Origin: Akkermansiaceae bacterium
GTDB taxonomy: Bacteria; Verrucomicrobiota; Verrucomicrobiia; Verrucomicrobiales; Akkermansiaceae
Reading direction: 5' to 3'
Assembly (NCBI GenBank): GCA_031431855.1
Contig: JANPEG010000067.1
Coordinates: forward strand, 23,770-87,769
Length of the DNA stretch: 64,000 nt
Numbering within the stretch: position 1 is the stretch's first letter; each line of letters begins with the position of its first letter. This document shows positions 1 to 64,000 of this stretch, one piece after another. The translations under genes and the position numbers were made by a program. The notes under the pieces were generated by a model, which searched no databases, was not told the origin of the DNA, and saw only the letters and a list, made by a program, of their open reading frames with translations.

Positions 1-731
1 ACGTTCGCAACACTAGCGAGATCGGACTTTTTAAAATCAAATCCGAAGGAGCGATCGCATCCGGCGTGCGCCGTATTGAGGCTGCTTGTGGGGAATCGGC
101 TTGGGAATACATTCGTGAGTCGATCGAGAAATGGGATAGCGAACTCAAAGCGGCGGCAGAGAAACTCAAAGCCGCCAACGAGAAGCTGGCCGAACTTGGT
201 GAAGAGATCATTACCGTCAACGAGTTCCCACACATCATGGGCGCTATGCTGGTTGAGCGTGCGGATATTTCCCAGATCAACGCAACCTACGCTCATGGGT
301 TGCGCACTTTGGAAGAAACCAAAGAAGCGGCCATTGAGGCCGAGAAGCGCATTAAGAAAATCCAGTCATCTCAAGCAGCCTCGCTCGCTGACGAAGCGCT
401 TGCCGATCTCATCGCGAAAGGTGAGTCTATCATCGCTTCCTTCGAGTCCGATGCATCATTGCTCCAGGAATTGCAAAACGGCCTGAAGAAGAAAAACTTC
501 GGCGGAGCAGCGTTGTTAATCGTCGATGACGGCGAAAAACTCCACCTCGCCACCCACTGCGGAGCCGATGCTCTAACAGCTGGCCTAAAAGCCGGTGATC
601 TTCTTCGCGACCTCGCCGCCATCGCCGGCGGCAAAGGCGGCGGTAAGCCAGATCAAGCAAGAGGAGCCGCGCCTGATCGGAGTAAGCTCGAAGAGATCAA
701 GGTGGCTGCGACTCAGCTTTTTCAAAACTAA
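1..731 (+). CDS. alaS: Alanine--tRNA ligase, C-terminal part (5' end outside window)
   Basis: The frame is open from position 3 (VRNTSEIGLFKIKSEGAIASGVRRIEA), matching the tRNA_SAD motif. It ends in a DHHA1/C-Ala domain (GGKGGGKPDQARG). Confidence 0.95.
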   Translation, partial: VRNTSEIGLFKIKSEGAIASGVRRIEAACGESAWEYIRESIEKWDSELKAAAEKLKAANEKLAELGEEIITVNEFPHIMGAMLVERADISQINATYAHGLRTLEETKEAAIEAEKRIKKIQSSQAASLADEALADLIAKGESIIASFESDASLLQELQNGLKKKNFGGAALLIVDDGEKLHLATHCGADALTAGLKAGDLLRDLAAIAGGKGGGKPDQARGAAPDRSKLEEIKVAATQLFQN

Positions 732-766
732 ATTTTCCTATTCTTACTAACTTAATCCCCCGACCT

Positions 767-1420
767 ATGAAAACCATCGCACTTACTATCCTATCTTGTT
801 CAAGCCTGTTGTTCGCTCAAGCGGCTCCTCAGGCAGTAAAGAATGAATTCCAATTCGTGATCGAAGGAGTGAACTGTGTGGTCAAGGTATACAAGCCTGT
901 TGAGCCCATCATCTTTGATCCTTTGGTGAACAAAGACACACTTCCGAAATCTCAGATGTTTCAATCGATCATGCTGACACAATCCGATATTTCGTCTTAC
1001 ATGAACGATGAAGAGTTATCTAAATTCATAGAATCAGAATTATTAAAAGAGGATAGCAAGAAGGAGGATCTCGAAGAGTTCCGAACAAGTATGAAAAAAA
1101 TGTATGCGCTTACAGGTCCTAATGCAGAGGAGAATCCATGGAAGGGAATGAAATATTCGCTCGATCAAGTTTTCATCATAGAATCAAAGTTAGGAAAATA
1201 TTTGGCCTATCAATTGTCTCCTCAAGGTACAAAGGAAGCTAACGGTCATGTATCTAGCATCAGAAACCAAGAAGATGACAGGTGGGTGATGGGTGAAACT
1301 AAAGATGAAACGATTGATAAGTTTGAACAGTCTCTCACATCTATGATCCCTAAAGAGTTCGATAAATTACAAAAGGAGTCGGCGGTAGCTACATTGCCGC
1401 TTGAGGATTTACTGAAATGA
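767..1420 (+). CDS. Hypothetical exported protein
   Basis: 217-aa ORF with a signal peptide (MKTIALTILSCSSLLFAQA). AT-richer than its flanks; no family recognised. Confidence 0.7.
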   Translation: MKTIALTILSCSSLLFAQAAPQAVKNEFQFVIEGVNCVVKVYKPVEPIIFDPLVNKDTLPKSQMFQSIMLTQSDISSYMNDEELSKFIESELLKEDSKKEDLEEFRTSMKKMYALTGPNAEENPWKGMKYSLDQVFIIESKLGKYLAYQLSPQGTKEANGHVSSIRNQEDDRWVMGETKDETIDKFEQSLTSMIPKEFDKLQKESAVATLPLEDLLK

Positions 1421-1444
1421 AACGCTGTTTAAGTAAGTCAGTCG

Positions 1445-1852
1445 TTAAATCGCTATCACTTGTAACAATCGCTGATTCTCATTCCAACGAATGATTTTTT
1501 CATCCGCAGTAATAAGGGGGATTCCTAAAGTCATCGCTGTTGCTACGATGATGCGGTCAGCTGGATCACCGTGAAAATCGGGCAACCGACTACTCGCGAT
1601 GCAAATCTCAGGTGTTAGAGGACTCAAGGTAACCGGGGATTCCAGGTTTTCTGAAAACCAGCTGGCTTCATCTGGCTTTAGTTCTAACCGACCCTTCATC
1701 GATAGCATCGAGACCTCCCATAGTGAGATGGCTGATACGACAGCGACACCCGAAAAATTCTCAAGCGTTCGAGCGCGTGAATCGCCGGCCGACATCCACA
1801 CCCAAGCATGGGTGTCTAAAACAGCAGCAACTAGGGATTCAATGTTCAGCAT
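1445..1852 (-). CDS. vapC: PIN-domain (VapC-family) toxin
   Basis: Motifs LDTHAWVW, SAISLWE and HGDPADRIIVATA. ATG at 1852 overlaps the antitoxin 3' end. Confidence 0.9.
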   Translation of the reverse strand: MLNIESLVAAVLDTHAWVWMSAGDSRARTLENFSGVAVVSAISLWEVSMLSMKGRLELKPDEASWFSENLESPVTLSPLTPEICIASSRLPDFHGDPADRIIVATAMTLGIPLITADEKIIRWNENQRLLQVIAI

Positions 1853-2063
1853 CCCAAGATTCTCCCGTGTTAAAAATATCACCAGAAATCAAAGTCGTTT
1901 GCTTTGATCGACCAAAAATTTTTCCTGAATTGCCTGATGAAATCGGTATCAACTCCGCAGCGGGACGTCCGTGCCGGGTGATGATGATACGAGATTTTTC
2001 CTTCTGTACCTTTTCAATGATTCCTAGGCACTTGGCCTTGAATTGGGTAACGGTGATGTCCAT
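1839..2063 (-). CDS. Phd/YefM-family antitoxin
   Basis: ITVTQFKAKCLGIIEKV...IIITRHGRPAAELIP is the Phd/YefM signature; it lies directly upstream of the PIN toxin. Confidence 0.9.
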   Translation of the reverse strand: MDITVTQFKAKCLGIIEKVQKEKSRIIITRHGRPAAELIPISSGNSGKIFGRSKQTTLISGDIFNTGESWDAEH

Positions 2064-2097
2064 GTAGTAACCATAGTCATACCATAGTCATTTTCAA
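2064..2097 (-). promoter_or_regulatory. Putative TA promoter/operator with an 11-bp tandem repeat
   Basis: Minus strand reads TTGAAA-16 nt-TATGGT, 6 nt before the ATG. ATGACTATGGT occurs twice in tandem (2070-2091). Confidence 0.6.
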
Positions 2098-2105
2098 GGA
2101 GATTT

Positions 2106-2543
2106 TCAGGATTTCCGCTCATCCAGCCTGCCCTCCGCATAAGCAGTGAAGACTTTCAAAATCTCGTCACGGACACGGAGGAAGACGGCGAATTGTTCTT
2201 CCTCGGTTCCGGTGGCGTGGGCGGGATCGTCGAAGGGCCAGTGGTGGCGGTTCATTTGGCCGGGGAACATCGGGCAGGCTTGGTCGGCGTTGCCGCAGAC
2301 GGTGATGACGGTTTCGACCTGATCATCAAGGAAAAGATCCATGTGTTTCGAGTGATGGCCGGTGGCGTCGATGCCGATTTCTTCCAACGCGCGGATCGCG
2401 AGCGGATGAACGTATCCAGCGGGTTTCGAGCCGGCGCTTTCGACGCGAAACGTTTCCCCAAGCGCGCGGCGCAGGATGGCTTCGGCAAGATGGGAGCGGC
2501 AGGAATTTCCGGTGCAGAGAATAAGAATGGCGGGTGGTTTCAT
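2106..2543 (-). CDS. arsC: Arsenate reductase, LMW-PTPase (thioredoxin-coupled) type
   Basis: CTGNSCR P-loop, VITVC, ACP and HWPFDDP motifs. ATG at 2543 overlaps the aquaporin TGA; ars operon context. Confidence 0.9.
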
Positions 2544-3196
2544 GGGGTAGATTCTGGTTTGTGACTGATTCGATAAAGCGGAATGGCAATGATGGCGCCG
2601 ATGATGGTTGCGACGGGGTAGAGCCAGATGTGATTGAAATTCCAACTGACTAATGCGGGACCCAGTGAGCGAGCTGGATTCATCGATGCACCACAAATCG
2701 GTCCGGCGAACATGGCTTCAAGTCCCACCACGGAACCGATCGCAATCGCTGCCGTGATGCCTTTTTCCTTAGCCCCATGCGACACGCTAAGGATGGTGAG
2801 CATGAGGATGGCTGTTAGAATGATCTCCAGAAAAAAGCTTTGGGATGGATCGCCTGATGGAAGCGTCATGCCGAGTGATTCGGAGCTAGGAAATAAAAGT
2901 TTCAGCAATCCACTTGCACTCAAGGCACCTAGCATCTGGGCCGTGATGTAACCAAGTAAATCAGCGGCGGGAAATCGGCCCGCAATCGCAAAGCCGATCG
3001 ATACCGCGGGATTGAAATGCGCGCCACTCGCATCTCCAAACGTGTAAATCATCGCGGCAACAACCAATCCGAAGGTGAGAGCCACACCTGCATGACCGAT
3101 CACTCCGCCGGAAATTTCATTCACAACGATTGCGCCCGTTCCTGCGAAGACGAGAACGAAAGTGCCGAGAAATTCCGCAATAAACCGATGTTTCAT
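2540..3196 (-). CDS. MIP-family aquaporin/aquaglyceroporin (AqpS-like arsenite channel)
   Basis: Two NPA motifs ([17 protein letters not shown]), six hydrophobic segments, located inside the ars operon. Confidence 0.9.
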
Positions 3197-3199
3197 GGT

Positions 3200-3676
3200 T
3201 CAGCAGCAGTTGGGTTTGCAGCAGGAGGCTTTTTCGCCAAGAGCAGGGAGTCGGGTGATAGCAGGAAGTCCGCAAAGTTCCGGCGCGAGGCACTCGGTGT
3301 GTTTGTGGGCGAGTTGGAGAATGACAGCTTCATCGGTCAGCTCATGTTCCGTGATGGTGTATTGCGAAATGACATGGTCCTCGTATTCGATCTCGACCGG
3401 TACGGAATCGTCGGGCAGCAGGGTTTTCCCTTTTTCGAGGATGCCTGCCATTTTTCCGGTTTCGATGCGGTGGTCGTAATCCTCGCCGACCCAGATCTGA
3501 AGTTGGCAGGTGTTGGTTTCACGCTTCGTTCCACCGCAATCGAGGAACGTTTTCTGCACATGGCCTATCTCGGTGACGTGGAAGGAAAGCGGGACAGCGG
3601 AGTCGTCGGGAAGGCGGATGCGAAAATGCCGATCCGGATGGGAGGCGAGCAGGGATGTGAGTTCGGAAAGTTTCAT
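3200..3676 (-). CDS. DUF6428-like protein with Cys-rich C-terminus
   Basis: FHVTEIG, FLDCGG and YDHR motifs; tail CLAPELC...SCCKPNCC. Family recognised from memory. Confidence 0.7.
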   Translation of the reverse strand: MKLSELTSLLASHPDRHFRIRLPDDSAVPLSFHVTEIGHVQKTFLDCGGTKRETNTCQLQIWVGEDYDHRIETGKMAGILEKGKTLLPDDSVPVEIEYEDHVISQYTITEHELTDEAVILQLAHKHTECLAPELCGLPAITRLPALGEKASCCKPNCC

Positions 3677-3688
3677 GATTGGGTTGGG

Positions 3689-4057
3689 TTAGCGTTTCAA
3701 CGCTTTGGCGAGTTTCACCGGGCCGGGGCAGCAACTGTCCGCGCGATCGGCAAGGCGGGCTTCGGCTTTTTCCATGTCGGATGCGTGGTCGGTGCCGTCG
3801 GGAAAAGTCGCGATGATTTTGGTGAGCAGCGGGAGATGGGTTTTGTTGATGCGGAAGTAAGTCCATTTTCCACATTGCTCGCTTTCGAGCATTCCTGCCT
3901 TGCGAATGATCTGCACGTGGCTGGAAACGGAGGATTGCGGCATTTCCAAAATATCCGCGAGTTCGCAGACGCAAAGCGCTCGATCCTTCACAAGACGGAC
4001 AATGCGCCAGCGGGTGTCGTCGGCAAGGGCGCGGAAGAAGGAAGGGGCGGAATTCAT
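3689..4057 (-). CDS. arsR: ArsR/SmtB-family As(III)-responsive repressor
   Basis: FRALADDTRWRI, LCVCEL box, HTH segment SVSSHVQII, C-terminal CC. Confidence 0.9.
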   Translation of the reverse strand: MNSAPSFFRALADDTRWRIVRLVKDRALCVCELADILEMPQSSVSSHVQIIRKAGMLESEQCGKWTYFRINKTHLPLLTKIIATFPDGTDHASDMEKAEARLADRADSCCPGPVKLAKALKR

Positions 4058-4098
4058 CGTGACGAAAAATAACGTGACGAGAAATTTCGTTATGTCAA
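4058..4098 (-). promoter_or_regulatory. Putative ars promoter and ArsR operator
   Basis: TTGACA on the minus strand at 4098-4093. Inverted repeat ATAACG-N13-CGTTAT (4069-4093) and CGTGACGA twice, immediately upstream of the arsR ATG. Confidence 0.6.
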
Positions 4099-4231
4099 GG
4101 TCTGTCTTTTTCTACGAGCCATAAATGCCAAACCCATCTATCCTAATACCTCACAAGCATTTTCCTCGCATTCATTATTCTGCCAACTAGGTTCAAGTGA
4201 TCATTCTCTTTAGCCTTTTCAAATTCCCATT

Positions 4232-5560
4232 ATGACGAAGCAAGTAATCCGCGTCTTTTTTCTCGCTCTCGCAGCATCGTTGCTCAGTGCCTGTGAGAAA
4301 AAAGAGCCAGCAGTAAAAGTTGAACACGATATTACCGTCGAAGTGGCGCCAGTTGAAGCCCCGCCTGTGACGGTGACGCCTGTTGCTGCGATACCCGTTG
4401 TTGTGACTTCAGCTGGCATGACACGAGGTGGGAAACCATACTTCGTGCAAGGTGTTGGCGGAGATACAAGATTGGCGGAGCTTGCGACACGTGGCGGCAA
4501 TTCCATACGCACTTGGTCAACCAATGGCCTCGACAAAGTTCTCGATGAGGCGCAGTCGCTCGGCCTGACCGTTAGTGCGGGAATCTGGTTGGAAAGCGAG
4601 TGCAGTTGGTTCTCCTATAAAAATCCTGAACACTGCGCCAAACAAACCGAGCGAGTGAGGAAAGAGGTGACTCAATACCGCGATCATCCCGCTCTTCTTG
4701 CATGGGGAATCGGCAATGAGTCGGAAGGCGACGGCACGGATACGGAATATTGGCAGCAACTCGATCGCCTCGCTATCTTGGTGCGCGAGCTTGATCCCAA
4801 TCATCCGCATTTTACTGCAGTCGCAGGGCTGAATCCTAACAAGACCAAAGCGTTAAACGCACACACACCCAATCTGGATTTTGTCGGAGTGAACACCTAC
4901 GGCGGGGTTTTCGGAGTTCGTGAACATCTGAAAAAAGTGGAATGGAAGCGTCCGTGGATGCTAACAGAATGGGGTCCACGCGGGTTTTGGGAGAGTAAAA
5001 AGACCAGCTTCGGAGCTCCCATGGAGCAAACCAGTGCTGAGAAAGCCGATATGATGCGCAAAGCTTACAAGGAAGTTTTGACTCCGGGTGATGGCTTCCT
5101 AGGCAACTACGCCTTCGTTTGGGGATGGAAATTCGAGGCCAGCGCCACATGGTTCGGTCTTTATACTCATGAGGGCGAAACCACTGCCTCTGTCGACGTA
5201 TTAGAGGAAATGTGGACAGGCCGCATGCCTGCTAATCGTGCGCCTGTCGTGAAGTCGATTACATCAACCGCCAAGACCGCGGTCGCTCCGGGCGCCGTCT
5301 TCAGTGCCGAGGTCTCTGCCACCGATCCAGATCAAGATGTCCTATCTTTGCATTGGGCAATGCTTCCCGAACTCCAAGGGCATCAACACAATACGAATAA
5401 AAAAATACCGGTATTCCTAGAGGGTGTAATTGAGGATCCTTCAAAATTAAACGTATCAGTTAAAGCTCCTGAAAAACCGGGAGTTTATCGACTCTATGTA
5501 TGGGTTAAGGACGGTAAAGGCCACGCTGCCACTGCCAACCAACCGTTTGAGGTGCGTTGA
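4232..5560 (+). CDS. Glycoside hydrolase lipoprotein, GH2 TIM-barrel-like (clan GH-A)
   Basis: Lipobox LLSAC, WGIGNE acid/base motif, MLTEWG nucleophile motif, C-terminal Ig/PKD-like segment. Confidence 0.75.
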   Translation: MTKQVIRVFFLALAASLLSACEKKEPAVKVEHDITVEVAPVEAPPVTVTPVAAIPVVVTSAGMTRGGKPYFVQGVGGDTRLAELATRGGNSIRTWSTNGLDKVLDEAQSLGLTVSAGIWLESECSWFSYKNPEHCAKQTERVRKEVTQYRDHPALLAWGIGNESEGDGTDTEYWQQLDRLAILVRELDPNHPHFTAVAGLNPNKTKALNAHTPNLDFVGVNTYGGVFGVREHLKKVEWKRPWMLTEWGPRGFWESKKTSFGAPMEQTSAEKADMMRKAYKEVLTPGDGFLGNYAFVWGWKFEASATWFGLYTHEGETTASVDVLEEMWTGRMPANRAPVVKSITSTAKTAVAPGAVFSAEVSATDPDQDVLSLHWAMLPELQGHQHNTNKKIPVFLEGVIEDPSKLNVSVKAPEKPGVYRLYVWVKDGKGHAATANQPFEVR

Positions 5561-5665
5561 GCTTATTCAAAAATTCAAAACTCTTTTCTAGAGAATGTTT
5601 TTGAGGTGGTAAATTTCATGTTAGAAATCAAATGCTCCATAGGAAAGAGTATGAAATAACATAAT

Positions 5666-5700
5666 AAAAAACCTGCAGTCAGACGAATCCGACGGCAGGT
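5666..5700 (-). terminator. Intrinsic terminator of the EF-hand gene
   Basis: Hairpin ACCTGC.GTC...GAC.GCAGGT followed by a T-run on the minus strand, about 30 nt after the stop. Confidence 0.55.
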
Positions 5701-5729
5701 TTGAGTGAATTACTCACAGATGAGGAATC

Positions 5730-6062
5730 TTATTCCGCAGGAGCGTCCTTTTTGTCACTAGGTTTTTCACCGTGATGCTTCTTATGTTCCTTGGCAAAAT
5801 TGATCATCTCTTCGGGGCTTAAATCGTTGCTACCATCAGCATCGATTTTCTTGAAGATTTCAGCAGCTCGCTCAGGGTTTTCTTTACCACGAGGGGTTGC
5901 TTGAAACTCGGAAAGGCTGATGGTGCCGCTGCTGTCGCTATCCGCTTTATCAAAGCGCTCACGTGGATTGTGTTTCTTGTGTTTTTCGCTTCCTTCCTCT
6001 TCGGCGATGGTCATACCGACCGACAGAACAAGGGCGCTTAGGATTGCAATGGATGTTTTCAT
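5730..6062 (-). CDS. Secreted EF-hand calcium-binding protein
   Basis: Signal peptide and two EF loops (DSDSSGTISLSE, DADGSNDLSPEE). Confidence 0.85.
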   Translation of the reverse strand: MKTSIAILSALVLSVGMTIAEEEGSEKHKKHNPRERFDKADSDSSGTISLSEFQATPRGKENPERAAEIFKKIDADGSNDLSPEEMINFAKEHKKHHGEKPSDKKDAPAE

Positions 6063-6266
6063 AGTTGATTGGAGTTAGGGATTGATTGGACGAGCTAAGA
6101 AGAGCTCGTGCTTACGAATGATCAAACCACCCACTGCAGAGGAAGTTGCAAAAAAAATTCAGATCTATGAGTTTCGAGCAACGACGCATTCATCATTCGC
6201 TTTGATTTACGAATGATAATTGAATATTTTAAACTGAAGTATAAAAGGCAGAAACGCCGCTTTTCC

Positions 6267-7547
6267 TTATTGCTGCCTTGCCACGGCTTTTAAGCGTAGC
6301 GCATTGAGAGCGATGAAGCCGGTGGCGTCGTCTTGGTTGTAGGCTTGTTCTTGACCGCCTTCCATGGTGGCGATGGCTTCGGAATACATGCTGTGAGGAC
6401 TGCGGCGACCGGCTTGCATGACGTTGCCTTTGTAGAGTTTCATGCGGACTTCACCGGAAACTTTTTTCTGGGTTTCAGTGACGAGGGCTTGGATGGCTTC
6501 GCGCTCGGGAGCGAACCAGAATCCGTTGTAAACGAGTTGCGCGTATTTCGGGATGAGGGAATCGCGGATGTGCATGGCTTCGCGATCGACGACGAGGGTT
6601 TCGAGGTCGCGGTGGGCGGCGAGTAGAATCGTGCCGCCGGGGGTTTCGTAGATGCCGCGGGATTTCATGCCGACGAAGCGGTTCTCGACGATATCGACGC
6701 GGCCGATGCCGTTTCGTCCGCCTAACAGGTTAAGCACGCGCATGACGCCGTAGGCATTGAGGAGGGTGTAGCCGTCTTGTTGGCCGGTGGCCTTGACATC
6801 GCCGAGTTCGGTGAGGAGGGCATCGATGTTGGTGTGTTTCAAACCGATGGCGTTGCCTTTATCAAAAAGGATTTCGATGTATTCGGCGGCGTCGGGAGCG
6901 TCTTCCGGGGAAACGGAAAGGACATACATATCGGTGTCAGCTGGAGTGGTGGCGTCGTACCAAGGATCCTCCATGGCACCGGCTTCGAAGGAGATGTGGA
7001 GGAGGTTCCGATCCATGGAGTAGGGTTTCTTCATAGATGCTTTGATGGGGATGTTGTTAGCCTCGGCGAAGGCGATCATTTCGGCACGACCGGGGAATTG
7101 TTTGCGGAACTCCGCATCACGCCATGGAGCGATGCATTTGATGTTCGGCGCGAGGGCTGCGGCGGAGAGCTCGAAGCGGACTTGGTCGTTACCTTTTCCA
7201 GTGGCGCCGTGAGCGATGGCATCGGCACCTTCGGCGATGGCGATTTTGATCATGTCTGCGGTGATGCAGGGGCGGGCGATGGAAGTGCCTAACAGGTAGC
7301 GGCCTTCATAGATCGCGCCGGCTTGGATCATGGGGAAGATGTAGTTTTGAGCGAAGTCTTGTTTGAGATCGCCGATGTAGCATTTGGATGCGCCGGTGGA
7401 GAGGGCTTTGGCTTCGAGGCCGTCGAGTTCATCGCCTTGGCCGACGTCTGCACAGTAGGCGATGATTTCCGCGTTGTATTTTTCTTTGAGCCAGAGGAGG
7501 AGGACTGAGGTATCGAGACCTCCGGAGTATGCGACGACGATTTTCAT
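6267..7547 (-). CDS. argG: Argininosuccinate synthase
   Basis: [23 protein letters not shown] and YSMDRNLLH motifs. Confidence 0.97.
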
Positions 7548-7652
7548 AAAAATTCAAATTTCAAAGTTCAACTATCAAGGAAGAGCTGGTTCTTCGGGGC
7601 GGAGACTAATGTGGGAGATGTGGGAGGGAAGCGGAAATTTGCGCTGGGCCTG

Positions 7653-7688
7653 AAAAAAAGCCGGCTTCCTTGTGGGAGAGCCGGCTTG
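7653..7688 (-). terminator. Intrinsic terminator of the Lys/Ala-rich gene
   Basis: Hairpin AAGCCGGCT...AGCCGGCTT with a T7 run on the minus strand. Confidence 0.75.
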
Positions 7689-7719
7689 GTTGATGAGTTG
7701 ATAAAAAGTTGGATTAGCC

Positions 7720-7986
7720 TCAGGCGGAATCGGTTTTCTTGGCGACTTTTTTCGCGGCCTTTTTGGCAGGTGCTTTTTTGGCGGCAGGAGCTTTTTTCGC
7801 TACGGCCTTTTTGGCAGGAGCTGCTTTAGCGGCGGTTGGCGCGTCAGATTTCACCGCCGGTTTCGGGGTGGCTTTCTTGACGGTGACTTTTGGAAGGATG
7901 CCGCCGAGCTTGGTAGCTTCCTTTTTACGCTTAAGATAATCCACACGGCGGCGGCGTTTGATGATTTTGTTTGATTGCTGACCCAT
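7720..7986 (-). CDS. Small basic histone H1-like (AKK/PAKK repeat) protein
   Basis: 88 aa from ATG 7986: MGQQSNKIIKRRRRVDYLKRKK followed by AAPAKKAVAKKAPAAKK repeats; has its own terminator. Confidence 0.8.
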   Translation of the reverse strand: MGQQSNKIIKRRRRVDYLKRKKEATKLGGILPKVTVKKATPKPAVKSDAPTAAKAAPAKKAVAKKAPAAKKAPAKKAAKKVAKKTDSA

Positions 7987-8055
7987 AATTGCTGGAACTT
8001 GGCTAAGGCACTTCATGAGCCGTATCAAGCCGAATCTGCAAATCCTTTTCATCCC

Positions 8056-8592
8056 GTGTTTTCCACCGAAGCCATCCTGATACGAACCACTCGCCTGACT
8101 GAGACGAGTTTGATCGTGCATTGGTTGAGTGAGGATGAGGGTTTGATCAAGACTGTGGCTAAAGGGGCGCTGCGTCCGAAGAGCGTGTTTGCGGGGAAAT
8201 TGGACTTATTTTTCTCAGGGGAGATCTTGTTTGCGAAGTCCCGGCAGAGCGAGCTGCACGCGTTGCGGGAGGTATCGATTTCCAACTGGCGTCAGGGATT
8301 GAGGCGAAGTTACGCGACGACCTTGATGGCGGGATATTTTTGTCAGTTGGTGGAGGCGGCATTGGAGTCGAACCATCCGGAGCCAGAAATATTTGATTTA
8401 TTGAGGCGAGGGCTAGATCATTTGGATGGGGAAACGGCGAGTTTGCGGGCGTTGCAACATTTTGAGCGGCAGTTCGCGGTCATTTTGGGGGTTTCCCGGG
8501 AAAACCGAGAGGCTGAGCAGGCGCTTTGTGATCATTTGGGAGCGTTACCTAGTAGCCGGAGCAAGTTAGTGGAAGATTTGACGACCGGCTAA
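8056..8592 (+). CDS. recO: DNA repair protein RecO
   Basis: RecO_N OB-fold pattern (TEAILIRT...ETSLIV...GLIKTVAKGALRPKS.FAGKLDLF). GTG start inferred. Confidence 0.85.
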   Translation: MFSTEAILIRTTRLTETSLIVHWLSEDEGLIKTVAKGALRPKSVFAGKLDLFFSGEILFAKSRQSELHALREVSISNWRQGLRRSYATTLMAGYFCQLVEAALESNHPEPEIFDLLRRGLDHLDGETASLRALQHFERQFAVILGVSRENREAEQALCDHLGALPSSRSKLVEDLTTG

Positions 8593-8650
8593 AGATTTCC
8601 GCTAGTCAATTTCAGATAAAGAAGTTTAGCATAACGCAAATACTTCAATT

Positions 8651-9538
8651 ATGGATAAGCCGACTGCCAATTTAATTCAAATCATGCGTGATCGTGTGAC
8701 GACTTTGCACAAGCAAGGTAACCTCAAGGAGGCGTTGCATGCTGCGAATGCGTCGGTAGAAAAGTGCGAGCAGTTGCTTAGTCCAGAACCCGAATCGATT
8801 TATGCATTTGTGGGAAGCATGGAAGATAGAGCTGGGATTTACATGGATATGGGTGAATACGGCAACGCGCTCGATGATGCGAAGCATGGAATTGATCAGC
8901 TAGATGGTAGTAAGCGCTTTGATCAGTTGGGCCGGTTGTATGCGACGTTGGGCGCTGCATATGATGGATTAGGCCAATATGACCGAGTGATTTCTTCTTG
9001 GGAAAACGCGGTCAGTAATTTTGAGAAGAACGACCCTCCGATGATGATGGATGTTGCTGCGATCATCAATAATTTGGGCTTTACGGCTAAGTCCGCTGGA
9101 AATTTGGATGCTGCGGAGGATTATTTTTTGAGAGCATTAGAGATCATGCATTCTGTCATTGGGCAAAAGCATCCACAGACGGCTTCGGTTTCAAATAATC
9201 TCGGTGCTGTTTATTTAGCGGCTGGATATGTGGAGCAAGCGCGTGAAATGCACATGATGGCATTGGAGACGCGCACTGAGTTGTTTGGAGATCACCATCC
9301 GGACACTGCGCAATCGCATAATAATTTAGCGTTGGCTTTGTTACAAACGGGTGACCGAGACTGGGCGAGAAAGCATTTTGAAAAAGCTCTCGAAGGTTTT
9401 GAAGCTCTGGGGAAAGAGTATGATGAAGATCTTGAGGCGGTCGCCTCGAACTTCTGTGATTTCCTGCGCACACAGAGCGATGCTAAGCTAGCCGACATTA
9501 TTCAAAATCGCGTGAAAACGCGTGTCTCCAAGCATTAA
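8651..9538 (+). CDS. Tetratricopeptide repeat protein (kinesin-light-chain-like TPRs)
   Basis: Repeated HP.TA.(S/V).NNL(G/A) units. Confidence 0.85.
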   Translation: MDKPTANLIQIMRDRVTTLHKQGNLKEALHAANASVEKCEQLLSPEPESIYAFVGSMEDRAGIYMDMGEYGNALDDAKHGIDQLDGSKRFDQLGRLYATLGAAYDGLGQYDRVISSWENAVSNFEKNDPPMMMDVAAIINNLGFTAKSAGNLDAAEDYFLRALEIMHSVIGQKHPQTASVSNNLGAVYLAAGYVEQAREMHMMALETRTELFGDHHPDTAQSHNNLALALLQTGDRDWARKHFEKALEGFEALGKEYDEDLEAVASNFCDFLRTQSDAKLADIIQNRVKTRVSKH

Positions 9539-9540
9539 AG

Positions 9541-11181
9541 TTACTGGTTGTCCTTGGCTTTTTGTATGCGTTTAAGAGTCAGGGGTTCGTTAGGAAACTT
9601 GGTGATGGCTTCTTGATAGGATTCGAGGGCTTTATCTGCTTTATTGATCGTAAGATAATAATCGCCTAGGTCGCTTGCCATGGGTGAGAGAATGAGTGGC
9701 GGATGCATGAGGGTGGAAGTTCGCTGGCGATCGGCCGCCGCACGGAACCAATTGAAGGCGGAGCCTCGGCCTTCCGCCGGACCGGCGAGGGTGATGTGGC
9801 CGCGCAGATTGGCGGTGAGCATTTCCAAATGCAACAATGCCTGTCGCCATTCCGAGAATTCGCCTTGGGTGGAAGCAATTGCTTTTTGCTTGGTCATAGC
9901 TTCGCCGTGAAAGCTTAGTGCGTTGAGGGTGTCGTCAGCAGCTTTCATATCTCCAGCGTTGATCAAGCGATGCGCTTGGAGCGCAATTCTCAAGCCATCT
10001 GTCCACCAGTGAGAAAGAGAATTTTTCCGAAAAGCCTCGCCGTCCTGAGGTTTGGTGAGTGTTAAAAGAGCTTCGGTAGGATCGGTTTTTTCTCCGCGAT
10101 AAAGAAGGATACGAGCGGGTAAGGTTTGTGCGTCCCAGAGAATTTGGCGGCTTCCTGGGGCGGTGGGGCGTTTGATATCTATGGGAATTTTGGATATTTC
10201 AGTGGCGGAATCTATGGCGTCTTTGAAATTTCCGGCCGAGGCGGTCGCAACAGCGTGGTAGCTTTTTGTTATAATCCACTGTGGGCAATCTGCATTAGAT
10301 ATTTTGTTAGATTTCATCCACTCGGCATAATATTTTTCAGCCAGAGAGAAACTAGCTGCGGCGTCTGCGAATTCTCCGCTGCGCCATTGGTAGTGGCCGA
10401 GCAGATGGAGATAAGGGGGGTAAATAGGAGCGAGCTCGCAGAGTTTTTTTGCAAGTGCGACAGAGGATTTGAGATCCGGAGCCTCGGCTTTGATCAAGAG
10501 GTAGGCATGAAGCGGGAGAATATTGGTGGGCTGGCGTTCAATGAGTTTTAGTAAACTTTTTTCCGCTTCAGCTTGGGAGGCCGTAATTTCGCCTATCATA
10601 TCGTATCCGCCGCGACTGAATAAAAGGGTGAAAATTTCTGATTGGACATCATTGGGGAATTTTTCCGAGACCTTGCGAAAGGCGAGTTCTGCGCCTTTCG
10701 CGCCTTCATCGATGTATTTGATCAGGCAGTAAGCGAAGCCGCGTTCTAGTTCAGTGCCTTCGCCATCAACTACGAGTTCCAGCAAACGTTGGGTGGTTGC
10801 GAGCCTGTAGGAATCGGTTTCTGGAGAAGTGGCGAGCATGCTCATGATCATGCCCCAATGTGCCATTAAGCAACGTGGATCGGACTGGATGGCGACGGCG
10901 AAATGGCGTATTGCCTCGAAATCCCAACCCGCATGAAGGTGATTTAATCCCTGTAGGGTATAGATTTGTGCGGTATCGTTATTTGCCATGATGGCGACTG
11001 ATAATCCGTTATAAAACGGGAATAAGCTGGGTTTTTCAGCGGCAGAAACCCACGGCGGGATGCAAGCGGCGACACTTGGGATTTCAACCTTAGTAGGCTT
11101 TTGCTCAATGGGCTCTTGCGAGAACGCTGGGAGTTGTAACGCGAGCAAGCTCAGTAACGTGATCCATTTAGGCATGCGCAT
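9541..11181 (-). CDS. Exported TPR-like alpha-helical protein
   Basis: Signal peptide; segment AIRHFAVAIQSDPRCLMAHWG resembles TPR proteins. Confidence 0.7.
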   Translation of the reverse strand: MRMPKWITLLSLLALQLPAFSQEPIEQKPTKVEIPSVAACIPPWVSAAEKPSLFPFYNGLSVAIMANNDTAQIYTLQGLNHLHAGWDFEAIRHFAVAIQSDPRCLMAHWGMIMSMLATSPETDSYRLATTQRLLELVVDGEGTELERGFAYCLIKYIDEGAKGAELAFRKVSEKFPNDVQSEIFTLLFSRGGYDMIGEITASQAEAEKSLLKLIERQPTNILPLHAYLLIKAEAPDLKSSVALAKKLCELAPIYPPYLHLLGHYQWRSGEFADAAASFSLAEKYYAEWMKSNKISNADCPQWIITKSYHAVATASAGNFKDAIDSATEISKIPIDIKRPTAPGSRQILWDAQTLPARILLYRGEKTDPTEALLTLTKPQDGEAFRKNSLSHWWTDGLRIALQAHRLINAGDMKAADDTLNALSFHGEAMTKQKAIASTQGEFSEWRQALLHLEMLTANLRGHITLAGPAEGRGSAFNWFRAAADRQRTSTLMHPPLILSPMASDLGDYYLTINKADKALESYQEAITKFPNEPLTLKRIQKAKDNQ

Positions 11182-11258
11182 AAGGTGGGCTAGGATTTGA
11201 AATTTCCCAAGGAAAATGACGCTCGCCTAGTGACGGAATATCTTTTAAGTGTCGCGGT

Positions 11259-12062
11259 ATGAAGTTGGGAGTAATCGGATGTGGCAAGATGGCAACGGCC
11301 TTAGTGAAAGGTGCGGTGTCTCAAGGTGTGGTGAGTGCAGTGGATGTTATAGGTGTGGCGCGCACTGAGGCATCGCGGCTACGTTTTACGGAACAGACCG
11401 GTGCGAGAAATACCGCGTCGATGGCAGAGGTGGTAAAGGAATCTGAAGTTTTACTCCTCGCTACCAAGCCGCATGATTTACCCAAGATTATCGAATTGGC
11501 CGAGTTGAGAAATTTTCCCGATAAACTTTTCATATCCGTTGCGGCGGGAGTGACTTTGGATACCATGGAAAAGCTGACCGGCGGGGTGGGTCGATTCATT
11601 AGAACGATGCCCAACACCCCTTCGTTAGTCGGGAAGGGTGCGGCGGCATTTTCGTTGGGATCGAAGTGTGCGGAGGGGGATCGTGATATCGTGCAGTCGA
11701 TTTTAGGTGCCGTCGGCATGTCCGTGGAGGTGCCTGAAAGATTGATCGATGCGGTTACCGGGCTTTCAGGAAGTGGTCCGGCGTATATTTATCTGGTTAT
11801 TGAGGCGATGGCAGACGGCGGAGTTCAAGCGGGCCTGCCGCGCGCAGATGCGCTGAAATTAGCTGCCCAGACCGTGGCGGGTGCGGCGGCGATGGTTTTG
11901 GAGACGGGGCTACATCCCGCGGTGCTTAAAGACATGGTGACATCGCCCGGAGGAACGACCATTGCAGGGCTTGCGGCGCTGGAAGATGGGGCGATTCGCT
12001 CATCTTTTATAGCTGCTATCAGTGCGGCAGTGGCCCGTGCGAAAGAACTTGGGAAAAATTAA
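11259..12062 (+). CDS. proC: Pyrroline-5-carboxylate reductase
   Basis: IGCGKMA, RTMPNTP, GLSGSGPAY and VTSPGGTT motifs. Confidence 0.96.
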   Translation: MKLGVIGCGKMATALVKGAVSQGVVSAVDVIGVARTEASRLRFTEQTGARNTASMAEVVKESEVLLLATKPHDLPKIIELAELRNFPDKLFISVAAGVTLDTMEKLTGGVGRFIRTMPNTPSLVGKGAAAFSLGSKCAEGDRDIVQSILGAVGMSVEVPERLIDAVTGLSGSGPAYIYLVIEAMADGGVQAGLPRADALKLAAQTVAGAAAMVLETGLHPAVLKDMVTSPGGTTIAGLAALEDGAIRSSFIAAISAAVARAKELGKN

Positions 12063-12122
12063 GTTTTTTCTCTCCTGCAATTTCCGCTTCCACGACCTGC
12101 TAAAGCTTCTATGGTTCGATTC

Positions 12123-13058
12123 ATGACAAAACGTTTTTCGATAGTCGGCTTGATCGCCATCAGTTCCCTGTTTGTGGTTTCCTGTGGAAATAACGATACT
12201 ACAATTGGCTTAGCTGGTACCATGCGCGGAGGATCAGGAGAAGGAGAAGCGCTTTATCAAAAAGCAAAATCTTTGGACGATGCAGGAAAGCCAGAGAAGG
12301 CAGTGAAGTTATATAAAGAAGTTGCCGATGATTACGCAATGGCTCCTTCGGCAGGGCAGGCGAGATTCCGCCAAGCTGAGATTTTAGATCAACAAGGAGA
12401 GACCCTGGATTCCTTTAAAGCCTATCAACAATTTTTACAACGTTACCAGAGTAGCAATTTGTATTCGAAGGCACTCAATAGCCAAGTTCGGATGGCACAG
12501 GCTGCGGCGGATGGAAAGGTGAAGTCTTCTTTCCTTGGTTTGAAATCTAAAATCTCGACCAAGCAAATTGTTGAGATGTTGGGTCAACTCCGTGATAACG
12601 CACCACGCTCGGAGATTTCTGCGAACGCGCAGTTTAAAATTGGTGAGCTTTATCAGAGTGAGAAAGATTATAAAGAGTCCATCGAGGCATATCGTAAGTT
12701 AGTCCGTGATCAACCTGAGACTAAACAAGCAGCCGAAGCGCTTTTCTGCGTTGGTATTGTCTTTTTGGCACAAGCAGACGCCGGTAATTACAACCAAGCT
12801 ACTCTCAGTTTAGCTAATGAGGCGTTAAATGATTATTTACTTCAATATCCAAGTCATTCGAAAAATGCTGAAGCTAGAAAATTATTACAAAACTTGAAAG
12901 GACGTGATCTAGATAGCTCGCTAGAGATCGCGAAGTTCTATGATCGTACCGGACAGGTTGAATCTGCTAAGGTTTACTATCGGGAAATTGTGAAAGGCTC
13001 TAAATCTGGAAGCGCTCATGATTATGCGATCAAACGATTAAAAGAACTCGGTGAATAA
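12123..13058 (+). CDS. bamD: BamD-like TPR lipoprotein
   Basis: Lipobox VVSC, TPR helices, directly upstream of lptE. Alternative start at 12111. Confidence 0.7.
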   Translation: MTKRFSIVGLIAISSLFVVSCGNNDTTIGLAGTMRGGSGEGEALYQKAKSLDDAGKPEKAVKLYKEVADDYAMAPSAGQARFRQAEILDQQGETLDSFKAYQQFLQRYQSSNLYSKALNSQVRMAQAAADGKVKSSFLGLKSKISTKQIVEMLGQLRDNAPRSEISANAQFKIGELYQSEKDYKESIEAYRKLVRDQPETKQAAEALFCVGIVFLAQADAGNYNQATLSLANEALNDYLLQYPSHSKNAEARKLLQNLKGRDLDSSLEIAKFYDRTGQVESAKVYYREIVKGSKSGSAHDYAIKRLKELGE

Positions 13059-13076
13059 GCTGTGATTATTAAATCT

Positions 13077-13583
13077 ATGAAATTTCAATTATTGGTATTG
13101 CTGAGTGCTGCATTGAGTTCTTGTGCCGGTTATCAGCTTGGCGGTTCAAAACCTCCTTCGCTTGCTTCCGTACAGCGCATTTCAGTTTCAATGTTAGAAA
13201 ATGGCACGTTACATCCACGAGCTGAGGCAATTGCAACTTCGGCAGTCACTGCGGCTTTGGTGCAAAATGGCACGTATTGTCTCTCTGAGTTAAATCGCGC
13301 TGATGCGGTTCTTGAAGGAGAGATTGTATCGATTGATTACAGTGCGCTCAGGGGATCTAGGATTGATGCATTAGCTGCAGAAGAGCTGACCAATACAGTC
13401 CAAATCAGGTGGCGCTTAAAAGACGCACGCGATCCGACAAAGCTCTTGGCAAGCGGCACTAGCACGGGGCAAAGTTCATTTTTCGTGGATTCAAATTTAC
13501 AAACCGCACGGCAAAACGCCTTGCCAGATGCGTTTGAGCGTGCGGCACAGAATTTAATTTTACGCATTTCATCTGGCTATTAG
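13077..13583 (+). CDS. lptE: LPS assembly lipoprotein LptE
   Basis: Lipobox LSSC followed by AGYQLG; LptE-type pattern ADAVLEGEI. Confidence 0.8.
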   Translation: MKFQLLVLLSAALSSCAGYQLGGSKPPSLASVQRISVSMLENGTLHPRAEAIATSAVTAALVQNGTYCLSELNRADAVLEGEIVSIDYSALRGSRIDALAAEELTNTVQIRWRLKDARDPTKLLASGTSTGQSSFFVDSNLQTARQNALPDAFERAAQNLILRISSGY

Positions 13584-13657
13584 AGATCTTGGTTTGACTG
13601 CATCATGACTTGCGTAAATGGCTGCATGTTTCGATTTTATAATTGGATAAAAATAGC

Positions 13658-14917
13658 ATGAATCCTGATAAAGACGATCCAAATAACCATGTTCCGGCTG
13701 TGGCTCCTGATGATGATTGGGATGGTCTTGATGTAGAGCAGGTTTTTGATGCGCAGTTGCCACCGCGTCGGGTGGAAGCAACAAGATTACCAAAGATTGA
13801 TTTAAATCATAAGGAGGTCAGCTTGGTCGAGCCTGTACGTTTTACAAGTGATGTAGTTCCGAGGCTTTCGGAATCACATCTCAAAACCTATGTCCCTATT
13901 CACTTGAAAATGAATTCTGTGCGGGAGGAAGGCGAGAAAGAAGATTTCCTGCCAGCCTTGGTAATGGAGGATATGAAGCAGGGAGATTTTTCACCACGAG
14001 GCATTCAGAAACCGATTTTGCAAAGTCGATCTCAAGATGGAGAGCGAAATGACTGGGGAGTCGCTCAAAAAAAAGAATCATCGCGCTGGATGCTATACAC
14101 AGCATTGGGAGTGATCCTGCTGATCGTCACAACGGTATCAATTAATTATTTAAATTGGGATAAATATATCAGAAATATTGATAAAAATGGATCGAATCGG
14201 TCTGCTCGTAATAATAAAGAGAAAGAGTCAAATATAGATCAGGATCTTCTAGGGCGGCTTACGAGTAGTGACAAAGAAGCGATTCAAATTTACGGCAAGT
14301 ATGCGCAAGCGAAAAGCTTGGATGATTTTACCGGGTCGATTTATTTGAGTAAAAGTAATACGCAGTTTGTAGCGAAGGTATGGGCGCCGATCGGCGCGGA
14401 TAGCGACTGGGTTCCGTCGGATACATCAGCGTGGAAAACTCATCAAAATGGATCACAACTCTTTGCAGAGCTCAAAGGAGTGAATCACAATTTTTCCAAA
14501 TTCATCGCGGTATTTCGCTATGAGAACACACAGCTTAAAATGGATTGGAAAGCAACTACAGGATACGGAAGCGCTAGTTTTACAGAGTTGAAATCAGGAA
14601 CTGGAGATGGCAGTGAAATTCGCGGATGGATCGAATCTTCAAGCTTTTTCACACAAGAATTACCGGAGGAACGATACCATTCATTTGTGATTAGATCTGC
14701 AGATAAAAGAGATTCAGTGTGGGGATACTCTGAGATTGGGAGTGATGCCGATACGGATCTCATGAAGTTATTTGCGAAGAGCTCAATTACCGGGGAGAGT
14801 ATAATTGAGGCGAAAGTTATTTTAAATATGGTAAGTGGTGGTCGTGGAATGCTACCACAGCAATGGATAATCAAAAGTTTAATTGCCGAAAACTGGCTCG
14901 ATCAAGCGACACCATGA
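13658..14917 (+). CDS. Hypothetical bitopic membrane protein (paralog A)
   Basis: Long ORF with an acidic N-terminus and one TM segment (WMLYTALGVILLIVTTVSI). Confidence 0.75.
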   Translation: MNPDKDDPNNHVPAVAPDDDWDGLDVEQVFDAQLPPRRVEATRLPKIDLNHKEVSLVEPVRFTSDVVPRLSESHLKTYVPIHLKMNSVREEGEKEDFLPALVMEDMKQGDFSPRGIQKPILQSRSQDGERNDWGVAQKKESSRWMLYTALGVILLIVTTVSINYLNWDKYIRNIDKNGSNRSARNNKEKESNIDQDLLGRLTSSDKEAIQIYGKYAQAKSLDDFTGSIYLSKSNTQFVAKVWAPIGADSDWVPSDTSAWKTHQNGSQLFAELKGVNHNFSKFIAVFRYENTQLKMDWKATTGYGSASFTELKSGTGDGSEIRGWIESSSFFTQELPEERYHSFVIRSADKRDSVWGYSEIGSDADTDLMKLFAKSSITGESIIEAKVILNMVSGGRGMLPQQWIIKSLIAENWLDQATP

Positions 14918-16035
14918 ATACAAACCCTAAAGATGCATGGTATCATTGTGGTCATTGCGGTTCGTTATTTCAATCCGACTATGGTTTTGATGAGGATCGC
15001 CTCTGCGAGATCTGTCATCGCAAGCCAGGTGTTGGAATGTGGCCGGTGGTCAATTTGGTCGACTCTACAGCATCGGCTAAAGTTGCCAGCTTTCAAAAGA
15101 CGGGAGATGGGGTGCGAGTGTTAGCAAAAACACCTTCTACCAGAGATCGTCGCTACAGAAAGTTTTTATTTTTCGCTCTTATTTGGATGTTTATATTAAC
15201 GGTTGCTGTTGGATTGAGATATTATCTAACAAAAACTTCAGATAAGCCTAGAATACTAAGTATTTCAGATCTTGGAAAAAACATTACTGAAACTGACAAA
15301 GAGAAAATTTTGAATCAGGTTTTACCAGAATGTGATCGGATCATTCGTGGATTTCTTTCGGCTGAAACAATTGAAAAGCGTATTGAATTCATTGGTAGAT
15401 CTGCGGATCTAAAAGCCGTGGTGGAGGCGCATGATAAAGATCTTTCGTTGAGTCAACTCGATGCGAGTTCTCTGGAAAGAACAGGGCAGGAGTGGATACG
15501 TCTGGGTGATGAATGGATGGTTCTAACGCAATGGAAAGATGCGGAAGGAGAGAATGTATTTGAAGCGGTTTTTCGCAAAGAACTGGATGGCTGGAAGTTG
15601 GATTTACCGCATTTTAGCCAATACAGCCAGACTTCCTGGATGCTGTTTCTAGCGGGCCAAGGGAAAGTAGATACTGCGGAATTTCGATTGCTCGCTAGGA
15701 AATATAAAGATTCTGAGAATCCAACAGGGAGGAGGCAATACATGGCGATCGTATTGATTGCGCCTGAGTGGGGGAAATCCAAACAAGCAGTTTTAGATTC
15801 GCCCATTTTTTCAATCGATTTAATGAGTCATGAAGGGCAGTTATTGACTGCTGCGTTCGATCTCAGAGAAAAGAATCTGGCGGTAGGTGGTGGTAAACTG
15901 GCACCTCTGGAACCGGAGGGATTTGTGAGAGTGCGTGTAAAAGTCACACGCGTTGAGCTTGGTGGACAGTTTCGTCTGAACATCAATGAGCTAAAATCTT
16001 GTCATTGGATGGATTCGGATCTCTCGGGGTTATAA
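14914..16035 (+). CDS. Hypothetical bitopic membrane protein with N-terminal Zn ribbon (paralog B)
   Basis: ATGA overlap with the upstream gene; HCGHC-x13-CEIC; one TM segment. Confidence 0.75.
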   Translation: MNTNPKDAWYHCGHCGSLFQSDYGFDEDRLCEICHRKPGVGMWPVVNLVDSTASAKVASFQKTGDGVRVLAKTPSTRDRRYRKFLFFALIWMFILTVAVGLRYYLTKTSDKPRILSISDLGKNITETDKEKILNQVLPECDRIIRGFLSAETIEKRIEFIGRSADLKAVVEAHDKDLSLSQLDASSLERTGQEWIRLGDEWMVLTQWKDAEGENVFEAVFRKELDGWKLDLPHFSQYSQTSWMLFLAGQGKVDTAEFRLLARKYKDSENPTGRRQYMAIVLIAPEWGKSKQAVLDSPIFSIDLMSHEGQLLTAAFDLREKNLAVGGGKLAPLEPEGFVRVRVKVTRVELGGQFRLNINELKSCHWMDSDLSGL

Positions 16036-16194
16036 ATCTAAGATCGGATTTCGTAGACCTCGATTAAGCCCATGGTAGGGAATCAACCTATAGACCAAAT
16101 GGGATAAGTGCGTAGCTTCATAAGTCATACGTCAGCAAGAATCTCTTCTGCGTCGTATGGATTGGAACTCTAACTAAACACGAAAGATAATTTT

Positions 16195-16401
16195 ATGAAC
16201 AAGCTACAAATCAAAGGCAACTGGAACATCATGAAGGGCAAACTCACACAGAAATGGGCAGACCTTACAAACGACGATCTCCAATACGTAGAAGGTAAAG
16301 AGGAAGAATTGATCGGACGGATTCAGAAGCGCACCGGCGAAACCCGCGAAGCCGTTGAAAAAGTGTTGAAGGACCACGATTCCAAAGGTTGCTGCGATTA
16401 A
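16195..16401 (+). CDS. csbD: CsbD-family general stress protein
   Basis: IKGNWNIMKGKLTQKWADLTNDDL...GRIQKRTG signature. Confidence 0.9.
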   Translation: MNKLQIKGNWNIMKGKLTQKWADLTNDDLQYVEGKEEELIGRIQKRTGETREAVEKVLKDHDSKGCCD

Positions 16402-16447
16402 TAATCCCGCTGCTCACTATTCTAAAACCCTCAAATTTATCTATTTT

Positions 16448-17128
16448 ATGAAAAATAAATACGCATATCTCATCGCGGTTGCATCGATTCAATCTATTGT
16501 CGCACAAATCGTCGTTGAAGAAGCCGTCATTCCTGCACCACCCGTACAGGTCGTAACGGAGACCGTCATTGAGACTACTCCGCCACTCGTGAAAGATCCC
16601 GCTCAGGCGAGGCGCAACTTGTTGGTGGTGCCTCGTGACGTAGTTCCGATTGTCCCCAAACCCGGCAGTGTTGTGGAGACCACGGAAACGAAAAGTTTCG
16701 TGGACGTTCCAGGACAGCCACGCCGCGTTTATAACATAGAGCGCAACACGGTTATCGTAGAAGGCCGGGAGCTTCCTTATATCACCATTCCTGTTCTTTT
16801 TGAAAAAGAAACTGCAAAGTTGTTAGATGTGGAGTCACGTGTAGCGCTTGAGGAAACGGCTGCCGCCATCCTTGAGGTTCTTAAAACCCAACCTACAGCG
16901 GTGTTTGATGTCGAAGGTCACACCAGCACCGATGGATCCGATGAGTTTAATCTGACGTTATCCGCCGATCGCGCTCGCAGAATTCATCAAGAACTCACCC
17001 AACGCTATTTGGTTCCAACTTCCGCATTGAGTGCACATGGCTATGGCGAGATGTACCCGATTTTTCCTAAGGGAACGGAAGAGCAAATGGTGCTAGATCG
17101 CCGCGTGCTTGTGGTTCGTAAGCTCTAA
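16448..17128 (+). CDS. OmpA-like C-terminal domain protein
   Basis: Signal peptide; VEGHTS..G...N..LS..RA, GYGE and DRRV motifs. Confidence 0.8.
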   Translation: MKNKYAYLIAVASIQSIVAQIVVEEAVIPAPPVQVVTETVIETTPPLVKDPAQARRNLLVVPRDVVPIVPKPGSVVETTETKSFVDVPGQPRRVYNIERNTVIVEGRELPYITIPVLFEKETAKLLDVESRVALEETAAAILEVLKTQPTAVFDVEGHTSTDGSDEFNLTLSADRARRIHQELTQRYLVPTSALSAHGYGEMYPIFPKGTEEQMVLDRRVLVVRKL

Positions 17129-17925
17129 TCTTTGCCTGCCGCCCAGACCACGGCGTCGGCGAGTAATTTAATGAAGACCGGATCGCTGAACGTTTCGTTG
17201 GTATGACCGTAGGTTGTGCCGACGATGCGTGTGCCATGGAAGTCGTTGACCCAGATAACCGGATATTCTTCTCCGGTTTTTTCACTCTTTGAAGTGGCGA
17301 GCGCCCTGGTTTTCGGCCAGACCTTGGTGATGATATAAAGCTCATCCATCGGTGTGACCCAGTCGGTGGGAAAGTCCTTCATGATCGGGTGATCGGCCGC
17401 CATGACTTTCACTGGGTATTTGCTCTGATGCTCATGTTGCATACTGGTCACTCCGAGAAACTCACGCCAGTCATCGATCTGTGCTGAGCGGTAGGTGTGC
17501 ATCGCGCAATGCACCACCACAGCGGGGGTGCCGGCTTTATGGGCCTCGGTGATTTTACGGATATAAGCTTCGTCCTTGGTGTTGGCGAAGCATTCGTTGT
17601 GGATGACCACATCATAAGGTTTTGCCCAATTCGGATCATCATAAAGCGGGATCTGCGCGTCGGTGCCTTTACCTTCGTTGACCAAATTAATATCGACCTT
17701 CGCGTGTTTGGGAATCCCCGCCAGCATAGCGGCGGACTGGAATTCGTAATCGTGGCAGCAACCACCGGTGACGATCAGAACTTTGAGCGGCTCTTCGATT
17801 TTAGGCGATTCTTTTTCGGTTTTTACTTTTTTCTCTTCTGGCTCGCTGCAACCGCTCGCGACAAGCGCTACTACTCCAGCAAGAGCCATCAAGATGCCGT
17901 GTCTTTTTTTGTTCATGATTTTCAT
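17125..17925 (-). CDS. ThuA-domain lipoprotein
   Basis: Lipobox ASGC; VLIVTGGCCHDY, HCAMH, DELY and TTYGH motifs. Start uncertain (17916-17955). Confidence 0.8.
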   Translation of the reverse strand: MKIMNKKRHGILMALAGVVALVASGCSEPEEKKVKTEKESPKIEEPLKVLIVTGGCCHDYEFQSAAMLAGIPKHAKVDINLVNEGKGTDAQIPLYDDPNWAKPYDVVIHNECFANTKDEAYIRKITEAHKAGTPAVVVHCAMHTYRSAQIDDWREFLGVTSMQHEHQSKYPVKVMAADHPIMKDFPTDWVTPMDELYIITKVWPKTRALATSKSEKTGEEYPVIWVNDFHGTRIVGTTYGHTNETFSDPVFIKLLADAVVWAAGKD

Positions 17926-17989
17926 TGGTGCGAACTTAAGGAGAGGGATCTGCACGGCAAGGAAAATGGTTTTGCTGACAATTCAAACA

Positions 17990-18502
17990 CTAGGCTTTCT
18001 CATGCTTCTCGCGCAATGTTGCGGAACGTCCCAGTTTCAAAAGAAGTTTTTTAAGTATGGGAAGAAAGATGATATATAGGATAGGGATAAGAAAGATGGC
18101 ACTGATGGCCCATGCTTCGATGCCGTAGAGGGCGGCCATGCCGAAGTCTCGAAAGAACTTTGCTGGGTCGTCTTTGAACTGGCCGAGCATTTGGGGGATG
18201 GAGAATTTGATGAGGGGGACGCCGTTGAGCATTTGGCCGAGGCGGATGTAGACGAGGATGAGAATGAGTTGGAGGGGGTAGGTGAAGGTTTTGAATAGGT
18301 GGAGGATGGGTTGGTTGAGTCTAAACAAATGTCCGATGATAACGCACACGATTGAGGTACTGCCCATGATGGGAAAAATGCCGAGAGTGACGCCGAGGGA
18401 AACGCTCCAGGAAAGTTTTTCCGGAGAGGTGCCTTGCTTGAGCTGGTTCACGATGGGCCGAATGACCCAACGGTAGAAGCGACTGTCTTGGTTGAGGGTC
18501 AT
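17990..18502 (-). CDS. DUF2062-domain membrane protein
   Basis: SPEKLSWSVSLGVTLGIFP pattern; hydrophobic. Confidence 0.75.
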   Translation of the reverse strand: MTLNQDSRFYRWVIRPIVNQLKQGTSPEKLSWSVSLGVTLGIFPIMGSTSIVCVIIGHLFRLNQPILHLFKTFTYPLQLILILVYIRLGQMLNGVPLIKFSIPQMLGQFKDDPAKFFRDFGMAALYGIEAWAISAIFLIPILYIIFLPILKKLLLKLGRSATLREKHEKA

Positions 18503-18595
18503 GAATTGAAGATTTTAGAAACCAGAAACCAGAGACCAGAAGTTGGAGTTATTCTGCGCAGTTCGTCGTCTTGATTGAGGTTTAAAACTTAGAGT

Positions 18596-19885
18596 TTAAA
18601 GTTTCAAATTATTTGGCCGGGTGTAGACGGCTTGGACGACGGAGATGTTGCGGGTGGCGAAGCCGGCTTCGCAGTATTTGAGGTAGTAGTTCCAGGTGCG
18701 GATGAACGGGGTGTCGAAACCGAGGGGGCGGATTTGATCGAGTTTGGCGTTAAAGGTTTCGTGCCATGTGCTGAGGGTGCGGGCGTAGTCGAGTCCGAGG
18801 TCTTCTAGGTGGTAGAGGAAGAGGTTGCTGGTTTTGTTGATGACTTCGTTGACGCGTCCGACGGAAAGCAGAAGCGATCCGGGGAAGATGACTTTCTGGA
18901 TCCAATCGACTCCTTTTGTTAGGGATTCGTAACGGCAATCGGGAACGGTGATGTATTGCACGGCGAGTAAGCCCTGAGGTGCGAGGACTTCGTGGCATTT
19001 CGCGAAGAAGGATTCGTGGAATTTGTGGCCGACGGCTTCTAACATTTCGATGGAGGCGATCTTATCAAATTTGCCGGTGATGAGTCGGTAATCTTGGATG
19101 CGGATTTCAACGAGGTGAGAGAGACCGGCTTTCTCGATGCGGTCGCGGGCGTAAGCCGCTTGTGCTTCGGAGATGGTGACGGCGGTGACTTTGCAGCCGT
19201 ATTTTTCCGCAGCGTGATGGGAGAAGCCGCCCCAACCGCAGCCGATTTCGAGAACGTGATCGGTGGGTTTGAGTTGGAGCTTGCGGCAGAGCGCGTCGTA
19301 TTTTTCGGTCTGGGCTTGGGCGAGGGTTTGGGTTTTCGGTGTGAATTTTGCGGAGGAGTATGTCATCGTTTCATCGAGCCAGAGCGAGTAGAACTCGTTT
19401 CCGAGATCGTAATGCTCGGCGATGTTGCGGCGTGAGGTTTCGATGGTGTTGGAACGTTTGAGATGGCGGAACCAGTTGACGATTTTGAGGAAGTTGACGC
19501 CAGGGAGAGTGGAGGAATCGGTGTCATCGCCTTGGATGGAATTCATATTGAGCGCGAACCATGAAATGACAGCGGCGATGTCAGGGGTGTCCCAGATGCC
19601 ATCGGTGTATGCCTCGCCCATGCCGATGTTGCCGTAGAACATGCAGCGTTTAAAAAATTCTTCGGGATCGTTGAGAGTGATGTGGGCGGTTATGGGCGCG
19701 CCGGATTCGCCGAAGTGAAGGCTGTGGCCATCGGGGTAGGTGAGCGAGATTCCGCCTTGGGTGAATTTGCGGAAGAGGGAGAGGACGATGCGTTCGGGGA
19801 ATGAGGATGCTTGGAATGAGGAAGAGGGTTGGACCGCCAAGTCACTAAGTTCGCCAAGGTTTGACTGTGTATGGGATGAGCTCAT
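18596..19885 (-). CDS. cfa: Cfa-family SAM-dependent fatty-acyl methyltransferase/cyclopropane synthase
   Basis: IAEHYDLGNEFY, MTYS, LEIGCGWGG, SIEMLEAVG and WNYYLKYCEAGF motifs. Confidence 0.9.
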   Translation of the reverse strand: MSSSHTQSNLGELSDLAVQPSSSFQASSFPERIVLSLFRKFTQGGISLTYPDGHSLHFGESGAPITAHITLNDPEEFFKRCMFYGNIGMGEAYTDGIWDTPDIAAVISWFALNMNSIQGDDTDSSTLPGVNFLKIVNWFRHLKRSNTIETSRRNIAEHYDLGNEFYSLWLDETMTYSSAKFTPKTQTLAQAQTEKYDALCRKLQLKPTDHVLEIGCGWGGFSHHAAEKYGCKVTAVTISEAQAAYARDRIEKAGLSHLVEIRIQDYRLITGKFDKIASIEMLEAVGHKFHESFFAKCHEVLAPQGLLAVQYITVPDCRYESLTKGVDWIQKVIFPGSLLLSVGRVNEVINKTSNLFLYHLEDLGLDYARTLSTWHETFNAKLDQIRPLGFDTPFIRTWNYYLKYCEAGFATRNISVVQAVYTRPNNLKL

Positions 19886-20700
19886 GGGTGTGGTGGTTTA
19901 GGTAGGGAGTGAGGGACTGCAAGTCCCTCCGACGGACTGGGACTGCAAGTCGCAGCCACATTTGGGATTGGTGTTGATTTGGGAAAGTGGGGAATTTTTT
20001 TGAGGAAGAGTAGGAGCGCGTGGAGGTGAATGCGGAAGATGATGGAGAGGGAGATGAGAGGATATTTGATGGCAAACCACGCGAGACGGGAAGCGGTGAG
20101 TTTGCCTTGCTCACCACGGATGGCGGAGAGGAGGGTGGGTTTGGCGTCGGTGAGGTTGTCGATGTGGACCGTCCAGTTTTCAGAAGGTTGGCCGACGCGG
20201 AAGTGGAAGGTGTCGTTAGGATTGGAGAAGGGGGAGACGTAAAAGTTTTTTGCGACGGTGTGGTTGAAGCGGCCTTCGGTGTTGGGTTCACCGAGGGGGA
20301 AGAGTTTCATTTCTCGATAGGTGTTGGTGACTTCGGCGACGGCGGTGATGGGTTCTCCGTTGCTACGGTAGATGTAGTAGAAAGAAACGGGATTGAAGGC
20401 GTAGCCGAGGACGCGGGGAAAAGTGATGAGCTTGATGATCGCATCGGCTGGGATTGCGGTGCCTTTTTCCGAAAGCCATGTGGTGAGGTTTTGTCGGATA
20501 TTTTTTTCCGGGTCGGTGTTGATATGATCGCGGTTATCGATGGAGAAGAGGTTGAAGCGATTTTGGGAAAGCAGGGGGACGTTAGGAAAAGAATCGAGAT
20601 CAATGGCGAGCATAAACACTCGGTAATGGAACGCGTGTTTTTTTGGGGAGATGCGGGTGTGGGTGACGCTGCATTCGTAGATGGAATTTCCGTTGATCAT
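19882..20700 (-). CDS. DUF1365-domain protein (UfaO-like)
   Basis: HTRISPKKHAFHY, LGYAFNPVSFYY, AEVTNT and KNFYVSPF motifs; ATGA overlaps on both sides. Confidence 0.85.
   Translation of the reverse strand: MINGNSIYECSVTHTRISPKKHAFHYRVFMLAIDLDSFPNVPLLSQNRFNLFSIDNRDHINTDPEKNIRQNLTTWLSEKGTAIPADAIIKLITFPRVLGYAFNPVSFYYIYRSNGEPITAVAEVTNTYREMKLFPLGEPNTEGRFNHTVAKNFYVSPFSNPNDTFHFRVGQPSENWTVHIDNLTDAKPTLLSAIRGEQGKLTASRLAWFAIKYPLISLSIIFRIHLHALLLFLKKIPHFPKSTPIPNVAATCSPSPSEGLAVPHSLPKPPHP
19901..19959. repeat. Inverted REP-like pair (REPIN) inside the DUF1365 3' end
   Basis: GGTAG-GGAGTGAGGGACTGCAAGTCCCTC faces GTGG-CTGCGACTTGCAGTCCC; shared core GGACTGCAAGTC. Confidence 0.6.
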
Positions 20701-22022
20701 GCTTGGATTTCGGAATTGAGCGCGAGTCCCGACTTTTTCGGGAGAACTGGACTCGCGCGGTCCACTTGCCGCCACGGGTCTTGGTTGAGAATTTGTTCGC
20801 AAAGGCGGTGAGCAGACCAGATGCCATCCTCGTGAAAGCCGTATCTCTGCCATGCTCCGCAGTAGAATCGGTTGGTGTGGTTGCCGTCGAAGTTGAGATC
20901 CGGAATGCGATCCTGAGCTTTGATCGCTGCGCTACTGAAGATGGGATGCTCGTATTCGAGTTCGTGATGGATTTTTTCCGGAGCGATTTCGCCCGGAGGG
21001 TTGATGGAAACGAAGTAGTTTTCGTTTTCCGAGACGCCTTGGAGTCTGTTCATCCAATAATGCGTGGAGTGTTTTCCAGAGGACTCGACGCGGTAATTCC
21101 ACGAGGCCCAAGCGCGCTTGGTTTGCGGCATGAAACGGTGATCGGTGTGGACGACGGCTCTGTTGGGTTGATAATTAAAATGACAGAGAATATCGCTTTC
21201 GAGTGGAGTGGGAGATTCTAGGAGTTTTAGCGATTGATCTCCATGCGAGGCAAAGATGATTTGATCAAAATGCTGCGAGCTTCCATCAGCGAGAGTGACT
21301 TTATTTTCTGCGGACACACTGCGAACAGGATTTCCCGTTACGATTTGTGTTTTAAAAGGAGCAGTGATTTTTTCGACGTATTGGCGAGAGCCATCAACCA
21401 CAGTTCGCCATGGGTGCTGGGTATCGAGACCGAGGAAGCCGTGGTTGTGCCAGAAGCGCATGAGAGTTCTAGCTGGGAAATCGTCGATCCGTTCCGGTGG
21501 AGACGACCAGACCGCGGCGGCCATGGGGGAGAGATACCAATTTAAAAAATCTTCTCCGTAGCCGCGGGCTTTCACATAATCGGCTAGTGAGAGATCTCCG
21601 TATTGAGGGTTCGCGAGTTCTTCGACTGTCTCTTTGTTAAAGCGATTGATCTGGAGCAGCATTTTCCAGTAGCGAGCGCGGAACAGGTTTTTGCGTTGAG
21701 CGAAGAGCAGGTTGAGCGAACCACCATTGAACTCCACATCAGCTGGAATGTGTTGCACGGAAAACGACATCTCCGTGGGTTTGGTTTCGACGTTGAGTTC
21801 TTTGAAAAGGCGGGTGAGGTGAGGATAGGTGACCTCGTTGTAAACCATGAAGCCGGTATCTAGCGGGAGGTGCTTGCCGTTTTCCTTAACGGTTACCGTG
21901 TTGGAATGTCCTCCGATGCGGCGGTCTTTTTCAAACAGGGTGACGTTGTAATGGCGATGCAGGAAATGAGCGCAGGCGAGCCCGGAGATACCTGTTCCGA
22001 TGATGGCGATTTTCTTCTGCAA
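20697..22022 (-). CDS. FAD-dependent oxidoreductase (amine-oxidase-like, UfaD-like)
   Basis: IAIIGTGISG dinucleotide fold, GGHSNT, DTGFMVYN and YGFHEDG motifs. Confidence 0.9.
   Translation of the reverse strand: MQKKIAIIGTGISGLACAHFLHRHYNVTLFEKDRRIGGHSNTVTVKENGKHLPLDTGFMVYNEVTYPHLTRLFKELNVETKPTEMSFSVQHIPADVEFNGGSLNLLFAQRKNLFRARYWKMLLQINRFNKETVEELANPQYGDLSLADYVKARGYGEDFLNWYLSPMAAAVWSSPPERIDDFPARTLMRFWHNHGFLGLDTQHPWRTVVDGSRQYVEKITAPFKTQIVTGNPVRSVSAENKVTLADGSSQHFDQIIFASHGDQSLKLLESPTPLESDILCHFNYQPNRAVVHTDHRFMPQTKRAWASWNYRVESSGKHSTHYWMNRLQGVSENENYFVSINPPGEIAPEKIHHELEYEHPIFSSAAIKAQDRIPDLNFDGNHTNRFYCGAWQRYGFHEDGIWSAHRLCEQILNQDPWRQVDRASPVLPKKSGLALNSEIQA
20718..20765. repeat. REP-like hairpin inside the oxidoreductase 3' end
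   Basis: Perfect 10-bp stem GCGCGAGTCC/GGACTCGCGC with an inner CCCGA-N-TCGGG; GTGG head on the minus strand. Confidence 0.6.
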
Positions 22023-22046
22023 AAGGGTAAGTGGTTAGAAATTTTT

Positions 22047-22093
22047 CACCGCGGAGGCGCAGAGGTCGCAGAGGGACGCAGAGGGACGCAGAG
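22047..22093. repeat. Decamer tandem repeat (CGCAGAGGGA-type)
   Basis: caccgcggaggcgcagaggtcgcagagggacgcagagggacgcagag lies in an intergenic gap. Confidence 0.6.
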
Positions 22094-22104
22094 CTTGATG
22101 GAAA

Positions 22105-23058
22105 TTATTGAGAAGGGTTGTTTTTAGCTTCCTCGATGACAGCATGCGGGACGGGGCGGAGGTCCCAGACTAGGCCGAATTTTGAGAGGAGTTTTAGGAT
22201 GTAGTAGGTGGGGTCGATTTCGTGAGGGAGGAAACCTTGGCGGGTGGAGTGTGGGAAGCGGTGGTGGTTGTTGTGCCAACCTTCGCCGAGGGTGATGAGG
22301 GCTAGGAAGAAATTGTTGCGTGAATCGTCCTCGGTATTGAAGCGGCGTTTTCCCCAGACGTGAGCGAGGGAGTTGATGAACAAAGTGCCGTGAAGTAGGA
22401 CGGTGGTGGAGATAAAAAACGTCCATACGAAGAACTGCCACATCGTGGTGCCGAGTGATGGCGCGAAAGTTTCCAACACCCAACCGATGGCGAGCATGAT
22501 GATGCCGAAGGCGATGGGCACGACCTGATCGAAGCGATTCAGCCAAACCAGTTCGGGAAATTTCACGAGGTCGGGGATGGCTTTGTAGTTGGTGGGGAAA
22601 TTACGTTTCGATGTTAGCCAACCGATGTGTGACCAGAGGAAGCCGCTGATGCGTGGCGAGTGGATGTCTTCTTCTTCGTCGGAATGTTTGTGGTGATGGC
22701 GATGTGTGGCGGCCCACCATAGCGAGCCGCGTTGCATGGAGGTGTTTCCGACTAGGGCGAGGATGAACTGGAAGGTTCGTGAGGTTTTATAAGAGCGATG
22801 CGCGAAGTAGCGATGGTAGAAACCTGTGATCGCAAACATGCGAATGAAATAAAGCGCGACCGCAGCAATGACCGCGATGGGGCTGATGCCGACCCAAATC
22901 ACAGCGAAGCAACCGATGTGCAAAAAGATGAACGGGATGGTGCGTTGCCAATCGATCTTGTCGGGAAGGGTCGATGGATCGGGATCTCCGGGAGCGCGGT
23001 AGTCAGAATCCCACCAATGCCCGATCATGGTTGTGAATGCTTTGATACGTGGAGTCAT
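22105..23058 (-). CDS. Acyl-CoA/acyl-lipid delta-9-type fatty acid desaturase
   Basis: Three His boxes: HRYFAH, HRHHH and HNNHH. Confidence 0.92.
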   Translation of the reverse strand: MTPRIKAFTTMIGHWWDSDYRAPGDPDPSTLPDKIDWQRTIPFIFLHIGCFAVIWVGISPIAVIAAVALYFIRMFAITGFYHRYFAHRSYKTSRTFQFILALVGNTSMQRGSLWWAATHRHHHKHSDEEEDIHSPRISGFLWSHIGWLTSKRNFPTNYKAIPDLVKFPELVWLNRFDQVVPIAFGIIMLAIGWVLETFAPSLGTTMWQFFVWTFFISTTVLLHGTLFINSLAHVWGKRRFNTEDDSRNNFFLALITLGEGWHNNHHRFPHSTRQGFLPHEIDPTYYILKLLSKFGLVWDLRPVPHAVIEEAKNNPSQ

Positions 23059-23070
23059 GGTTTCTGAAAA

Positions 23071-23664
23071 TTATTTTTCGAAGCGTTTGCGAATGGATTC
23101 GATGACACCACCGAGCACGGGGAGTTGTCCGTAAATGTTTGTGCCGGAATCCCAGAAATCTTGATGCATGATGACTTGGCCGGCGGAGTTGAAGCGGACG
23201 TGGCTCATGCCTACGGATTCCACGGGTTTTCCGCTATTTAATTTCGGTGCGGCGAAAACCATGGTCCAGCGGACGTAGTGATCGTTTCCGGATGAAACCG
23301 TATCATCCACCGTGATTTGGTATTGAGTCATGGTTTCTGCTGTTTTGAGGAAATAGGATTTGATCTGCTCAACTCCGTGGTGAGTAACGAGTGTGTCGTT
23401 CAAATAAGCATCTGTTGCGTAGACCTTAGCAGCGTTGGCTTCGACGTAAGCTTGATCGTCGATTTTTTGCAGAAAAGTCGTGAAGGCATTAAGTGATTCT
23501 TCATTTCCTGGCGCGGCGTCTTGGCTTTTTGCGAGGACAGTTTTGTATTCCTTGGTACGTGCTGCGGTGTTGAAACTTGGTGCGCAGGCGGGAATGAGGA
23601 TGGCGATCGCAACGAGCGCCAGCAGCAGATAGGGAATGGTTTGGATCAGCATTTTAAAAGACAT
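23071..23664 (-). CDS. SnoaL/NTF2-like lipoprotein
   Basis: Lipobox IPAC; YLND and VIMHQDFWD motifs typical of NTF2-like proteins beside cfa clusters. Confidence 0.7.
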   Translation of the reverse strand: MSFKMLIQTIPYLLLALVAIAILIPACAPSFNTAARTKEYKTVLAKSQDAAPGNEESLNAFTTFLQKIDDQAYVEANAAKVYATDAYLNDTLVTHHGVEQIKSYFLKTAETMTQYQITVDDTVSSGNDHYVRWTMVFAAPKLNSGKPVESVGMSHVRFNSAGQVIMHQDFWDSGTNIYGQLPVLGGVIESIRKRFEK

Positions 23665-23720
23665 TCCGGATCATAGCACTGTTTGTCCCGAGCGCTACTG
23701 GTAGTCTTCGAGTTTTTTTA

Positions 23721-25685
23721 TTAACTCTCAAAATACGTATATCCACCAAGGCCATCGCGATAGAGATCCATGATTTCCTTGCGCTCTTTCGGCGAAATGC
23801 GGCCGTCGGTGACTGCTTTTTCAGCGAAATTGCGGAATTTTGAGACAAGTTCTTTAGGGTCGAACTCGACGTAGGAGAGCACGTCCGCCACGGTGTCGCC
23901 CTCGACTTCATGGGTGTAGACGGGTTTACCATTTTCGAGATGGACACCAACAACGTTGGTATCGCCGAGGAGATTGTGCAGATCGCCGAGAGTTTCCTGA
24001 TATGCACCGACGAGGAAAATACCGATGTAGTAAGGTTCATCGGACTTGAGTTCGTGGAGCAGGAGGATTTTCGCGACGTCTTCTTTATCAATGAATCGGT
24101 CGATCTTGCCATCGCAGTCGCAGGTGATGTCGGCGAGAACCGCGCGGTGCTTGGGTTTCTCGTTGAGGCGGTGGATGGGAAGAATGGGGAAAAGTTGGTC
24201 AATCGCCCATGAGTCGGGGAGGGATTGGAACAGAGAAAAGTTTCCGTAATAGAAATCGGCGAGGCCGTTTGAGAGTTCGACGAGATCCTCTGGCACATCG
24301 TCCATGTCGGAAATCATGTTAGAAATGCGGGTGAGAATGTGCCAATACCAAGCCTCTGCGAGACCGCGTTCGCGCAGAGTTGCTGCGCCATAGAGGAACA
24401 TGGCACGGACTTGATCGCGGTAGTATACCGCATCATTCATTGCCTCTTGGAGATTCTTTTTGCTGAGGGTTTTATTAACGTGGAAAAGGTTCGCGAGGTT
24501 CTGCGGAGCTTTTTCCGGCATCTCGGGTTCCTTGTCTGTGGTCTGCGCGGAGGTCACGTCGAGGATGTTGAACACCAGCACTGAGTAATAGGAAACGACG
24601 GCGCGACCGGATTCGGAAATGAGATTGGGATGTGCGACGCCGACGCGGTCGCATTGCTGCCCGATAACCTCGACGATGTCGGTGCAGTATTCTTGGATGG
24701 AGTAGTTGCAGGATGATGCGAAGTTGGTGTGTGATCCATCGTAGTCGACCGCCATGCCACCGCCCATGTCGAGCACTCCCATCGGTGCGCCTTCTTTGAC
24801 GAGATCGCAATACATGCGGACAGCTTCGGTGGCACCTTCGCGGATGGCGGCGATGTTAGGAATCTGGCTGCCTTGATGATAGTGCAGCATTTTCAAGCAG
24901 GGCAGGTGGCCGCTGGCTTTGAGGGAATCTACCACATTGATGACTTGCGCGGCGTTGAGACCGAAAACAGATTTATCGCCTGCGGATTCTTGCCAGTGGC
25001 CGGAGCCTTTGGTGGAAAGTCTGATGCGGATGCCTAAGTTGGGTAGGACGCCGATCTTGCGTGAGCGCTCGAGAATGAGATCGAGCTCACTGGGCATTTC
25101 CAGGACCAACATGATTTTCATCCCCATTTTCTGAGAGTGTAGGGCGAGGTCGATGAATTCCTCATCCTTGTAGCCATTGCAAATGATGTAGGCTTCGGGA
25201 TCGTGCATGTGCGCGAGTGCGGCGATGAGTTCCGGCTTTGATCCTGCCTCAAGGCCGTAGTGATATTTTTTTCCGAACTCGGCAATTTCCTCAATGACCT
25301 GGCGTTGTTGGTTCACCTTGATCGGGTAAACACCGCGGTAATTTCCTTGGTATTTCGTGACTTTGATCGCTTCGCGGAAAGCTTCATTGATCTCGGTGAT
25401 ACGGGAGTGTAAGAGGTCGCGGAAACGAAGAAGAACCGGTAAATGCGTGCCGCGATCGCGTAGGCCATCAATGACATTATAAAGGGAAACTTTGGCACTG
25501 TGTTCGCCGTCTTCGAGTTTCACCGTGACGTGACCGTCTTTGTTGACACCGAAAAATTTATGTCCCCATGCCTCAACACCATAGAGTTCAGCAGACTGCT
25601 CAGTTGACCAACCTTTGGCGGGTTTGGTTTTGGAAGGTTTGGTGGATGGGGCGGCGGTTGGCGGAATCACGGGTGAAACCTGCAT
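23721..25685 (-). CDS. speA: Biosynthetic arginine decarboxylase
   Basis: VYPIKVNQ PLP-lysine motif, EAGSKPEL, HYHQGSQI and DITCDCDG. Confidence 0.96.
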   Translation of the reverse strand: MQVSPVIPPTAAPSTKPSKTKPAKGWSTEQSAELYGVEAWGHKFFGVNKDGHVTVKLEDGEHSAKVSLYNVIDGLRDRGTHLPVLLRFRDLLHSRITEINEAFREAIKVTKYQGNYRGVYPIKVNQQRQVIEEIAEFGKKYHYGLEAGSKPELIAALAHMHDPEAYIICNGYKDEEFIDLALHSQKMGMKIMLVLEMPSELDLILERSRKIGVLPNLGIRIRLSTKGSGHWQESAGDKSVFGLNAAQVINVVDSLKASGHLPCLKMLHYHQGSQIPNIAAIREGATEAVRMYCDLVKEGAPMGVLDMGGGMAVDYDGSHTNFASSCNYSIQEYCTDIVEVIGQQCDRVGVAHPNLISESGRAVVSYYSVLVFNILDVTSAQTTDKEPEMPEKAPQNLANLFHVNKTLSKKNLQEAMNDAVYYRDQVRAMFLYGAATLRERGLAEAWYWHILTRISNMISDMDDVPEDLVELSNGLADFYYGNFSLFQSLPDSWAIDQLFPILPIHRLNEKPKHRAVLADITCDCDGKIDRFIDKEDVAKILLLHELKSDEPYYIGIFLVGAYQETLGDLHNLLGDTNVVGVHLENGKPVYTHEVEGDTVADVLSYVEFDPKELVSKFRNFAEKAVTDGRISPKERKEIMDLYRDGLGGYTYFES

Positions 25686-25766
25686 GATTACGCTAAAACT
25701 TCAAACTTGAAATTTAGGCCAACAGGAAGTGGGGGTGGTCAAGTAGTTGGCTTGGCGATCTGGATT

Positions 25767-26948
25767 TTACTCATTGGGTAGATATGCGGCGTCACGGTCG
25801 ATTTGAAACGTCCATTCAAGGGGCTTGCTGGCAGGTTTTCCTTCGAGATCTTTCCAAGTGACAATCACGTCACAAGTCTTATTGCGCAGGCGGCGATTCA
25901 CTTGCCACGAGAAGAGTTTTCCCTCGCTGGCGTAGTTGGCGGGAACTTCACCGAAGCCGGCGACCTGCATTTTGAGGGTTTTCGGGTCGATGTTGGTAGC
26001 AGTAGATAAATCGACTTCGATGTTTGGAAGGCGTGAGTTGACGATGGCGCCAGCCTGTGGATTGACGGGAAACTCCAAGGTTTTGGCAGATCCATCGATC
26101 ATGCCACCGGCGCTATCTGCTGTGGGATCGCGGAAGTTCATCGCGAATTCGAAGATTTTGTCATAATTACCGAGAATGATGTAGCGAGGTAAAATCTTAT
26201 CGGGAGAATCACGTTTTACTTTTCCAGGCTGCACGGTGAAAAGGTGTGTGTAGCCAATTTGTTCCGCTTTGATTAGCATTTCATCCGTGAAAAATCCGCC
26301 GGGATAGGCATAGGTCGTGACGTTCTTTTTGAATTGTTTTTCGAGGAAACGTTTGGAATCGCTCATTTCCACATCGAGAAACTGATCGTATTCTTTAGCC
26401 CCTTGTTTGATGTATTTTTTTACCGTCTGGGGGTAAGGGTGGGAGGTTGAATGGGAGCCGATGGTTGCTCCGTTTTTGATCATTTCCTTGATCATGGCTG
26501 TGGTTAGCGCCTTGCCCCCGCCGTCGATGTAGTCTTTGTAAAGATAGATGGTGAAAGGATAGCCGAACTCTTTAAGGATGGGATAGGCGTCGGTGTAAAC
26601 GGACTTCCAGCCGTCATCGATGGTAATGACCACGGATTTAGCGGGGATGGTTTTTTCTCCCTTTTTCCATGAGATAAAGTCGGACATGGGAATGATGGCG
26701 AAGCCGAGTTCTCGGATGGTTTCGAGTTGTTCACGGAATTTCGAGGTGCGGATCCGCATCGCGGTTTCTGGTTCGGTCTCGGAAAATTCGTGGTAACCAA
26801 GAACAGCCACGCGAACGCCATCGTCGGGAAGTCCTGGTTGCTCGGTGACAGGTGGATTCGGAGCCTGTGGGTTGGGCTCATTCACTTGGCCGAAAGCGGC
26901 TGCAGCCATTGCAAACCAAAGAAAAAATGAGTAGCGGACGGAAATCAT
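25767..26948 (-). CDS. Exported polysaccharide deacetylase (CE4/NodB)
   Basis: LGYH, ITIDDGW, GSHSTSH and YAYPGG motifs. Confidence 0.88.
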   Translation of the reverse strand: MISVRYSFFLWFAMAAAAFGQVNEPNPQAPNPPVTEQPGLPDDGVRVAVLGYHEFSETEPETAMRIRTSKFREQLETIRELGFAIIPMSDFISWKKGEKTIPAKSVVITIDDGWKSVYTDAYPILKEFGYPFTIYLYKDYIDGGGKALTTAMIKEMIKNGATIGSHSTSHPYPQTVKKYIKQGAKEYDQFLDVEMSDSKRFLEKQFKKNVTTYAYPGGFFTDEMLIKAEQIGYTHLFTVQPGKVKRDSPDKILPRYIILGNYDKIFEFAMNFRDPTADSAGGMIDGSAKTLEFPVNPQAGAIVNSRLPNIEVDLSTATNIDPKTLKMQVAGFGEVPANYASEGKLFSWQVNRRLRNKTCDVIVTWKDLEGKPASKPLEWTFQIDRDAAYLPNE

Positions 26949-27116
26949 GGCTTCAATCTACTCTGCTCTAGGCGGCTTGTAAACCCAGCTCTTGAGCCAA
27001 GCGTGGAGAGCAAAGAGCAGGGAGTTTGGGTTTTGAAAATTGAGATTTAAAAATTATAAAATCTTCTCTTGTGGACGCTTGCCATGGGCGAGGGATTCAC
27101 CATAGTTTTCAACTAG

Positions 27117-27713
27117 ATGGCAAACTTCTTCTCTCAACTGGAATTTAAATTTCCCAAGTGGGCGCGCGGATTGAAGTTACCGAAAAAATCCGCTCTAACA
27201 GATTCTTTAGATAAGACTGATCCGGGAATGACGGTTTGGTGTAGGGAACAGGCGATGTCTTTTGGGCTTCCTGAATTAGCTAGAAAAGTTCGTGTGGTGT
27301 GGAATCCAAGAATGCGCACGACAGCGGGCCGCGCTTGGTGGCCAAATCGATTGATCGAGATCAATCCCAAGCTCAATGATCTTTCAGAAGCTCAAGTTTG
27401 GAGAACATTGAAACATGAGTTCGCACACTTGTTAGCGTTTGAGCGTTGTGGACGTCGTCAGATAGATCCGCACGGGGTCGAATGGCAAGCGGCATGTTGT
27501 GAATTAGGAATTCCAGGTGAAAGCGCGTGTCATTCATTGCCTCTGAAAAGTCGTAGAATGAAGCGCAAATATGTTTACGTTTGTTCTTCATGTTTTTCCG
27601 AGATCAAACGTGTCCGCCCTATGCAGCGTGCGGTGGCTTGTTATTCCTGCTGCAAAAAATTCAATGCAGGAAATTATCACGAGCGTTTCCGCTTGATCAA
27701 AAACTCGCTCTGA
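27117..27713 (+). CDS. SprT-family Zn metalloprotease
   Basis: MRTTAGRA, HEFAH and HGVEW motifs; C-terminal Cys ribbon. Confidence 0.88.
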   Translation: MANFFSQLEFKFPKWARGLKLPKKSALTDSLDKTDPGMTVWCREQAMSFGLPELARKVRVVWNPRMRTTAGRAWWPNRLIEINPKLNDLSEAQVWRTLKHEFAHLLAFERCGRRQIDPHGVEWQAACCELGIPGESACHSLPLKSRRMKRKYVYVCSSCFSEIKRVRPMQRAVACYSCCKKFNAGNYHERFRLIKNSL

Positions 27714-27810
27714 ACGGAGATTCGCGATTTTTTTTTCATTTTGTTAAAAAATTTGAGGCAATTGTTTCGCTATTCGTTGCGATAAACAAAAACCGCATTA
27801 ACTTCCCGCC

Positions 27811-28533
27811 ATGAATTTAGATTTCATCACCATTTCTCCCTTAGGTTTCATCATGGGTCTTTCGCCGACTCTTGTGATCATTTTCATCGCCACGGCTCTC
27901 GTCAGTTGGTTGGTCAGCCACACCATGAAGCGTCGGTTCAATCAGTATTCACAAATTCCGGTGCGTTACACTGGAGCGGAGATCATGCTTCGTGAAAGCG
28001 GGATCAACGATGTTCAGGTCATCAGTACTCCGGGTAAACTCACGGATCACTACGATCCAAAAACCCGCACGGTGAACCTTAGCGAATCGGTTTACGCGAT
28101 GAACAACCTCGCAGCTGCCGCTGTTGCCGCGCACGAATGCGGTCACGCGATTCAACATCAGAAAGCGTATGTTTGGCTGACGATGCGTTCGAAAATGGTT
28201 CCCGCTGTGCAGTTCGCAGGCACGGCGCTGAACTTTATCATGATCGCCGGTATGCTCGGAGCTGTGCTACTTCACACTCCGTTGTTTCTCTTTATCTGGG
28301 TTGGCTTGTTCGCGCTCACAACTTTGTTTTCCTTCGTGACTTTGCCGGTTGAGTTTGATGCCAGCAAACGCGCCCTTGCATGGCTTGGAAAATCGGGAGT
28401 CTCATCATCCGTGGACCATAGAAAAGCAGAGAACGCGCTTTTCTGGGCAGCGATGACTTATGTTGTGGCGGCTCTCGGATCGCTCGCGATGCTGCTCTAC
28501 TACATCTCCATGTTGTTTGGCCGGAGAGATTAG
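27811..28533 (+). CDS. Membrane zinc metallopeptidase (YugP/Zn_peptidase_2)
   Basis: GKLTDHYDP, AAHECGHAIQH, VEFDASKRA and AAMTYV motifs. Confidence 0.92.
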   Translation: MNLDFITISPLGFIMGLSPTLVIIFIATALVSWLVSHTMKRRFNQYSQIPVRYTGAEIMLRESGINDVQVISTPGKLTDHYDPKTRTVNLSESVYAMNNLAAAAVAAHECGHAIQHQKAYVWLTMRSKMVPAVQFAGTALNFIMIAGMLGAVLLHTPLFLFIWVGLFALTTLFSFVTLPVEFDASKRALAWLGKSGVSSSVDHRKAENALFWAAMTYVVAALGSLAMLLYYISMLFGRRD

Positions 28534-28549
28534 GTAGATGGATATTTAA

Positions 28550-30955
28550 TTATTTGTAAACCAAGGTCGCCGTGGCGGTGCAGTCTTTGTCGCTAGTGAA
28601 GCGGATCCAGTAGGCGGAGAAGGCGTCGGGGAAAGTATATTTCGTTTGATCCTTCACCTCGAAGGTCTGGTAGGTGGCCCAGTCGCCATTGCCGGTGATG
28701 TCTATTTCTGCGGTGATATTTGCAGGGATCGAGGTGGTGAGCGTGAGGGATTTTAGTTCATAGGCGGTCATCAGGTAAGGATCTGAAACCTCGCCCGCCT
28801 TCACCGCCGTGTCTTTCCAAGGGCCGCCGATGCCGCGGGGTTTGCCGAATTTCCAGAGATCATCGATGCCGCCGGCCCAGACAGCGGTTTTACCATCGGT
28901 GGAGCGGAGGATGTGTTTGTTAGATTCTGGCGCGTCTTTCGCAATGCCGCTCATCACGAGCAAGCCGCGGTAGCCGCAGAGATCGTGGATAAGGCGGTTG
29001 TGAGTGGCGATGGGTCGAACTTTGATGAAGCCACCGGCGTTGCGGGCGGGGAGTTCGTAGAGCGTGCCATCTGCATTGAAGATGTCCCGTTCGGTGACGA
29101 TTTCGCGGGCGACCCGGTAGTTTCCGAGAGGATGTTTGCCTATATCGCCTTTCGGAAGTCTCCAACGTTTACCGTCCTCATCGAGGAAAAGCACGGAAGC
29201 CTTGTCGATGATGAGGAAATCGTTTTTTGGAATGGCGGCGTGCTCGTTGGTCCATGCAGGTTCGCCGTCTTTCGTAATGGGTTTGAGTTCAAGTTTCTCG
29301 TTGAGCTCGTAGTAACCGATGGATGCGCCAGATGCATCGACTGCTGAAAACACCATGGTGCGGGTGTTGCCATCCAGCGAGCGGACGATGCCGCCCGTGA
29401 GTTCCTGGCCGGGTTTGGCGAGGCCGTCGAAAATTGGGTCAGCGTTGGTGTTACGTATGTCTAGGAGGCTGTAGCTGAAAGCTGCGGTGATGTCTTTGAC
29501 GTTTTCCTTGGTGCGCAGGCGGATCCATGTAACGGGGTCGGCTATGTTGAAGTCTACGTAAGTGTAGTTTTGGGCGGATATTTCGCGCAGCGTTTTCCAC
29601 TCGCCGTTGCCCAAGGCATCGACCTCTAACAAAATCGGGACTGGGCTGTTGTTTGCATGGCTGATGTGCAGGCAGCGGTGTTGGTAGCCTGCAAAGAGAA
29701 AGGGATCGGACGGTTTGTCGGCAGCGATGTCTTCCTTTTCCCACACCATGCCACGGCCGATGACCGGACCGAAGGTGTCGATCTGCTTAGGTTTCACAAA
29801 CCAGAGATTGGATTGAGATTGGGCGGCAGCGATATCACCTTTGGCTTCTCGCTTGTTTAGAAACTCAGCTTTGGCTGTGTCGTCACAGCCGAAGACGACG
29901 TGATCGCCCCAGCGTGCAAAGTCGCCGATGACTTTCAAATAGTTCGAGCGAGGAGAAATGCCGGCGGAGTTTGTGCTGCTGAATGTTTTAGGGAAACTCC
30001 ATAACGTGCCGTGCATGGTCATGAGGTAATCTTTTTCGCCGATCTCGCGGATACGTGGCCATTCGGTGTTCCAGCCGTGCGCGCCGTCGTAGGAATGCGA
30101 TGCTTTGGGCATGCGGTAAAAAGTCCAACCCGTGGCTGGCTCGCGCAGGGCGAGGATGGCGGACTTATTATCCCAACCGGTCGCCCAAATAGGATCGGTT
30201 TCGGGGTTGGCGCTGCCGTTGATGCCGCTGGGGCCGGTGACTTCGGTGAACTGGTTGCGGCGCACGACTTTCCATGTATCCGATTTTCCATCCCACTCAG
30301 CGAGAACGCCGGAGGGGATGCGGGGGTTGGAAAGGGCTTCTTTGGATTTCTCGCCGTTGTTAGAATAAATCAACACTCCCTGACCGGAATACAGCCCTTT
30401 GCCGTGGTAGCCGGGGAGATCGGCATAGCGACGACCCTCGGGCGGCTTGCCGGATTGTTGTTGTGAGTCGGCGAATAACTCTTTGACCGCGAGGGTTTTC
30501 ACATCCACCTCGTAGATGCCTTCTTCCATGGTTGCGTAATAAATTTTTCCTGCGGGATCGGTTAGATGGCGGGCGTTTCCAGTATGCCGTCCGGGCATCT
30601 TGTTGGAGGGAATGGCGCGGACCTCGCCGGCTTTTCCGACTGCGTAAGGGCCGATGAAAAGTTGCTCGGATTCTTTGTGGATCATGCGGTTGGCAGGTGT
30701 GCCGCCAATGGATTCGGGGTGGATCGTTTGTGTTAGATCGCGAGAAATCGAGTAGAGTTTGTCATCTGACCCAGAGGGCTGATGCGGCGCGTAAGTGATG
30801 ACCCAAAGGTTGTCTGCCCAAGGTACCACCGCTCCAGTGCCACATTCCTTCTCGGAGTTATACATCGCGAGATGTGGATAGATGCCAGAAAGCTCAGGCG
30901 GCGCTGCGGAGCAGGTGAGAGTAAAAAGGGCAAATGCCAGCGAGATGTGTTTCAT
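28550..30955 (-). CDS. Large exported hypothetical protein (probable beta-propeller)
   Basis: 801-aa ORF with a signal peptide and typical codon use; no family assigned. Confidence 0.75.
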   Translation of the reverse strand: MKHISLAFALFTLTCSAAPPELSGIYPHLAMYNSEKECGTGAVVPWADNLWVITYAPHQPSGSDDKLYSISRDLTQTIHPESIGGTPANRMIHKESEQLFIGPYAVGKAGEVRAIPSNKMPGRHTGNARHLTDPAGKIYYATMEEGIYEVDVKTLAVKELFADSQQQSGKPPEGRRYADLPGYHGKGLYSGQGVLIYSNNGEKSKEALSNPRIPSGVLAEWDGKSDTWKVVRRNQFTEVTGPSGINGSANPETDPIWATGWDNKSAILALREPATGWTFYRMPKASHSYDGAHGWNTEWPRIREIGEKDYLMTMHGTLWSFPKTFSSTNSAGISPRSNYLKVIGDFARWGDHVVFGCDDTAKAEFLNKREAKGDIAAAQSQSNLWFVKPKQIDTFGPVIGRGMVWEKEDIAADKPSDPFLFAGYQHRCLHISHANNSPVPILLEVDALGNGEWKTLREISAQNYTYVDFNIADPVTWIRLRTKENVKDITAAFSYSLLDIRNTNADPIFDGLAKPGQELTGGIVRSLDGNTRTMVFSAVDASGASIGYYELNEKLELKPITKDGEPAWTNEHAAIPKNDFLIIDKASVLFLDEDGKRWRLPKGDIGKHPLGNYRVAREIVTERDIFNADGTLYELPARNAGGFIKVRPIATHNRLIHDLCGYRGLLVMSGIAKDAPESNKHILRSTDGKTAVWAGGIDDLWKFGKPRGIGGPWKDTAVKAGEVSDPYLMTAYELKSLTLTTSIPANITAEIDITGNGDWATYQTFEVKDQTKYTFPDAFSAYWIRFTSDKDCTATATLVYK

Positions 30956-31018
30956 GGATTGGGTAGAAGGAAAGAGTGCGTTTGATACTGGATCAATGGC
31001 AAAATCTTTCCAAATGCC

Positions 31019-31603
31019 TCAATCCTTAGCAAACCAGCGTGGCTCTTTACCGGGTTTCCATTTGATGGAGCAACCGCTGCTGGGGACACCTTTGGCAGGG
31101 GTTTTTTCGGTCAAGATTGCGTTGACGGCTGCTAATAGATCTGCGCCGTGGGCGGCTTGCCCTGAGCTCGGGCGGGTTTCATCAAATTGTCCCGTGTAGA
31201 CCACTTTTCCTTCATTATCGAGCAGGAAGAAATCCGGAGTGCACGCGGCACCGTAGGATTTTGCGATCATCTGGGTTTCATCGATCAGGTAAGCAAAATC
31301 CCAGCCATTTTCCTCGGCGAATGCCTTCATCGGCCCTGGACCGTCTTGGGGAAATTTTTCGAGATCGTTGGAATTGATTGCGATCGTGCTCACACCGTGT
31401 GGCGCAGCTATTTTAGCAAACTGACCCAGTGCCTTGGCGAGATGGATGACAAAAGGGCAATGATTGCAGGCAAATACAATCACCGTGCCGTTTTTTCCCG
31501 CAAGACTCTTCAATGAATGCATTTTTCCCCGTGCATCTGGTAGTTCGAAGCCCGGTGCCATGTTGTTAAACTTCAATTCAAAGGTCGATGATACTTCAGG
31601 CAT
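31019..31603 (-). CDS. Thioredoxin-like (AhpC/TSA) family protein
   Basis: APGFELPD, CNHCPFV, ACTPDFF and GCSIKWK motifs. Confidence 0.9.
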   Translation of the reverse strand: MPEVSSTFELKFNNMAPGFELPDARGKMHSLKSLAGKNGTVIVFACNHCPFVIHLAKALGQFAKIAAPHGVSTIAINSNDLEKFPQDGPGPMKAFAEENGWDFAYLIDETQMIAKSYGAACTPDFFLLDNEGKVVYTGQFDETRPSSGQAAHGADLLAAVNAILTEKTPAKGVPSSGCSIKWKPGKEPRWFAKD

Positions 31604-31691
31604 ATTGGACTTCTAAACATGGATTTCCAAACCCGCAACCAGAGTCTTCATGTGATTTTAAGTTTCATATTTGAAAATTTACAGTTACCCC

Positions 31692-32813
31692 GTGTTTGTG
31701 CTCACACCGGCAGAACAAGCCAGATACTCTCGCCATCTCCTCATTCCGGAGATCGGTGAGAGTGGCCAGCTGCGTCTGAAAAACGCCTCGGTGCTGCTGA
31801 TCGGCACCGGTGGACTGGGTTCTCCGGCTGCGCTTTACCTCGCTGCGGCAGGAGTTGGGAAACTTGGCTTGGTCGATCCTGATACGGTCGATCTCTCCAA
31901 TCTCCAACGGCAGTTACTGCACAGCGATGCCACGATAGGAAAATCGAAACTCGATTCTGCCGCCGCCCGCCTACGTGAAACGAATCCATACATCGAGCTC
32001 GAACTCTTTCCCGTCCGCTTCACTCCGGACAACGCGCTCTCGATCGCAGGTGCATACGACATCATCATCGATGGCTCGGACAATTTCCCCACGCGCTTCC
32101 TTTCGAACGACACCGCATTCTTTCTTAAAAAGCCACTCGTCTACGGAGCGATCCATCGCTTCGACGGGCAGATGACTGTCTTCGCTCCGCATCTCGGCGG
32201 ACCTTGTTATCGGTGCTTGTTGCCAGAAATTCCGCCACCCGGCGCTGTGCCGAACTGCGCCGAAGCCGGCGTCCTCGGCGTGTTGCCTGGGATCATCGGA
32301 TCGCTCCAAGCGATGGAGGCGATCAAACTCATCCTCGGCATAGGTGAAACTCCCATCGGTAAACTTTTGATCTACGATGCGCTTCGTACTTCATTCCGCT
32401 CGTTGAAACTTCGTCACGATCCCGCTTGCCGACTCTGTGGAGAAACTCCCACGATCACTTCCGTTCACAATTCCGAAACCACCGCCAATCCCTCCTGCCA
32501 AATTAACGATCCCACCATGCAAACCATCACCGTCGCCGAACTCAAAGACCGCCTCGATTCAGGAAAACTTAACGCACTGCTCATTGATGTTCGCGAGGAA
32601 GCGGAATGGCAAGTTGTCAATATTCCGCAAGCCAAGCTCGTGCCGCTGCAAACCATTCCGGCTTACGCGCCGAATCTTCCCAAAGACACCGAGATCATCA
32701 TCCACTGCAAAGCCGGCATGCGCTCCGCAAGAGCCTGTGAATATCTGATGTCCATCGGTTTCGAAAACGTCACCAATGTCGAAGGCGGGATGGATGCGTT
32801 TCAGAAACTTTAA
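31692..32813 (+). CDS. moeB: MoeB/MoeZ adenylyltransferase with rhodanese domain
   Basis: RYSRHL, GTGGLGSP, SNLQRQ, GPCYRC and rhodanese HCKAGMRS motifs. Start approximate. Confidence 0.9.
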   Translation: MFVLTPAEQARYSRHLLIPEIGESGQLRLKNASVLLIGTGGLGSPAALYLAAAGVGKLGLVDPDTVDLSNLQRQLLHSDATIGKSKLDSAAARLRETNPYIELELFPVRFTPDNALSIAGAYDIIIDGSDNFPTRFLSNDTAFFLKKPLVYGAIHRFDGQMTVFAPHLGGPCYRCLLPEIPPPGAVPNCAEAGVLGVLPGIIGSLQAMEAIKLILGIGETPIGKLLIYDALRTSFRSLKLRHDPACRLCGETPTITSVHNSETTANPSCQINDPTMQTITVAELKDRLDSGKLNALLIDVREEAEWQVVNIPQAKLVPLQTIPAYAPNLPKDTEIIIHCKAGMRSARACEYLMSIGFENVTNVEGGMDAFQKL

Positions 32814-33550
32814 TGATGCACACTCTAACAAAATTCGCATTCTCATTCCTATTTTTCGCCACCGCTTCCATCGCCGCGCCGGAGAAGAAAGTCATCGATG
32901 GCGTGACATATCACATTCTGCAGGTTTCACCTGATCGGATTCAATTGTTGTGGAAAGGCGACGATGGGCAGCAGTTGCGAACTTTTCCGGCGGCTTCGAA
33001 ATATCTGAAAGGGAAGGGGATAGAGGTGGAAACCTTGATGAACGGTGGGATTTTCGAGCCCGGTGGCATCCCGAGTGGGTTGCTGGTGCAGGATGGAAAA
33101 GAAGTCCATCCAGTGAATCGGAACAAGGGCGAGGGGAACTTTTTCCTTCAACCCAACGGAATTTTCCTGATCTCCGATAAGGGTGCGGCGGTGATCCGAA
33201 CCGACGAATACCCATTGAAAAACGTCGTCGTCAAACTAGCGGTGCAGTCAGGGCCGTTGTTGTTGCGGGGTGGAAAAGTTCATCCTGCCTTCAATGCGAA
33301 TTCCAAATCAGAATTGCATCGCAATGGCGTGGGTGTGACTAAGAACGGTGAGGTGGTTTTGGTGATGACCGATTTTCACTCCGAGAAATTCGTGAATCTT
33401 CATCAGTTCGCGCAGCTTTTTAAATCACTTGGTTGTGAGGATGCGTTGTTTCTCGATGGTGATATCAGCCAAATGCGTTCCGGTGAGGATATGGAAAAGC
33501 AAAGCAACAGCTTCGGTTCGATCTTTGCGGTGGTGAAAGCTAAAGATTGA
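32813..33550 (+). CDS. Phosphodiester glycosidase (NAGPA-like) family protein
   Basis: MNGGIF, GNFFLQPNGIF, QSGPLL, RNGVG and LFLDG motifs. Confidence 0.85.
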   Translation: MMHTLTKFAFSFLFFATASIAAPEKKVIDGVTYHILQVSPDRIQLLWKGDDGQQLRTFPAASKYLKGKGIEVETLMNGGIFEPGGIPSGLLVQDGKEVHPVNRNKGEGNFFLQPNGIFLISDKGAAVIRTDEYPLKNVVVKLAVQSGPLLLRGGKVHPAFNANSKSELHRNGVGVTKNGEVVLVMTDFHSEKFVNLHQFAQLFKSLGCEDALFLDGDISQMRSGEDMEKQSNSFGSIFAVVKAKD

Positions 33551-33631
33551 TATAGATAGAGAACCACAATGGTAGCACAGCGGACATAGCCGGAGGCAAA
33601 TGAACACAGACGCGGATAAGATCTGTGAATA

Positions 33632-33749
33632 CGGTAGCCCCGATATTGTCGGGGGAGGGCGCCGCATGGAATGATGAAGAATATGATGTTCCAAAGGATA
33701 ATCTAATGCGTTCCGCTTCGCGCGGCGCCCTCGGCGATGGCGCCCTACC
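33632..33749. repeat. Inverted GTAG-headed REP-like pair
   Basis: GGTAGCCCCGATATTGTCGGGGGAGGGCGCCGC (+) faces GGTAGGGCGCCATCGCCGAGGGCGCCGC (-), between convergent genes. Confidence 0.6.
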
Positions 33750-33777
33750 TTTCGTGAACGAGGTTTGAACCTGGCAT

Positions 33778-34656
33778 CTATATCTTCACCGCACTCAATC
33801 CCAGGAACAACGGAAACTCCTCCGCTGCTTTGTGCTCGGCTTTGCTGAATGGTCCTGATTGTGATCTGCGGTGGGAGAAAAGTTCCGTGCATTTCGTGAC
33901 GCCCATGCCCGCTGCGCCGATGACTGTTAGAAGATCTGCCAGAGGTCTATGATAAAACACCGTGCCTTCACCGGTGTTGAGGCCGGGGCGGGTTTGGATG
34001 GCGATCTCAAGTGCGGAACCATATTTATCTAACCGACGGAATTGAACTTTCTGATCGTTGTCCCAGCCCCAATGACTTTCTTTGGGGATTCGGAAACACG
34101 GATGCATCATCACGATCGCAAAGCTTCCACCTGGCTTGAGCGCGGCGTAAACATTTCGCATCAACGCCGCAGCATCCGGCACATCGTGCACGGCCATCAC
34201 GCAGGCGGCTTTATCAAAACTGCCATCCGCCCACGGTGCTTTCCCGCACGCATCGGCGACCTCGAAACTCACTTTTGGTTCGCCACCATTTCGCTGCCGT
34301 GCTGCGGAAATGAGTTTGTCACTGGCATCGACCCCATGAATTTTTCCCGCTCCCGCAGCGAGCAGATGTTTCACCAAGACTCCCTGCCCGCAGCAGACAT
34401 CGATAACAGCATCGCCTTTTTGAATATCCAGCAACTCCATGACTCCTGGCAATATGACGTTTTGATGATAATCTGAGCCATCTGCGCCCACGAGTTTGTC
34501 ATACCAGCCAGCGACGCCATCCCAACCTTTGTCGTTTCCTGGCTTCGCCGCTCCAACAGCCGGTTTGCCGGCGAATTTCTTAGCCGGAATTGGCCCCTTG
34601 TTGGTTCCTTTGTGGGGAAAGGATTTTCCTCTGCGCTTGCCTTCGTTCCATTCCAT
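33778..34656 (-). CDS. Class I SAM-dependent methyltransferase
   Basis: IDVCCGQG motif I, HGVDAS and HPCFR; basic N-terminal extension. Confidence 0.85.
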   Translation of the reverse strand: MEWNEGKRRGKSFPHKGTNKGPIPAKKFAGKPAVGAAKPGNDKGWDGVAGWYDKLVGADGSDYHQNVILPGVMELLDIQKGDAVIDVCCGQGVLVKHLLAAGAGKIHGVDASDKLISAARQRNGGEPKVSFEVADACGKAPWADGSFDKAACVMAVHDVPDAAALMRNVYAALKPGGSFAIVMMHPCFRIPKESHWGWDNDQKVQFRRLDKYGSALEIAIQTRPGLNTGEGTVFYHRPLADLLTVIGAAGMGVTKCTELFSHRRSQSGPFSKAEHKAAEEFPLFLGLSAVKI

Positions 34657-34751
34657 TTCTGCAAATAAGCCCTCATCTGCCGCCTCTGGCGATGAAAAAT
34701 CGACCTCCCAGAAAGGGAATTTTTCCCACGCTGCTTAAGCTAGGTGAAACT

Positions 34752-34888
34752 AACCGCGAATGAACGCGAATGGACGCGAATCAAATCATTCTTACTCAAT
34801 TAGGTTTTCCAAATCGTTGGTAAGGTTTTCACGTGTGAAAATGGTCAAGATTCTCAAAATTGGCGTTCATTCGCGTTCATTCGCGGTT
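34752..34888. repeat. Miniature inverted-repeat element with decamer-repeat arms
   Basis: Left arm aaccgcgaatgaacgcgaatggacgc matches the reverse complement of 34863-34888 at 25/26 nt; about 80 nt lie between the arms. Confidence 0.7.
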
Positions 34889-35020
34889 GAAATTCTACTT
34901 CGTCAAACTTTTACCCTCAATTAAATCATGGAATTTCCCCCGAGATTCAAAGACTTTGTAAAAAATCACATTTGTTACAAAAAATTCGTTGACCCAACCC
35001 CCATCCCGTGTTTTTTTTCC

Positions 35021-35109
35021 CGCGTCGCAAGACAAGGCGGCTCGACTGAACGTCCCTTTGGGTTTTTGGGTTTTTCCCGGGGATAATCGGTCGAGCCGCT
35101 CTTTTTTTT
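35021..35109 (+). ncRNA. Candidate structured small RNA or attenuator
   Basis: TTGACC at 34989; GTC-GCAA-GAC hairpin; 14-bp stem (35036-35049/35087-35100) followed by a T8 run. No known family matched. Confidence 0.4.
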
Positions 35110-35170
35110 GCCCGGATCGAATCCCTGCCTCCGTCCTTGATATGTGCCGCGTAGCTTCTCTAATGGCGAC

Positions 35171-36004
35171 ATGGCAATCGTTTGGCGCGACGGAAAATTT
35201 TTAGAGGAAACTGATTTTTTGGTTTCTCCCATAGATCGCGGCCTGTGTCATGGACTGAGTTTGTTTGAGACAATCTTGGCGGTCGATGGCCAACCACGAC
35301 TCCTAGCGGAACATTTGAGACGTTTGAAAAGTGGATTGGTGCGATTGAACGTCCATCGGGTTGAGATCGATGTGCCAGGTCTGCACCATGCAATGGTTGA
35401 GCTTCTGGAGCGTAATTATCTCGACCGCGGCATGGCCAGAATTCGTTTTGCAATCAGCATGGGCGAGGGTCCGATGAATCTAACAGATAGTGGCCGAGCA
35501 TGGGCATGGATGACCGTTTCCAAGGTCGATCCATCGGAGGTAGATCTGCGATTAACTCTCGCGCCATGGCGAAAGGATAATGAAAGCATGTTGCGTGGCT
35601 TGAAAGTCGGTAGCTACGCGGAACATCTCATCGCGCTCGATATAGCTCGGCATGAGGGATGTGATGAAATGTTGTTTTTCAATACATCTGATGAACTCTG
35701 TGAAGCGGCGATGGCAAACGTGTTTCTGATTCGCGGGAAGGAACTTTTCACTCCGAGTCTCGATAGCGGCTGCCTGCCTGGCGTGACTCGCGAACTCGTC
35801 CTCAAACTCGCGACCGCTCAAAAAATCCCATGCAGCGTGAAACCTCTCAGTAAAAAAGATCTGAATAAAGCGGATGGGATTTTCCTGACATCTTCGATCA
35901 AAGGCCCACTCTGGGTTTCTACGTTTCAAGGCGAAATCTACCCCGTGCATCCTCTCTTTCGGGAGATCCGGAACCTGTGGGTGGAAAGCATGCGGAACCA
36001 CTAA
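35171..36004 (+). CDS. Aminotransferase class IV (PabC-like)
   Basis: DRGLCHGLSLFETI, GLK, EAAMANVF and CLPGVTR motifs. Confidence 0.85.
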   Translation: MAIVWRDGKFLEETDFLVSPIDRGLCHGLSLFETILAVDGQPRLLAEHLRRLKSGLVRLNVHRVEIDVPGLHHAMVELLERNYLDRGMARIRFAISMGEGPMNLTDSGRAWAWMTVSKVDPSEVDLRLTLAPWRKDNESMLRGLKVGSYAEHLIALDIARHEGCDEMLFFNTSDELCEAAMANVFLIRGKELFTPSLDSGCLPGVTRELVLKLATAQKIPCSVKPLSKKDLNKADGIFLTSSIKGPLWVSTFQGEIYPVHPLFREIRNLWVESMRNH

Positions 36005-36088
36005 TAAACCCAACTAAGGATTTTTCCTTCCCGAACGCGGGGTAGATCGTCCAATATCCTCTCTGTAACCCCAAACCTAACCAAAATT

Positions 36089-37138
36089 ATGTCACGTCCA
36101 GTCACACTTTTCACCGGCCAATGGGCCGATCTTCCACTTGAAAAACTCGCGCCGCTTGCTGCAGAAATGGGCTATGACGGCCTTGAACTCGCCTGCTGGG
36201 GAGATCACTTCGATGTCGATAAAGCGAATTCGAAAAAGAACTACATCAAAGAAAAATGGGAGCTCCTGTCCGATCACGGCCTGACTTCCTACGCAATTTC
36301 CAGCCACCTTGTCGGACAAGCGATTTGCGACAACATCGATGAGCGCCATAAAGCCATCTTGCCACCACACGTTTGGGGCAAAGGTGATCCAGAAGGTGTC
36401 CGCAAACGCGCCGCGAAAGAAATGATCGATACCGGTAAGGCTGCTCGCAAATTTTTCAACGCCCAACCCGGCCGCAAGAGCAAAGACAAAGACGAATTCC
36501 CAGCAGTCGTCAACGGCTTCACCGGATCGTCTATCTGGCACGGTCTCTACGCCTTCCCTCCAACGAACCAAGCTTTCTATGACAAAGGTTTCGAAGATTT
36601 CGCCAAACGTTTCACGCCTATTCTCGATGCGTTTGATAAAGAAAACGTCAACTTCGCCCTCGAAGTTCACCCGACCGAAATCGCCTTCGACATCGCCACC
36701 GCACAGCGCGCGCTCAAAGCGGTGAAAAATCACAAACGTTTCGGCTTCAACTACGATCCATCCCACCTCGGTTACCAAGGTGTCGATTACATCAAATTCA
36801 TCCGCGATCTCGGTCACCGCATTTTCCATGTCCACATGAAAGATGTTTGGTGGGGCCACGGTGATGGTTCTGTCGGCGTGTTCGGTGGTAGCACCGACTT
36901 CGGCGATTCACGCCGCTTCTGGGATTTCCGTTCGCTCGGTCACGGCGATATTGAGTTCGAAGACATCATCGTAGCGCTCAACGATCTCAAATACGCGGGT
37001 CCGCTCTCCGTTGAGTGGGAGGACATCCGCATGGATCGCGTCCACGGCGCAACCGAAGCAGCAGCTTTTGTTAGAAATGTTGACTTCCCAGGTTCCAATG
37101 TCGCTTTCGACGCCGCATTCGACAAATCCAATCAATAA
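36089..37138 (+). CDS. Sugar phosphate isomerase/epimerase (AP_endonuc_2 TIM barrel)
   Basis: [28 protein letters not shown] and SVEWED motifs. Confidence 0.9.
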
Positions 37139-37143
37139 TATTT

Positions 37144-38226
37144 ATGTCAATCAAAGTAGGAGTCATCGGTGCCGGATGGATGGTGAAATACCATGCTGAA
37201 GGCTTTCGCGCAGCGGGTGCAGAAATCGTAGCGGTTGCAGATCCGTTGCCAGGCGCAGCGGAGAACGCAGCCAAGCAATGGAACATCGCCAAAACCTTCG
37301 ATTCTGTGGATCGCATGTTGGCGGAAGCGCCGGAGCTTGATGCTGTTAGTATCATTGTGCCGAACAAGTTTCACGCACCCCTTGCGATCCAATGTCTCAA
37401 AGCGGGCAAACACGTGTTTTGCGAAAAACCTCCCGGCTTGAACGCTGCGGAAGTGGCGGAGATGATCGAAGTCGCGAACAAGGCCGGCAAGAAGTTGATG
37501 TTCAATTTCAACAACCGCGCTCGTCCTGAGTCACAAGCGATGAAGAAATACGTCGATGACGGAACGGTTGGAACCATCAATTCCGCGCAAGCGAAATGGA
37601 TACGCCGCACGGGGATTCCTGGCTTCGGCGGTTGGTTCACCACCAAAGCCATGTCCGGTGGTGGCGCAACGATCGATCTGTTGCACATGATCGATCTGGC
37701 GCTCTACCTCATGGGCTACCCGGAACCTTCGCACGTTTTGGCTAATACCTTTGACACCCACATCACCGATCCCGGCTTCAAAGGCCCATGGGGAATCCCT
37801 GACCGCGAAGGCGGCACCACGGATGTGGAATGTGCGGCGCACGGATTTGTTAGATTCAAAACCGGCCAGGTTCTCAGTCTCCAAGTTTCTTGGGCGGAAA
37901 TGGTGAAACGCGAGGAGGTCTCCGTCGTTTTCCAAGGCACCAAAGCCGGAGGAAAAGTCGAGCGCCTGTTCGGTCGCGATGGATTGGACAACACAGCCAT
38001 CGATACCTGCGAACTCTACGTTCAAGAAAATGGCAACAGCGTGAATCGTACTATCATCACCGAGGCCTGTGAAGACATGGGTCGAATCCACTCCGCCTCC
38101 AACTTCATCCACACAATTAACGGCACCGCGGAGCCTTTCAACACTCCCGATCAAGCCCACAAACTGATGTGGATCATCGACGCGCTCTACGAGTCCGCCA
38201 ATACCGGCAAACCCGTGAGCTACTAA
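37144..38226 (+). CDS. Gfo/Idh/MocA-family oxidoreductase
   Basis: VGVIGAG, HVFCEKP and GGGATIDLLHMID motifs. Confidence 0.92.
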   Translation: MSIKVGVIGAGWMVKYHAEGFRAAGAEIVAVADPLPGAAENAAKQWNIAKTFDSVDRMLAEAPELDAVSIIVPNKFHAPLAIQCLKAGKHVFCEKPPGLNAAEVAEMIEVANKAGKKLMFNFNNRARPESQAMKKYVDDGTVGTINSAQAKWIRRTGIPGFGGWFTTKAMSGGGATIDLLHMIDLALYLMGYPEPSHVLANTFDTHITDPGFKGPWGIPDREGGTTDVECAAHGFVRFKTGQVLSLQVSWAEMVKREEVSVVFQGTKAGGKVERLFGRDGLDNTAIDTCELYVQENGNSVNRTIITEACEDMGRIHSASNFIHTINGTAEPFNTPDQAHKLMWIIDALYESANTGKPVSY

Positions 38227-38301
38227 GAACCGATTTCCATGCAGGAAAATCTCCAATCAACGGGCGGGCAGGATCTTTCCAGTCCGCCCGTTGCTGCGGA
38301 T

Positions 38302-38616
38302 ATGCTTGTCGTGCTTTGCACCTTTCCTGATGCAGAAGCCGCGAGACGCATTTCCACTGAAATCATCTCCGAAAACCTCGCTGTCTGCGTGAATCTCATC
38401 CCCGGGGTGGAATCGATCTATCGTTGGGAGGGGAAAATTGAGCAGGCATCCGAAGTGTTGGCGATTTTCAAAGTCGCGGCTGCTGGGTTTAAGAATCTGG
38501 AAACGGTATTGTTAGAAAAACATCCTTACGATACACCGGAGATCATAGCAATTGGGCCGGATCAGGTTTCGGAGGGATATTTGAAGTGGGTTTTAGATCG
38601 ACGATGTAATGAATAA
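38302..38616 (+). CDS. cutA: Divalent-cation tolerance protein CutA
   Basis: AVCVN, SIYRWEGKIE and HPYDTPEII motifs. Alternative start at 38239. Confidence 0.9.
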   Translation: MLVVLCTFPDAEAARRISTEIISENLAVCVNLIPGVESIYRWEGKIEQASEVLAIFKVAAAGFKNLETVLLEKHPYDTPEIIAIGPDQVSEGYLKWVLDRRCNE

Positions 38617-38836
38617 TTATAAAAATGTGATAGGACTTAATATGATCAGGATGTGCTTGATACTCGTCTTTTTTGTTTTATCTGGCTGTATCTGTCGTAA
38701 TGAGTTTATAGATCCTGAAGTTGATGCTGTTGGATTCGGAAACGATAGAGATGCGCTCATTAAATGTAGAGATTCGATTAGAAATCTAAACGCCGAAAAT
38801 GCTGCCAGGACTCGAACAGCAGACGCTCAACTTTAG
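38609..38836 (+). CDS. Small AT-rich hypothetical lipoprotein (possibly truncated)
   Basis: Lipobox VLSGC; 75 aa; AT-rich. Confidence 0.4.
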   Translation: MNNYKNVIGLNMIRMCLILVFFVLSGCICRNEFIDPEVDAVGFGNDRDALIKCRDSIRNLNAENAARTRTADAQL

Positions 38837-38940
38837 AGAATTCACCTGTCCTACTAGATGGGATAAGAGCCAAGTGATTAGCGGCCTGTTTATCAGGCAA
38901 TTACTTTCGCTAGAATAAGAGGGCTCGCCGTTTTTAATTT

Positions 38941-39002
38941 CGGTCAACTCGGCGAGTTGAACCTACCAATAAAAGGTAGGATCAACTGGCCTCAGTCGAC
39001 CG
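38941..39002. repeat. Divergent GTAG-headed REP-like pair
   Basis: GGTAGGTTCAACTCGCCGAGTTGACCG (-) and GGTAGGATCAACTGGCCTCAGTCGACCG (+); the latter overlaps the amidohydrolase stop. Confidence 0.6.
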
Positions 39003-39999
39003 TGATTGTCTTTTTCGCGGATTCTAAAATCTCCGCCATTCGGGTGAAGTGTGAATCATCGAAACCCACTTCCCGTTTCAGGAAGACATCGCGTTCGAGG
39101 ACGTTGGGGTCGCGGTCTGCGGCGCGCCAGGTTTTGAAGCTGATCAAACCCATTCGCCACGGACCGAAGCCGTTTACTGCGATGGGGAAATCACTGCCGT
39201 GGATGATGCGATCGCGCACGGATGCGGGGAGAACCTTTGGCAAGGTCCGACTACGGATCGGGCTGCACAAGGCGGAGTTGTCGCCAAAAAGTCGAGGATA
39301 CTTCTCGAACATCTCGATGAGATGATCGGTGTAGTCAGCGTCCCAAAATCCTGATCGTCCTGCGCAGTGGGCGGCGATTACGGTGACGCCGCATTCGAGG
39401 GGATATTTCAGTAAACGAGGATCGGCAAGCAGTGGATTGATGACAGGTAATGAAAGTTCGCCGCCGGTGTGGGAGAGTAGGATCATCCCTCCCGTTGCCA
39501 TTTTTTCAAAAAAAGGTTTATGCTTTGGATTGGAGTAATCGACGTTGAGGCAGTTGGGCAGTAATTTCAGAACTCGCGCACCGGCAGCGATACAGCGATC
39601 CAGTTCTTCCATGGCGTCAGGGCGGGATGGATGGATGGAAACGGCTGGGATGAATAAATCCGGATACTCGGCGCAGACTTTCAGTAGGTATTCGTTCGGA
39701 ACGTAAAACGCACCTTTTTCTGGCATGGCGATGCCGTCGTCTGTGTGGGGTAGGTCTTGGGCTAATAACACCACGGAATCCAGTGATGAAGTGCGCACCA
39801 TGTGAACCAGTCGGTCTAACAACGCTTCGTCGAGTCCGGTTTGCAAGGAACCTGATGGTAAGCCAGCGGATTTTACAATGATACGCGCCATCAATTGGTG
39901 CAGCGGCGTTCGCATTTGCAGCCAGCAACCACTGCCAGAGCTTCCATCTCCAACTAAATGCACATGACAATCGATACGCTTCAACGCAGGTGTTCCCAT
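38992..39999 (-). CDS. Amidohydrolase family 2 protein
   Basis: IDCHVH, LSHTGGE, IAAHC and IIHGSDFP motifs. Confidence 0.88.
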   Translation of the reverse strand: MGTPALKRIDCHVHLVGDGSSGSGCWLQMRTPLHQLMARIIVKSAGLPSGSLQTGLDEALLDRLVHMVRTSSLDSVVLLAQDLPHTDDGIAMPEKGAFYVPNEYLLKVCAEYPDLFIPAVSIHPSRPDAMEELDRCIAAGARVLKLLPNCLNVDYSNPKHKPFFEKMATGGMILLSHTGGELSLPVINPLLADPRLLKYPLECGVTVIAAHCAGRSGFWDADYTDHLIEMFEKYPRLFGDNSALCSPIRSRTLPKVLPASVRDRIIHGSDFPIAVNGFGPWRMGLISFKTWRAADRDPNVLERDVFLKREVGFDDSHFTRMAEILESAKKTITVD

Positions 40000-40048
40000 G
40001 CGTGATCGATAAACGATAAGTTTAGCAGCGTCTATCAAATGATTGTGG

Positions 40049-42031
40049 TCACCAATCTCCAGGAGTTATAATGGCTCCTGGTTTACTGGCGCTGGTACCG
40101 ACCCAAGTGTCATCTTTGCGGGTGTATTCGTATGGTTTTTTACCTGCAAATTGGACGACTAGAGTGCCGTCCTCAATAATTTTCCAAGTGGCTATCCAAT
40201 CTCTATCGAAAATTTCTAATCTGCCATCCGAATGAGCGATCCATTTGCCTTGTCCACCTCCTGAATGTTCGATCCATTTGCCAACGAAGCTGTCAGAGTT
40301 CACTATGCCCTTCATTTTAATGCGAGTCCACTGGGGCTCAGGTGAAAGCTGATTGATCCAAGGCTCTAGATCTTTTGCAAGCGCCGCCTGACTTGTGAGG
40401 CGCTGCTTAAGCTCAGCGTCAGATGTATCTTTGGCAGCGGTTGTGAGACGGGATAGGTAAGCATCACGGATTTTAGCCAGATCGGCATTGTAGGTGGTGT
40501 CTATTGTGGCCTCTGAGACGAGAGCTTGCTTGAACTGAGTAATAAATTTATCAGGACTCTCGGAGGAGTTCGCTACTTCTGGGATTCGGTTATCTACAAT
40601 GTTCTTTTTAAAGTCATCTATGGTCGGACCCTCGCCCTTTTTATTGTCTCTAATAAGACTTCCGAGTTTGCTAATCAAAGAACTGGCATTATCAGCGAGT
40701 TTTTTATCGCGCTTTTTACGTGCATCGCCGATGAGGCCGACGGCGCGTTTGAGTAGTTCGGGGTCGCCGGGGGTGAGATTTTCTTTCGTCTCAGGTTTTG
40801 GATTCAGAGCCACGACTGGTGGCGTCTCTGGCTCCTTGAAAGGCGGCTCGCTAATTTCGTTGCTGGTGATCTCTTTGGGTTGGGTCTCGGGTTCGATGAC
40901 TGGTGGTTTGCTAGGTTCGTTGCTGGTAATTTTTTGGGGTGCTGGTTCGGGTTTCGTGACCGGCGGAGTTTCAGGGACGAGCGCAAGGGTTGCTCCATCG
41001 TCCGATTTAGCTCCATTTGCAATCGCGATACCTTTCTTGATGTCTTCTTTGTTTTCCTGAAGAAGCTGATAGGTGAAAACGGTGACGGCGGCTAGAATGG
41101 CGACGATAAACCATTTGACGATACCAAAGCCGCTACCCTTACTACCAGCGGTTACAGGGACAGGACGAGCTGTAGGAATGACGGGTTTGGGGGCTCCACT
41201 GACGGGTTTGGGAGTTTCGCTGACCGGGGAACTGGTCGTCTTGGTCGTGGTCCACTTTTCCAGATCGTCTGCCATACTTGCGACAGTCTGATAGCGTTTA
41301 GTGGGATCAGCGTTAACTGCCTTGCTCCAGATCGCATCCAGACGATTATTGCCCGTCAGGTGGGTTGGCGGTTCCATGCACCCAGAGGGATCGATACCAG
41401 TGAGAAGCTGGTGGAGAATAACGCCTACCGAGTAGATATCGGCCAGTGGTCCGGCTTGATCGGGATCTTCAAAGACCTCAGGCGCGGTGTAACCGGGGGT
41501 ACCCATCATTAGGCCAGGTTGGTCGGAGTCAGCTGCGTGAGCTAATCCGAAGTCACCGATTTTAGGTTTAGCACTCAGCGTGAGTAAAATGTTAGATGGC
41601 TTGATGTCGCGGTGAACGATGTCGTTTTCGTGGGCGTGGGCAAGTCCATCGCAAATGCCTTTGACAATTTCGACAGATTGTAGCGAATCGATTGCTTGGT
41701 TGTGGGAGGCTCCGTAAAGTGACTCACCATGCACATATTCCATGACGATATATGGCATCCCATCAATCTCACCGAACTCGAATACACTAATAAGATTCGG
41801 GTGGTTGAGGCGAGCCATCGCTTTAGCTTCACTGGCAAACGCTGTGCGAAATTCGGAATCTCCCAATTCCTTCGGGAGAATTTTGATGGCAACATCGCGA
41901 TCTAGTGAGCGCTGACGACCTTTATATACGGCTCCCATCCCTCCCTGGGCGATGAAATCCTCTATATCATACTGCGGCATGAGCTCAGCGAGGTGCTCCG
42001 GATTTGGCGCCTGAAAAGGTGTGTCGCTCAT
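40049..42031 (-). CDS. Hanks-type Ser/Thr protein kinase, membrane-anchored
   Basis: GGMGAVY, VAIK, HRDIKPSN, DFGLA and GTPGYTAPE motifs; one TM segment; Pro-rich linker with ITSNE twice. Confidence 0.93.
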   Translation of the reverse strand: MSDTPFQAPNPEHLAELMPQYDIEDFIAQGGMGAVYKGRQRSLDRDVAIKILPKELGDSEFRTAFASEAKAMARLNHPNLISVFEFGEIDGMPYIVMEYVHGESLYGASHNQAIDSLQSVEIVKGICDGLAHAHENDIVHRDIKPSNILLTLSAKPKIGDFGLAHAADSDQPGLMMGTPGYTAPEVFEDPDQAGPLADIYSVGVILHQLLTGIDPSGCMEPPTHLTGNNRLDAIWSKAVNADPTKRYQTVASMADDLEKWTTTKTTSSPVSETPKPVSGAPKPVIPTARPVPVTAGSKGSGFGIVKWFIVAILAAVTVFTYQLLQENKEDIKKGIAIANGAKSDDGATLALVPETPPVTKPEPAPQKITSNEPSKPPVIEPETQPKEITSNEISEPPFKEPETPPVVALNPKPETKENLTPGDPELLKRAVGLIGDARKKRDKKLADNASSLISKLGSLIRDNKKGEGPTIDDFKKNIVDNRIPEVANSSESPDKFITQFKQALVSEATIDTTYNADLAKIRDAYLSRLTTAAKDTSDAELKQRLTSQAALAKDLEPWINQLSPEPQWTRIKMKGIVNSDSFVGKWIEHSGGGQGKWIAHSDGRLEIFDRDWIATWKIIEDGTLVVQFAGKKPYEYTRKDDTWVGTSASKPGAIITPGDW

Positions 42032-42231
42032 TTGAAATGTTTCTGTTAGTAGAAATCTATATGCTGAACTATCAGAAGGCAAGTTTGTCACAAAGCCTAA
42101 AAGTGTAAATTTTTCGCCTCAAATCTTAACTTTCGCGACTGAGCAACAGTGACGTAAACAAGCTTTGCGAGCTGAAAAGCCAGATAAGCTGGAGTCGATG
42201 AAATCATTAGTAAAAATGACTCGCCCGACAC

Positions 42232-42477
42232 TTATTTACAGCAAGAGGTCTTGCAGCGTCTTTTAAGGATCAACACGACGAGAACCGCGCCGACTAACAA
42301 CCCGAGCAATCCTGCGATCCACAGTGCGGATTTCGCGGTGTTAAGAATGGGGTTATCGAGAGCGTTGAGTGATACGTGGTAGCCAGCGACGAGCCATTTT
42401 CCGTTTTGTTGGATGAGGGTGGCGGTTCAGCGGCTGGTGAATTCATAGTAACGCCCAAGTAGGTGATAGCCGTAAAC
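42232..42477 (-). pseudogene. C-terminal remnant of an NTF2/SnoaL-like membrane-anchored protein
   Basis: Manual translation gives VYGYHLLGRYYEFTSR*TATLIQQNGKWLVAGYHVSLNALDNPILNTAKSALWIAGLLGLLVGAVLVVLILKRRCKTSCCK*. Internal TGA at 42429-42427; no start codon; absent from the ORF track. Confidence 0.55.
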
Positions 42478-42486
42478 TCAACTCTA

Positions 42487-44034
42487 CTATCTCTGCGCAT
42501 TGGTTTCCGGTTTCATGCGGAAGACGACGACCCGGCGATCTTGGCTGCGAAGGCTCTCAGTGGTGTTTTCGGGGCGACGTGCTTCGCTTTCGCCATAGCC
42601 GACAGGAAGCAGGCGATACGGGGAGACGCCTTGGCGGATGATTTCTCTAACAATGTATTCGGCGCGCTGCTGGGAAAGGATCATGTTGCTTTCATAACTG
42701 CCTTCGGCGGATGCGTGACCCTCTATGACGAAGCGTTCTTCTTCGGGCATGGCTTTCATCGCGTCGGCCATGACACTGACGACATTATAGGAATATGGAT
42801 CGGAGAACTGGGTGGAGCCTTGAAGAAACAAAATGTCTTCGCTGGAGATCATCGATTTTTCGTCGACCGGATAGGAGACGACCCATGAGTTTTCACCACG
42901 GTAGTTTTCGGGTGGCAGGGGCATGGCGTATTGGGCAGAGTCATCCCGACGATCGTAAAATGTGGGGGCCATTTCCCGAGTGGGTTGGAAGCGAACTTGG
43001 TTCATGGCAAGTGCGGCCATGAGGATAGCGGGGATGGATGAACGTGAATCGTAATGCACGTAGCGACGTCCATCGTTCAGATAGCGCGGGCGGACATATT
43101 CGATGCGCTCGACGACACGTTGTTCATTGCGCGGATCTCTTCTGTCTTCGTGATAAGAGGAATGACGGAAAAACTCCGGAAGTGGTCCCTCAACTTCGCG
43201 GCCACGTAAGCGCTCTTGGTAATAGGTCGTTGCTGCGCGACGTTGGTCGGGTGAAGGCTGGGGTGCGCGCTTTTCTCCTTCATACTGGCGTTCGATGCGC
43301 GGACGAAATCGCTCTTCGCGATCCACTTCGGCGCGGGAAATCCGGCTTTCAGCTCCGAGAATTTCATTGATCACGGATTGTGCATCCTTGCGACCTTCGA
43401 TGCGGGTTTTGCGTTGGTCGAGATCGCGATGCACTTCACGTGTTACATCGCTGACTTTGCTTTCTGCGAGGCGCTCAGGTTCTGTTACCGGGACTTCGAC
43501 GATTTCGGGTTTCGTGGGTCTTTCGCGTTTCTCGGGAGAGGGTTTGGGTAATTCCTTTTTCTCGGCGGTTTCTTTAGCGATTTGCTTAGTTTTATCGGCT
43601 GCTTTTTTTTTGCGTAATGCCGCTTCTGTGGCTAGCTTAGCAGTTGCTTCGGCACGCTCGGTTGCTTCCTTTTCACGCATGGCCGCCTCTTTGGCTAACT
43701 TCGCAGATGCTTCAGCGCGATCGGAAGTTTCTTTGAGGGCTTTTTCAGCCTGTCTTGCAGTTTCTTTGGCGAGTTTTGCTGTTTCTCGCGCAGCTTTTTT
43801 CGCGGTTTCTTCGGCGAGTTTGGCAGTTTCCTTGGCGAGCTTTGCGGCCTCCCTTTCATTCTCGGCAATTTTTTTGGCGAGAATGGCTTCAGCTTTGTCT
43901 TTCTCGGATTTTGCGGCCTCGACTGCTTCAGTCTCAATCTCGTTCTTGTCTTGATCTTGAGCGTGAGCCGCAGGATTCAGCAAGAGGAGGAGAATATTTA
44001 GAAGAATGAACGGGATGTGGTGCTTGGGTTTCAT
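42487..44034 (-). CDS. Exported OmpA-like domain protein with Ala/Lys/Glu coiled-coil repeats
   Basis: Signal peptide; repeated AAKLAKETA units; C-terminal EGHAS..G...N..LS..RA, GYGE and DRRV. Confidence 0.85.
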   Translation of the reverse strand: MKPKHHIPFILLNILLLLLNPAAHAQDQDKNEIETEAVEAAKSEKDKAEAILAKKIAENEREAAKLAKETAKLAEETAKKAARETAKLAKETARQAEKALKETSDRAEASAKLAKEAAMREKEATERAEATAKLATEAALRKKKAADKTKQIAKETAEKKELPKPSPEKRERPTKPEIVEVPVTEPERLAESKVSDVTREVHRDLDQRKTRIEGRKDAQSVINEILGAESRISRAEVDREERFRPRIERQYEGEKRAPQPSPDQRRAATTYYQERLRGREVEGPLPEFFRHSSYHEDRRDPRNEQRVVERIEYVRPRYLNDGRRYVHYDSRSSIPAILMAALAMNQVRFQPTREMAPTFYDRRDDSAQYAMPLPPENYRGENSWVVSYPVDEKSMISSEDILFLQGSTQFSDPYSYNVVSVMADAMKAMPEEERFVIEGHASAEGSYESNMILSQQRAEYIVREIIRQGVSPYRLLPVGYGESEARRPENTTESLRSQDRRVVVFRMKPETNAQR

Positions 44035-44184
44035 TGGAACGGTTGTCGCTTATCGCGTCGCTAACCGATAGCCGTTTCATGAGATTTAACTATGGGGCGT
44101 ATCCCTACTTTGCCCTTTGTAGTGGACGCATCTGCGGTTCTGTTAGGTATTCGGCAGCAGAATGCAGCCGCTCTTTGGTGGGTA

Positions 44185-44251
44185 TCACTCCACAATTATG
44201 GGTGTTCCGACAGTTACATTTTCGAAAAACTTTTCAGCCATGAGGTGGGGC
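44185..44251 (-). repeat. Displaced copy of the L,D-transpeptidase gene 3' end
   Basis: 58/67 nt identical to 48306-48372; encodes PHLMAEKFFENVTVGTPIIVE*. Confidence 0.9.
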
Positions 44252-44311
44252 TTGTTAAAAAAGTTAGAATTTATTCTTGACCAAATTTAGAATCGATAGA
44301 ATCTGCGCTGC

Positions 44312-45400
44312 GTGTCCCCCCCACGTTCGAAATTCTTCGGCCTTTCTTGGCTTGTTTTGTCACTAACCACACTTAGTGCAATTGTCATATTATTGCTTTG
44401 GCTGTTTGAGAATGCTCCTGCTAAAGCGAAAGAAGTCGAAAATTTCTCACAGGCTAATCAACAGGAAATCCCTGAGGCCCCAAAACTAACACCTGCACAG
44501 GTTGAATTCTGGGAATACCTTGAACCATTCAATCGTCTGCCTGAAAATCCCACTGACGAAGCTATCGCCGTTTATAACACCAAAGGCATCGCCCCTGAGT
44601 TCAGGTATTTGAAAGAGTCAAAAACATCCGTCTTAGGCGATATAAAAGGCCTAACCGACCATCGTGAGCTGTTCGTGAAACGTTATCCATGGGTGGGTTC
44701 TATTCTGGATGAATATTCGATCGATATTCCCATTTCCACGGAACGCTTTTCAGGAACTGCCGAAGAGATCGGCAAAAAATATGAGGAATTTATGAATACC
44801 AGTGCCAAGCTCGGAGCAAACGCTACGAACGAAAAAATCTTTGTCACTAACTTCCTAGAAGGTCTTCTTGTGGTGGATTATCTCTATGCTCGTGGCACCA
44901 CAGATGACAAAGATCACGGATTGAAAGTGATAGATGGGGTTTTCCATGCCAATGGTGTCATTCATCCGTTTCACAAAACTCTTGAAAGGAAACTGCTGAC
45001 ACCGGCAAGTATGGATATCGGATGGCCAATCATCGCAGATTACCCCGAACGACTGTGGGCTCTGACTCCGAACCGAATTTGGCGTGGTTTTTTTTATTAT
45101 GGCAGTGCGGGAAAAGTCAATTTCAACAAATGGATGCTGAAGACGGATGGTATTAGAGAAATGCAGAACCCCAATAGGCAGGAATTATACCGAGGACTCA
45201 TTCACAATGAGCAAGTGCGTGTAGGGCTACTCAGTTATTCCATTTACACCATGCATTTGAACGAGGTGGTCAGACCGAGCGACGGATCTGGTCTGATTGT
45301 TATCAAAATTCTCTTCAAACGGCTCTATCCCAAAGATCACGACAAAAAATACAGACAATATCTAGCTCTTCTTGATGCAGCTTACCCTATAATAAAATAA
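44312..45400 (+). CDS. Hypothetical membrane-anchored protein
   Basis: 362-aa ORF with an N-terminal TM segment; first gene of the AT-rich cassette. Confidence 0.75.
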   Translation: MSPPRSKFFGLSWLVLSLTTLSAIVILLLWLFENAPAKAKEVENFSQANQQEIPEAPKLTPAQVEFWEYLEPFNRLPENPTDEAIAVYNTKGIAPEFRYLKESKTSVLGDIKGLTDHRELFVKRYPWVGSILDEYSIDIPISTERFSGTAEEIGKKYEEFMNTSAKLGANATNEKIFVTNFLEGLLVVDYLYARGTTDDKDHGLKVIDGVFHANGVIHPFHKTLERKLLTPASMDIGWPIIADYPERLWALTPNRIWRGFFYYGSAGKVNFNKWMLKTDGIREMQNPNRQELYRGLIHNEQVRVGLLSYSIYTMHLNEVVRPSDGSGLIVIKILFKRLYPKDHDKKYRQYLALLDAAYPIIK

Positions 45401-45412
45401 TACCCCCTAAAT

Positions 45413-47392
45413 ATGATACCCCCCCGCTATTCCCTAATATTAATATTGGCCTCAGCTATATTTACTCAAGTCACAAGTGCTCAGGATTTTCCGTTCGCTA
45501 GAGGAACTTTTAATGATTCTGGAAAACTCGCCCAGTGGTCACTTGAAAGAGTGCGCGCACATCGTGATACGGCTATCGGAAAACTAGACGGACTGAAATC
45601 CAATGCCGAAAAAGACAACGCTGCAGATTCTTCATACCTCGCATATTCTAGCCCCATAGTTGAGGAAAAAGTTTTCGAAACGGAATTAGATTTAACGGAA
45701 GAAAAAGGGGTGGTTTTCATAGCTATTCAAGTCGATGATTTAGCTGCTTTATTGATTGATGAAAAACTCACGGGTAACGAGCCGGCAAATTATAGTCCCG
45801 TTGAAGAAACTTTTGTAGTAGAAGGAACGGCACTTTGGAATAAGGACCGATCCTACAGAGAGTTTTCAAGGTATATTCCAGCTGGTCGAAAATATGATCT
45901 CACGCTCATATATCGTAATACTGCTAATCTAACAGATAAATACAATGGTTTTGTCGACTATGATGGTGTGAATGTTTTTATGATGTATTTGCCCGTTGAA
46001 GTGGTGGAATTGGCGCCAAAACTGATAGATGAGAATGGCAAATCTATACCCAATTCTGAAAAGCCCGCTGCGGCTCCAGAAGCTAATGAAATGGTAGAAA
46101 TTGATCCATTGGCTAGCCCTAAAGCTTTGACCGACGCTTCAAATATACGCATTGCATGGAGAGACATAAAAGTGAAGTTCGACAAGCTTTTGGTAGGTAA
46201 AAAGATTACCTGGTCGATGAACCCGCTATACACACCATCTGTCGTGAAATCCACCGGCCCTGCCGAAGTTTTAGCTCCTGATCCAAAGGGGCCAAGATTC
46301 CGAGGATCATGGGATCATGCAGAAGAAACGGCTTCTAAAGATGCATTTTCACCATCAATCGCCTACGGAAAGCATGACTGGGTTCGTTTGTTACCTACAT
46401 CCGGAAGCACACCAGGGACTGCGACCACTATTGTCAAGGAGGAGGGCTACACTGCAATTCGTGTGAATCTTCCTCCAATTGGATTTAACAAAGCAAAAAT
46501 TAAAATTGCCATCGAAGGCCTTGATTTTGAAATAGATCTGATTGATCTGGTCGTTCCTGCTGTTGTGGTGATTGATCCGGGTCATGGAGGATTGTTAGCT
46601 AGTAAAAAAATTGGCGGATCGAGTCCGAATAATGCATATAGTTACGGGTCAGCGCCACCACCATCTGATCCTAAGAGAAAAAGGAAGATTAATGAAACTA
46701 TGGCTGATTATAGAGCTATATTAGACCCGAGAAAGGCTGACGAAACTCATGAACAGCATTGGGCTAGGCTTAGTGTAAGCCTCGAAAAAGACATATCTCT
46801 TAAATATGGAATTGGTTTAAAGAGTTCGCTACATGAGCGATTTGCTTCGGATTCTAATAAAGCACGCATATTAATGACTAGATCAATTGATAAAAATCTT
46901 GAAATCAGTTCACGAGCCAAGATAGCAAAGTTGAATGGAGCTGATATTTTTTTCAGTATTCATTATAATTCGGATGTGAAAGATTGGGTAAGAGGTCCAG
47001 AAGTAATATTAAGAAGCAAAGTTAATAGTAACTTGAACCATGCTGAAGACATGGCCTTTGCAGAGAGAATTTTGAATACATTGGACTCACGGGTTCCAGA
47101 AGCACCCATCAAAGTTGAAAATACAAACTACAAAGATGAGTTGCCTGATTATCGTGGTATCAAGCAATATCCAACCAACCCTACAGGAGTTGATAAAGAT
47201 AGTTCATTAGGTAATTCTGAAATAGGTCCTTGTAGTCATGCTTGCCTTGCTGAAATTGAGTTTATGACTTCACCTGCTGTCGAAAAATCGGTAGTTTCAG
47301 GCCTAACGGCAGATGATGTTAGCCGCTCTTTGTGTAAAGGTTTTGCTATAGCGATAAGTAATGATATCCATGCAAGGAAAGGGGAGAGATAG
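45413..47392 (+). CDS. Secreted multidomain protein with C-terminal N-acetylmuramoyl-L-alanine amidase (Amidase_3)
   Basis: Signal peptide; VVIDPGHGG, LEKD, MTR, DIFFSIHYNS and LAEIEF carry the full H/E/H/E set. Confidence 0.85.
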   Translation: MIPPRYSLILILASAIFTQVTSAQDFPFARGTFNDSGKLAQWSLERVRAHRDTAIGKLDGLKSNAEKDNAADSSYLAYSSPIVEEKVFETELDLTEEKGVVFIAIQVDDLAALLIDEKLTGNEPANYSPVEETFVVEGTALWNKDRSYREFSRYIPAGRKYDLTLIYRNTANLTDKYNGFVDYDGVNVFMMYLPVEVVELAPKLIDENGKSIPNSEKPAAAPEANEMVEIDPLASPKALTDASNIRIAWRDIKVKFDKLLVGKKITWSMNPLYTPSVVKSTGPAEVLAPDPKGPRFRGSWDHAEETASKDAFSPSIAYGKHDWVRLLPTSGSTPGTATTIVKEEGYTAIRVNLPPIGFNKAKIKIAIEGLDFEIDLIDLVVPAVVVIDPGHGGLLASKKIGGSSPNNAYSYGSAPPPSDPKRKRKINETMADYRAILDPRKADETHEQHWARLSVSLEKDISLKYGIGLKSSLHERFASDSNKARILMTRSIDKNLEISSRAKIAKLNGADIFFSIHYNSDVKDWVRGPEVILRSKVNSNLNHAEDMAFAERILNTLDSRVPEAPIKVENTNYKDELPDYRGIKQYPTNPTGVDKDSSLGNSEIGPCSHACLAEIEFMTSPAVEKSVVSGLTADDVSRSLCKGFAIAISNDIHARKGER

Positions 47393-47419
47393 AATTCAAA
47401 ATTACAAATAAATATTTAT

Positions 47420-48223
47420 ATGAAAAAAAATCAAATTATATTAATAATCGTCGGAATTTTGGTTATTTCGTTTGGATGTTGGATGAAAATCAAAATTAAT
47501 CAGCATTTTGAAAATACTTTAAAATCTGAAACAAAGAATAATAAAGAGAAACTGAAACTAACTAATAATATTTTTTTGATTAAAACTGATATATCGGATC
47601 AAAATGGAAACTTACGTGAGATTGATTCGGATCATCTTCAATCATTCCGAGTTTCTGGAGATTCTATATTTAAAGGTGATAGGTTAATTTGGAACAGTGA
47701 AAAAGAGCATATAAACTTTGTGCAAGAGAGTCCTGATGGCAGTATGCTACTATTTTATAAGCAAATCTCTGATAAATACGTCATTTTAGGACAACTTGAT
47801 GAAAAATACGAAGAGTTGACTATCGAACTGCCTGGACGAGACAAGGCCACTCGCGAGGATGGTCGTTATTGGGTAGGTAACGATATCTTAATAAGTGAAT
47901 ACATTGATGATTTCGATCCTGTTCCCAAAGGACATGGCAATGAGGGATGGATAAAGGGGAGTATATTATACGCCTATGATTTGAAGAATAAAACTTATGG
48001 TGAACTTAAGCTTGAAGATCTTTTGAGCTCTGAGCTTGTTCAATACAAAATTCTAACTGATGAATATGAACCTTCTTATTCTTATAAACTTCCGATTTTA
48101 CGATACTACCGGATAAAAGGCATTACCGACGAAGGCGTGATATTTTTAACATCAGTTGACACAAGCCAGCCACTGGGAGGTAATCCGAAGGATGAAGGTG
48201 CATTTGAGATCAAGGTGAAATAA
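47420..48223 (+). CDS. AT-rich hypothetical exported protein (candidate immunity or partner)
   Basis: N-terminal hydrophobic anchor; beta-rich pattern (SPDGSMLLF); directly follows the amidase gene. Confidence 0.7.
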   Translation: MKKNQIILIIVGILVISFGCWMKIKINQHFENTLKSETKNNKEKLKLTNNIFLIKTDISDQNGNLREIDSDHLQSFRVSGDSIFKGDRLIWNSEKEHINFVQESPDGSMLLFYKQISDKYVILGQLDEKYEELTIELPGRDKATREDGRYWVGNDILISEYIDDFDPVPKGHGNEGWIKGSILYAYDLKNKTYGELKLEDLLSSELVQYKILTDEYEPSYSYKLPILRYYRIKGITDEGVIFLTSVDTSQPLGGNPKDEGAFEIKVK

Positions 48224-48242
48224 TTTACGGCCTTAAAGCATC

Positions 48243-48280
48243 GGCGCCCCGACAGATCGGCGACCCCCGACAGATCGGGG
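48243..48280. repeat. Tandem CCCCGACAGATCGG hairpin repeat
   Basis: 14-mer at 48247 and 48265, between the converging stop codons. Confidence 0.65.
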
Positions 48281-48305
48281 TAAACGAAAGATCGCCGCCA
48301 CGAAA

Positions 48306-48914
48306 TCACTCCACAATCACGGGTGTCCCGACGGTCACGTTTTCGAAGAACTTTTCTGCCATGTGGTGGGGCATTCTAACGCAACCGTGCGATGCGGCGT
48401 AGCCTGGGAGGTAGCCGGTGTGCATTCCGATGGCGTTATTGAAGCGCATGAAATATGGCATGGGGGCATTGTAGAAGGCTTGGCCGGGGCCGACTTTATC
48501 TACGCGGATATCCGCGCTGTCATTAATGACAGCTCCGGTGGTCTTGTCTTTGATGACGCCGTAGAGAGTTGATTTGTGGTCTTTGTTTTTCTGGATGATT
48601 TTGTAATTGCCCGGAGGCGTGCCGGAATCTTCTTTTCCGGAGGAGATTTTTGAAACCCCAACGAGTTTGTTGCCCTTGTAAAAATAGGCTTTTTGATGAG
48701 TGCGATTGATCTTGATGACCGATGGGCCTTGCGTGTCATCGCCTTCCCAGTAAGAGACATCATCGGGAATAGCAGGCGCTGGAGTGCCGGGGCCACCGGA
48801 GGTGGGTCGATGGATTGGGCCACCGATGCCGGCGAGGTAATCGGAGCCTGGAGGTTTGGTATCCACGCAGGAAACGAGGAGGATCGTGCAGGCGAGTAGA
48901 TAAAAGTATTTCAT
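48306..48914 (-). CDS. L,D-transpeptidase (YkuD) lipoprotein
   Basis: Lipobox LVSC; TPPGNYKI, MPYFMRF and IGMHTG...ASHGCVRM (HxGC catalytic motif). Confidence 0.93.
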   Translation of the reverse strand: MKYFYLLACTILLVSCVDTKPPGSDYLAGIGGPIHRPTSGGPGTPAPAIPDDVSYWEGDDTQGPSVIKINRTHQKAYFYKGNKLVGVSKISSGKEDSGTPPGNYKIIQKNKDHKSTLYGVIKDKTTGAVINDSADIRVDKVGPGQAFYNAPMPYFMRFNNAIGMHTGYLPGYAASHGCVRMPHHMAEKFFENVTVGTPVIVE

Positions 48915-49015
48915 GAATGCGTAGTAATTAGACTGAATTGTGCGGATTTGCAAGCCCGTCGGTCGGGTAAGCGCGTAGCAAGAGTTGCGGAAACGGAAAA
49001 AATTCCATAAACCAT

Positions 49016-49750
49016 ATGTTCATGCAGGAAGAACTACTGGTATTGCCACCAAATTTTGAAATCGAACGCACGTTGCGGGAGCAGCTCAGCGGTCGGCCCG
49101 GCCACCAGCGCTGTGTGGTGGGGGAGGAAGAATTGTTGCTCGTGGTGCACGAAGTTCCGGAGGCGGGCATCCCAGAGCGTAAGGCAATATTTTTCTGGCG
49201 TCAGCGAAATGGAAAATGGCAGCAGCCCAGTGGGCCAGGGTTGAGTGATCTCAGTGGATTACTGGATCGCTATGCGAAAGCGATCGATGGTAACGAAGAG
49301 CAGTTAGAAAAAACCGAATCTACCGAACTCGTTTTCAAAATCCTTAGGCATGCTGGACCGCTCACGCGAAGCACACGAAACTTGGTCCATGCGCTCGAGG
49401 GCGCCCTCGCTGAAGAGCCCGAGGATCGTGAAATTATTTCCTTCCGCGACCGAGCTAGGGAGCTCGAACGGGCGGCTGAACTCCTGCAAAGTGATGCCCG
49501 GGAAACCCTGATTTTCTGGCAGGCGGAGGCTTCAGAGCAACACGCGAAAGCCTCGGATCGATTGGGGAGAATCCTTTTCAAGCTGAACCTCGTCACCGGC
49601 TTCTTCTTGCCTGTCGTCGCATTAGGAAGCTTGTTCGGCATGAATGTTAATTTGCCGGATTTTGTTCATGAATTATTTTGGCTGATCTTTGTGGGCGGTT
49701 TGGTTGTGGGGGGATTGCTGTTGTGGTTTGTGGCGCGGAACAATGATTAA
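49016..49750 (+). CDS. CorA-family divalent cation transporter (short form)
   Basis: C-terminal two TM segments with an FGMN motif. Confidence 0.75.
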   Translation: MFMQEELLVLPPNFEIERTLREQLSGRPGHQRCVVGEEELLLVVHEVPEAGIPERKAIFFWRQRNGKWQQPSGPGLSDLSGLLDRYAKAIDGNEEQLEKTESTELVFKILRHAGPLTRSTRNLVHALEGALAEEPEDREIISFRDRARELERAAELLQSDARETLIFWQAEASEQHAKASDRLGRILFKLNLVTGFFLPVVALGSLFGMNVNLPDFVHELFWLIFVGGLVVGGLLLWFVARNND

Positions 49751-49760
49751 GTTGTTAGAT

Positions 49761-50564
49761 ATGAAGAAACTTTTGGTGATAGGCGCCGGTTATTTAGGCG
49801 ATGAAATTTTGCGGCAATTCAAAGCTGCAGGATGGCAAACAATCGGTGCATCGCTGAGTGGTGGAGAAGATTTGATCGCCTGTGATGTGAGCGATCCGGA
49901 ATCGGTTGGCGCGCTTCCCGATGCGGATGCGATTATTCATTGTGCGGCATCGGGTCGCGGTGGTGAGGATGCCTACCGGAACGTTTATCTCAACGGCTGC
50001 GAAAATCTTGTCCGCCGATTTCCTCATTCCAAGATCGCTTTTACCTCCAGTAGTTCGGTTTACGCGCAACAGAATGGCGAGATGGTGTCAGAGGAATCCG
50101 AAACCATTCCTGATCGTGAGACGGGTAGGTTGTTGCTGGCTGCGGAAAAATGTGTGACCGATGCCGGCGGCGTGGTCGCAAGGCTGGCAGGAATTTACGG
50201 GCCGTACCGCAGTGTGTTGTTGAGTAAATTTAAAAGTGGCGAGGCGGTGATAGAGGAAGACGGCCGACGTTTCATCAATCAAATCCACCGCGATGATGCA
50301 GCCAGCGCGTTGCTGCACTTGTTTTCCCTATCAGAATTTCCGGCGAGTCAGGTTTTCAATGTCTGCGATTCGGAAAGCTTAACTCAGTTGGAGGTTTACC
50401 AAGGGCTTGCCGAAACATTTGGAAAAGATATGCCGCCCAGTGGACCCCGGGATTTGAATCGCAAACGCGGTTGGACCCACAAACAAGTTTCCAACGCCAA
50501 GCTCAGAGCAACTGGTTGGCAGCCGAAATATCCGTCGTTTCTGGATGCGGTGGAAAACTTATAG
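49761..50564 (+). CDS. NAD-dependent epimerase/dehydratase (SDR)
   Basis: LVIGAGYLG, FTSSSSVY and RLAGIYGP motifs. Confidence 0.88.
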   Translation: MKKLLVIGAGYLGDEILRQFKAAGWQTIGASLSGGEDLIACDVSDPESVGALPDADAIIHCAASGRGGEDAYRNVYLNGCENLVRRFPHSKIAFTSSSSVYAQQNGEMVSEESETIPDRETGRLLLAAEKCVTDAGGVVARLAGIYGPYRSVLLSKFKSGEAVIEEDGRRFINQIHRDDAASALLHLFSLSEFPASQVFNVCDSESLTQLEVYQGLAETFGKDMPPSGPRDLNRKRGWTHKQVSNAKLRATGWQPKYPSFLDAVENL

Positions 50565-51377
50565 CGTCCCGCTCCACGTCCAAAGATTAGCATCGAAATA
50601 TTTATGCGCGGTGTGGATCAAGCCTTCCGCGCGACCTTTGGGGCGGAGGATGGCGATGATGGTTGAGCCGGACCCGGACATCAACACGGCTTTGGTATCG
50701 CGGCGGTTTTGCAACCAGTCTTTGAGTTCGGCGAGGTAGCGATGTTTGGCGAAAACGGTTTTTTCCAGATCGTTAACTAACTCCAGGCCGGCGTAGCGAT
50801 AGCTGTCGTAGCGGATGCCTGGAAGGGGTTCGGCATTCAAACAATTCTTATAAGCATCCGCGGTGGAGACGCTGAAGCCGGGTTTGAACAAAACGATGGG
50901 AAGATCCGGCGGGGTGGGGGCGGCTTCGATGATTTCACCACGGCCTCTGCACCAAGCTGCACCGGCGTAGAGAAAAAACGGAACGTCCGATCCTATCCCT
51001 GCCGCCAACTGATGGAGTTCGTCCATGGGCAGGGGATTTTCCAGCTGACCGTTCAGGGCTAACAGGACCGTCGCAGCATTGCTTGATCCGCCACCGAGTC
51101 CCGCACCGTGCGGTATGCGTTTTTCTAGATGGATATGGTAAGGCTGGGGTTGTCCGGATTTTTCAGCCAGAGCTTCGACCGCTTTCACCACGAGGTTTCG
51201 TGAATCGGTTGGTAAACTTGGATCCGAGCAAGTGAAGGAAAAGGTATCTGAGGGAAGAATGGTGATTTCATCCGCCAAGCCAGGAAGTTTGACCATCAAG
51301 GTTTCGATGTCATGAAAACCATCGGAACGTTTTGAAAGAACGCGGAGGGAGAGATTGAGTTTAGCAGGTGAGAGCAC
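50559..51377 (-). CDS. ispE: 4-diphosphocytidyl-2C-methyl-D-erythritol kinase
   Basis: SPAKLNLSL, KRIPHGAGLGGGSS, IGSDVPFF and MSGSG motifs. Confidence 0.95.
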   Translation of the reverse strand: MLSPAKLNLSLRVLSKRSDGFHDIETLMVKLPGLADEITILPSDTFSFTCSDPSLPTDSRNLVVKAVEALAEKSGQPQPYHIHLEKRIPHGAGLGGGSSNAATVLLALNGQLENPLPMDELHQLAAGIGSDVPFFLYAGAAWCRGRGEIIEAAPTPPDLPIVLFKPGFSVSTADAYKNCLNAEPLPGIRYDSYRYAGLELVNDLEKTVFAKHRYLAELKDWLQNRRDTKAVLMSGSGSTIIAILRPKGRAEGLIHTAHKYFDANLWTWSGTL

Positions 51378-51400
51378 GTTGGGTTGTGGTAGATGAAATT

Positions 51401-52060
51401 TTAGCGAAGCGCAAGCAGCGCGAGCATCCGACCTGTTTGGCCTTTTTCGATCCGATACGAGTAATGCACTGTCAGGTCCGAGGCGGTGTTCTGGCAGCTA
51501 TCGTGAAACTGCACAATTCCTAACTCGCTCGCCTGCAGGCGAATCGTCGCTGCGAAATCGATATCGTAATCCGGCGGGCGGATACATGGCGAAACCACGC
51601 AGACGAGATCGCTTGGACGCGTGCCATAAAGCTCAGTCATCTGCATAACCGCTTCACGCAGGATATTTCCTTCGGTGCCTTTTTTCCCGGAATGTAACAA
51701 CCCGATCGAACGCGTCACGGGATCGGCTAAATAGATCGCGGCGCAGTCTGCGACGTAAATGGCCAGCAGTTGGCCGGGCAAATTCGTGATCAAGCCATCC
51801 ACTCCGGCATGTTGGATGATGGACAGTTCTGAAATTTCCGTGATCGCGGCGATTTGATTGCCATGGATCTGCTCAGCGTGGTGGCGGGTGAAAATTTCCG
51901 GAAACGCCTCGGCAATCCAGCGGTCGTGATGCGGCGCGAGATTGCTCAATGCGAACTCACGATCGCCCAAAACGTCCACGCCTACCTGCCTTGGAATCCA
52001 AGATGCTTGAAATCCTGACAACTCAAGTAGCGGGTCTATAAAAGAAAACACCTCCGTCAC
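51401..52060 (-). CDS. pgeF: YfiH/PgeF-family (laccase-domain) protein
   Basis: EQIHG, DGLIT, VADCAAIYL and LLHSG motifs. Confidence 0.8.
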   Translation of the reverse strand: MTEVFSFIDPLLELSGFQASWIPRQVGVDVLGDREFALSNLAPHHDRWIAEAFPEIFTRHHAEQIHGNQIAAITEISELSIIQHAGVDGLITNLPGQLLAIYVADCAAIYLADPVTRSIGLLHSGKKGTEGNILREAVMQMTELYGTRPSDLVCVVSPCIRPPDYDIDFAATIRLQASELGIVQFHDSCQNTASDLTVHYSYRIEKGQTGRMLALLALR

Positions 52061-52123
52061 GACCGAGATCGTAACGGAGGCACATCGAATTCGCCAAGCG
52101 GGTTTCGCTCGGCACAGGTAAAA

Positions 52124-52585
52124 TTAAATGAGAGTGCGATTTTTCAGAGCGCGATGCGTGTGTTCCACGGTTTCCGCCTCATCTTCATCCATACCGGCAA
52201 GGATTCCTGCGAGATCGATCGCAATTTCCTTGCGCATTCTGGATACGAGCTCGACTCCTTTGGTGGTGATGCGAACCATGATTTTACGACGATCTTCCGC
52301 CGCATTCACGCGCTCGACATAACCGAGTTTTTCCAAGCGATCGACCAAACCGGTGGCGGCTGCGGTCGAGTGGCCCATTTTTTTCGCGATATCGGACATT
52401 GTCAGGTATTCTTCGCTAGATAAATAGGTGAGTAAGAAGAACTGAGAGAAGGAAACGTTTCCTTTGTTCAGTTCTCCAGATAGGTTGAGAATGCAGCTGC
52501 GCTGGGTGAAGAGCACGAAGTCTGCGAGGCGATCAGCGTCAGCTTTCGCCACGGTGCTGCTTGCACCAGGTGAGGTATTTTTCAT
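52124..52585 (-). CDS. MarR-family transcriptional regulator
   Basis: TGLVDRLEKLGYVER...EDRRKIMVRIT.KG winged-helix pattern. Confidence 0.9.
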   Translation of the reverse strand: MKNTSPGASSTVAKADADRLADFVLFTQRSCILNLSGELNKGNVSFSQFFLLTYLSSEEYLTMSDIAKKMGHSTAAATGLVDRLEKLGYVERVNAAEDRRKIMVRITTKGVELVSRMRKEIAIDLAGILAGMDEDEAETVEHTHRALKNRTLI

Positions 52586-52818
52586 GTTGGCTGGTTGTAT
52601 GGTTCATGTTGGGACATGGAAGAACCTCCTCGTTTTATGGAAATTCCAAGCTCATCTGACTTTCATCAGCGAAGCTTGGTGGGACTATTTCAAAAAAAAC
52701 TCAGAAATCCTTAGGACTTCGCTAAATTATTTAAAATTTCTTGAATGGGAAGCCTGAAATTCGACAAAAGTTAATAAATTACTCATCCGTAAGGAAAATC
52801 CTTTAAAAATAAAGAGGT

Positions 52819-53643
52819 TTACCCAAGCGAATCCGAGTCCATCGGCGGATCAAGTCGCCATTTGGCCACTTTCAGATACTCCTCATCCAGCTCGATTCCT
52901 GTGAAATGGGAGATATTTTGAGATATTGCGGCTAAAGCCGACGAACCGATCCCTAAAAATGGGTCCAACAGGTTGGTGGCCTCTGCTTTTCCGTGGATTT
53001 TGATGCATTGTTCGGCCAAGGCGACGGGAAAAGTCGCGGGGTGGGGGCGTTCGCCTTTACGGGATTGGATGGTTTCGTAGGGGATGAACCAAGTATTTCC
53101 CCGGCAGCGCAGATCCTGACCTTCCGTGTGACCCCAACGGGCGATGTTGGATTTATAAACGTAGGGTACGCCAGCTGCGCGTCGGTCTAGTGGGACGTCA
53201 CCGGATTTCGTGAGATGAAAAACGTATTCATGGCAGTCGTTGACGTAGCGCTTGGAATTGATCGGTTTGAAATGCCCTGCGGAAATTGGCTCGCCGCTAG
53301 CTGGAGTGATGGTGATCGATTTTACCCAATGAAACGTATTTTGCAGAACAAACAATGGCTCCGGTCCATAGGTCAGAGCGAGGACGAGTTGATGGGGGAG
53401 AAGAGGATTCGATGGTGCGGCACCGATGTTGAGAAAAAACGACGCGTCGTCTTTCATCACGCGCTTCACTTCGGCTGCCCAAGCTTTGCACCAAGCGAGA
53501 AATTCATCGCGCGGCGCGGTGTCTTTGAATGAAGCATAGTTGATCCCGAGATTGTAAGGCGGTGAGGTCATCACGAGATCGAAGGACTTCTCCTTCAGCG
53601 TGGGGAGGATCTTTAAACAATCGCCATGGTGAAGCTCGATCAT
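52819..53643 (-). CDS. Beta-class DNA methyltransferase (N4-C/N6-A), orphan
   Basis: TSPPYN motif IV precedes HPATFP and DPFLGIGSS motif I. Confidence 0.9.
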   Translation of the reverse strand: MIELHHGDCLKILPTLKEKSFDLVMTSPPYNLGINYASFKDTAPRDEFLAWCKAWAAEVKRVMKDDASFFLNIGAAPSNPLLPHQLVLALTYGPEPLFVLQNTFHWVKSITITPASGEPISAGHFKPINSKRYVNDCHEYVFHLTKSGDVPLDRRAAGVPYVYKSNIARWGHTEGQDLRCRGNTWFIPYETIQSRKGERPHPATFPVALAEQCIKIHGKAEATNLLDPFLGIGSSALAAISQNISHFTGIELDEEYLKVAKWRLDPPMDSDSLG

Positions 53644-53645
53644 GT

Positions 53646-54722
53646 TTACCCGCGCAAATGCTCAATCGCTGCCACCAAATCATCGCTCGTTACGGTCTCA
53701 ATGACCTGTGCTTCTCCGATTGCGGAAAGCGTGACGAAACGGATTTTTCCCGATTTGAATTTCTTATCGCGGGTCAATTTTTCCATCACGGTTTCTGTTG
53801 CGATGCTTGGTGAGAGTTTCAACGGCAGGCGGAAATGCCCGAGTAGTTCGAGGATTTTGGCGGAAGCTTCCTGACTCAGCTCGGAATGCTTTTCGGAAAT
53901 TACTAACGCAGCCCGTATCCCCAGCGCGATGGCCTCGCCATGCAGCATTTGGCCATAAGGCAACGAAGCCTCAATGCCGTGCCCTATCGTGTGGCCGAAG
54001 TTTAACAGAGCGCGGATGTCTTTGGTTTCATACTCATCCGCCTCAACGATGCGTGCTTTGATCGCGATGTTGCGCGCCAATAACTCCGCCGGAACTTCGC
54101 GTTTCTCAGGATCAATGGCCAAAAGATCTTCCAACATCGCCGCGTCGCGGATCGCCGCATGTTTGATCGCTTCGGCAAATCCTTCGTGAAACTCACGCGC
54201 CGGCAATGTCTTCAAGGTCTCGGGATCGACGATGACCAGTTTCGGTTGGTGAAACGCTCCCAATAGGTTTTTACCTTCCGCTACATTCACTCCGGTTTTT
54301 CCACCGACTGATGAATCGACCTGGGAAACAATCGTGGTGGGAATCTGGACGAAAGGAATTCCGCGGTAGAAAATCGATGCGACGAATCCCGCTAGATCGC
54401 CGACCACTCCGCCGCCTAGTGCGATGATGATGGAGCGTCGATCGTGACCCGCACGAATCATCTCACGGCAAAGCGCCTCCGCATGGGAAAGCGATTTTGA
54501 ACCCTCGCCCGCCGGAACCGTGTGTAAGGTTGGTGGGTTTTCGGTGAAACTTGAGATCACCGTCTGCGCGTGGTGTGCGGCAACCGTTTCGTCGGAAATG
54601 ATCGCCGGCCGCAGATGCGAAAGCCCCTGCTGCTTCAGCATTTCAGCAACAGAAGACAACAAGCCATTTTCAACAATGACTGGATAAGAACGATCGCCGA
54701 GTGCGACTTGGACGGTGGGCAT
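53646..54722 (-). CDS. aroB: 3-dehydroquinate synthase
   Basis: GGGVVGDLAGF, QVDSSVGGKTG, LNFGHT and LHGEA motifs. Confidence 0.96.
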   Translation of the reverse strand: MPTVQVALGDRSYPVIVENGLLSSVAEMLKQQGLSHLRPAIISDETVAAHHAQTVISSFTENPPTLHTVPAGEGSKSLSHAEALCREMIRAGHDRRSIIIALGGGVVGDLAGFVASIFYRGIPFVQIPTTIVSQVDSSVGGKTGVNVAEGKNLLGAFHQPKLVIVDPETLKTLPAREFHEGFAEAIKHAAIRDAAMLEDLLAIDPEKREVPAELLARNIAIKARIVEADEYETKDIRALLNFGHTIGHGIEASLPYGQMLHGEAIALGIRAALVISEKHSELSQEASAKILELLGHFRLPLKLSPSIATETVMEKLTRDKKFKSGKIRFVTLSAIGEAQVIETVTSDDLVAAIEHLRG

Positions 54723-55028
54723 GTGGGAGGTTTAAGTATAAATCATCAATTAGGAAACTCCGAATTGGAGAGTTCGCAAAATCGATTCCTGTCATCTCTT
54801 CGGGATAAGGACGCGTTGATTAGCTCACAACAAAACTAACCCAGAAATTTCTCAACCCAGCCCTCCTCTCCTCCGTTTCCTCTCTTCCCTCCATGTAAAA
54901 TATGCCTGCAACACCCTCCACGCTCACCAAACTTTTCCCGATTATTCCGAAATAATGTTTGCTTATTCGTCCCCGAGAATGCAGGTTTTCCTTGAAACCT
55001 GACAAAGAAAGGTAAATTACTAAGGATT

Positions 55029-56795
55029 ATGCTTCCCGAGAGTTCCCCGTTTTCCCCAGACCAGCGCAAGTCGTTGGATTCGCTACTTGCTGGCTTTGAT
55101 GCGCTTCAGCGCGGATGGCTCAGTGGATTCCTTGCTGCGCAGTCATCTGCTGTTGCTCCTGTCGCCGCTCCCGCAGCTGCTGGTAAATTGACCGTGCTTT
55201 ACGGCACCGAAAGCGGAAACGCCGAGCAACTCGCCGATCGCGCCGTCAAAGAAGCCAAGAAAAAAGGTTTCAAGGCAGTGATGAAAAACATGTCGGACAT
55301 TTCTCCTGCTGATCTCGCGAAAGTCGATAACCTTCTCGTGATTGTCTCCACATGGGGCGATGGCGAAGCACCCGAAACCGCAGTGAGTTTCCACAAAGCG
55401 TTCATGTCCGAGGATGTGAAACTCGCCGGCGTGAAATTCTCTGTCTGCGGACTTGGCGATACTTCTTACGAAAAATTCTGTGAGATCGGTAAGCAGTTCG
55501 ATGCTCGTTTGGAAGTGTTAGGCGCGACCCGCGTTGCACCTCGCGCGGATTGTGATGTCGATTTCGAAGACACTTATTCTGAGTGGTTTGCAACAGCGCT
55601 CAAAGCGATCACTCCTGCCACTGTCGCCGCTGCCCCAGCTGCTTATGAATATACAGCTCCGACCAGCACGGAGTTCGGAAAGAAAAATCCGTTTCCATCT
55701 GAAGTGATCGATAACGTCCTGCTGAACGGCGAAGGTTCCGCAAAGGAAACCATTCACGTTGAACTATCTCTAACAGGCAGCGGCTTGCAATACGAACCCG
55801 GCGATGCGCTCGCCGTGCAGCCGACAAATTGCCCGAGCATGGTGAAAGACATCATCAACGCCGCGCAACTCATCGGCACCGAGGAAATCGAAGTTAAAGG
55901 CGTGGGCAAAAAACTTTTGGCGGATGCGTTACGAGAAGATTTCGATATCACCGCGCTGTCCAAAGCCGTGCTCAAAAAACTCGCCGAAGCAACGAGCTCT
56001 GCAATGCTCATCGCGCTACTCGAAGAAGAAGCCAAAGACCAACTCCGCGAATACATCGACGGTCGCGAAATCATCGATGCGATCATCGACTTCGCGCCCA
56101 ACGGCTTATCTGCCGAGGCCCTTTGCGGAATTTTCCGCAAGCTTCCGATCCGTCTCTATTCGATCGCTTCCAGCCCGCTTGCGCATCCCGATGAAGTTCA
56201 CCTCACCGTCGCGGCTGTGAGATACGAAACTCATGGTAGAACCCGCAAGGGCGTTTGCTCCACCTATCTTTCCGACACCGCGAAGATCGGTGAAAACGTT
56301 TCGGTGTTCGTTCAGCCTAACAAAAACTTCCGCCTTCCTGCTGATGACAACACGCCCATCATCATGGTCGGTCCCGGCACTGGAGTGGCTCCTTTCCGTT
56401 CCTTCGTCGAGCATCGCGCCGCCACTGGAGCGCCGGGTAAGAGCTGGTTATTCTTCGGCGACCAACGCTACACCTACGATTTTCTCTACCAACTCGAATG
56501 GCAGGATTTCCTGAAAAACAAACAGCTCACCAAGCTCGACCTCGCCTTCTCGCGTGATCAACCCGAGAAAGTTTACGTCCAAGACAAAATGGTCGAGCAA
56601 GGCGCTGAGATCTACGCATGGCTTGAGCAAGGCGCGCATTTCTATGTCTGCGGTGACGCCAGCCGCATGGCCGCTGATGTTCACGAAGCACTCATTTCCA
56701 TCGTAGTAAACCAAGGCGCAAAATCCCGCGAACAAGCGGAGGAATACGTTGAAAATTTAAAGAAAGCAAAGCGTTACCAGCGCGACGTTTATTGA
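55029..56795 (+). CDS. cysJ: Sulfite reductase flavoprotein
   Basis: Flavodoxin motifs YGTESGNA and STWGDG; RLYSIAS, GPGTGVAPF and YQRDVY. Confidence 0.95.
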   Translation: MLPESSPFSPDQRKSLDSLLAGFDALQRGWLSGFLAAQSSAVAPVAAPAAAGKLTVLYGTESGNAEQLADRAVKEAKKKGFKAVMKNMSDISPADLAKVDNLLVIVSTWGDGEAPETAVSFHKAFMSEDVKLAGVKFSVCGLGDTSYEKFCEIGKQFDARLEVLGATRVAPRADCDVDFEDTYSEWFATALKAITPATVAAAPAAYEYTAPTSTEFGKKNPFPSEVIDNVLLNGEGSAKETIHVELSLTGSGLQYEPGDALAVQPTNCPSMVKDIINAAQLIGTEEIEVKGVGKKLLADALREDFDITALSKAVLKKLAEATSSAMLIALLEEEAKDQLREYIDGREIIDAIIDFAPNGLSAEALCGIFRKLPIRLYSIASSPLAHPDEVHLTVAAVRYETHGRTRKGVCSTYLSDTAKIGENVSVFVQPNKNFRLPADDNTPIIMVGPGTGVAPFRSFVEHRAATGAPGKSWLFFGDQRYTYDFLYQLEWQDFLKNKQLTKLDLAFSRDQPEKVYVQDKMVEQGAEIYAWLEQGAHFYVCGDASRMAADVHEALISIVVNQGAKSREQAEEYVENLKKAKRYQRDVY

Positions 56796-56825
56796 ACTTA
56801 AAAAATCTAACAAAGGACTTTTATC

Positions 56826-58541
56826 ATGGCTGAAGAAAAATTAGCAGCGAACGAATACATCAAAATCCGTAGTAATTATCTACGCGGAACGATCCAGGAA
56901 GGTCTTGCTGACTTGTCTACTGGCTCGATGAGCGAGGATGATCAGCAGTTGCTGAAATTCCACGGCACTTACCAGCAAGACGATCGCGATCTGCGCCCGA
57001 ACCGTCGTAAGCATAAATTGGATAAGGCTTACTCGTTCATGATCCGCATCCGCGTTCCGGGTGGTGTCGCGACTCCGCATCAATGGCTCGAAACCGACCG
57101 CATGGCCACTCAGTTTGCCAACGGCACCATCAAGCTCACCACCCGCCAAGCGTTCCAATTCCACGGCATTATCAAGTCGAACTTGAAAAGAACCATCGCT
57201 GAAATCAACCAAACTGCGATGGATACGATCGCGGCTTGCGGCGATGTGAACCGCAACGTGATGTGCAATCCGAATCCTTATCTTACCTCGGTTCACGCAG
57301 AAGTGCTGAAAGTTTCCCAACAGATTTCCGACCACCTCACTCCACAAACGCGTGCCTATCACGAGATCTGGTTAGATGGTGAAAAGGTCGAATCCAGCGA
57401 AGAAGAGATCGAGCCGATCTACGGCAAAACTTATCTTCCACGCAAATTCAAGATCACGATCGCGGTGCCGCCATCCAACGATGTCGATATCTACGCGAAC
57501 TGCCTGTCTTTCATTGCTATCGTAGAGAATGAAAAACTTGTTGGTTTCAACGTCGCTGTCGGCGGCGGTATGGGCATGACCCACGGTTCCGAGGAAACCT
57601 ATCCTCGCCTCGCGGATGTCATCGGTTTCTGCACGGTCGAGCAAGTCAACGACGTCGCTGAAAAAGTGGTTCTCGTGCAGCGCGATTTCGGTTGCCGCAC
57701 GGAGCGCAAACATGCGCGTTTGAAATACACCGTGGACGATCACGGCCCCGATTGGTTCCTTGAAAAACTCAACGAATACCTCGGTTACAAACTCGGTCCG
57801 GTCCGCGAATTCAAATTCGAGGACAACGGCGATCGCTACGGTTGGGTCGAAGGCGTGAATGGAAAATTCAACCTCACCCTTTTCATCCAAGGTGGTCGCG
57901 TGCTCGATACTCCTAGTTACCCAATGCGTACCGGTCTGCGTGAAATCGCGAAAATTCATGACGGTGACTTCCGCCTCACTGCGAACCAAAACCTGATGAT
58001 CGCCAACGTTTCTCCAGAGAAGCGTCCGGAGATCGAAAAGCTTCTCGAACAATACGGGATCAAAGACAGCCACTTGAAAAGTGCCCTGCGTTTGAACTCG
58101 CTCGCCTGTGTTGCGTTACCGACTTGTGCGCTCTCCCTCGCTGAGGCGGAACGTTACTTGCCTGAACTTCTAACTGAACTCGAAGAAGTCATCGAAGAAG
58201 CCGGCCTCCGCCACGACGCGATCACCATCCGTATGACCGGCTGCCCGAACGGTTGCGCGCGTCCTTACATTTCCGAGATTGGTTTTGTGGGTCGCTCACC
58301 CGGCTGTTACAACGTCTACCTAGGCGGTGGCTTTGCGGGGCAGAGACTCTCGAAAATGTATCGTGAGAATTTCCCAGGTAACGAAGTCAAAACTTTACTT
58401 GGCCCAATCATCAAACACTACGCGAAAGAGCGTAGTGAAGGTGAACGTTTTGGCGATTTCTGCATCCGTGCAGGCTACGTCGCCGCAACCGAGCAAGGCA
58501 AAGATTTCCACAAGAATATCAAAGAAGAAGCCCGCGTCTAA
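56826..58541 (+). CDS. cysI: Sulfite reductase hemoprotein
   Basis: [18 protein letters not shown] and MTGCPNGC motifs. Confidence 0.96.
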
Positions 58542-58555
58542 ATCACAGATCCACA

Positions 58556-59296
58556 ATGGAAGCTTTGAAAGTAAACGACCAAGACCAAGATGTCGCCGAT
58601 CCCGCACAGCTTTCCGGTGAGCTCGTGAATCTGCGCGCAGGTCAGCGGCTTGAATTGCTTTATAAGCAACTTGGCGATCGTCTGGTTGCGAGCACCAGCT
58701 TCGGCCTGCAAGCTGCGGTGATGCTCAAACTCATCCACGATCACGCACCGAAAATCCCCGTCGTCTTCATCGATACCGGATTCCTGTTTCCTGAGACCTA
58801 CCGCTACGCGGAAGAGTTGATGGAAAAATTCCCGCTCGATTATCGGATTTATCATCCAACGATTTCCGCTTCTCGCATCCAAGCACTTTGGGGGAATCTC
58901 TGGGAAAACGGAAAAGAAGGTGCGGATCGCTACGCGCTTCTAACAAAAGTCGAGCCGATGAATCGCGCGTTGCGTGAAATCGGTGGCGATGTTTGGATCA
59001 GCGGCCTGCGTCGCTCTCACTCCGATACGCGCCAAGAACGTAATTTCGCCGAACAGCAGAAAAGAACTCTCAAAGTCTATCCCATTCTCGATTGGGCCGA
59101 CGCACAGGTGGATCTGTTTTTCCACCAACACCAACTTCCCCGTCATCCCCTAGCAGAACAAGGCTACGTCACCATGGGTGATTGGCATAGCACCAAGCCT
59201 TCCGAAGACGGCACCGCCAACGGCACCCGCTTCAATGGCGAGAAATTTGAGTGCGGTTTGCATCTCGAATCCACCACTTCGGATTTCCAGATTTAG
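58556..59296 (+). CDS. cysH: Phosphoadenylyl-sulfate (PAPS) reductase
   Basis: STSFG, DTG, KVEPM, GLRR and ECGLH motifs. It lacks the CC/CxxC Fe-S cysteines of APS reductases. Confidence 0.92.
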   Translation: MEALKVNDQDQDVADPAQLSGELVNLRAGQRLELLYKQLGDRLVASTSFGLQAAVMLKLIHDHAPKIPVVFIDTGFLFPETYRYAEELMEKFPLDYRIYHPTISASRIQALWGNLWENGKEGADRYALLTKVEPMNRALREIGGDVWISGLRRSHSDTRQERNFAEQQKRTLKVYPILDWADAQVDLFFHQHQLPRHPLAEQGYVTMGDWHSTKPSEDGTANGTRFNGEKFECGLHLESTTSDFQI

Positions 59297-59387
59297 GAGC
59301 GGTTCTTTTTGCTTCTCTCATAAAACAAATTTCTAGCATGATTCAATCTGATTGATCTCGGCGATCATTTCATCATTACCATTATCC

Positions 59388-59963
59388 ATGCCATTACATC
59401 GCCATCATATTGTCCTCGCCAGTTGCGTTTGGGTTGCTCTGTTTCTGAGTAGTTGTGTTTTTAAAAGCGACGAGGACTTACGGCGAACTTATCTACCCGA
59501 GGAGAAACGAGTTCCGGTGTTGATTAAAACTAGCGGAAAATTGACCTATCAACAGCTCAAAGGCTCCGATATCGCGATCGTCCAGTGTCCGCGTCAACCG
59601 ACAATGTCGGTTTACTGGCCTGATGGGGTTGCGCATCTGGAACAGGCGGATGTTGAGATTCTTGATGAAAAATGGGAGGGAGGAAAACGGTTGATTCTTC
59701 GGGTGATTTCGAATGGCAAGACCCTGTATGATGCGTCTATCTGCGATCTGCATCACGTTCCGATGCTCCGCAGGGAAGAGCAGGGGGTTGATGGCGGTGA
59801 GTATCCGGATTCGCTCTTTGAGGATGGTGAACCCAAGCTATTCAAGAATGATGGAAAGGTCTACCTTCTATGTGGTTCCGGAATCAGGCATACGGTATGG
59901 CGTTGCCCGACCTGTTATGAAGCCTCCGAACGCTGGAGGAAACGCCATGGGATATCCGATTGA
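59388..59963 (+). CDS. Hypothetical lipoprotein
   Basis: Lipobox LSSC; no family recognised. Confidence 0.55.
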   Translation: MPLHRHHIVLASCVWVALFLSSCVFKSDEDLRRTYLPEEKRVPVLIKTSGKLTYQQLKGSDIAIVQCPRQPTMSVYWPDGVAHLEQADVEILDEKWEGGKRLILRVISNGKTLYDASICDLHHVPMLRREEQGVDGGEYPDSLFEDGEPKLFKNDGKVYLLCGSGIRHTVWRCPTCYEASERWRKRHGISD

Positions 59964-60025
59964 TTTGGATGCCGCTGAAATGTTTTAGCTTTCGTGCGTC
60001 TCACTTTGAAGTTAAGCAAATAGAT

Positions 60026-61033
60026 ATGAAATCAAGTTCCGTCATCCGATGTTTGTCCGTGTTGTTCGTCTTGGGTATTTGCCATGCACGTGCAGAGCAG
60101 ACCAAAGAAAAGATTTGGACCGATCCTGAAGTCGCGCTAAGTGAAGATACTGATTTTTCGATTCAGGGAGAATACGGAAGTGCAAAACCAGAAGGTGCCA
60201 CTGAGGGGGTTCAGGTCGTCGCGCTCGGAGGCGGCGCGTTTGATGCCTATCTATTGCAAGACGGACTCCCGGGCTTGGGATGGACTCCTGATAAGACGCG
60301 CACCATTCTTAAAGGCACACGTCAGGAAGATAAAATCGTTTTCGAAAGTTCTGACAAATCGATCACGGCAACGATTCAAAACAGCAAGTGGATTCTAACA
60401 GATAAGGATGGTAAGAAATCGGAGCTTCCACGCATCGAGCGTAAGAGTCCGTCTTTGGGGATGGCTGCGCCGAAGGACGCTGTGGTTTTGTTTGATGGAA
60501 GTTCGGCAGAGCAGTGGGAAAATGGAAAAGTTGAAAACGGCTTTCTCGCTTCTGGCTGCACCTCCAAGCAACGCTTCGCAAGTTATCGTCTTCACCTCGA
60601 ATTCCGCACGCCCTACAAGCCCACTGCTCGTGGACAGGGTCGCGGCAACAGCGGCATTTATCACAGCGGCCGTTGGGAAACCCAGGTGCTTGATTCCTTC
60701 GGGCTCGATGGAAAGGACAACGAGTGCGGAGGGATTTATTCGGTCTCAAAACCCATTCTCAACATGTGCCTGCCGCCACTCGCATGGCAGACCTATGATG
60801 TCGATTTCACGGCCGCTAAATTTGATGCCGAAGGCAAACGAACCGTATGGCCTCGGATCACCGTGAGGCTCAATGGCGTGCTCGTGCATGACGACCTGGA
60901 ACTCAACAAGGATTTCACCACCGCTGCGCCGATGTCGACTCCGCTCGTAAATCCCGAGGGCCCAGTTAATATCCAAGATCATGGCAACCCAGTCTTTTTC
61001 CGCAATATCTGGATCGTGCCGGTGAAGGACTGA
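60026..61033 (+). CDS. DUF1080 (3-keto-disaccharide hydrolase-like) protein
   Basis: LFDG, LHLEF, GNSGIY, ETQVLDS and IQDHGNPVFFRNIW motifs. Confidence 0.9.
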   Translation: MKSSSVIRCLSVLFVLGICHARAEQTKEKIWTDPEVALSEDTDFSIQGEYGSAKPEGATEGVQVVALGGGAFDAYLLQDGLPGLGWTPDKTRTILKGTRQEDKIVFESSDKSITATIQNSKWILTDKDGKKSELPRIERKSPSLGMAAPKDAVVLFDGSSAEQWENGKVENGFLASGCTSKQRFASYRLHLEFRTPYKPTARGQGRGNSGIYHSGRWETQVLDSFGLDGKDNECGGIYSVSKPILNMCLPPLAWQTYDVDFTAAKFDAEGKRTVWPRITVRLNGVLVHDDLELNKDFTTAAPMSTPLVNPEGPVNIQDHGNPVFFRNIWIVPVKD

Positions 61034-61062
61034 CCAGCGAGGAGGAGTTTATCGAAACGATG

Positions 61063-61518
61063 CTAGCGGGAACGTGGTGATCTTCCTTCGCCTTTTAGTA
61101 TGATGGTTTCGGAGGGAAGCGCAGCCCCTCGCTGAATCCATTCTCTCAGGGTAGCTACTTCGCGTGTGCTCATCGCGTGACCCGTCGGCGGCATCGCACC
61201 TGCCTGATTGTCGGCTAGGGTGACGACTACGTAAAAGCGGCTTTTCTCGGGATTTCTCGGCACAATCAAATTGTTAGGCCCAATCAGGCCGGCGAGGGCT
61301 TTGGTATCGGTTAGAGAGGGCATCCCCGGTAGTCGGATCGCCGCATGGCAGTGAACACAGTTGCGCTCAAGCACCGGCTTGACCTTGGCGAAGGCGGCAG
61401 CATTGTCGTTATCCTGGATTTCAACTTCGGTTTGAGTTGCGCAGGAAATAACAAATAACACGGCACTCGATAGAAGAAGGCCGCGGAGCAACGGTGGAGA
61501 CAGAGGAAAAAATTTCAT
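61063..61518 (-). CDS. c-type cytochrome lipoprotein (planctomycete cytochrome c-like)
   Basis: CVHCH heme motif, MPP and LREWIQRGA; lipobox ISC. Confidence 0.85.
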   Translation of the reverse strand: MKFFPLSPPLLRGLLLSSAVLFVISCATQTEVEIQDNDNAAAFAKVKPVLERNCVHCHAAIRLPGMPSLTDTKALAGLIGPNNLIVPRNPEKSRFYVVVTLADNQAGAMPPTGHAMSTREVATLREWIQRGAALPSETIILKGEGRSPRSR

Positions 61519-61649
61519 AAGCGGTCAGGAAGATTGGAAGTAATAGAGTGAATAAGTGATCAAATCAGTGCAGGTGGGAATAGAATTGATTGCGTTTTGC
61601 TTTGAGCGGCGATCTGCGTCGAGAGCTACCTACCCATGCTTCGCTTTTA

Positions 61650-63392
61650 TCATGATGGCGGCTTATCTGCTGTAAAGCTGAGTCTTGCGAGTTCCGCGTA
61701 GTATTCGCAGCTTTCTAAGAGTTCATAATGGGTTCCGTGGGCGACGACTTCGCCGAGGCGCATGACGTAGATTCGGTGCGCGTTTTTGATCGTGCTGAGA
61801 CGGTGCGCGATGACGAGGCAGGTGCGGTTTTGTCGGAGCTCGTCGACAGCTTGTTGGATGAGTTTTTCGCTCTTCGTATCGACGGCGCTGGTGGCCTCGT
61901 CGAGGAGGAGAATGGGCGCGTTTTTCAGGAAGGCGCGGGCGATGGAAATGCGTTGTTTCTCGCCACCGCTGAGGCGACCGCCTCGTTCGCCGACGGTTGC
62001 ATCGAGCTGACCATCGAGACGTTCGACAAAGTCTGCAGCGCACGCGCGTCGTAGGCTTTCCCAAAGTTCTTCTTCCGTCGCATCGGGTTTGCCGATCAGG
62101 AGGTTCTCTCGGATGGTTTGATTGAATAGATAGCTTTCCTGGGTGACATAGCCGATGGCATCGCGGAGGCTCGCCTTGTTCAAATGGCTGATGGGTTTTC
62201 CATCCAGATAAATCTCACCGGTGCTCGGATCGTAGAGTCTTGTTAGAAGTTGGAATAGAGTGCTCTTGCCCGCGCCAGTCGCGCCGACGATGGCGACGGT
62301 TTGATAAGGCGGGACGATCAGGTTGATGTTGGTGAGAATGGGGCGGCTCTCGTCGTAGCAAAAACTCACGTTTTCAAAACGGATCTCGCCCTTCACCGAA
62401 TCCGGATGATCGCCACTGACTAGGTCTTCCGCCCCTGACATGTTGATGATCTCGAAAACCCGTCTGCCTGAGATGAGTCCACCGAGAAACGATGTGCTCA
62501 AACCGTGCAGTCGGCTGATTGGCTCATACAACATACCGATGAGCATTAGAAACTGAGTGAGCTGGCCGATCGTGATTTCCTTCATGATGCACCAGTAAGC
62601 TCCGCATCCAACTAATAGGATGAGGCCAATATCACCGAGGAAACCCATGCTCGGTCCATAGAGAGCCCAAGCGCGCTGGAGCCGAGTTTGATGGCGGCGA
62701 TACTCGGTGCTGGATCGGTCAAAATCGCGCTGCTTTTCAGGCTCGAGCGTGTAGGTTTTGATCTGGCGGATGCCGGCAATGTTGTCATGGAGCAGGGAGT
62801 TGAGTCCGCCTGCGGACTCGCGGGCATTCTCCGCTCTCGGACTCACCCATCGGGCGTTGATCCAACCTCCCGCTGCGATGAATGGCACGGGCAGCAGGGT
62901 GACGAGCGCCAGTTTTGGATGCACCCAAAACATGAAGCCTGCGGTTAGGATGATTTGAAGGATGGATGGCAGGGTCTGATCGATGCCATCTAGAACGATG
63001 CGCTGTGTCGCAGGCACATCGGTCGACATGCGCATGAGGATGTCGCCCGTGGACTGGCGATCGAACCATTTCAGCGGAAGGTGCTGAATCTTATCATGCA
63101 ATCGACTTCGGAGATCGTAGGTCATGCGTAGCTCGAAGGCATTGTTAGTGAGTGTTCGTAGGCTGAAAAAAATCTGCCGCAGTAGCATCGCGCCGAGAGC
63201 CATCGCTGCGGCAGGGAGGATGCGCGAGGTGTCTCCGTTGGGAATGATATCGTCGAGAAACCACTGAGTGAGTCCGGGAAACACGAAACCTAACAGAGTT
63301 CCCGCAATAGACAGACTCAAGCCTGCAGCAACGCGCCATGGATAGCGCGCCATGAAGTGAAGTATGAGCAAAAAGGGAGAAGTGGTTTTCAT
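61650..63392 (-). CDS. ABC exporter, fused permease/ATPase (type IV, MsbA-like)
   Basis: TM domain plus GATGAGKS, LSGGEKQR and LLLDEATS motifs. Confidence 0.93.
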   Translation of the reverse strand: MKTTSPFLLILHFMARYPWRVAAGLSLSIAGTLLGFVFPGLTQWFLDDIIPNGDTSRILPAAAMALGAMLLRQIFFSLRTLTNNAFELRMTYDLRSRLHDKIQHLPLKWFDRQSTGDILMRMSTDVPATQRIVLDGIDQTLPSILQIILTAGFMFWVHPKLALVTLLPVPFIAAGGWINARWVSPRAENARESAGGLNSLLHDNIAGIRQIKTYTLEPEKQRDFDRSSTEYRRHQTRLQRAWALYGPSMGFLGDIGLILLVGCGAYWCIMKEITIGQLTQFLMLIGMLYEPISRLHGLSTSFLGGLISGRRVFEIINMSGAEDLVSGDHPDSVKGEIRFENVSFCYDESRPILTNINLIVPPYQTVAIVGATGAGKSTLFQLLTRLYDPSTGEIYLDGKPISHLNKASLRDAIGYVTQESYLFNQTIRENLLIGKPDATEEELWESLRRACAADFVERLDGQLDATVGERGGRLSGGEKQRISIARAFLKNAPILLLDEATSAVDTKSEKLIQQAVDELRQNRTCLVIAHRLSTIKNAHRIYVMRLGEVVAHGTHYELLESCEYYAELARLSFTADKPPS

Positions 63393-64000
63393 GAAGGAAG
63401 AGAAAGATGATTGTTCCGGATCTCCCAGCTCCCCGAGCGATCGAGTTCTAGAAGTCGCTCGTGATGTTCTATCAAGGTCGTGCGGTGGCCCACGCTGATA
63501 TAACCCACTCCAGATCCTTTCAGTAAGGCATATAGGCGATCTTGATTGGCTTCGTCGAGGGCACTGGTCGCCTCGTCGAGAAATGCGAACTTGGGCGGGT
63601 GCAGGAAAAGGCGAGCAAAGGCAACCCGCTGCTGCTCGCCGAGAGAAAGGATGTTGGTCCAGTCCACGACGCGATCGAGATCGCCATCAACACGTGCGAA
63701 CACATCGGCGAGATTCACTTCTTCCACGATCCGGTGTATTTCATCATCACTCACTGCGCGACCTGGAAAGGGATAGAGTAACTGATCACGTAAGCTGCCC
63801 TGAACCATATAGGGTCGCTGCGGAAGAAACATGAGATCGCTTAAAGCCGGTCTTTCGAGTGATCCGGAGCCACTCGACCAAAGGCCGGCGACGGTGCGCA
63901 ATACCGAACTTTTCCCCGTTCCGCTCGCGCCCATGATGAGCATGCTCTGCCGTTTCCGAAGCTCGAAAGATAAATCGGTCACCAGCGTTTTGGAGCCATC
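63389..64000 (-). CDS. ABC transporter ATPase domain (ABCD/YddA-like), partial; 5' end outside window
   Basis: Frame open to the window edge; GASGTGKSS, LSLGEQQR and FLDEATSALD motifs; ATGA overlap with the downstream exporter. Confidence 0.88.
   Translation of the reverse strand, partial: DGSKTLVTDLSFELRKRQSMLIMGASGTGKSSVLRTVAGLWSSGSGSLERPALSDLMFLPQRPYMVQGSLRDQLLYPFPGRAVSDDEIHRIVEEVNLADVFARVDGDLDRVVDWTNILSLGEQQRVAFARLFLHPPKFAFLDEATSALDEANQDRLYALLKGSGVGYISVGHRTTLIEHHERLLELDRSGSWEIRNNHLSLPS

Follow-up and report, generated by a model that had tools for sequence, protein, structure and literature searches.

A duplicated L,D-transpeptidase gene end around a toxin-like cassette in an Akkermansiaceae bacterium, a candidate recombination scar

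Gene ends, islets, and scars in described systems

Flexible genomic islets, hotspots between core genes, are replaced by recombination in their flanks and normally leave no duplicated piece of a flanking gene. Prophage e14, which occupies icd of Escherichia coli, is described as leaving an orphaned icdC fragment (PMC13626634; Hill et al. 1989, PMC210168). Homology-facilitated illegitimate recombination, in which one end is homologous and the other illegitimate, is an established process seen in the uptake of foreign DNA; its description comes from laboratory crosses, in which recipient DNA was usually deleted (PMC3240628).

Here, we compare with these systems a locus in a 64,000-nt stretch of DNA (the window) from an Akkermansiaceae bacterium, in which a three-gene cassette lies between two copies of the 3′ end of an L,D-transpeptidase gene, ldt. 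As in flexible islets, there are conserved flanks (corA-ldt and, with the block upstream of ompA, g39k and g37k), species-specific and GC-poor cargo, empty sites, and mosaic flanking alleles, but here a piece of the flanking gene is duplicated. As in e14/icd, a protein gene remains whole despite an insertion at its 3′ end, and a displaced native end with mainly synonymous differences lies at the far side. However, e14 encodes an integrase and an excisionase and leaves the chromosome upon SOS induction, whereas this insert is a 4-kb unit of three genes with no recombinase, at a site used once among 104 loci. Homology-facilitated illegitimate recombination requires no element-encoded enzyme and would account for a unique scar within an allele mosaic. 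Unlike the described cases, the join here is placed upstream of the point where homology ends, which leaves 67 nt duplicated.

Two copies of an ldt 3′ end and the DNA on either side

The complete ldt gene (48306 to 48914, minus strand, with its ATG at 48914) encodes 202 aa, of which residues 65 to 201 match the Pfam family YkuD (E = 1.5e-22), and its orthologs lie beside a corA-like gene in all 41 relatives tested. Its last 67 nt (48306 to 48372) recur in the same orientation at 44185 to 44251 (minus strand) as an orphan tip comprising the final 21 codons and the stop codon of an ldt allele, with 58 of 67 nt identical, or 59 of 68 when one further matching base (44184/48305) is counted. The minus-strand peptides of the 44185-44251 and 48306-48372 copies read PHLMAEKFFENVTVGTPIIVE and PHHMAEKFFENVTVGTPVIVE, each followed by a stop. 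The nine mismatches fall at codon positions 2, 3, 3, 3, 3, 3, 3, 1, and 3, that is, seven at third positions, and at seven of the nine the gene has G or C where the orphan has A or T. Direct comparison thus reproduced the match, the shared orientation, and the third-position bias on which the initial annotation was built. Homology ends sharply at 44251/44252, within the Met codon before PH, and at the other end just past the stop codon; the copies are spaced 4,121 nt apart, and the longest exact run common to both is 13 nt. A search of the 3.32-Mb assembly with the 67-mer, also proposed in that annotation, returned only these two copies (100% and 87%, E = 6.5e-17), followed by a match at E = 2.35.

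On the ldt side, a GC-rich spacer (48224 to 48305) separates the last cassette gene from ldt. The first 10 nt past the ldt stop, which read TTTCGTGGCG in the coding orientation, are identical to those at the same position in an empty site of the related genome G094. They are followed by nested REP-like hairpins, CCCCGATCTGTCGGGG, present twice, and the element at 48258 to 48303 has four further copies in the genome at 82 to 84% identity. G094 also carries the closest relative of ldt (87% nucleotide identity), and every base state of the in-gene tip also occurs in other alleles of the clade. The complete ldt gene looks as though it keeps a natural G094-type end rather than a long-evolved mimic.

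The orphan tip has different affinities. Its stop lies 150 nt upstream of the ATG of an ompA-like gene, as the annotation had estimated, and the intervening spacer (44035 to 44184, minus strand) is collinear with the intergenic region of another relative, G207. Indeed, orphan tip, spacer, and the whole ompA-like gene align to G207 as a single block of 1,761 nt at 83.8% identity, and the G207 ldt allele reads PHL, as does the orphan. The spacer contains a REP-like hairpin at ~44150 to 44178, which recurs at least six more times in the genome, and a conserved block (AAAGTAGGGATACGCCCCAT, 44091 to 44113) that is present in G094, G207, G093, G138, G139, and G084 and bounds the variable segment on the right in all relatives. 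The ompA-like gene itself (42487 to 44034, minus strand) encodes a 515-aa protein whose N-terminal part is a repetitive coiled coil and whose C-terminal part is an OmpA domain (Pfam OmpA, E = 2.7e-15). Of 81 genomes of the genus, only 7 carry it; the G207 version is the most similar (85.6% amino acid identity), and the others are at 43 to 67%.

Beyond it lies a Ser/Thr protein kinase gene (40049 to 42091, minus strand; Pfam Pkinase, E = 1.9e-46) that is present in G138, G084, and G058 and absent from G094, G207, G093, and G139; it is a further present-or-absent segment of the same variable region. Positions 42185 to 39014 of the window are 91.7% identical to G138. The locus is thus a mosaic in its affinities, with ldt closest to G094 (87% nucleotide identity), ompA to G207 (84%), and the segment from the kinase gene to g39k to G138 (92%).

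A toxin-like cassette in a variable region

The DNA enclosed by the two copies is AT-rich, as first described (40.4% GC versus 50.7% genome-wide), and comprises three open reading frames, all on the plus strand, of 362, 659, and 267 aa. We refer to their products as A362, B659, and C267. The 4.05-kb insert is unique within the genome and has only ~175 nt of noncoding DNA in total. Its own upstream region begins with the junction (44252 to 44311, plus strand) and was delimited by alignment to the upstream regions of two paralogous cassettes on contig C23; homology to other cassette copies starts at ~44276 (AATTTATTCTTGAC), ~25 nt from the junction at 44251/44252. A scan for consensus promoters and terminators returned nothing beyond shuffled expectation.

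A362 (44312 to 45400, plus strand) is a predicted membrane-anchored all-alpha protein, and its confident AlphaFold2 model (pLDDT 82.5) matched no PDB fold at E ≤ 0.001. Four paralogs occur in the same genome (57 to 59% and 31 to 33% identical), each followed by the N-domain of a B-type protein; in this genome, A362 homologs are always paired with a gene encoding such an N-domain. Homologs also occur in other Akkermansiaceae and in Verrucomicrobiota MAGs. One solitary A homolog adjoins an unrelated YkuD protein (L212), which we take as coincidence.

B659 (45413 to 47392, plus strand) is a predicted secreted modular protein consisting of a signal peptide, an N-domain (residues ~1 to 200), a middle region (~200 to 440), and a C-terminal N-acetylmuramoyl-L-alanine amidase domain (Pfam Amidase_3, E = 2e-13, residues 385 to 629), with weak matches to PDB entries 1jwq and 3ne8. 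The N-domain is specific to the family and is 41 to 53% identical to that of paralogs in the same genome with other C termini, two on contig C23 and one on C42; a fourth copy, 28% identical, is cut by the end of contig C44. The module of middle region plus amidase is found elsewhere behind other N termini. C267 (47420 to 48223, plus strand; 34% GC) begins with a hydrophobic segment ending in a lipobox-like FGC, and its gene occupies the position of two unrelated small genes, C1 and C2, that lie 3′ of the paralogous B genes on contig C23. Neither A362 nor C267 had a match among Pfam, NCBIfam, or PDB sequences.

The cassette is one copy of a multigene A-B-C family in which B is most likely a secreted peptidoglycan amidase toxin, C (here, C267) a putative immunity protein, and A an accessory protein. 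Such a family looks like a polymorphic peptidoglycan hydrolase toxin with its immunity gene. As in polymorphic toxin-immunity cassettes (e.g., type VI amidase effectors with periplasmic immunity proteins), paralogs combine a conserved N-terminal region with interchangeable C-terminal enzymes, which here include an amidase, a lytic-transglycosylase-like domain, a YkuD-like domain, and a metzincin motif, and each enzyme is followed by an unrelated small exported protein. Unlike those cassettes, no known secretion-system marker domain was found here, and the constant partner A is an uncharacterized all-alpha membrane-anchored protein. A general link between the cassette family and ldt genes was considered and rejected, since the contexts of the other copies differ. 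Tip duplications were likewise dismissed at the paralogous C23 cassettes, where we found only a 2.2-kb tandem repeat.

The initial annotation stated that the cassette has no integrase, and domain searches agree: none of the three products matched a recombinase family, the nearest Phage_integrase match (PF00589) lies ~64 kb away on the contig, and no serine recombinase (PF00239) is encoded on the contig. Given how little of the cassette is noncoding, there is no room in it for a decayed recombinase either. A transposon or insertion sequence was rejected as well, since the cassette has neither a transposase domain in its open reading frames nor terminal inverted repeats at its ends.

Empty sites occur in two of the nearest species: in G094, ldt and ompA are separated by 112 bp, and in G207 they are separated by 154 bp. 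The same interval holds 2.5 to 3.1 kb encoding small secreted proteins in G093 and G138, and 1.9 kb encoding a 510-aa protein in G139 and G084. These two inserts are unrelated to the cassette and to each other, both begin right after the ldt stop and end at the conserved block AAAGTAGGGrTACGCCCCAT, and their GC content is 46 to 47%, compared with 49 to 51% for their loci. In more distant species, ldt is followed by g39k, the kinase gene, or g37k. Conserved flanks thus enclose different cargo or none, with cargo composition unlike that of the genome, and the empty sites in two species together with the unrelated inserts in four genomes show that the position immediately 3′ of ldt is a genuine hotspot for variable genes.

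The annotation had gone further and envisaged an exchange hotspot that uses the ldt 3′ end as its anchor, with empty sites and other cassettes bearing the same duplication to be expected in relatives. The hotspot and the empty sites are there, but the anchor does not recur: none of 103 other ldt-tip loci has a second tip, and the other inserts lie after the stop codon. This cassette was carried by none of the relatives or metagenome contigs, and no other copy was found among 209 genomes of the genus or in a large protein collection. The amidase protein occurs on no other contig, its best relative being 57% identical. A scan of metagenomes with ldt for a conspecific genome or contig returned, at best, relatives at 88 to 93% amino acid identity, none with the cassette.

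Age and origin of the stranded tip

Functional ldt alleles of the clade lie 7 to 14 nt from the orphan, within the spread seen among orthologs. Its distance of 9 nt from the in-gene tip compares with a mean of 9.2 nt, 79% of them at third positions, between pairs of orthologs. Only two of the orphan's base states are private, so that it was part of a working allele until recently. Because the orphan differs as orthologs do and has so few private states, the two tips had diverged before they were joined, and the join is recent. These comparisons bear out the view, put forward at the outset, that the orphan is not a randomly decayed duplicate. Neutral decay, which the G/C-to-A/T direction of the mismatches might suggest, was rejected as their source, since most orphan states occur in functional alleles of relatives.

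On balance, we lean toward reading the repeat as a one-off recombination scar, left in the variable islet just downstream of ldt by an exchange between related lineages that was homologous at one end and illegitimate at the other. A linear fragment of DNA from another, related lineage of Akkermansiaceae would have been incorporated, bringing into one chromosome two ldt 3′ ends that were already ~13% diverged. One end of the fragment would have recombined in homologous sequence, while the other would have been joined illegitimately at 44251/44252, inside an ldt allele and four codons past its catalytic Cys. The fragment may have carried ldt and the toxin cassette into a recipient with a G207-type empty site; alternatively, it may have carried the ldt tip, spacer, and ompA to a place beside a cassette already resident. 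In either direction, the break cuts off the end of the YkuD domain, so that only recombinants retaining a complete ldt gene would have survived, which would explain the presence of both a full gene and a stranded tip. The prior divergence of the joined alleles accords with such an event, and the junction at 44251/44252 is abrupt. A ComEC homolog is present in the genome, so DNA uptake would be possible; ComEC is widespread and is no proof of competence. A sliding-window comparison of 12 ldt alleles for the crossover point gave a noisy, mosaic picture with no clear switch near the tip.

Two further features sit less easily with a scar. The cassette ends ~25 nt upstream of its own promoter-like region, which is neat for a random break, and the geometry (complete gene, insert, orphaned native tip, native downstream DNA) is exactly the outcome of an e14/icd-type integration. 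It is possible, if unlikely, that the cassette is a remnant or cis-mobilizable form of a site-specific integrative element of this kind, which supplied a replacement ldt end and whose integrase was lost or acts in trans. Direct repeats of the gene's 3′ end do flank the insert and leave the gene intact, the orphan is contiguous with native G207-type spacer and ompA, and both copies have GCCCCACC at the inner boundary. The insert is, moreover, a compact transcription unit with sharp ends, and seven tyrosine recombinases are encoded elsewhere in the genome. Against this stand the absence from the cassette of a recombinase or space for its remnant, the single use of the site, the placement of the other inserts after the stop codon, the resemblance of the in-gene tip, together with the next 10 nt past the stop codon, to a natural G094-type allele, and the want of a second cassette copy in the genomes and proteins searched. 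We regard as doubtful the more specific proposal of an integrase-free cis-mobilizable unit whose attachment site mimics the last 21 ldt codons and which a recombinase encoded elsewhere moves in and out. If it were true, the cassette would dock in an essential-looking part of a cell wall gene and leave the gene unharmed.

A single RecA crossover of the Campbell type, between the chromosome and circular or tandem DNA bearing an ldt tip and the cassette, would also yield direct repeats with sharp ends on both sides, and the sequence after the in-gene tip is indeed of a natural ldt-downstream type. The same repeats might then release a 4.1-kb circle again. Efficient RecA recombination needs roughly 25 to 30 exact bases, however, and the 13-nt run is far below this; with the orphan almost undecayed, the tips would have been equally different at joining. 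A prior circle of the same structure would be required as well, and we consider this route improbable. Excision as a circle, which the initial annotation had suggested, likewise looks unlikely without a dedicated enzyme because the repeats are 87% identical and have at most 13 exact bases in common.

Still less probable is an assembly chimera in which the ldt loci of two co-occurring species were misjoined. The genome looks metagenome-assembled, with 118 contigs and 3.6% estimated contamination, and many related members of the genus occur together in lake metagenomes. Misjoins, however, arise at exact common words, of which there is none at 44251/44252 and none beyond 13 bases in the tips, and the cassette is unique in the genome, which makes its path unambiguous. 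An in-place duplication of the ldt tip, for example as a long target-site duplication that later diverged, would likewise place direct repeats around an insert, but it is hardly credible given that nearly all orphan states are natural polymorphisms of functional alleles, that a noncoding copy would decay at every codon position rather than mainly at the third, and that the orphan's downstream spacer is of the G207 type and that of the in-gene copy of the G094 type.

The stranded end serves as a time stamp, from which it follows that alleles of different lineages were brought together and that they were joined recently. The locus offers a base-resolution view of accessory-gene turnover beside a conserved gene in uncultured freshwater Akkermansiaceae, with empty sites, three unrelated inserts, and one insert accompanied by a stranded gene end. 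It also advises caution, since a duplicated gene tip around foreign-looking genes mimics an attachment site and can arise without the machinery of a mobile element. The uncharacterized multicopy family to which the cassette belongs, which resembles a toxin system directed at peptidoglycan and includes a new accessory protein, may reward study more than the repeat itself.

The repeated ldt 3′ end and the genes it encloses

The L,D-transpeptidase gene ldt (48306-48914, minus strand) encodes a 202-aa YkuD-type protein, and its true 3′ end (48306-48372) recurs in the same orientation as an orphan tip (44185-44251, minus strand), whose end is separated by 150 nt from the start of a downstream OmpA-family gene, ompA (42487-44034, minus strand). 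As the initial annotation had claimed, the copies bracket an amidase cassette and are identical at 58 of 67 nt, with 7 of the 9 mismatches at third codon positions; on the minus strand the two tips read PHLMAEKFFENVTVGTPIIVE and PHHMAEKFFENVTVGTPVIVE. Homology breaks off sharply at both limits, one in the Met codon before PH and the other directly after the stop codon, and the longest exact match is 13 nt. A search of the full 3.32-Mb assembly with the 67-nt repeat returned these two copies only (second copy, E = 6.5e-17).

The cassette has a GC content of 40.4%, versus 50.7% for the genome, and carries three plus-strand genes. A362 (44312-45400) has no family match, B659 (45413-47392) encodes a protein that starts with a signal peptide and has Amidase_3 as its C-terminal domain, and C267 (47420-48223) encodes a small protein with a lipobox-like N terminus and no family match. 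Two different short REP-type hairpin repeats lie at the edges of the variable segment, one at 48258-48303 (four other genome copies, 82 to 84% identity) and one at 44150-44178 (at least six others, ~92%). On contig C42 of the same genome, a copy of the first repeat precedes a further B gene of the amidase type by ~1.3 kb.

A family of paired A and B genes

Counting the cassette (44312-48223), the genome holds five pairs of an A gene and a gene with the B N-terminal domain. Of the others, two form a tandem on contig C23 (8833-17135), one lies on C42 (39132-40818), and one is cut by the contig end on C44 (3-1421); such pairs were also found in other Akkermansiaceae and Verrucomicrobiota MAGs. 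In this layout a membrane-anchored, all-alpha A protein is always followed by a secreted B protein, in which a common N-domain of ~200 aa is joined to differing, interchangeable C-terminal parts. That part is an amidase in the cassette; in paralogues, as assigned by motif only, it is lytic-transglycosylase-like (GLFQVTG), YkuD-like (HPDG…GTSGCIGI), or marked by a metzincin motif (HEVGHTLGLDH). In the cassette and in both C23 tandem copies, the next gene after B encodes a small, unrelated exported protein, C. The structure model of A362 is confident (pLDDT, 82.5) and all-alpha, with no fold match in the PDB. Given the common N-domain, the swapped enzymatic C termini, and the small exported C proteins, the family fits what would be an uncharacterized polymorphic toxin-immunity system directed against peptidoglycan. 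Since the paralogues sit in other contexts, the position of the cassette beside a cell wall gene looks coincidental. In another Akkermansiaceae MAG (locus L212, 6476-8933), an A homologue (64% identical) stands alone, lacking a B gene behind it, immediately downstream of a gene for an unrelated 375-aa YkuD-domain protein.

The variable site downstream of ldt

The genome is an Akkermansiaceae-type MAG, and relatives carry that family name in public records from freshwater lakes. Throughout the genus, ldt and a divergent corA-like gene are conserved, while the DNA after ldt varies. The nearest ldt alleles come from seven species at 81 to 87% nucleotide identity. The empty site that the initial annotation had proposed as a comparison was found in genomes G094 and G207, in which ldt is followed by ompA after 112 and 154 bp, respectively. 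A common insert of 2.5 to 3.1 kb encoding small secreted proteins or lipoproteins occupies the site in G093 and G138, and a common 1.9-kb insert encoding a 510-aa protein occupies it in G139 and G084. G076 and G075, likewise within the 81 to 87% range, are without ompA, and the flanking gene g39k lies ~200 bp after ldt. In species further off, g39k, a Ser/Thr protein kinase gene, or a second flanking gene, g37k, directly follows ldt. Where ompA is present, the variable segment begins right behind the ldt stop codon and ends at the same conserved block, AAAGTAGGGrTACGCCCCAT, upstream of ompA. With these constant limits around differing cargo, the site is a real hotspot.

The inserts in G138 (locus L094, 1179-4340) and G093 (L063, 1501-4041) encode solely small proteins of 127 to 193 aa, convergent with ldt, most with signal peptides, lipoboxes, or membrane segments; these may be orphan immunity-type genes. 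Presence of ompA itself differs among close species (7 of 81 genomes of the genus), and the copy in G084 has an internal deletion. Similarly, the kinase gene (40049-42091, minus strand) is present in G138, G084, and G058 and absent from G094, G207, G093, and G139. Because both genes come and go, the variable region downstream of ldt spans ~8 kb here and is assembled from several independent pieces. Toward its N terminus (43588-43888) the OmpA-like protein is a coiled coil of Ala-, Glu-, and Lys-rich repeats of 33 nt (11 codons), and this part is its most variable stretch among species (whole protein, 43 to 86% amino acid identity).

Origin and joining of the two tips

The ldt end, spacer, and ompA of G207 align with 44251-42493 as a single block (83.8% over 1,761 nt) that takes in the REP-like hairpin of the spacer, and the orphan tip and the G207 allele have the PHL reading in common. 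By this continuity, the orphan is an ldt allele's end that has stayed joined to the DNA naturally downstream of it. Directly after its stop, the complete ldt runs into TTTCGTGGCG, exactly as at the G094 empty site, and then into REP-like hairpins and the cassette. With one end matching the G207 context and the other that of G094, each tip looks like the natural end of an allele from a different type of locus. Within TTTCGTGGCG, 8 bases after the stop (GTGGCGAA in G094 and the window) are the reverse complement of TTCGCCAC in G207 (post-stop sites: G094, L056, 9613-9630; G207, L095, 2358-2375). This may be coincidental or may mark a short segment that was inverted at the hotspot edge.

Across the final 66 coding bases, the orphan and functional clade alleles are 7 to 14 bases apart, within the spread of orthologue pairs (mean, 9.2 differences; 79% at third positions). 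Just two of the orphan's states are private, a synonymous one and a Val-to-Ile change. The initial annotation's view that the orphan was once under coding selection and is not randomly decayed is borne out by these comparisons. Because working alleles carry most of the orphan's states too, decay was rejected as the cause of the G/C-to-A/T direction of the mismatches. The tips were already ~13% diverged when brought together, which excludes duplication in place. As the orphan is barely decayed, the joining is recent relative to the divergence of these species.

The region is a patchwork, with ldt nearest G094, ompA nearest G207, and kinase-g39k nearest G138 (92%). The orphaned allele is broken four codons past the catalytic Cys (…SHGCVRM|PH…), a break that would leave the cell without the last part of the YkuD domain if no complete gene were provided. 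The simplest account, and a reasonably likely one, is a single homology-facilitated illegitimate recombination (a type defined in PMC3240628) with DNA of a related lineage. Resolution within homologous sequence would have taken place at one end and illegitimate joining, at 44251/44252, at the other, the incoming piece being either ldt plus the cassette or the tip, spacer, and ompA; selection would then retain only products with intact ldt. The genome encodes a ComEC homologue, which makes uptake of DNA at least possible.

A site-specific element, mobilized in trans or since decayed, is rather unlikely, despite sharing the geometry that e14 leaves in E. coli icd: complete gene, element, orphaned icdC fragment, and native DNA (as described in PMC13626634, citing Hill et al. 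1989). As initially annotated, there is no integrase: none of the three open reading frames matches a recombinase family, the nearest tyrosine recombinase is ~64 kb away, and no serine recombinase was found on the contig. The genome as a whole encodes seven tyrosine and two serine recombinases. Nor were terminal inverted repeats found at the cassette ends, and the cassette, with ~175 nt of noncoding DNA in total, has no room for a recombinase remnant. Furthermore, the site was used once among 104 loci, and the in-gene end looks like a natural allele. RecA-driven Campbell integration, with re-excision through the repeats, is very improbable because these are 87% identical with at most 13 exact bases. 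An assembly chimera is more improbable still, since the junction falls in no shared sequence.

No second tip was detected at other loci, either in a low-stringency nucleotide search of all loci compared, which identified a tip in 104 loci and two tips in this genome only, or in peptide-pattern scans; likewise, no relative examined has A362, B659, or C267 homologues at this site. Of the proposed cassette-exchange hotspot anchored on the ldt 3′ end, the hotspot stands and the anchor is not supported, and the evidence favors a scar left by recombination on one occasion rather than an exchange system anchored on the tip. We regard the locus as a clear and well-resolved case of a type of genome change that is already known.

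Follow-up and report, generated by a model that had tools for sequence, protein, structure and literature searches.

Three genes, termed A, B and C, lie in the same orientation in the 64-kb window (the whole stretch of DNA analyzed, 64,000 nucleotides). A and B are separated by 12 nt and B and C by 27 nt. A 75-nt direct repeat flanks the cassette, with copies that are 84% identical and spaced 4121 nt apart. The features are as follows.

44184–44258, minus strand: left direct-repeat copy; orphan, AT-richer last ~22 codons and stop of an L,D-transpeptidase gene, MAEKFFENVTVGTPIIVE followed by the stop
44312–45400, plus strand: gene A, 362 aa; membrane-tethered, all-alpha
45413–47392, plus strand: gene B, 659 aa; candidate toxin with Sec signal and Amidase_3 domain
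45413–45481, plus strand: signal peptide of B, aa 1–23, ...VTSA-/-QD; Sec-type by sequence inspection
45482–45988, plus strand: N-terminal domain (N-domain) of B, aa 24–192; divergent PA14-like beta-sandwich preceded by short helices
45989–46024, plus strand: module junction of B, aa 193–204, LPVEVVELAPKL
46025–46558, plus strand: beta-rich central module of B, about aa 205–382; module onset at LPVEVVEL
46559–47392, plus strand: Amidase_3 catalytic domain of B, aa 383–659
46574–46588, plus strand: swap junction DPGHG within the Amidase_3 domain
47420–48223, plus strand: gene C, 267 aa; signal-anchored exported orphan, founding member of family fam1
48305–48379, minus strand: right direct-repeat copy; 3' end of the intact L,D-transpeptidase (YkuD) gene at 48306–48953

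B starts with MIPPRYSLILILASAIFTQVTSA-/-QD, a Sec-type signal by inspection, and its paralogs have N-termini equivalent to this region. In the AlphaFold model of A (pLDDT 87.9), a TM helix (residues 8–33) is joined by a linker to an all-alpha domain (residues 61–357). C has an N-terminal hydrophobic anchor and a GC content of 0.34, compared with 0.50 for the window. These observations agree with the first-pass annotation, which had described a Sec-type signal on B, a membrane-anchored gene upstream and an AT-rich exported gene 27 nt downstream. A matches no Pfam or NCBIfam family, and a fold search against the PDB gave no match (best E=0.37). The A family, fam1 and a second family of downstream genes, fam2, all lack a Pfam match. 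Among 5.8 billion proteins, homologs of A form 27 clusters and those of C number two.

The YkuD gene next to the cassette is core, occurring in 35 of the 37 genomes of the genus. Gene A was absent from the 36 congeners and 24 same-order genomes searched, and only 4 of about 185,000 species representatives have it. The GC content of the cassette is 0.34–0.45, compared with 0.51 for the genome. Judged from these sequence comparisons, the three genes make up one copy of a multi-copy Verrucomicrobia cassette that is rare and was acquired horizontally.

Domain architecture of protein B and its relatives

The C-terminal part of B matches Pfam Amidase_3 (residues 385–629; E=2e-13, 51.2 bits against a cut-off of 27) and contains the motifs DPGHG (388–392), LEKD (457–460), SIHYN (515–519) and AEIEF (613–617). 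In an alignment of 36 family sequences, H391, E458 and H517 are invariant and E614 nearly so. The AlphaFold model of B (pLDDT 87.6, pTM 0.86, N-domain pLDDT above 90) superposes in its C-terminal part on solved Amidase_3 structures, e.g. CwlV (1jwq, TM 0.82 over the target). The score, motifs, alignment and superposition confirm the full set of zinc and catalytic residues read from B at first pass. An insert of ~55 residues, modelled with low confidence, separates the first His from the Glu ligand (residues 393–455). Among the fold matches are solved complexes of amidases with their partners: LytH-ActH (7tj4), AmiB-EnvC (8c0j) and CwlD-GerS (7rag).

The N-domain contains the PA14-like stretch FIAIQVDDLAALLIDE at residues 102–117. 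A profile of 46 N-domain sequences aligns to the N-terminus of a PA14-bearing paralog, whose PA14 is a Pfam match, with an hhalign probability of 97% (E=6e-11), which supports the earlier guess of a PA14-type strand at this stretch. The motif LLP[VIM]E[VI] closes the N-domain in family members, and in amidase homologs with unrelated N-termini the common region opens exactly at LLPVEVVEL. The module junction suspected at LPVEVVELAPKL is thus real, as homologs with different N-termini join B there. In the amidase family of B, the central beta-rich module always lies immediately ahead of the amidase domain.

A search for proteins that share the N-terminal region but end in other domains, proposed with the first-pass annotation, found them both in the same genome and across 46 clusters of a 1.84-billion-protein library. 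Four further B-type proteins of this genome match B over the first ~200–210 residues (40–51% identity) and then diverge. One paralog end, AIAKHES...GFGLFQVTG, is lytic transglycosylase- or lysozyme-like by motif only, another (IHPDGWKNGTSGC) matches Pfam Tlde1 (E=0.017), and one paralog contains the metzincin motif HEVGHTLGLDH. In the library, the N-domain is N-terminal in every cluster, in proteins of 84–1092 aa. It is joined to Amidase_3, Tlde1-like, HExxH-peptidase and lipase-like C-termini, most of them below Pfam cut-offs, and further to an alpha/beta hydrolase (DUF900, 19 bits), DUF6973 (34 bits) and an HHIIPH motif; the non-amidase assignments are mostly sub-threshold in Pfam or based on motifs only.

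Four further A homologs occur in the same genome, and a B-type gene lies directly downstream of each. Three of these paralog cassettes are complete, and in each an unrelated small exported gene comes next; the fourth A-B pair is cut by the contig end. Across metagenomes too, an A homolog precedes the N-domain gene, in 12 of 12 loci with visible context overall, the match in L186 being weak (E=3e-5). Far from being incidental, gene A is the invariant partner of PA14-like N-domain proteins. Pfam detected no known trafficking domains in B or nine long homologs (TSP3 repeats only, plus DUF3466 in one), and a search of the 97%-complete genome for TssC (PF05943) found no T6SS sheath gene. These scans are in line with the absence of T6SS and Rhs hallmarks noted earlier for the window.

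Co-variation of the downstream gene with the amidase

The gene next downstream of the amidase differs with the catalytic subtype. It belongs to fam1 in 7/7 loci of catalytic cluster 1 (five strong matches, L095 at E=1.5e-11 and L094 weak) and to fam2 in 5/5 loci of cluster 2. With the loci taken as independent, which phylogenetically they are not, Fisher's exact test gives ~0.001. The proteins P0003 and P0004 differ in both elements at once. They are 98.1% identical over 523 aa, with 98.8% DNA identity over 1699 nt that stops within 2 nt of the DPGHG codons. Beyond this point the proteins are 27% identical, the catalytic subtype changes, and the downstream gene switches from fam1 (E=3e-59) to fam2 (E=9e-13). 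The alignments place two junctions of variation in the family, one after the PA14-like domain and one at DPGHG inside the amidase.

A fam1 gene directly follows an amidase in nine loci and occurs once as an orphan. In that locus (L010), a non-amidase B-type toxin candidate has downstream of it both a 52% homolog of C and a member of fam2. At the paralogous amidase locus on C42, a fam1 gene, Cp1, occurs together with a non-matching fam2 gene; Cp1 is linked to C only transitively or by profile (direct BLAST E=0.5). The subtype co-variation, the joint swap at DPGHG and the orphan copy favor the earlier proposal of an immunity-like partner downstream of B. C is most likely the cognate immunity protein predicted for B, as fam1 tracks the amidase subtype in the way an immunity gene would.

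Interpretation and alternative readings

Based on these comparisons, which also support the first-pass view of a polymorphic-toxin-like system with a variable enzymatic C-terminus, we suggest, with a probability of roughly 0.7, that A-B-C is a polymorphic toxin-immunity cassette that is horizontally mobile and specific to Verrucomicrobia. B would be exported via Sec, its conserved PA14-like N-domain serving as the constant delivery or targeting part and its C-terminus as an exchangeable enzyme, in this copy a zinc N-acetylmuramoyl-L-alanine amidase. After presumably arriving at the peptidoglycan of the target cell, the amidase would remove peptide stems from the wall of a competitor or unprotected kin. 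C, anchored at the periplasmic face, would neutralize that amidase subtype in the producer. A may be a periplasmic, membrane-tethered factor dedicated to handling the N-domain, helping to export it across the outer membrane, display it there or release it. [quoted passage not shown] The exported amidase must also cross the outer membrane of a diderm target, as the peptidoglycan is otherwise out of reach, and no import route for B through this membrane is evident.

The joint swap, the subtype co-variation and the orphan partners argue for an arms race rather than nutrition, and we therefore consider it unlikely that these proteins act as bacteriolytic or scavenging enzymes, whether secreted or displayed on the surface. 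In such a case the PA14-like domain would bind glycans or cell-wall debris, the variable ends would digest dead or prey peptidoglycan, protein and lipid for nutrition, and C would shield the producer's wall during export. PA14 domains are typically carbohydrate-binding, the C-terminal repertoire consists of hydrolases of envelope polymers, Verrucomicrobia are known polymer degraders, and contact-dependent delivery machinery was not found by the TssC search of the genome or by Pfam in B and nine long homologs. However, one family member has a nuclease-like HHIIPH motif, and members of a genus usually have their nutritional enzymes in common, whereas the cassette is missing from 36 congeners.

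Amidase_3 enzymes need protein activators (EnvC, NlpD, ActH, GerS), so a co-varying partner could be an activator and not an inhibitor. Fam1 (including C) and fam2 would then activate or regulate, each for its own subtype, an accessory endogenous amidase that remodels the producer's own wall, with A as a membrane scaffold, on the models of EnvC/NlpD for AmiA/B/C, ActH for LytH and GerS for CwlD. Partner proteins control all well-studied Amidase_3 enzymes, and such complexes are among the fold matches of B. The cassette neighbors, an OmpA-like protein and YkuD, are wall-related, and in L174 the cassette lies within the dcw cluster between murG and murC/B. We regard this reading as less probable still. 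A goes with the N-domain rather than the amidase, and is found next to HExxH-peptidase, lipase-like and other ends as well. Some partner genes lack their enzyme (in L010, and as fam2 after a cluster-1 amidase), so an activator role makes no sense there. The cassette is also multi-copy, low in GC and species-specific, and canonical amidases are present elsewhere in the genome.

A remnant phage lysis cassette of holin-like membrane protein, secreted endolysin and spanin-like protein would account for an operon of TM protein, amidase and TM protein, for weak PHROG endolysin matches of the amidase domain (E=1.6e-4) and for an insertion flanked by a repeat, but is highly improbable: neither A nor C matches a PHROG family, A (362 aa, single anchor) is not holin-like, phage genes are absent from the 8 kb around the cassette, the same A and N-domain pair also bears non-lytic ends, and five copies per genome do not fit. 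A housekeeping AmiC-like division amidase with conserved neighbors is just as improbable, since the intact Amidase_3 site of B is outweighed by the lack of the cassette in 36/36 congeners searched, although the adjoining ykuD is core, by two canonical Amidase_3 genes elsewhere in the genome (C92 and C116), by scores far under the NCBIfam cut-offs for AmiA/AmiC/CwlD and by the variable C-terminus across the family; the always full-length homologs with conserved neighbors, named at first pass as evidence against a toxin, were not what we found.

Comparison with known systems

With AmiA/B/C-EnvC/NlpD, LytH-ActH and CwlD-GerS, B has in common its catalytic fold and ligands as well as a dedicated partner protein. 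The partners in these known pairs activate a housekeeping enzyme and are conserved across relatives, whereas the B-C pair is accessory and polymorphic and is swapped as one block, and its partners are also found as orphans. The cassette resembles T6SS Tae/Tai (Tse1-Tsi1) and Tlde1 in that a candidate peptidoglycan-cleaving toxin is paired with an adjoining predicted periplasmic immunity gene, and a Tlde1-like motif stands at the end of one paralog cassette. Tae enzymes, which a T6SS delivers, are peptidases of the papain-like type (NlpC/P60 or CHAP); in contrast, B has a zinc Amidase_3 fold and a Sec signal, and TssC was not found in the genome.

The 'Sec/T2SS-only' class of polymorphic toxin systems, as described in the available part of the text of Zhang, Aravind and colleagues (2012, PMC3482391), is similar in its fixed N-terminal trafficking part, its C-terminal toxin domains recombining at a sharp junction, its immunity gene immediately downstream and its orphan immunity genes. 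That part of the text contains neither the term PA14 nor Amidase_3 by name; it lists a FlgJ-like glycohydrolase superfamily in which a protein bears the annotation N-acetylmuramoyl-L-alanine amidase, whereas the toxin here would be an Amidase_3 domain.

By analogy of architecture, which is the same, the closest analogue is MafA-MafB-MafI of Neisseria; no sequence homology to it was detected, the only Pfam match of B being Amidase_3, with no DUF1020. The two differ in phylum, in the PA14-like N-domain of B and in that no orphan toxin-CT cassettes were seen here. Characterized MafB toxins act in the cytoplasm, e.g. EndoU RNases, whereas the ends found here are mostly envelope-acting enzymes. A is all-alpha in its model, while MafA is predicted to be mixed alpha/beta (PMC7738311). 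The likeness to Maf (PMC4287609, PMC7738311) lies in the gene order, with a membrane-tethered or lipoprotein partner of ~34–40 kDa, the toxin and a small immunity gene; in a toxin, here the candidate B, that combines a Sec signal and a conserved N-terminal domain with a variable C-terminal toxin part; in delivery that does not involve T5SS, T6SS or T7SS; and in the presence of several copies per genome on low-GC islands.

Gene context of the cassette

Genes A, B and C, which encode a membrane-tethered protein, a Sec-exported Amidase_3 protein and a small exported protein predicted to confer immunity, all lie in one orientation within 44312-48223, with intergenic gaps of 12 nt (A-B) and 27 nt (B-C).

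The cassette and its flanking genes
42487-44034, - strand: OmpA-family protein with a long Lys/Ala/Glu-rich region
44312-45400, + strand: gene A, 362 aa
45413-47392, + strand: gene B, 659 aa
47420-48223, + strand: gene C, 267 aa
48306-48953, - strand: YkuD L,D-transpeptidase (ykuD)
Flanking gene of the cassette: CorA-like protein

The OmpA-like protein is exported and 515 aa long; its Lys/Ala/Glu-rich part consists of ~150 residues of AKLAKETA-type repeats, and an OmpA peptidoglycan-binding domain forms the C-terminus. GC content is 0.44 in A, 0.39-0.45 along B and 0.34 in C, compared with a window mean of 0.50 and a genome value of 0.51. C is thus the very AT-rich gene that the first-pass annotation had placed 27 nt after the amidase gene. 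Third-position GC is 0.28-0.30 in the catalytic part of B and in C (46559-48223), compared with 0.33-0.43 in A and the 5' part of B, which could be a faint sign of recent module replacement in the window copy. A scan for promoters and terminators was uninformative, returning fewer sites than shuffled sequence.

A direct repeat of 75 nt with 84% identity (44184-44258 and 48305-48379) matches the 3' end of ykuD (its final ~22 codons with the stop), and the 4.1-kb cassette therefore lies between two copies of this gene end, one intact and one orphan. The orphan copy has AT-richer codons, like the cassette, and the same fragment lies upstream of A at a related locus, L172, which points to the fragment moving together with the cassette. 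The cassette itself contains no integrase. Campbell-type insertion of a circular intermediate is a possible origin of the repeat bracket. The ykuD gene is core to the genus (35 of 37 genomes), with a different downstream region in each congener examined. In L176, the closest congener, the ortholog of the window gene at 38992-40038 comes right after ykuD; the segment 40049-48305, which comprises a Ser/Thr kinase gene (40049-42091), the OmpA-like gene and the cassette, is therefore extra relative to that genome.

Domain organization of the amidase protein and its relatives

B begins with a Sec-type signal (…VTSA/QD) and carries the Amidase_3 motifs at aa 388-392, 457-460, 515-519 and 613-617, both as read in the first-pass annotation. 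The sole match in a Pfam scan was Amidase_3 at aa 385-629 (E=2e-13, 51.2 bits, cut-off 27). In an alignment of 36 homologs, the zinc ligands H391, E458 and H517 are invariant and the catalytic E614 is nearly so. The AlphaFold model of B, built on a 62-sequence alignment (pLDDT 87.6, pTM 0.86), has three parts: a beta-sandwich with short helices (aa 24-~192), a central beta-rich module (~193-382), and an Amidase_3 fold that superposes on CwlV, LytH, AmiA/B/C and Rv3717, with Foldseek E-values down to 7e-11 and TM scores up to 0.82 over the target. An insert of ~55 residues, poorly modelled, separates H391 from E458. By profile, active-site residues and modelled fold, B is predicted to be an N-acetylmuramoyl-L-alanine amidase of the Amidase_3 family (PF01520).

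Pfam gave no direct PA14 (PF07691) match in B. The genome's fifth amidase, of 564 aa and encoded on another contig (C42:62369-64063), matches PA14 with E=2.4e-5 and 24.6 bits (cut-off 24), and a 46-sequence profile of the B N-domain aligns with this PA14 region (hhalign probability 97%, E=6e-11). This alignment lends support to the earlier guess that FIAIQVDDLAALLIDE resembles a PA14-type strand. The 564-aa amidase combines PA14, the same central module and Amidase_3. Its locus (C42:61602-65536) has no A partner; a gene for a 234-aa helical exported protein precedes the amidase gene, and one gene each of two downstream families, fam1 and fam2, follows. We retrieved 70 amidase homologs with B, mostly from Verrucomicrobia and 367-1143 aa long. 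Their N-termini are unrelated to one another, containing TSP3 repeats, DUF3466 or nothing recognisable, and in all of them the common region begins at LLPVEVVEL. The LPVEVVEL segment, earlier marked as a possible module junction, is accordingly a true one.

All ORFs of the source genome (3.32 Mb in 118 contigs, 97% complete) were searched for paralogous cassettes. There are four A paralogs, each directly upstream of a protein that shares the first ~200 residues of B (40-51% identity) and then diverges. Including B, the genome encodes five B-type proteins with aa 1-~210 in common and different sequences beyond.

Paralogous B-type proteins in the source genome
C23, first cassette: 720 aa; AIAKHESKDY…GFGLFQVTG; resembles lytic transglycosylase/lysozyme by motif only, with no Pfam or PDB support
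C23, second cassette: 759 aa; IHPDGWKNGTSGCIGI; Pfam Tlde1_dom at E=0.017, sub-threshold
C42: 581 aa; HEVGHTLGLDH, a metzincin motif; Pfam matches sub-threshold
C44: truncated by the contig end, with the C-terminus off the contig

These A-B pairs lie at C23:8833-17135 (two tandem cassettes, each with a 4-nt overlap between its A and B genes), C42:37220-41019 and C44:1-1616. At the C44 copy, at the contig end, the A gene is seemingly split into two ORFs. The other three are complete A-B-C cassettes, each ending in a small exported gene (213, 292 or 285 aa) that is unrelated to C and to the other two. GC is 0.44-0.47 in all paralogous copies. PDB sequence searches with the C-termini of the two C23 proteins (B1 and B2) returned nothing, and their lysozyme-like and Tlde1-like labels therefore stay at the motif or sub-threshold level. 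Also in this genome, C57:10139-11410 (- strand) encodes a 423-aa protein with an N-terminal anchor and a divergent, partial Amidase_3 match (30 bits, profile positions 1-80 only).

The same pattern extends beyond the genome. A search of 1.84 billion proteins found the B N-domain (aa 24-212) in 46 clusters (50% identity), whose proteins are 84-1092 aa long and invariably carry it N-terminally. Among the C-termini, for which most assignments are weak, are more Amidase_3 domains, another Tlde1-like end, several peptidases with HExxH, ends resembling an alpha/beta-hydrolase or lipase (DUF900 at 19 bits, cut-off 20.5, and GHSLG-type motifs), a DUF6973 end (34 bits, above cut-off) and one HHIIPH motif reminiscent of AHH nucleases. 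Proteins that share the N-terminal region and differ in their C-termini, as sought in the first-pass annotation, thus occur both within the source genome and across the 46 clusters.

The A family is very rare, with 27 clusters among 5.8 billion proteins and four members among ~185,000 species representatives (two Akkermansiaceae MAGs, a Verrucomicrobiota MAG and a Luteolibacter MAG). Scanning for related loci with the A sequence alone returned nothing; an alignment was required. Neither A nor C matched Pfam, NCBIfam or PHROGs. The AlphaFold model of A is all-alpha (pLDDT 87.9), and a fold search against the PDB found no neighbour (best E=0.37). Several A homologs have lipoboxes and others a signal-anchor helix, so the family is tethered on the periplasmic side. 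In 12 of 12 visible neighbourhoods, the gene upstream of the N-domain protein is an A homolog, including those of the lipase-like member (E=3e-67) and, weakly, of the most divergent member (E=3e-5). Solitary A genes, with no B-type neighbour, were seen at L006:8476-10933, directly downstream of a 375-aa YkuD-type gene, and at L009:9983-11481, where only a 140-aa ORF follows. On a metagenome contig (L174:6805-10996), an A-B-fam1 cassette lies inside the dcw cluster, between murG and a murC/murB fusion (then ddl), with a PhdYeFM/PIN pair upstream of the cassette and a SUKH-family gene downstream.

Downstream gene families and exchange of the catalytic domain

C has two database homologs. One follows a B fragment 87% identical to B (L011). 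The other, 52% identical to C, is at L010 the second gene downstream of a B-type toxin with a lysozyme-like end, and has no amidase partner. Compared directly by BLAST, C and the gene that follows the paralogous C42 amidase showed no significant match; the L010 homolog links the two (E=7e-10). We built the fam1 profile from C, its homologs and the C42 gene; searched against the PDB, it gave nothing below E=0.7. Members of the second family, fam2, have a signal peptide and a C-terminal TM helix. At L010 and at the C42 locus (leave-one-out E=5.6e-16), fam2 is present as an additional gene after fam1; the amidase of the C42 locus belongs to catalytic cluster 1.

Downstream genes at the related amidase loci
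fam1 directly after the amidase gene, E 1e-58 or lower: L012, L097, L172, L174
fam1 directly after the amidase gene, E=1.5e-11: L095
fam1 directly after the amidase gene, E=1e-9: L096
fam1 directly after the amidase gene, two copies, weak (E about 4e-4): L094
fam2 after the amidase: L013, L093, L098, L099, L173

Catalytic domains clustered from DPGHG onward
Cluster 1: 47 members; 7 loci with visible context; fam1 downstream in 7/7
Cluster 2: 20 members; 5 loci with visible context; fam2 downstream in 5/5
B's own small cluster: 2 members (L011 was left out of the clustering); 2 loci with visible context, the window and L011 (assigned by 87% identity to B); fam1 downstream

The downstream family follows the catalytic cluster, with a Fisher's exact test value of ~0.001 under the assumption, not fully valid, that the loci are independent. 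A pair of related loci captures the switch. The B-type amidases of L172 and L173 (P0003 and P0004) are 98.1% identical over 523 residues, and the DNA is 98.8% identical over 1699 nt, with the alignment ending within 2 nt of the DPGHG codons. Beyond DPGHG, protein identity drops to 27%, one protein falling in cluster 1 and the other in cluster 2, and the gene that follows belongs to fam1 at L172 and to fam2 at L173. From the breakpoint and the partner switch, it follows that the catalytic domain and the downstream gene were exchanged together, at a fixed junction. L010 holds orphan fam1 and fam2 genes; no orphan fragments of the C-terminal toxin part were found. Judged by these sequence relationships, the downstream gene shows the pattern expected of a cognate immunity gene.

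A competing explanation is that C activates B. Other Amidase_3 enzymes are activated by EnvC, NlpD, ActH and GerS. Two observations argue against this role: orphan fam1 and fam2 genes exist, and A also pairs with proteins that have non-amidase ends. The activator role is less likely than immunity.

A candidate polymorphic toxin-immunity system and its relation to known systems

We considered whether B is a housekeeping division amidase of the AmiC type. A search with the A gene found no member in 36 congeners and 24 genomes of the same order, canonical Amidase_3 genes are encoded elsewhere in the genome (C92, 198 aa, 168 bits; C116, 348 aa, 155 bits), and B scores far below the NCBIfam equivalog cut-offs (AmiA 19.8 bits, cut-off 400; AmiC 16.5, cut-off 700). 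This explanation was rejected. A phage lysis cassette was dismissed, as A and C lack PHROG matches and no phage genes lie nearby. A T6SS effector was rejected on a search of the 97%-complete genome, which found no TssC; Pfam detected no PAAR, VgrG, Rhs or MIX marker, in keeping with the earlier remark that T6SS and Rhs hallmarks are absent from the window.

The cassette has the anatomy expected of a polymorphic toxin-immunity system. Its N-terminal part is constant, has a partner of its own and is joined to exchangeable enzymatic ends with downstream genes to match. The recombination junction is sharp, partner genes also occur as orphans, the source genome holds several copies, and distribution is patchy and composition atypical, all consistent with the same assignment. 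The candidate would be a complete system, with a delivery partner, a constant domain, exchangeable toxins and two immunity families. Verrucomicrobia are abundant in soil, freshwater and guts, and to our knowledge little interbacterial weaponry has been described in them. Amidase_3 is the only part of the system with an above-threshold match to a curated Pfam family, and NCBIfam has no match for A or for the B N-domain. The precise DPGHG breakpoint offers a clean handle for domain-swap experiments.

The closest described architecture is the Maf system of Neisseria, in which the gene for the lipoprotein MafA lies upstream of mafB and the immunity gene mafI downstream; in MafB, a signal peptide and a conserved N-domain precede a toxin end that varies, and export of MafB depends on MafA, which oligomerises in the outer membrane (PMC7738311, PMC4287609). 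The cassette resembles Maf in its gene order of partner, toxin and immunity gene, in its several copies on islands, and in the lipoboxes of some A homologs, as MafA is a lipoprotein. It differs in both main components. A has no Pfam or NCBIfam match at E<=0.1, a comparison made through library profiles and not the MafA sequence, and its model is all-alpha; in B, Pfam finds Amidase_3 only and no MafB DUF1020, and the N-domain is PA14-like. Because no sequence relationship to Maf proteins was detected, we treat Maf as an analogy and not as a family to which the cassette belongs.

By this analogy we propose, with moderate confidence, that A is a handling factor of the PA14-like domain, serving its export, display at the cell surface or release; the domain itself could also bind target-cell glycans. 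We give a probability of about one in three (0.35) to the full proposal that A and the PA14-like N-domain would constitute an undescribed, dedicated outer-membrane export or delivery route of Verrucomicrobia for interchangeable envelope-degrading toxins, similar to MafA/MafB in function and built from unrelated folds, and that fam1 and fam2 would be the first immunity proteins known to us against Amidase_3 toxins. The two families would then be natural, subtype-specific protein inhibitors of Amidase_3 enzymes, for which we know only of activators and of no protein inhibitors. If A mediates export, the cassette would represent a second, independent lipoprotein-dependent secretion route for Sec-exported polymorphic toxins, alongside the only one known to us so far, that of Neisseria Maf.
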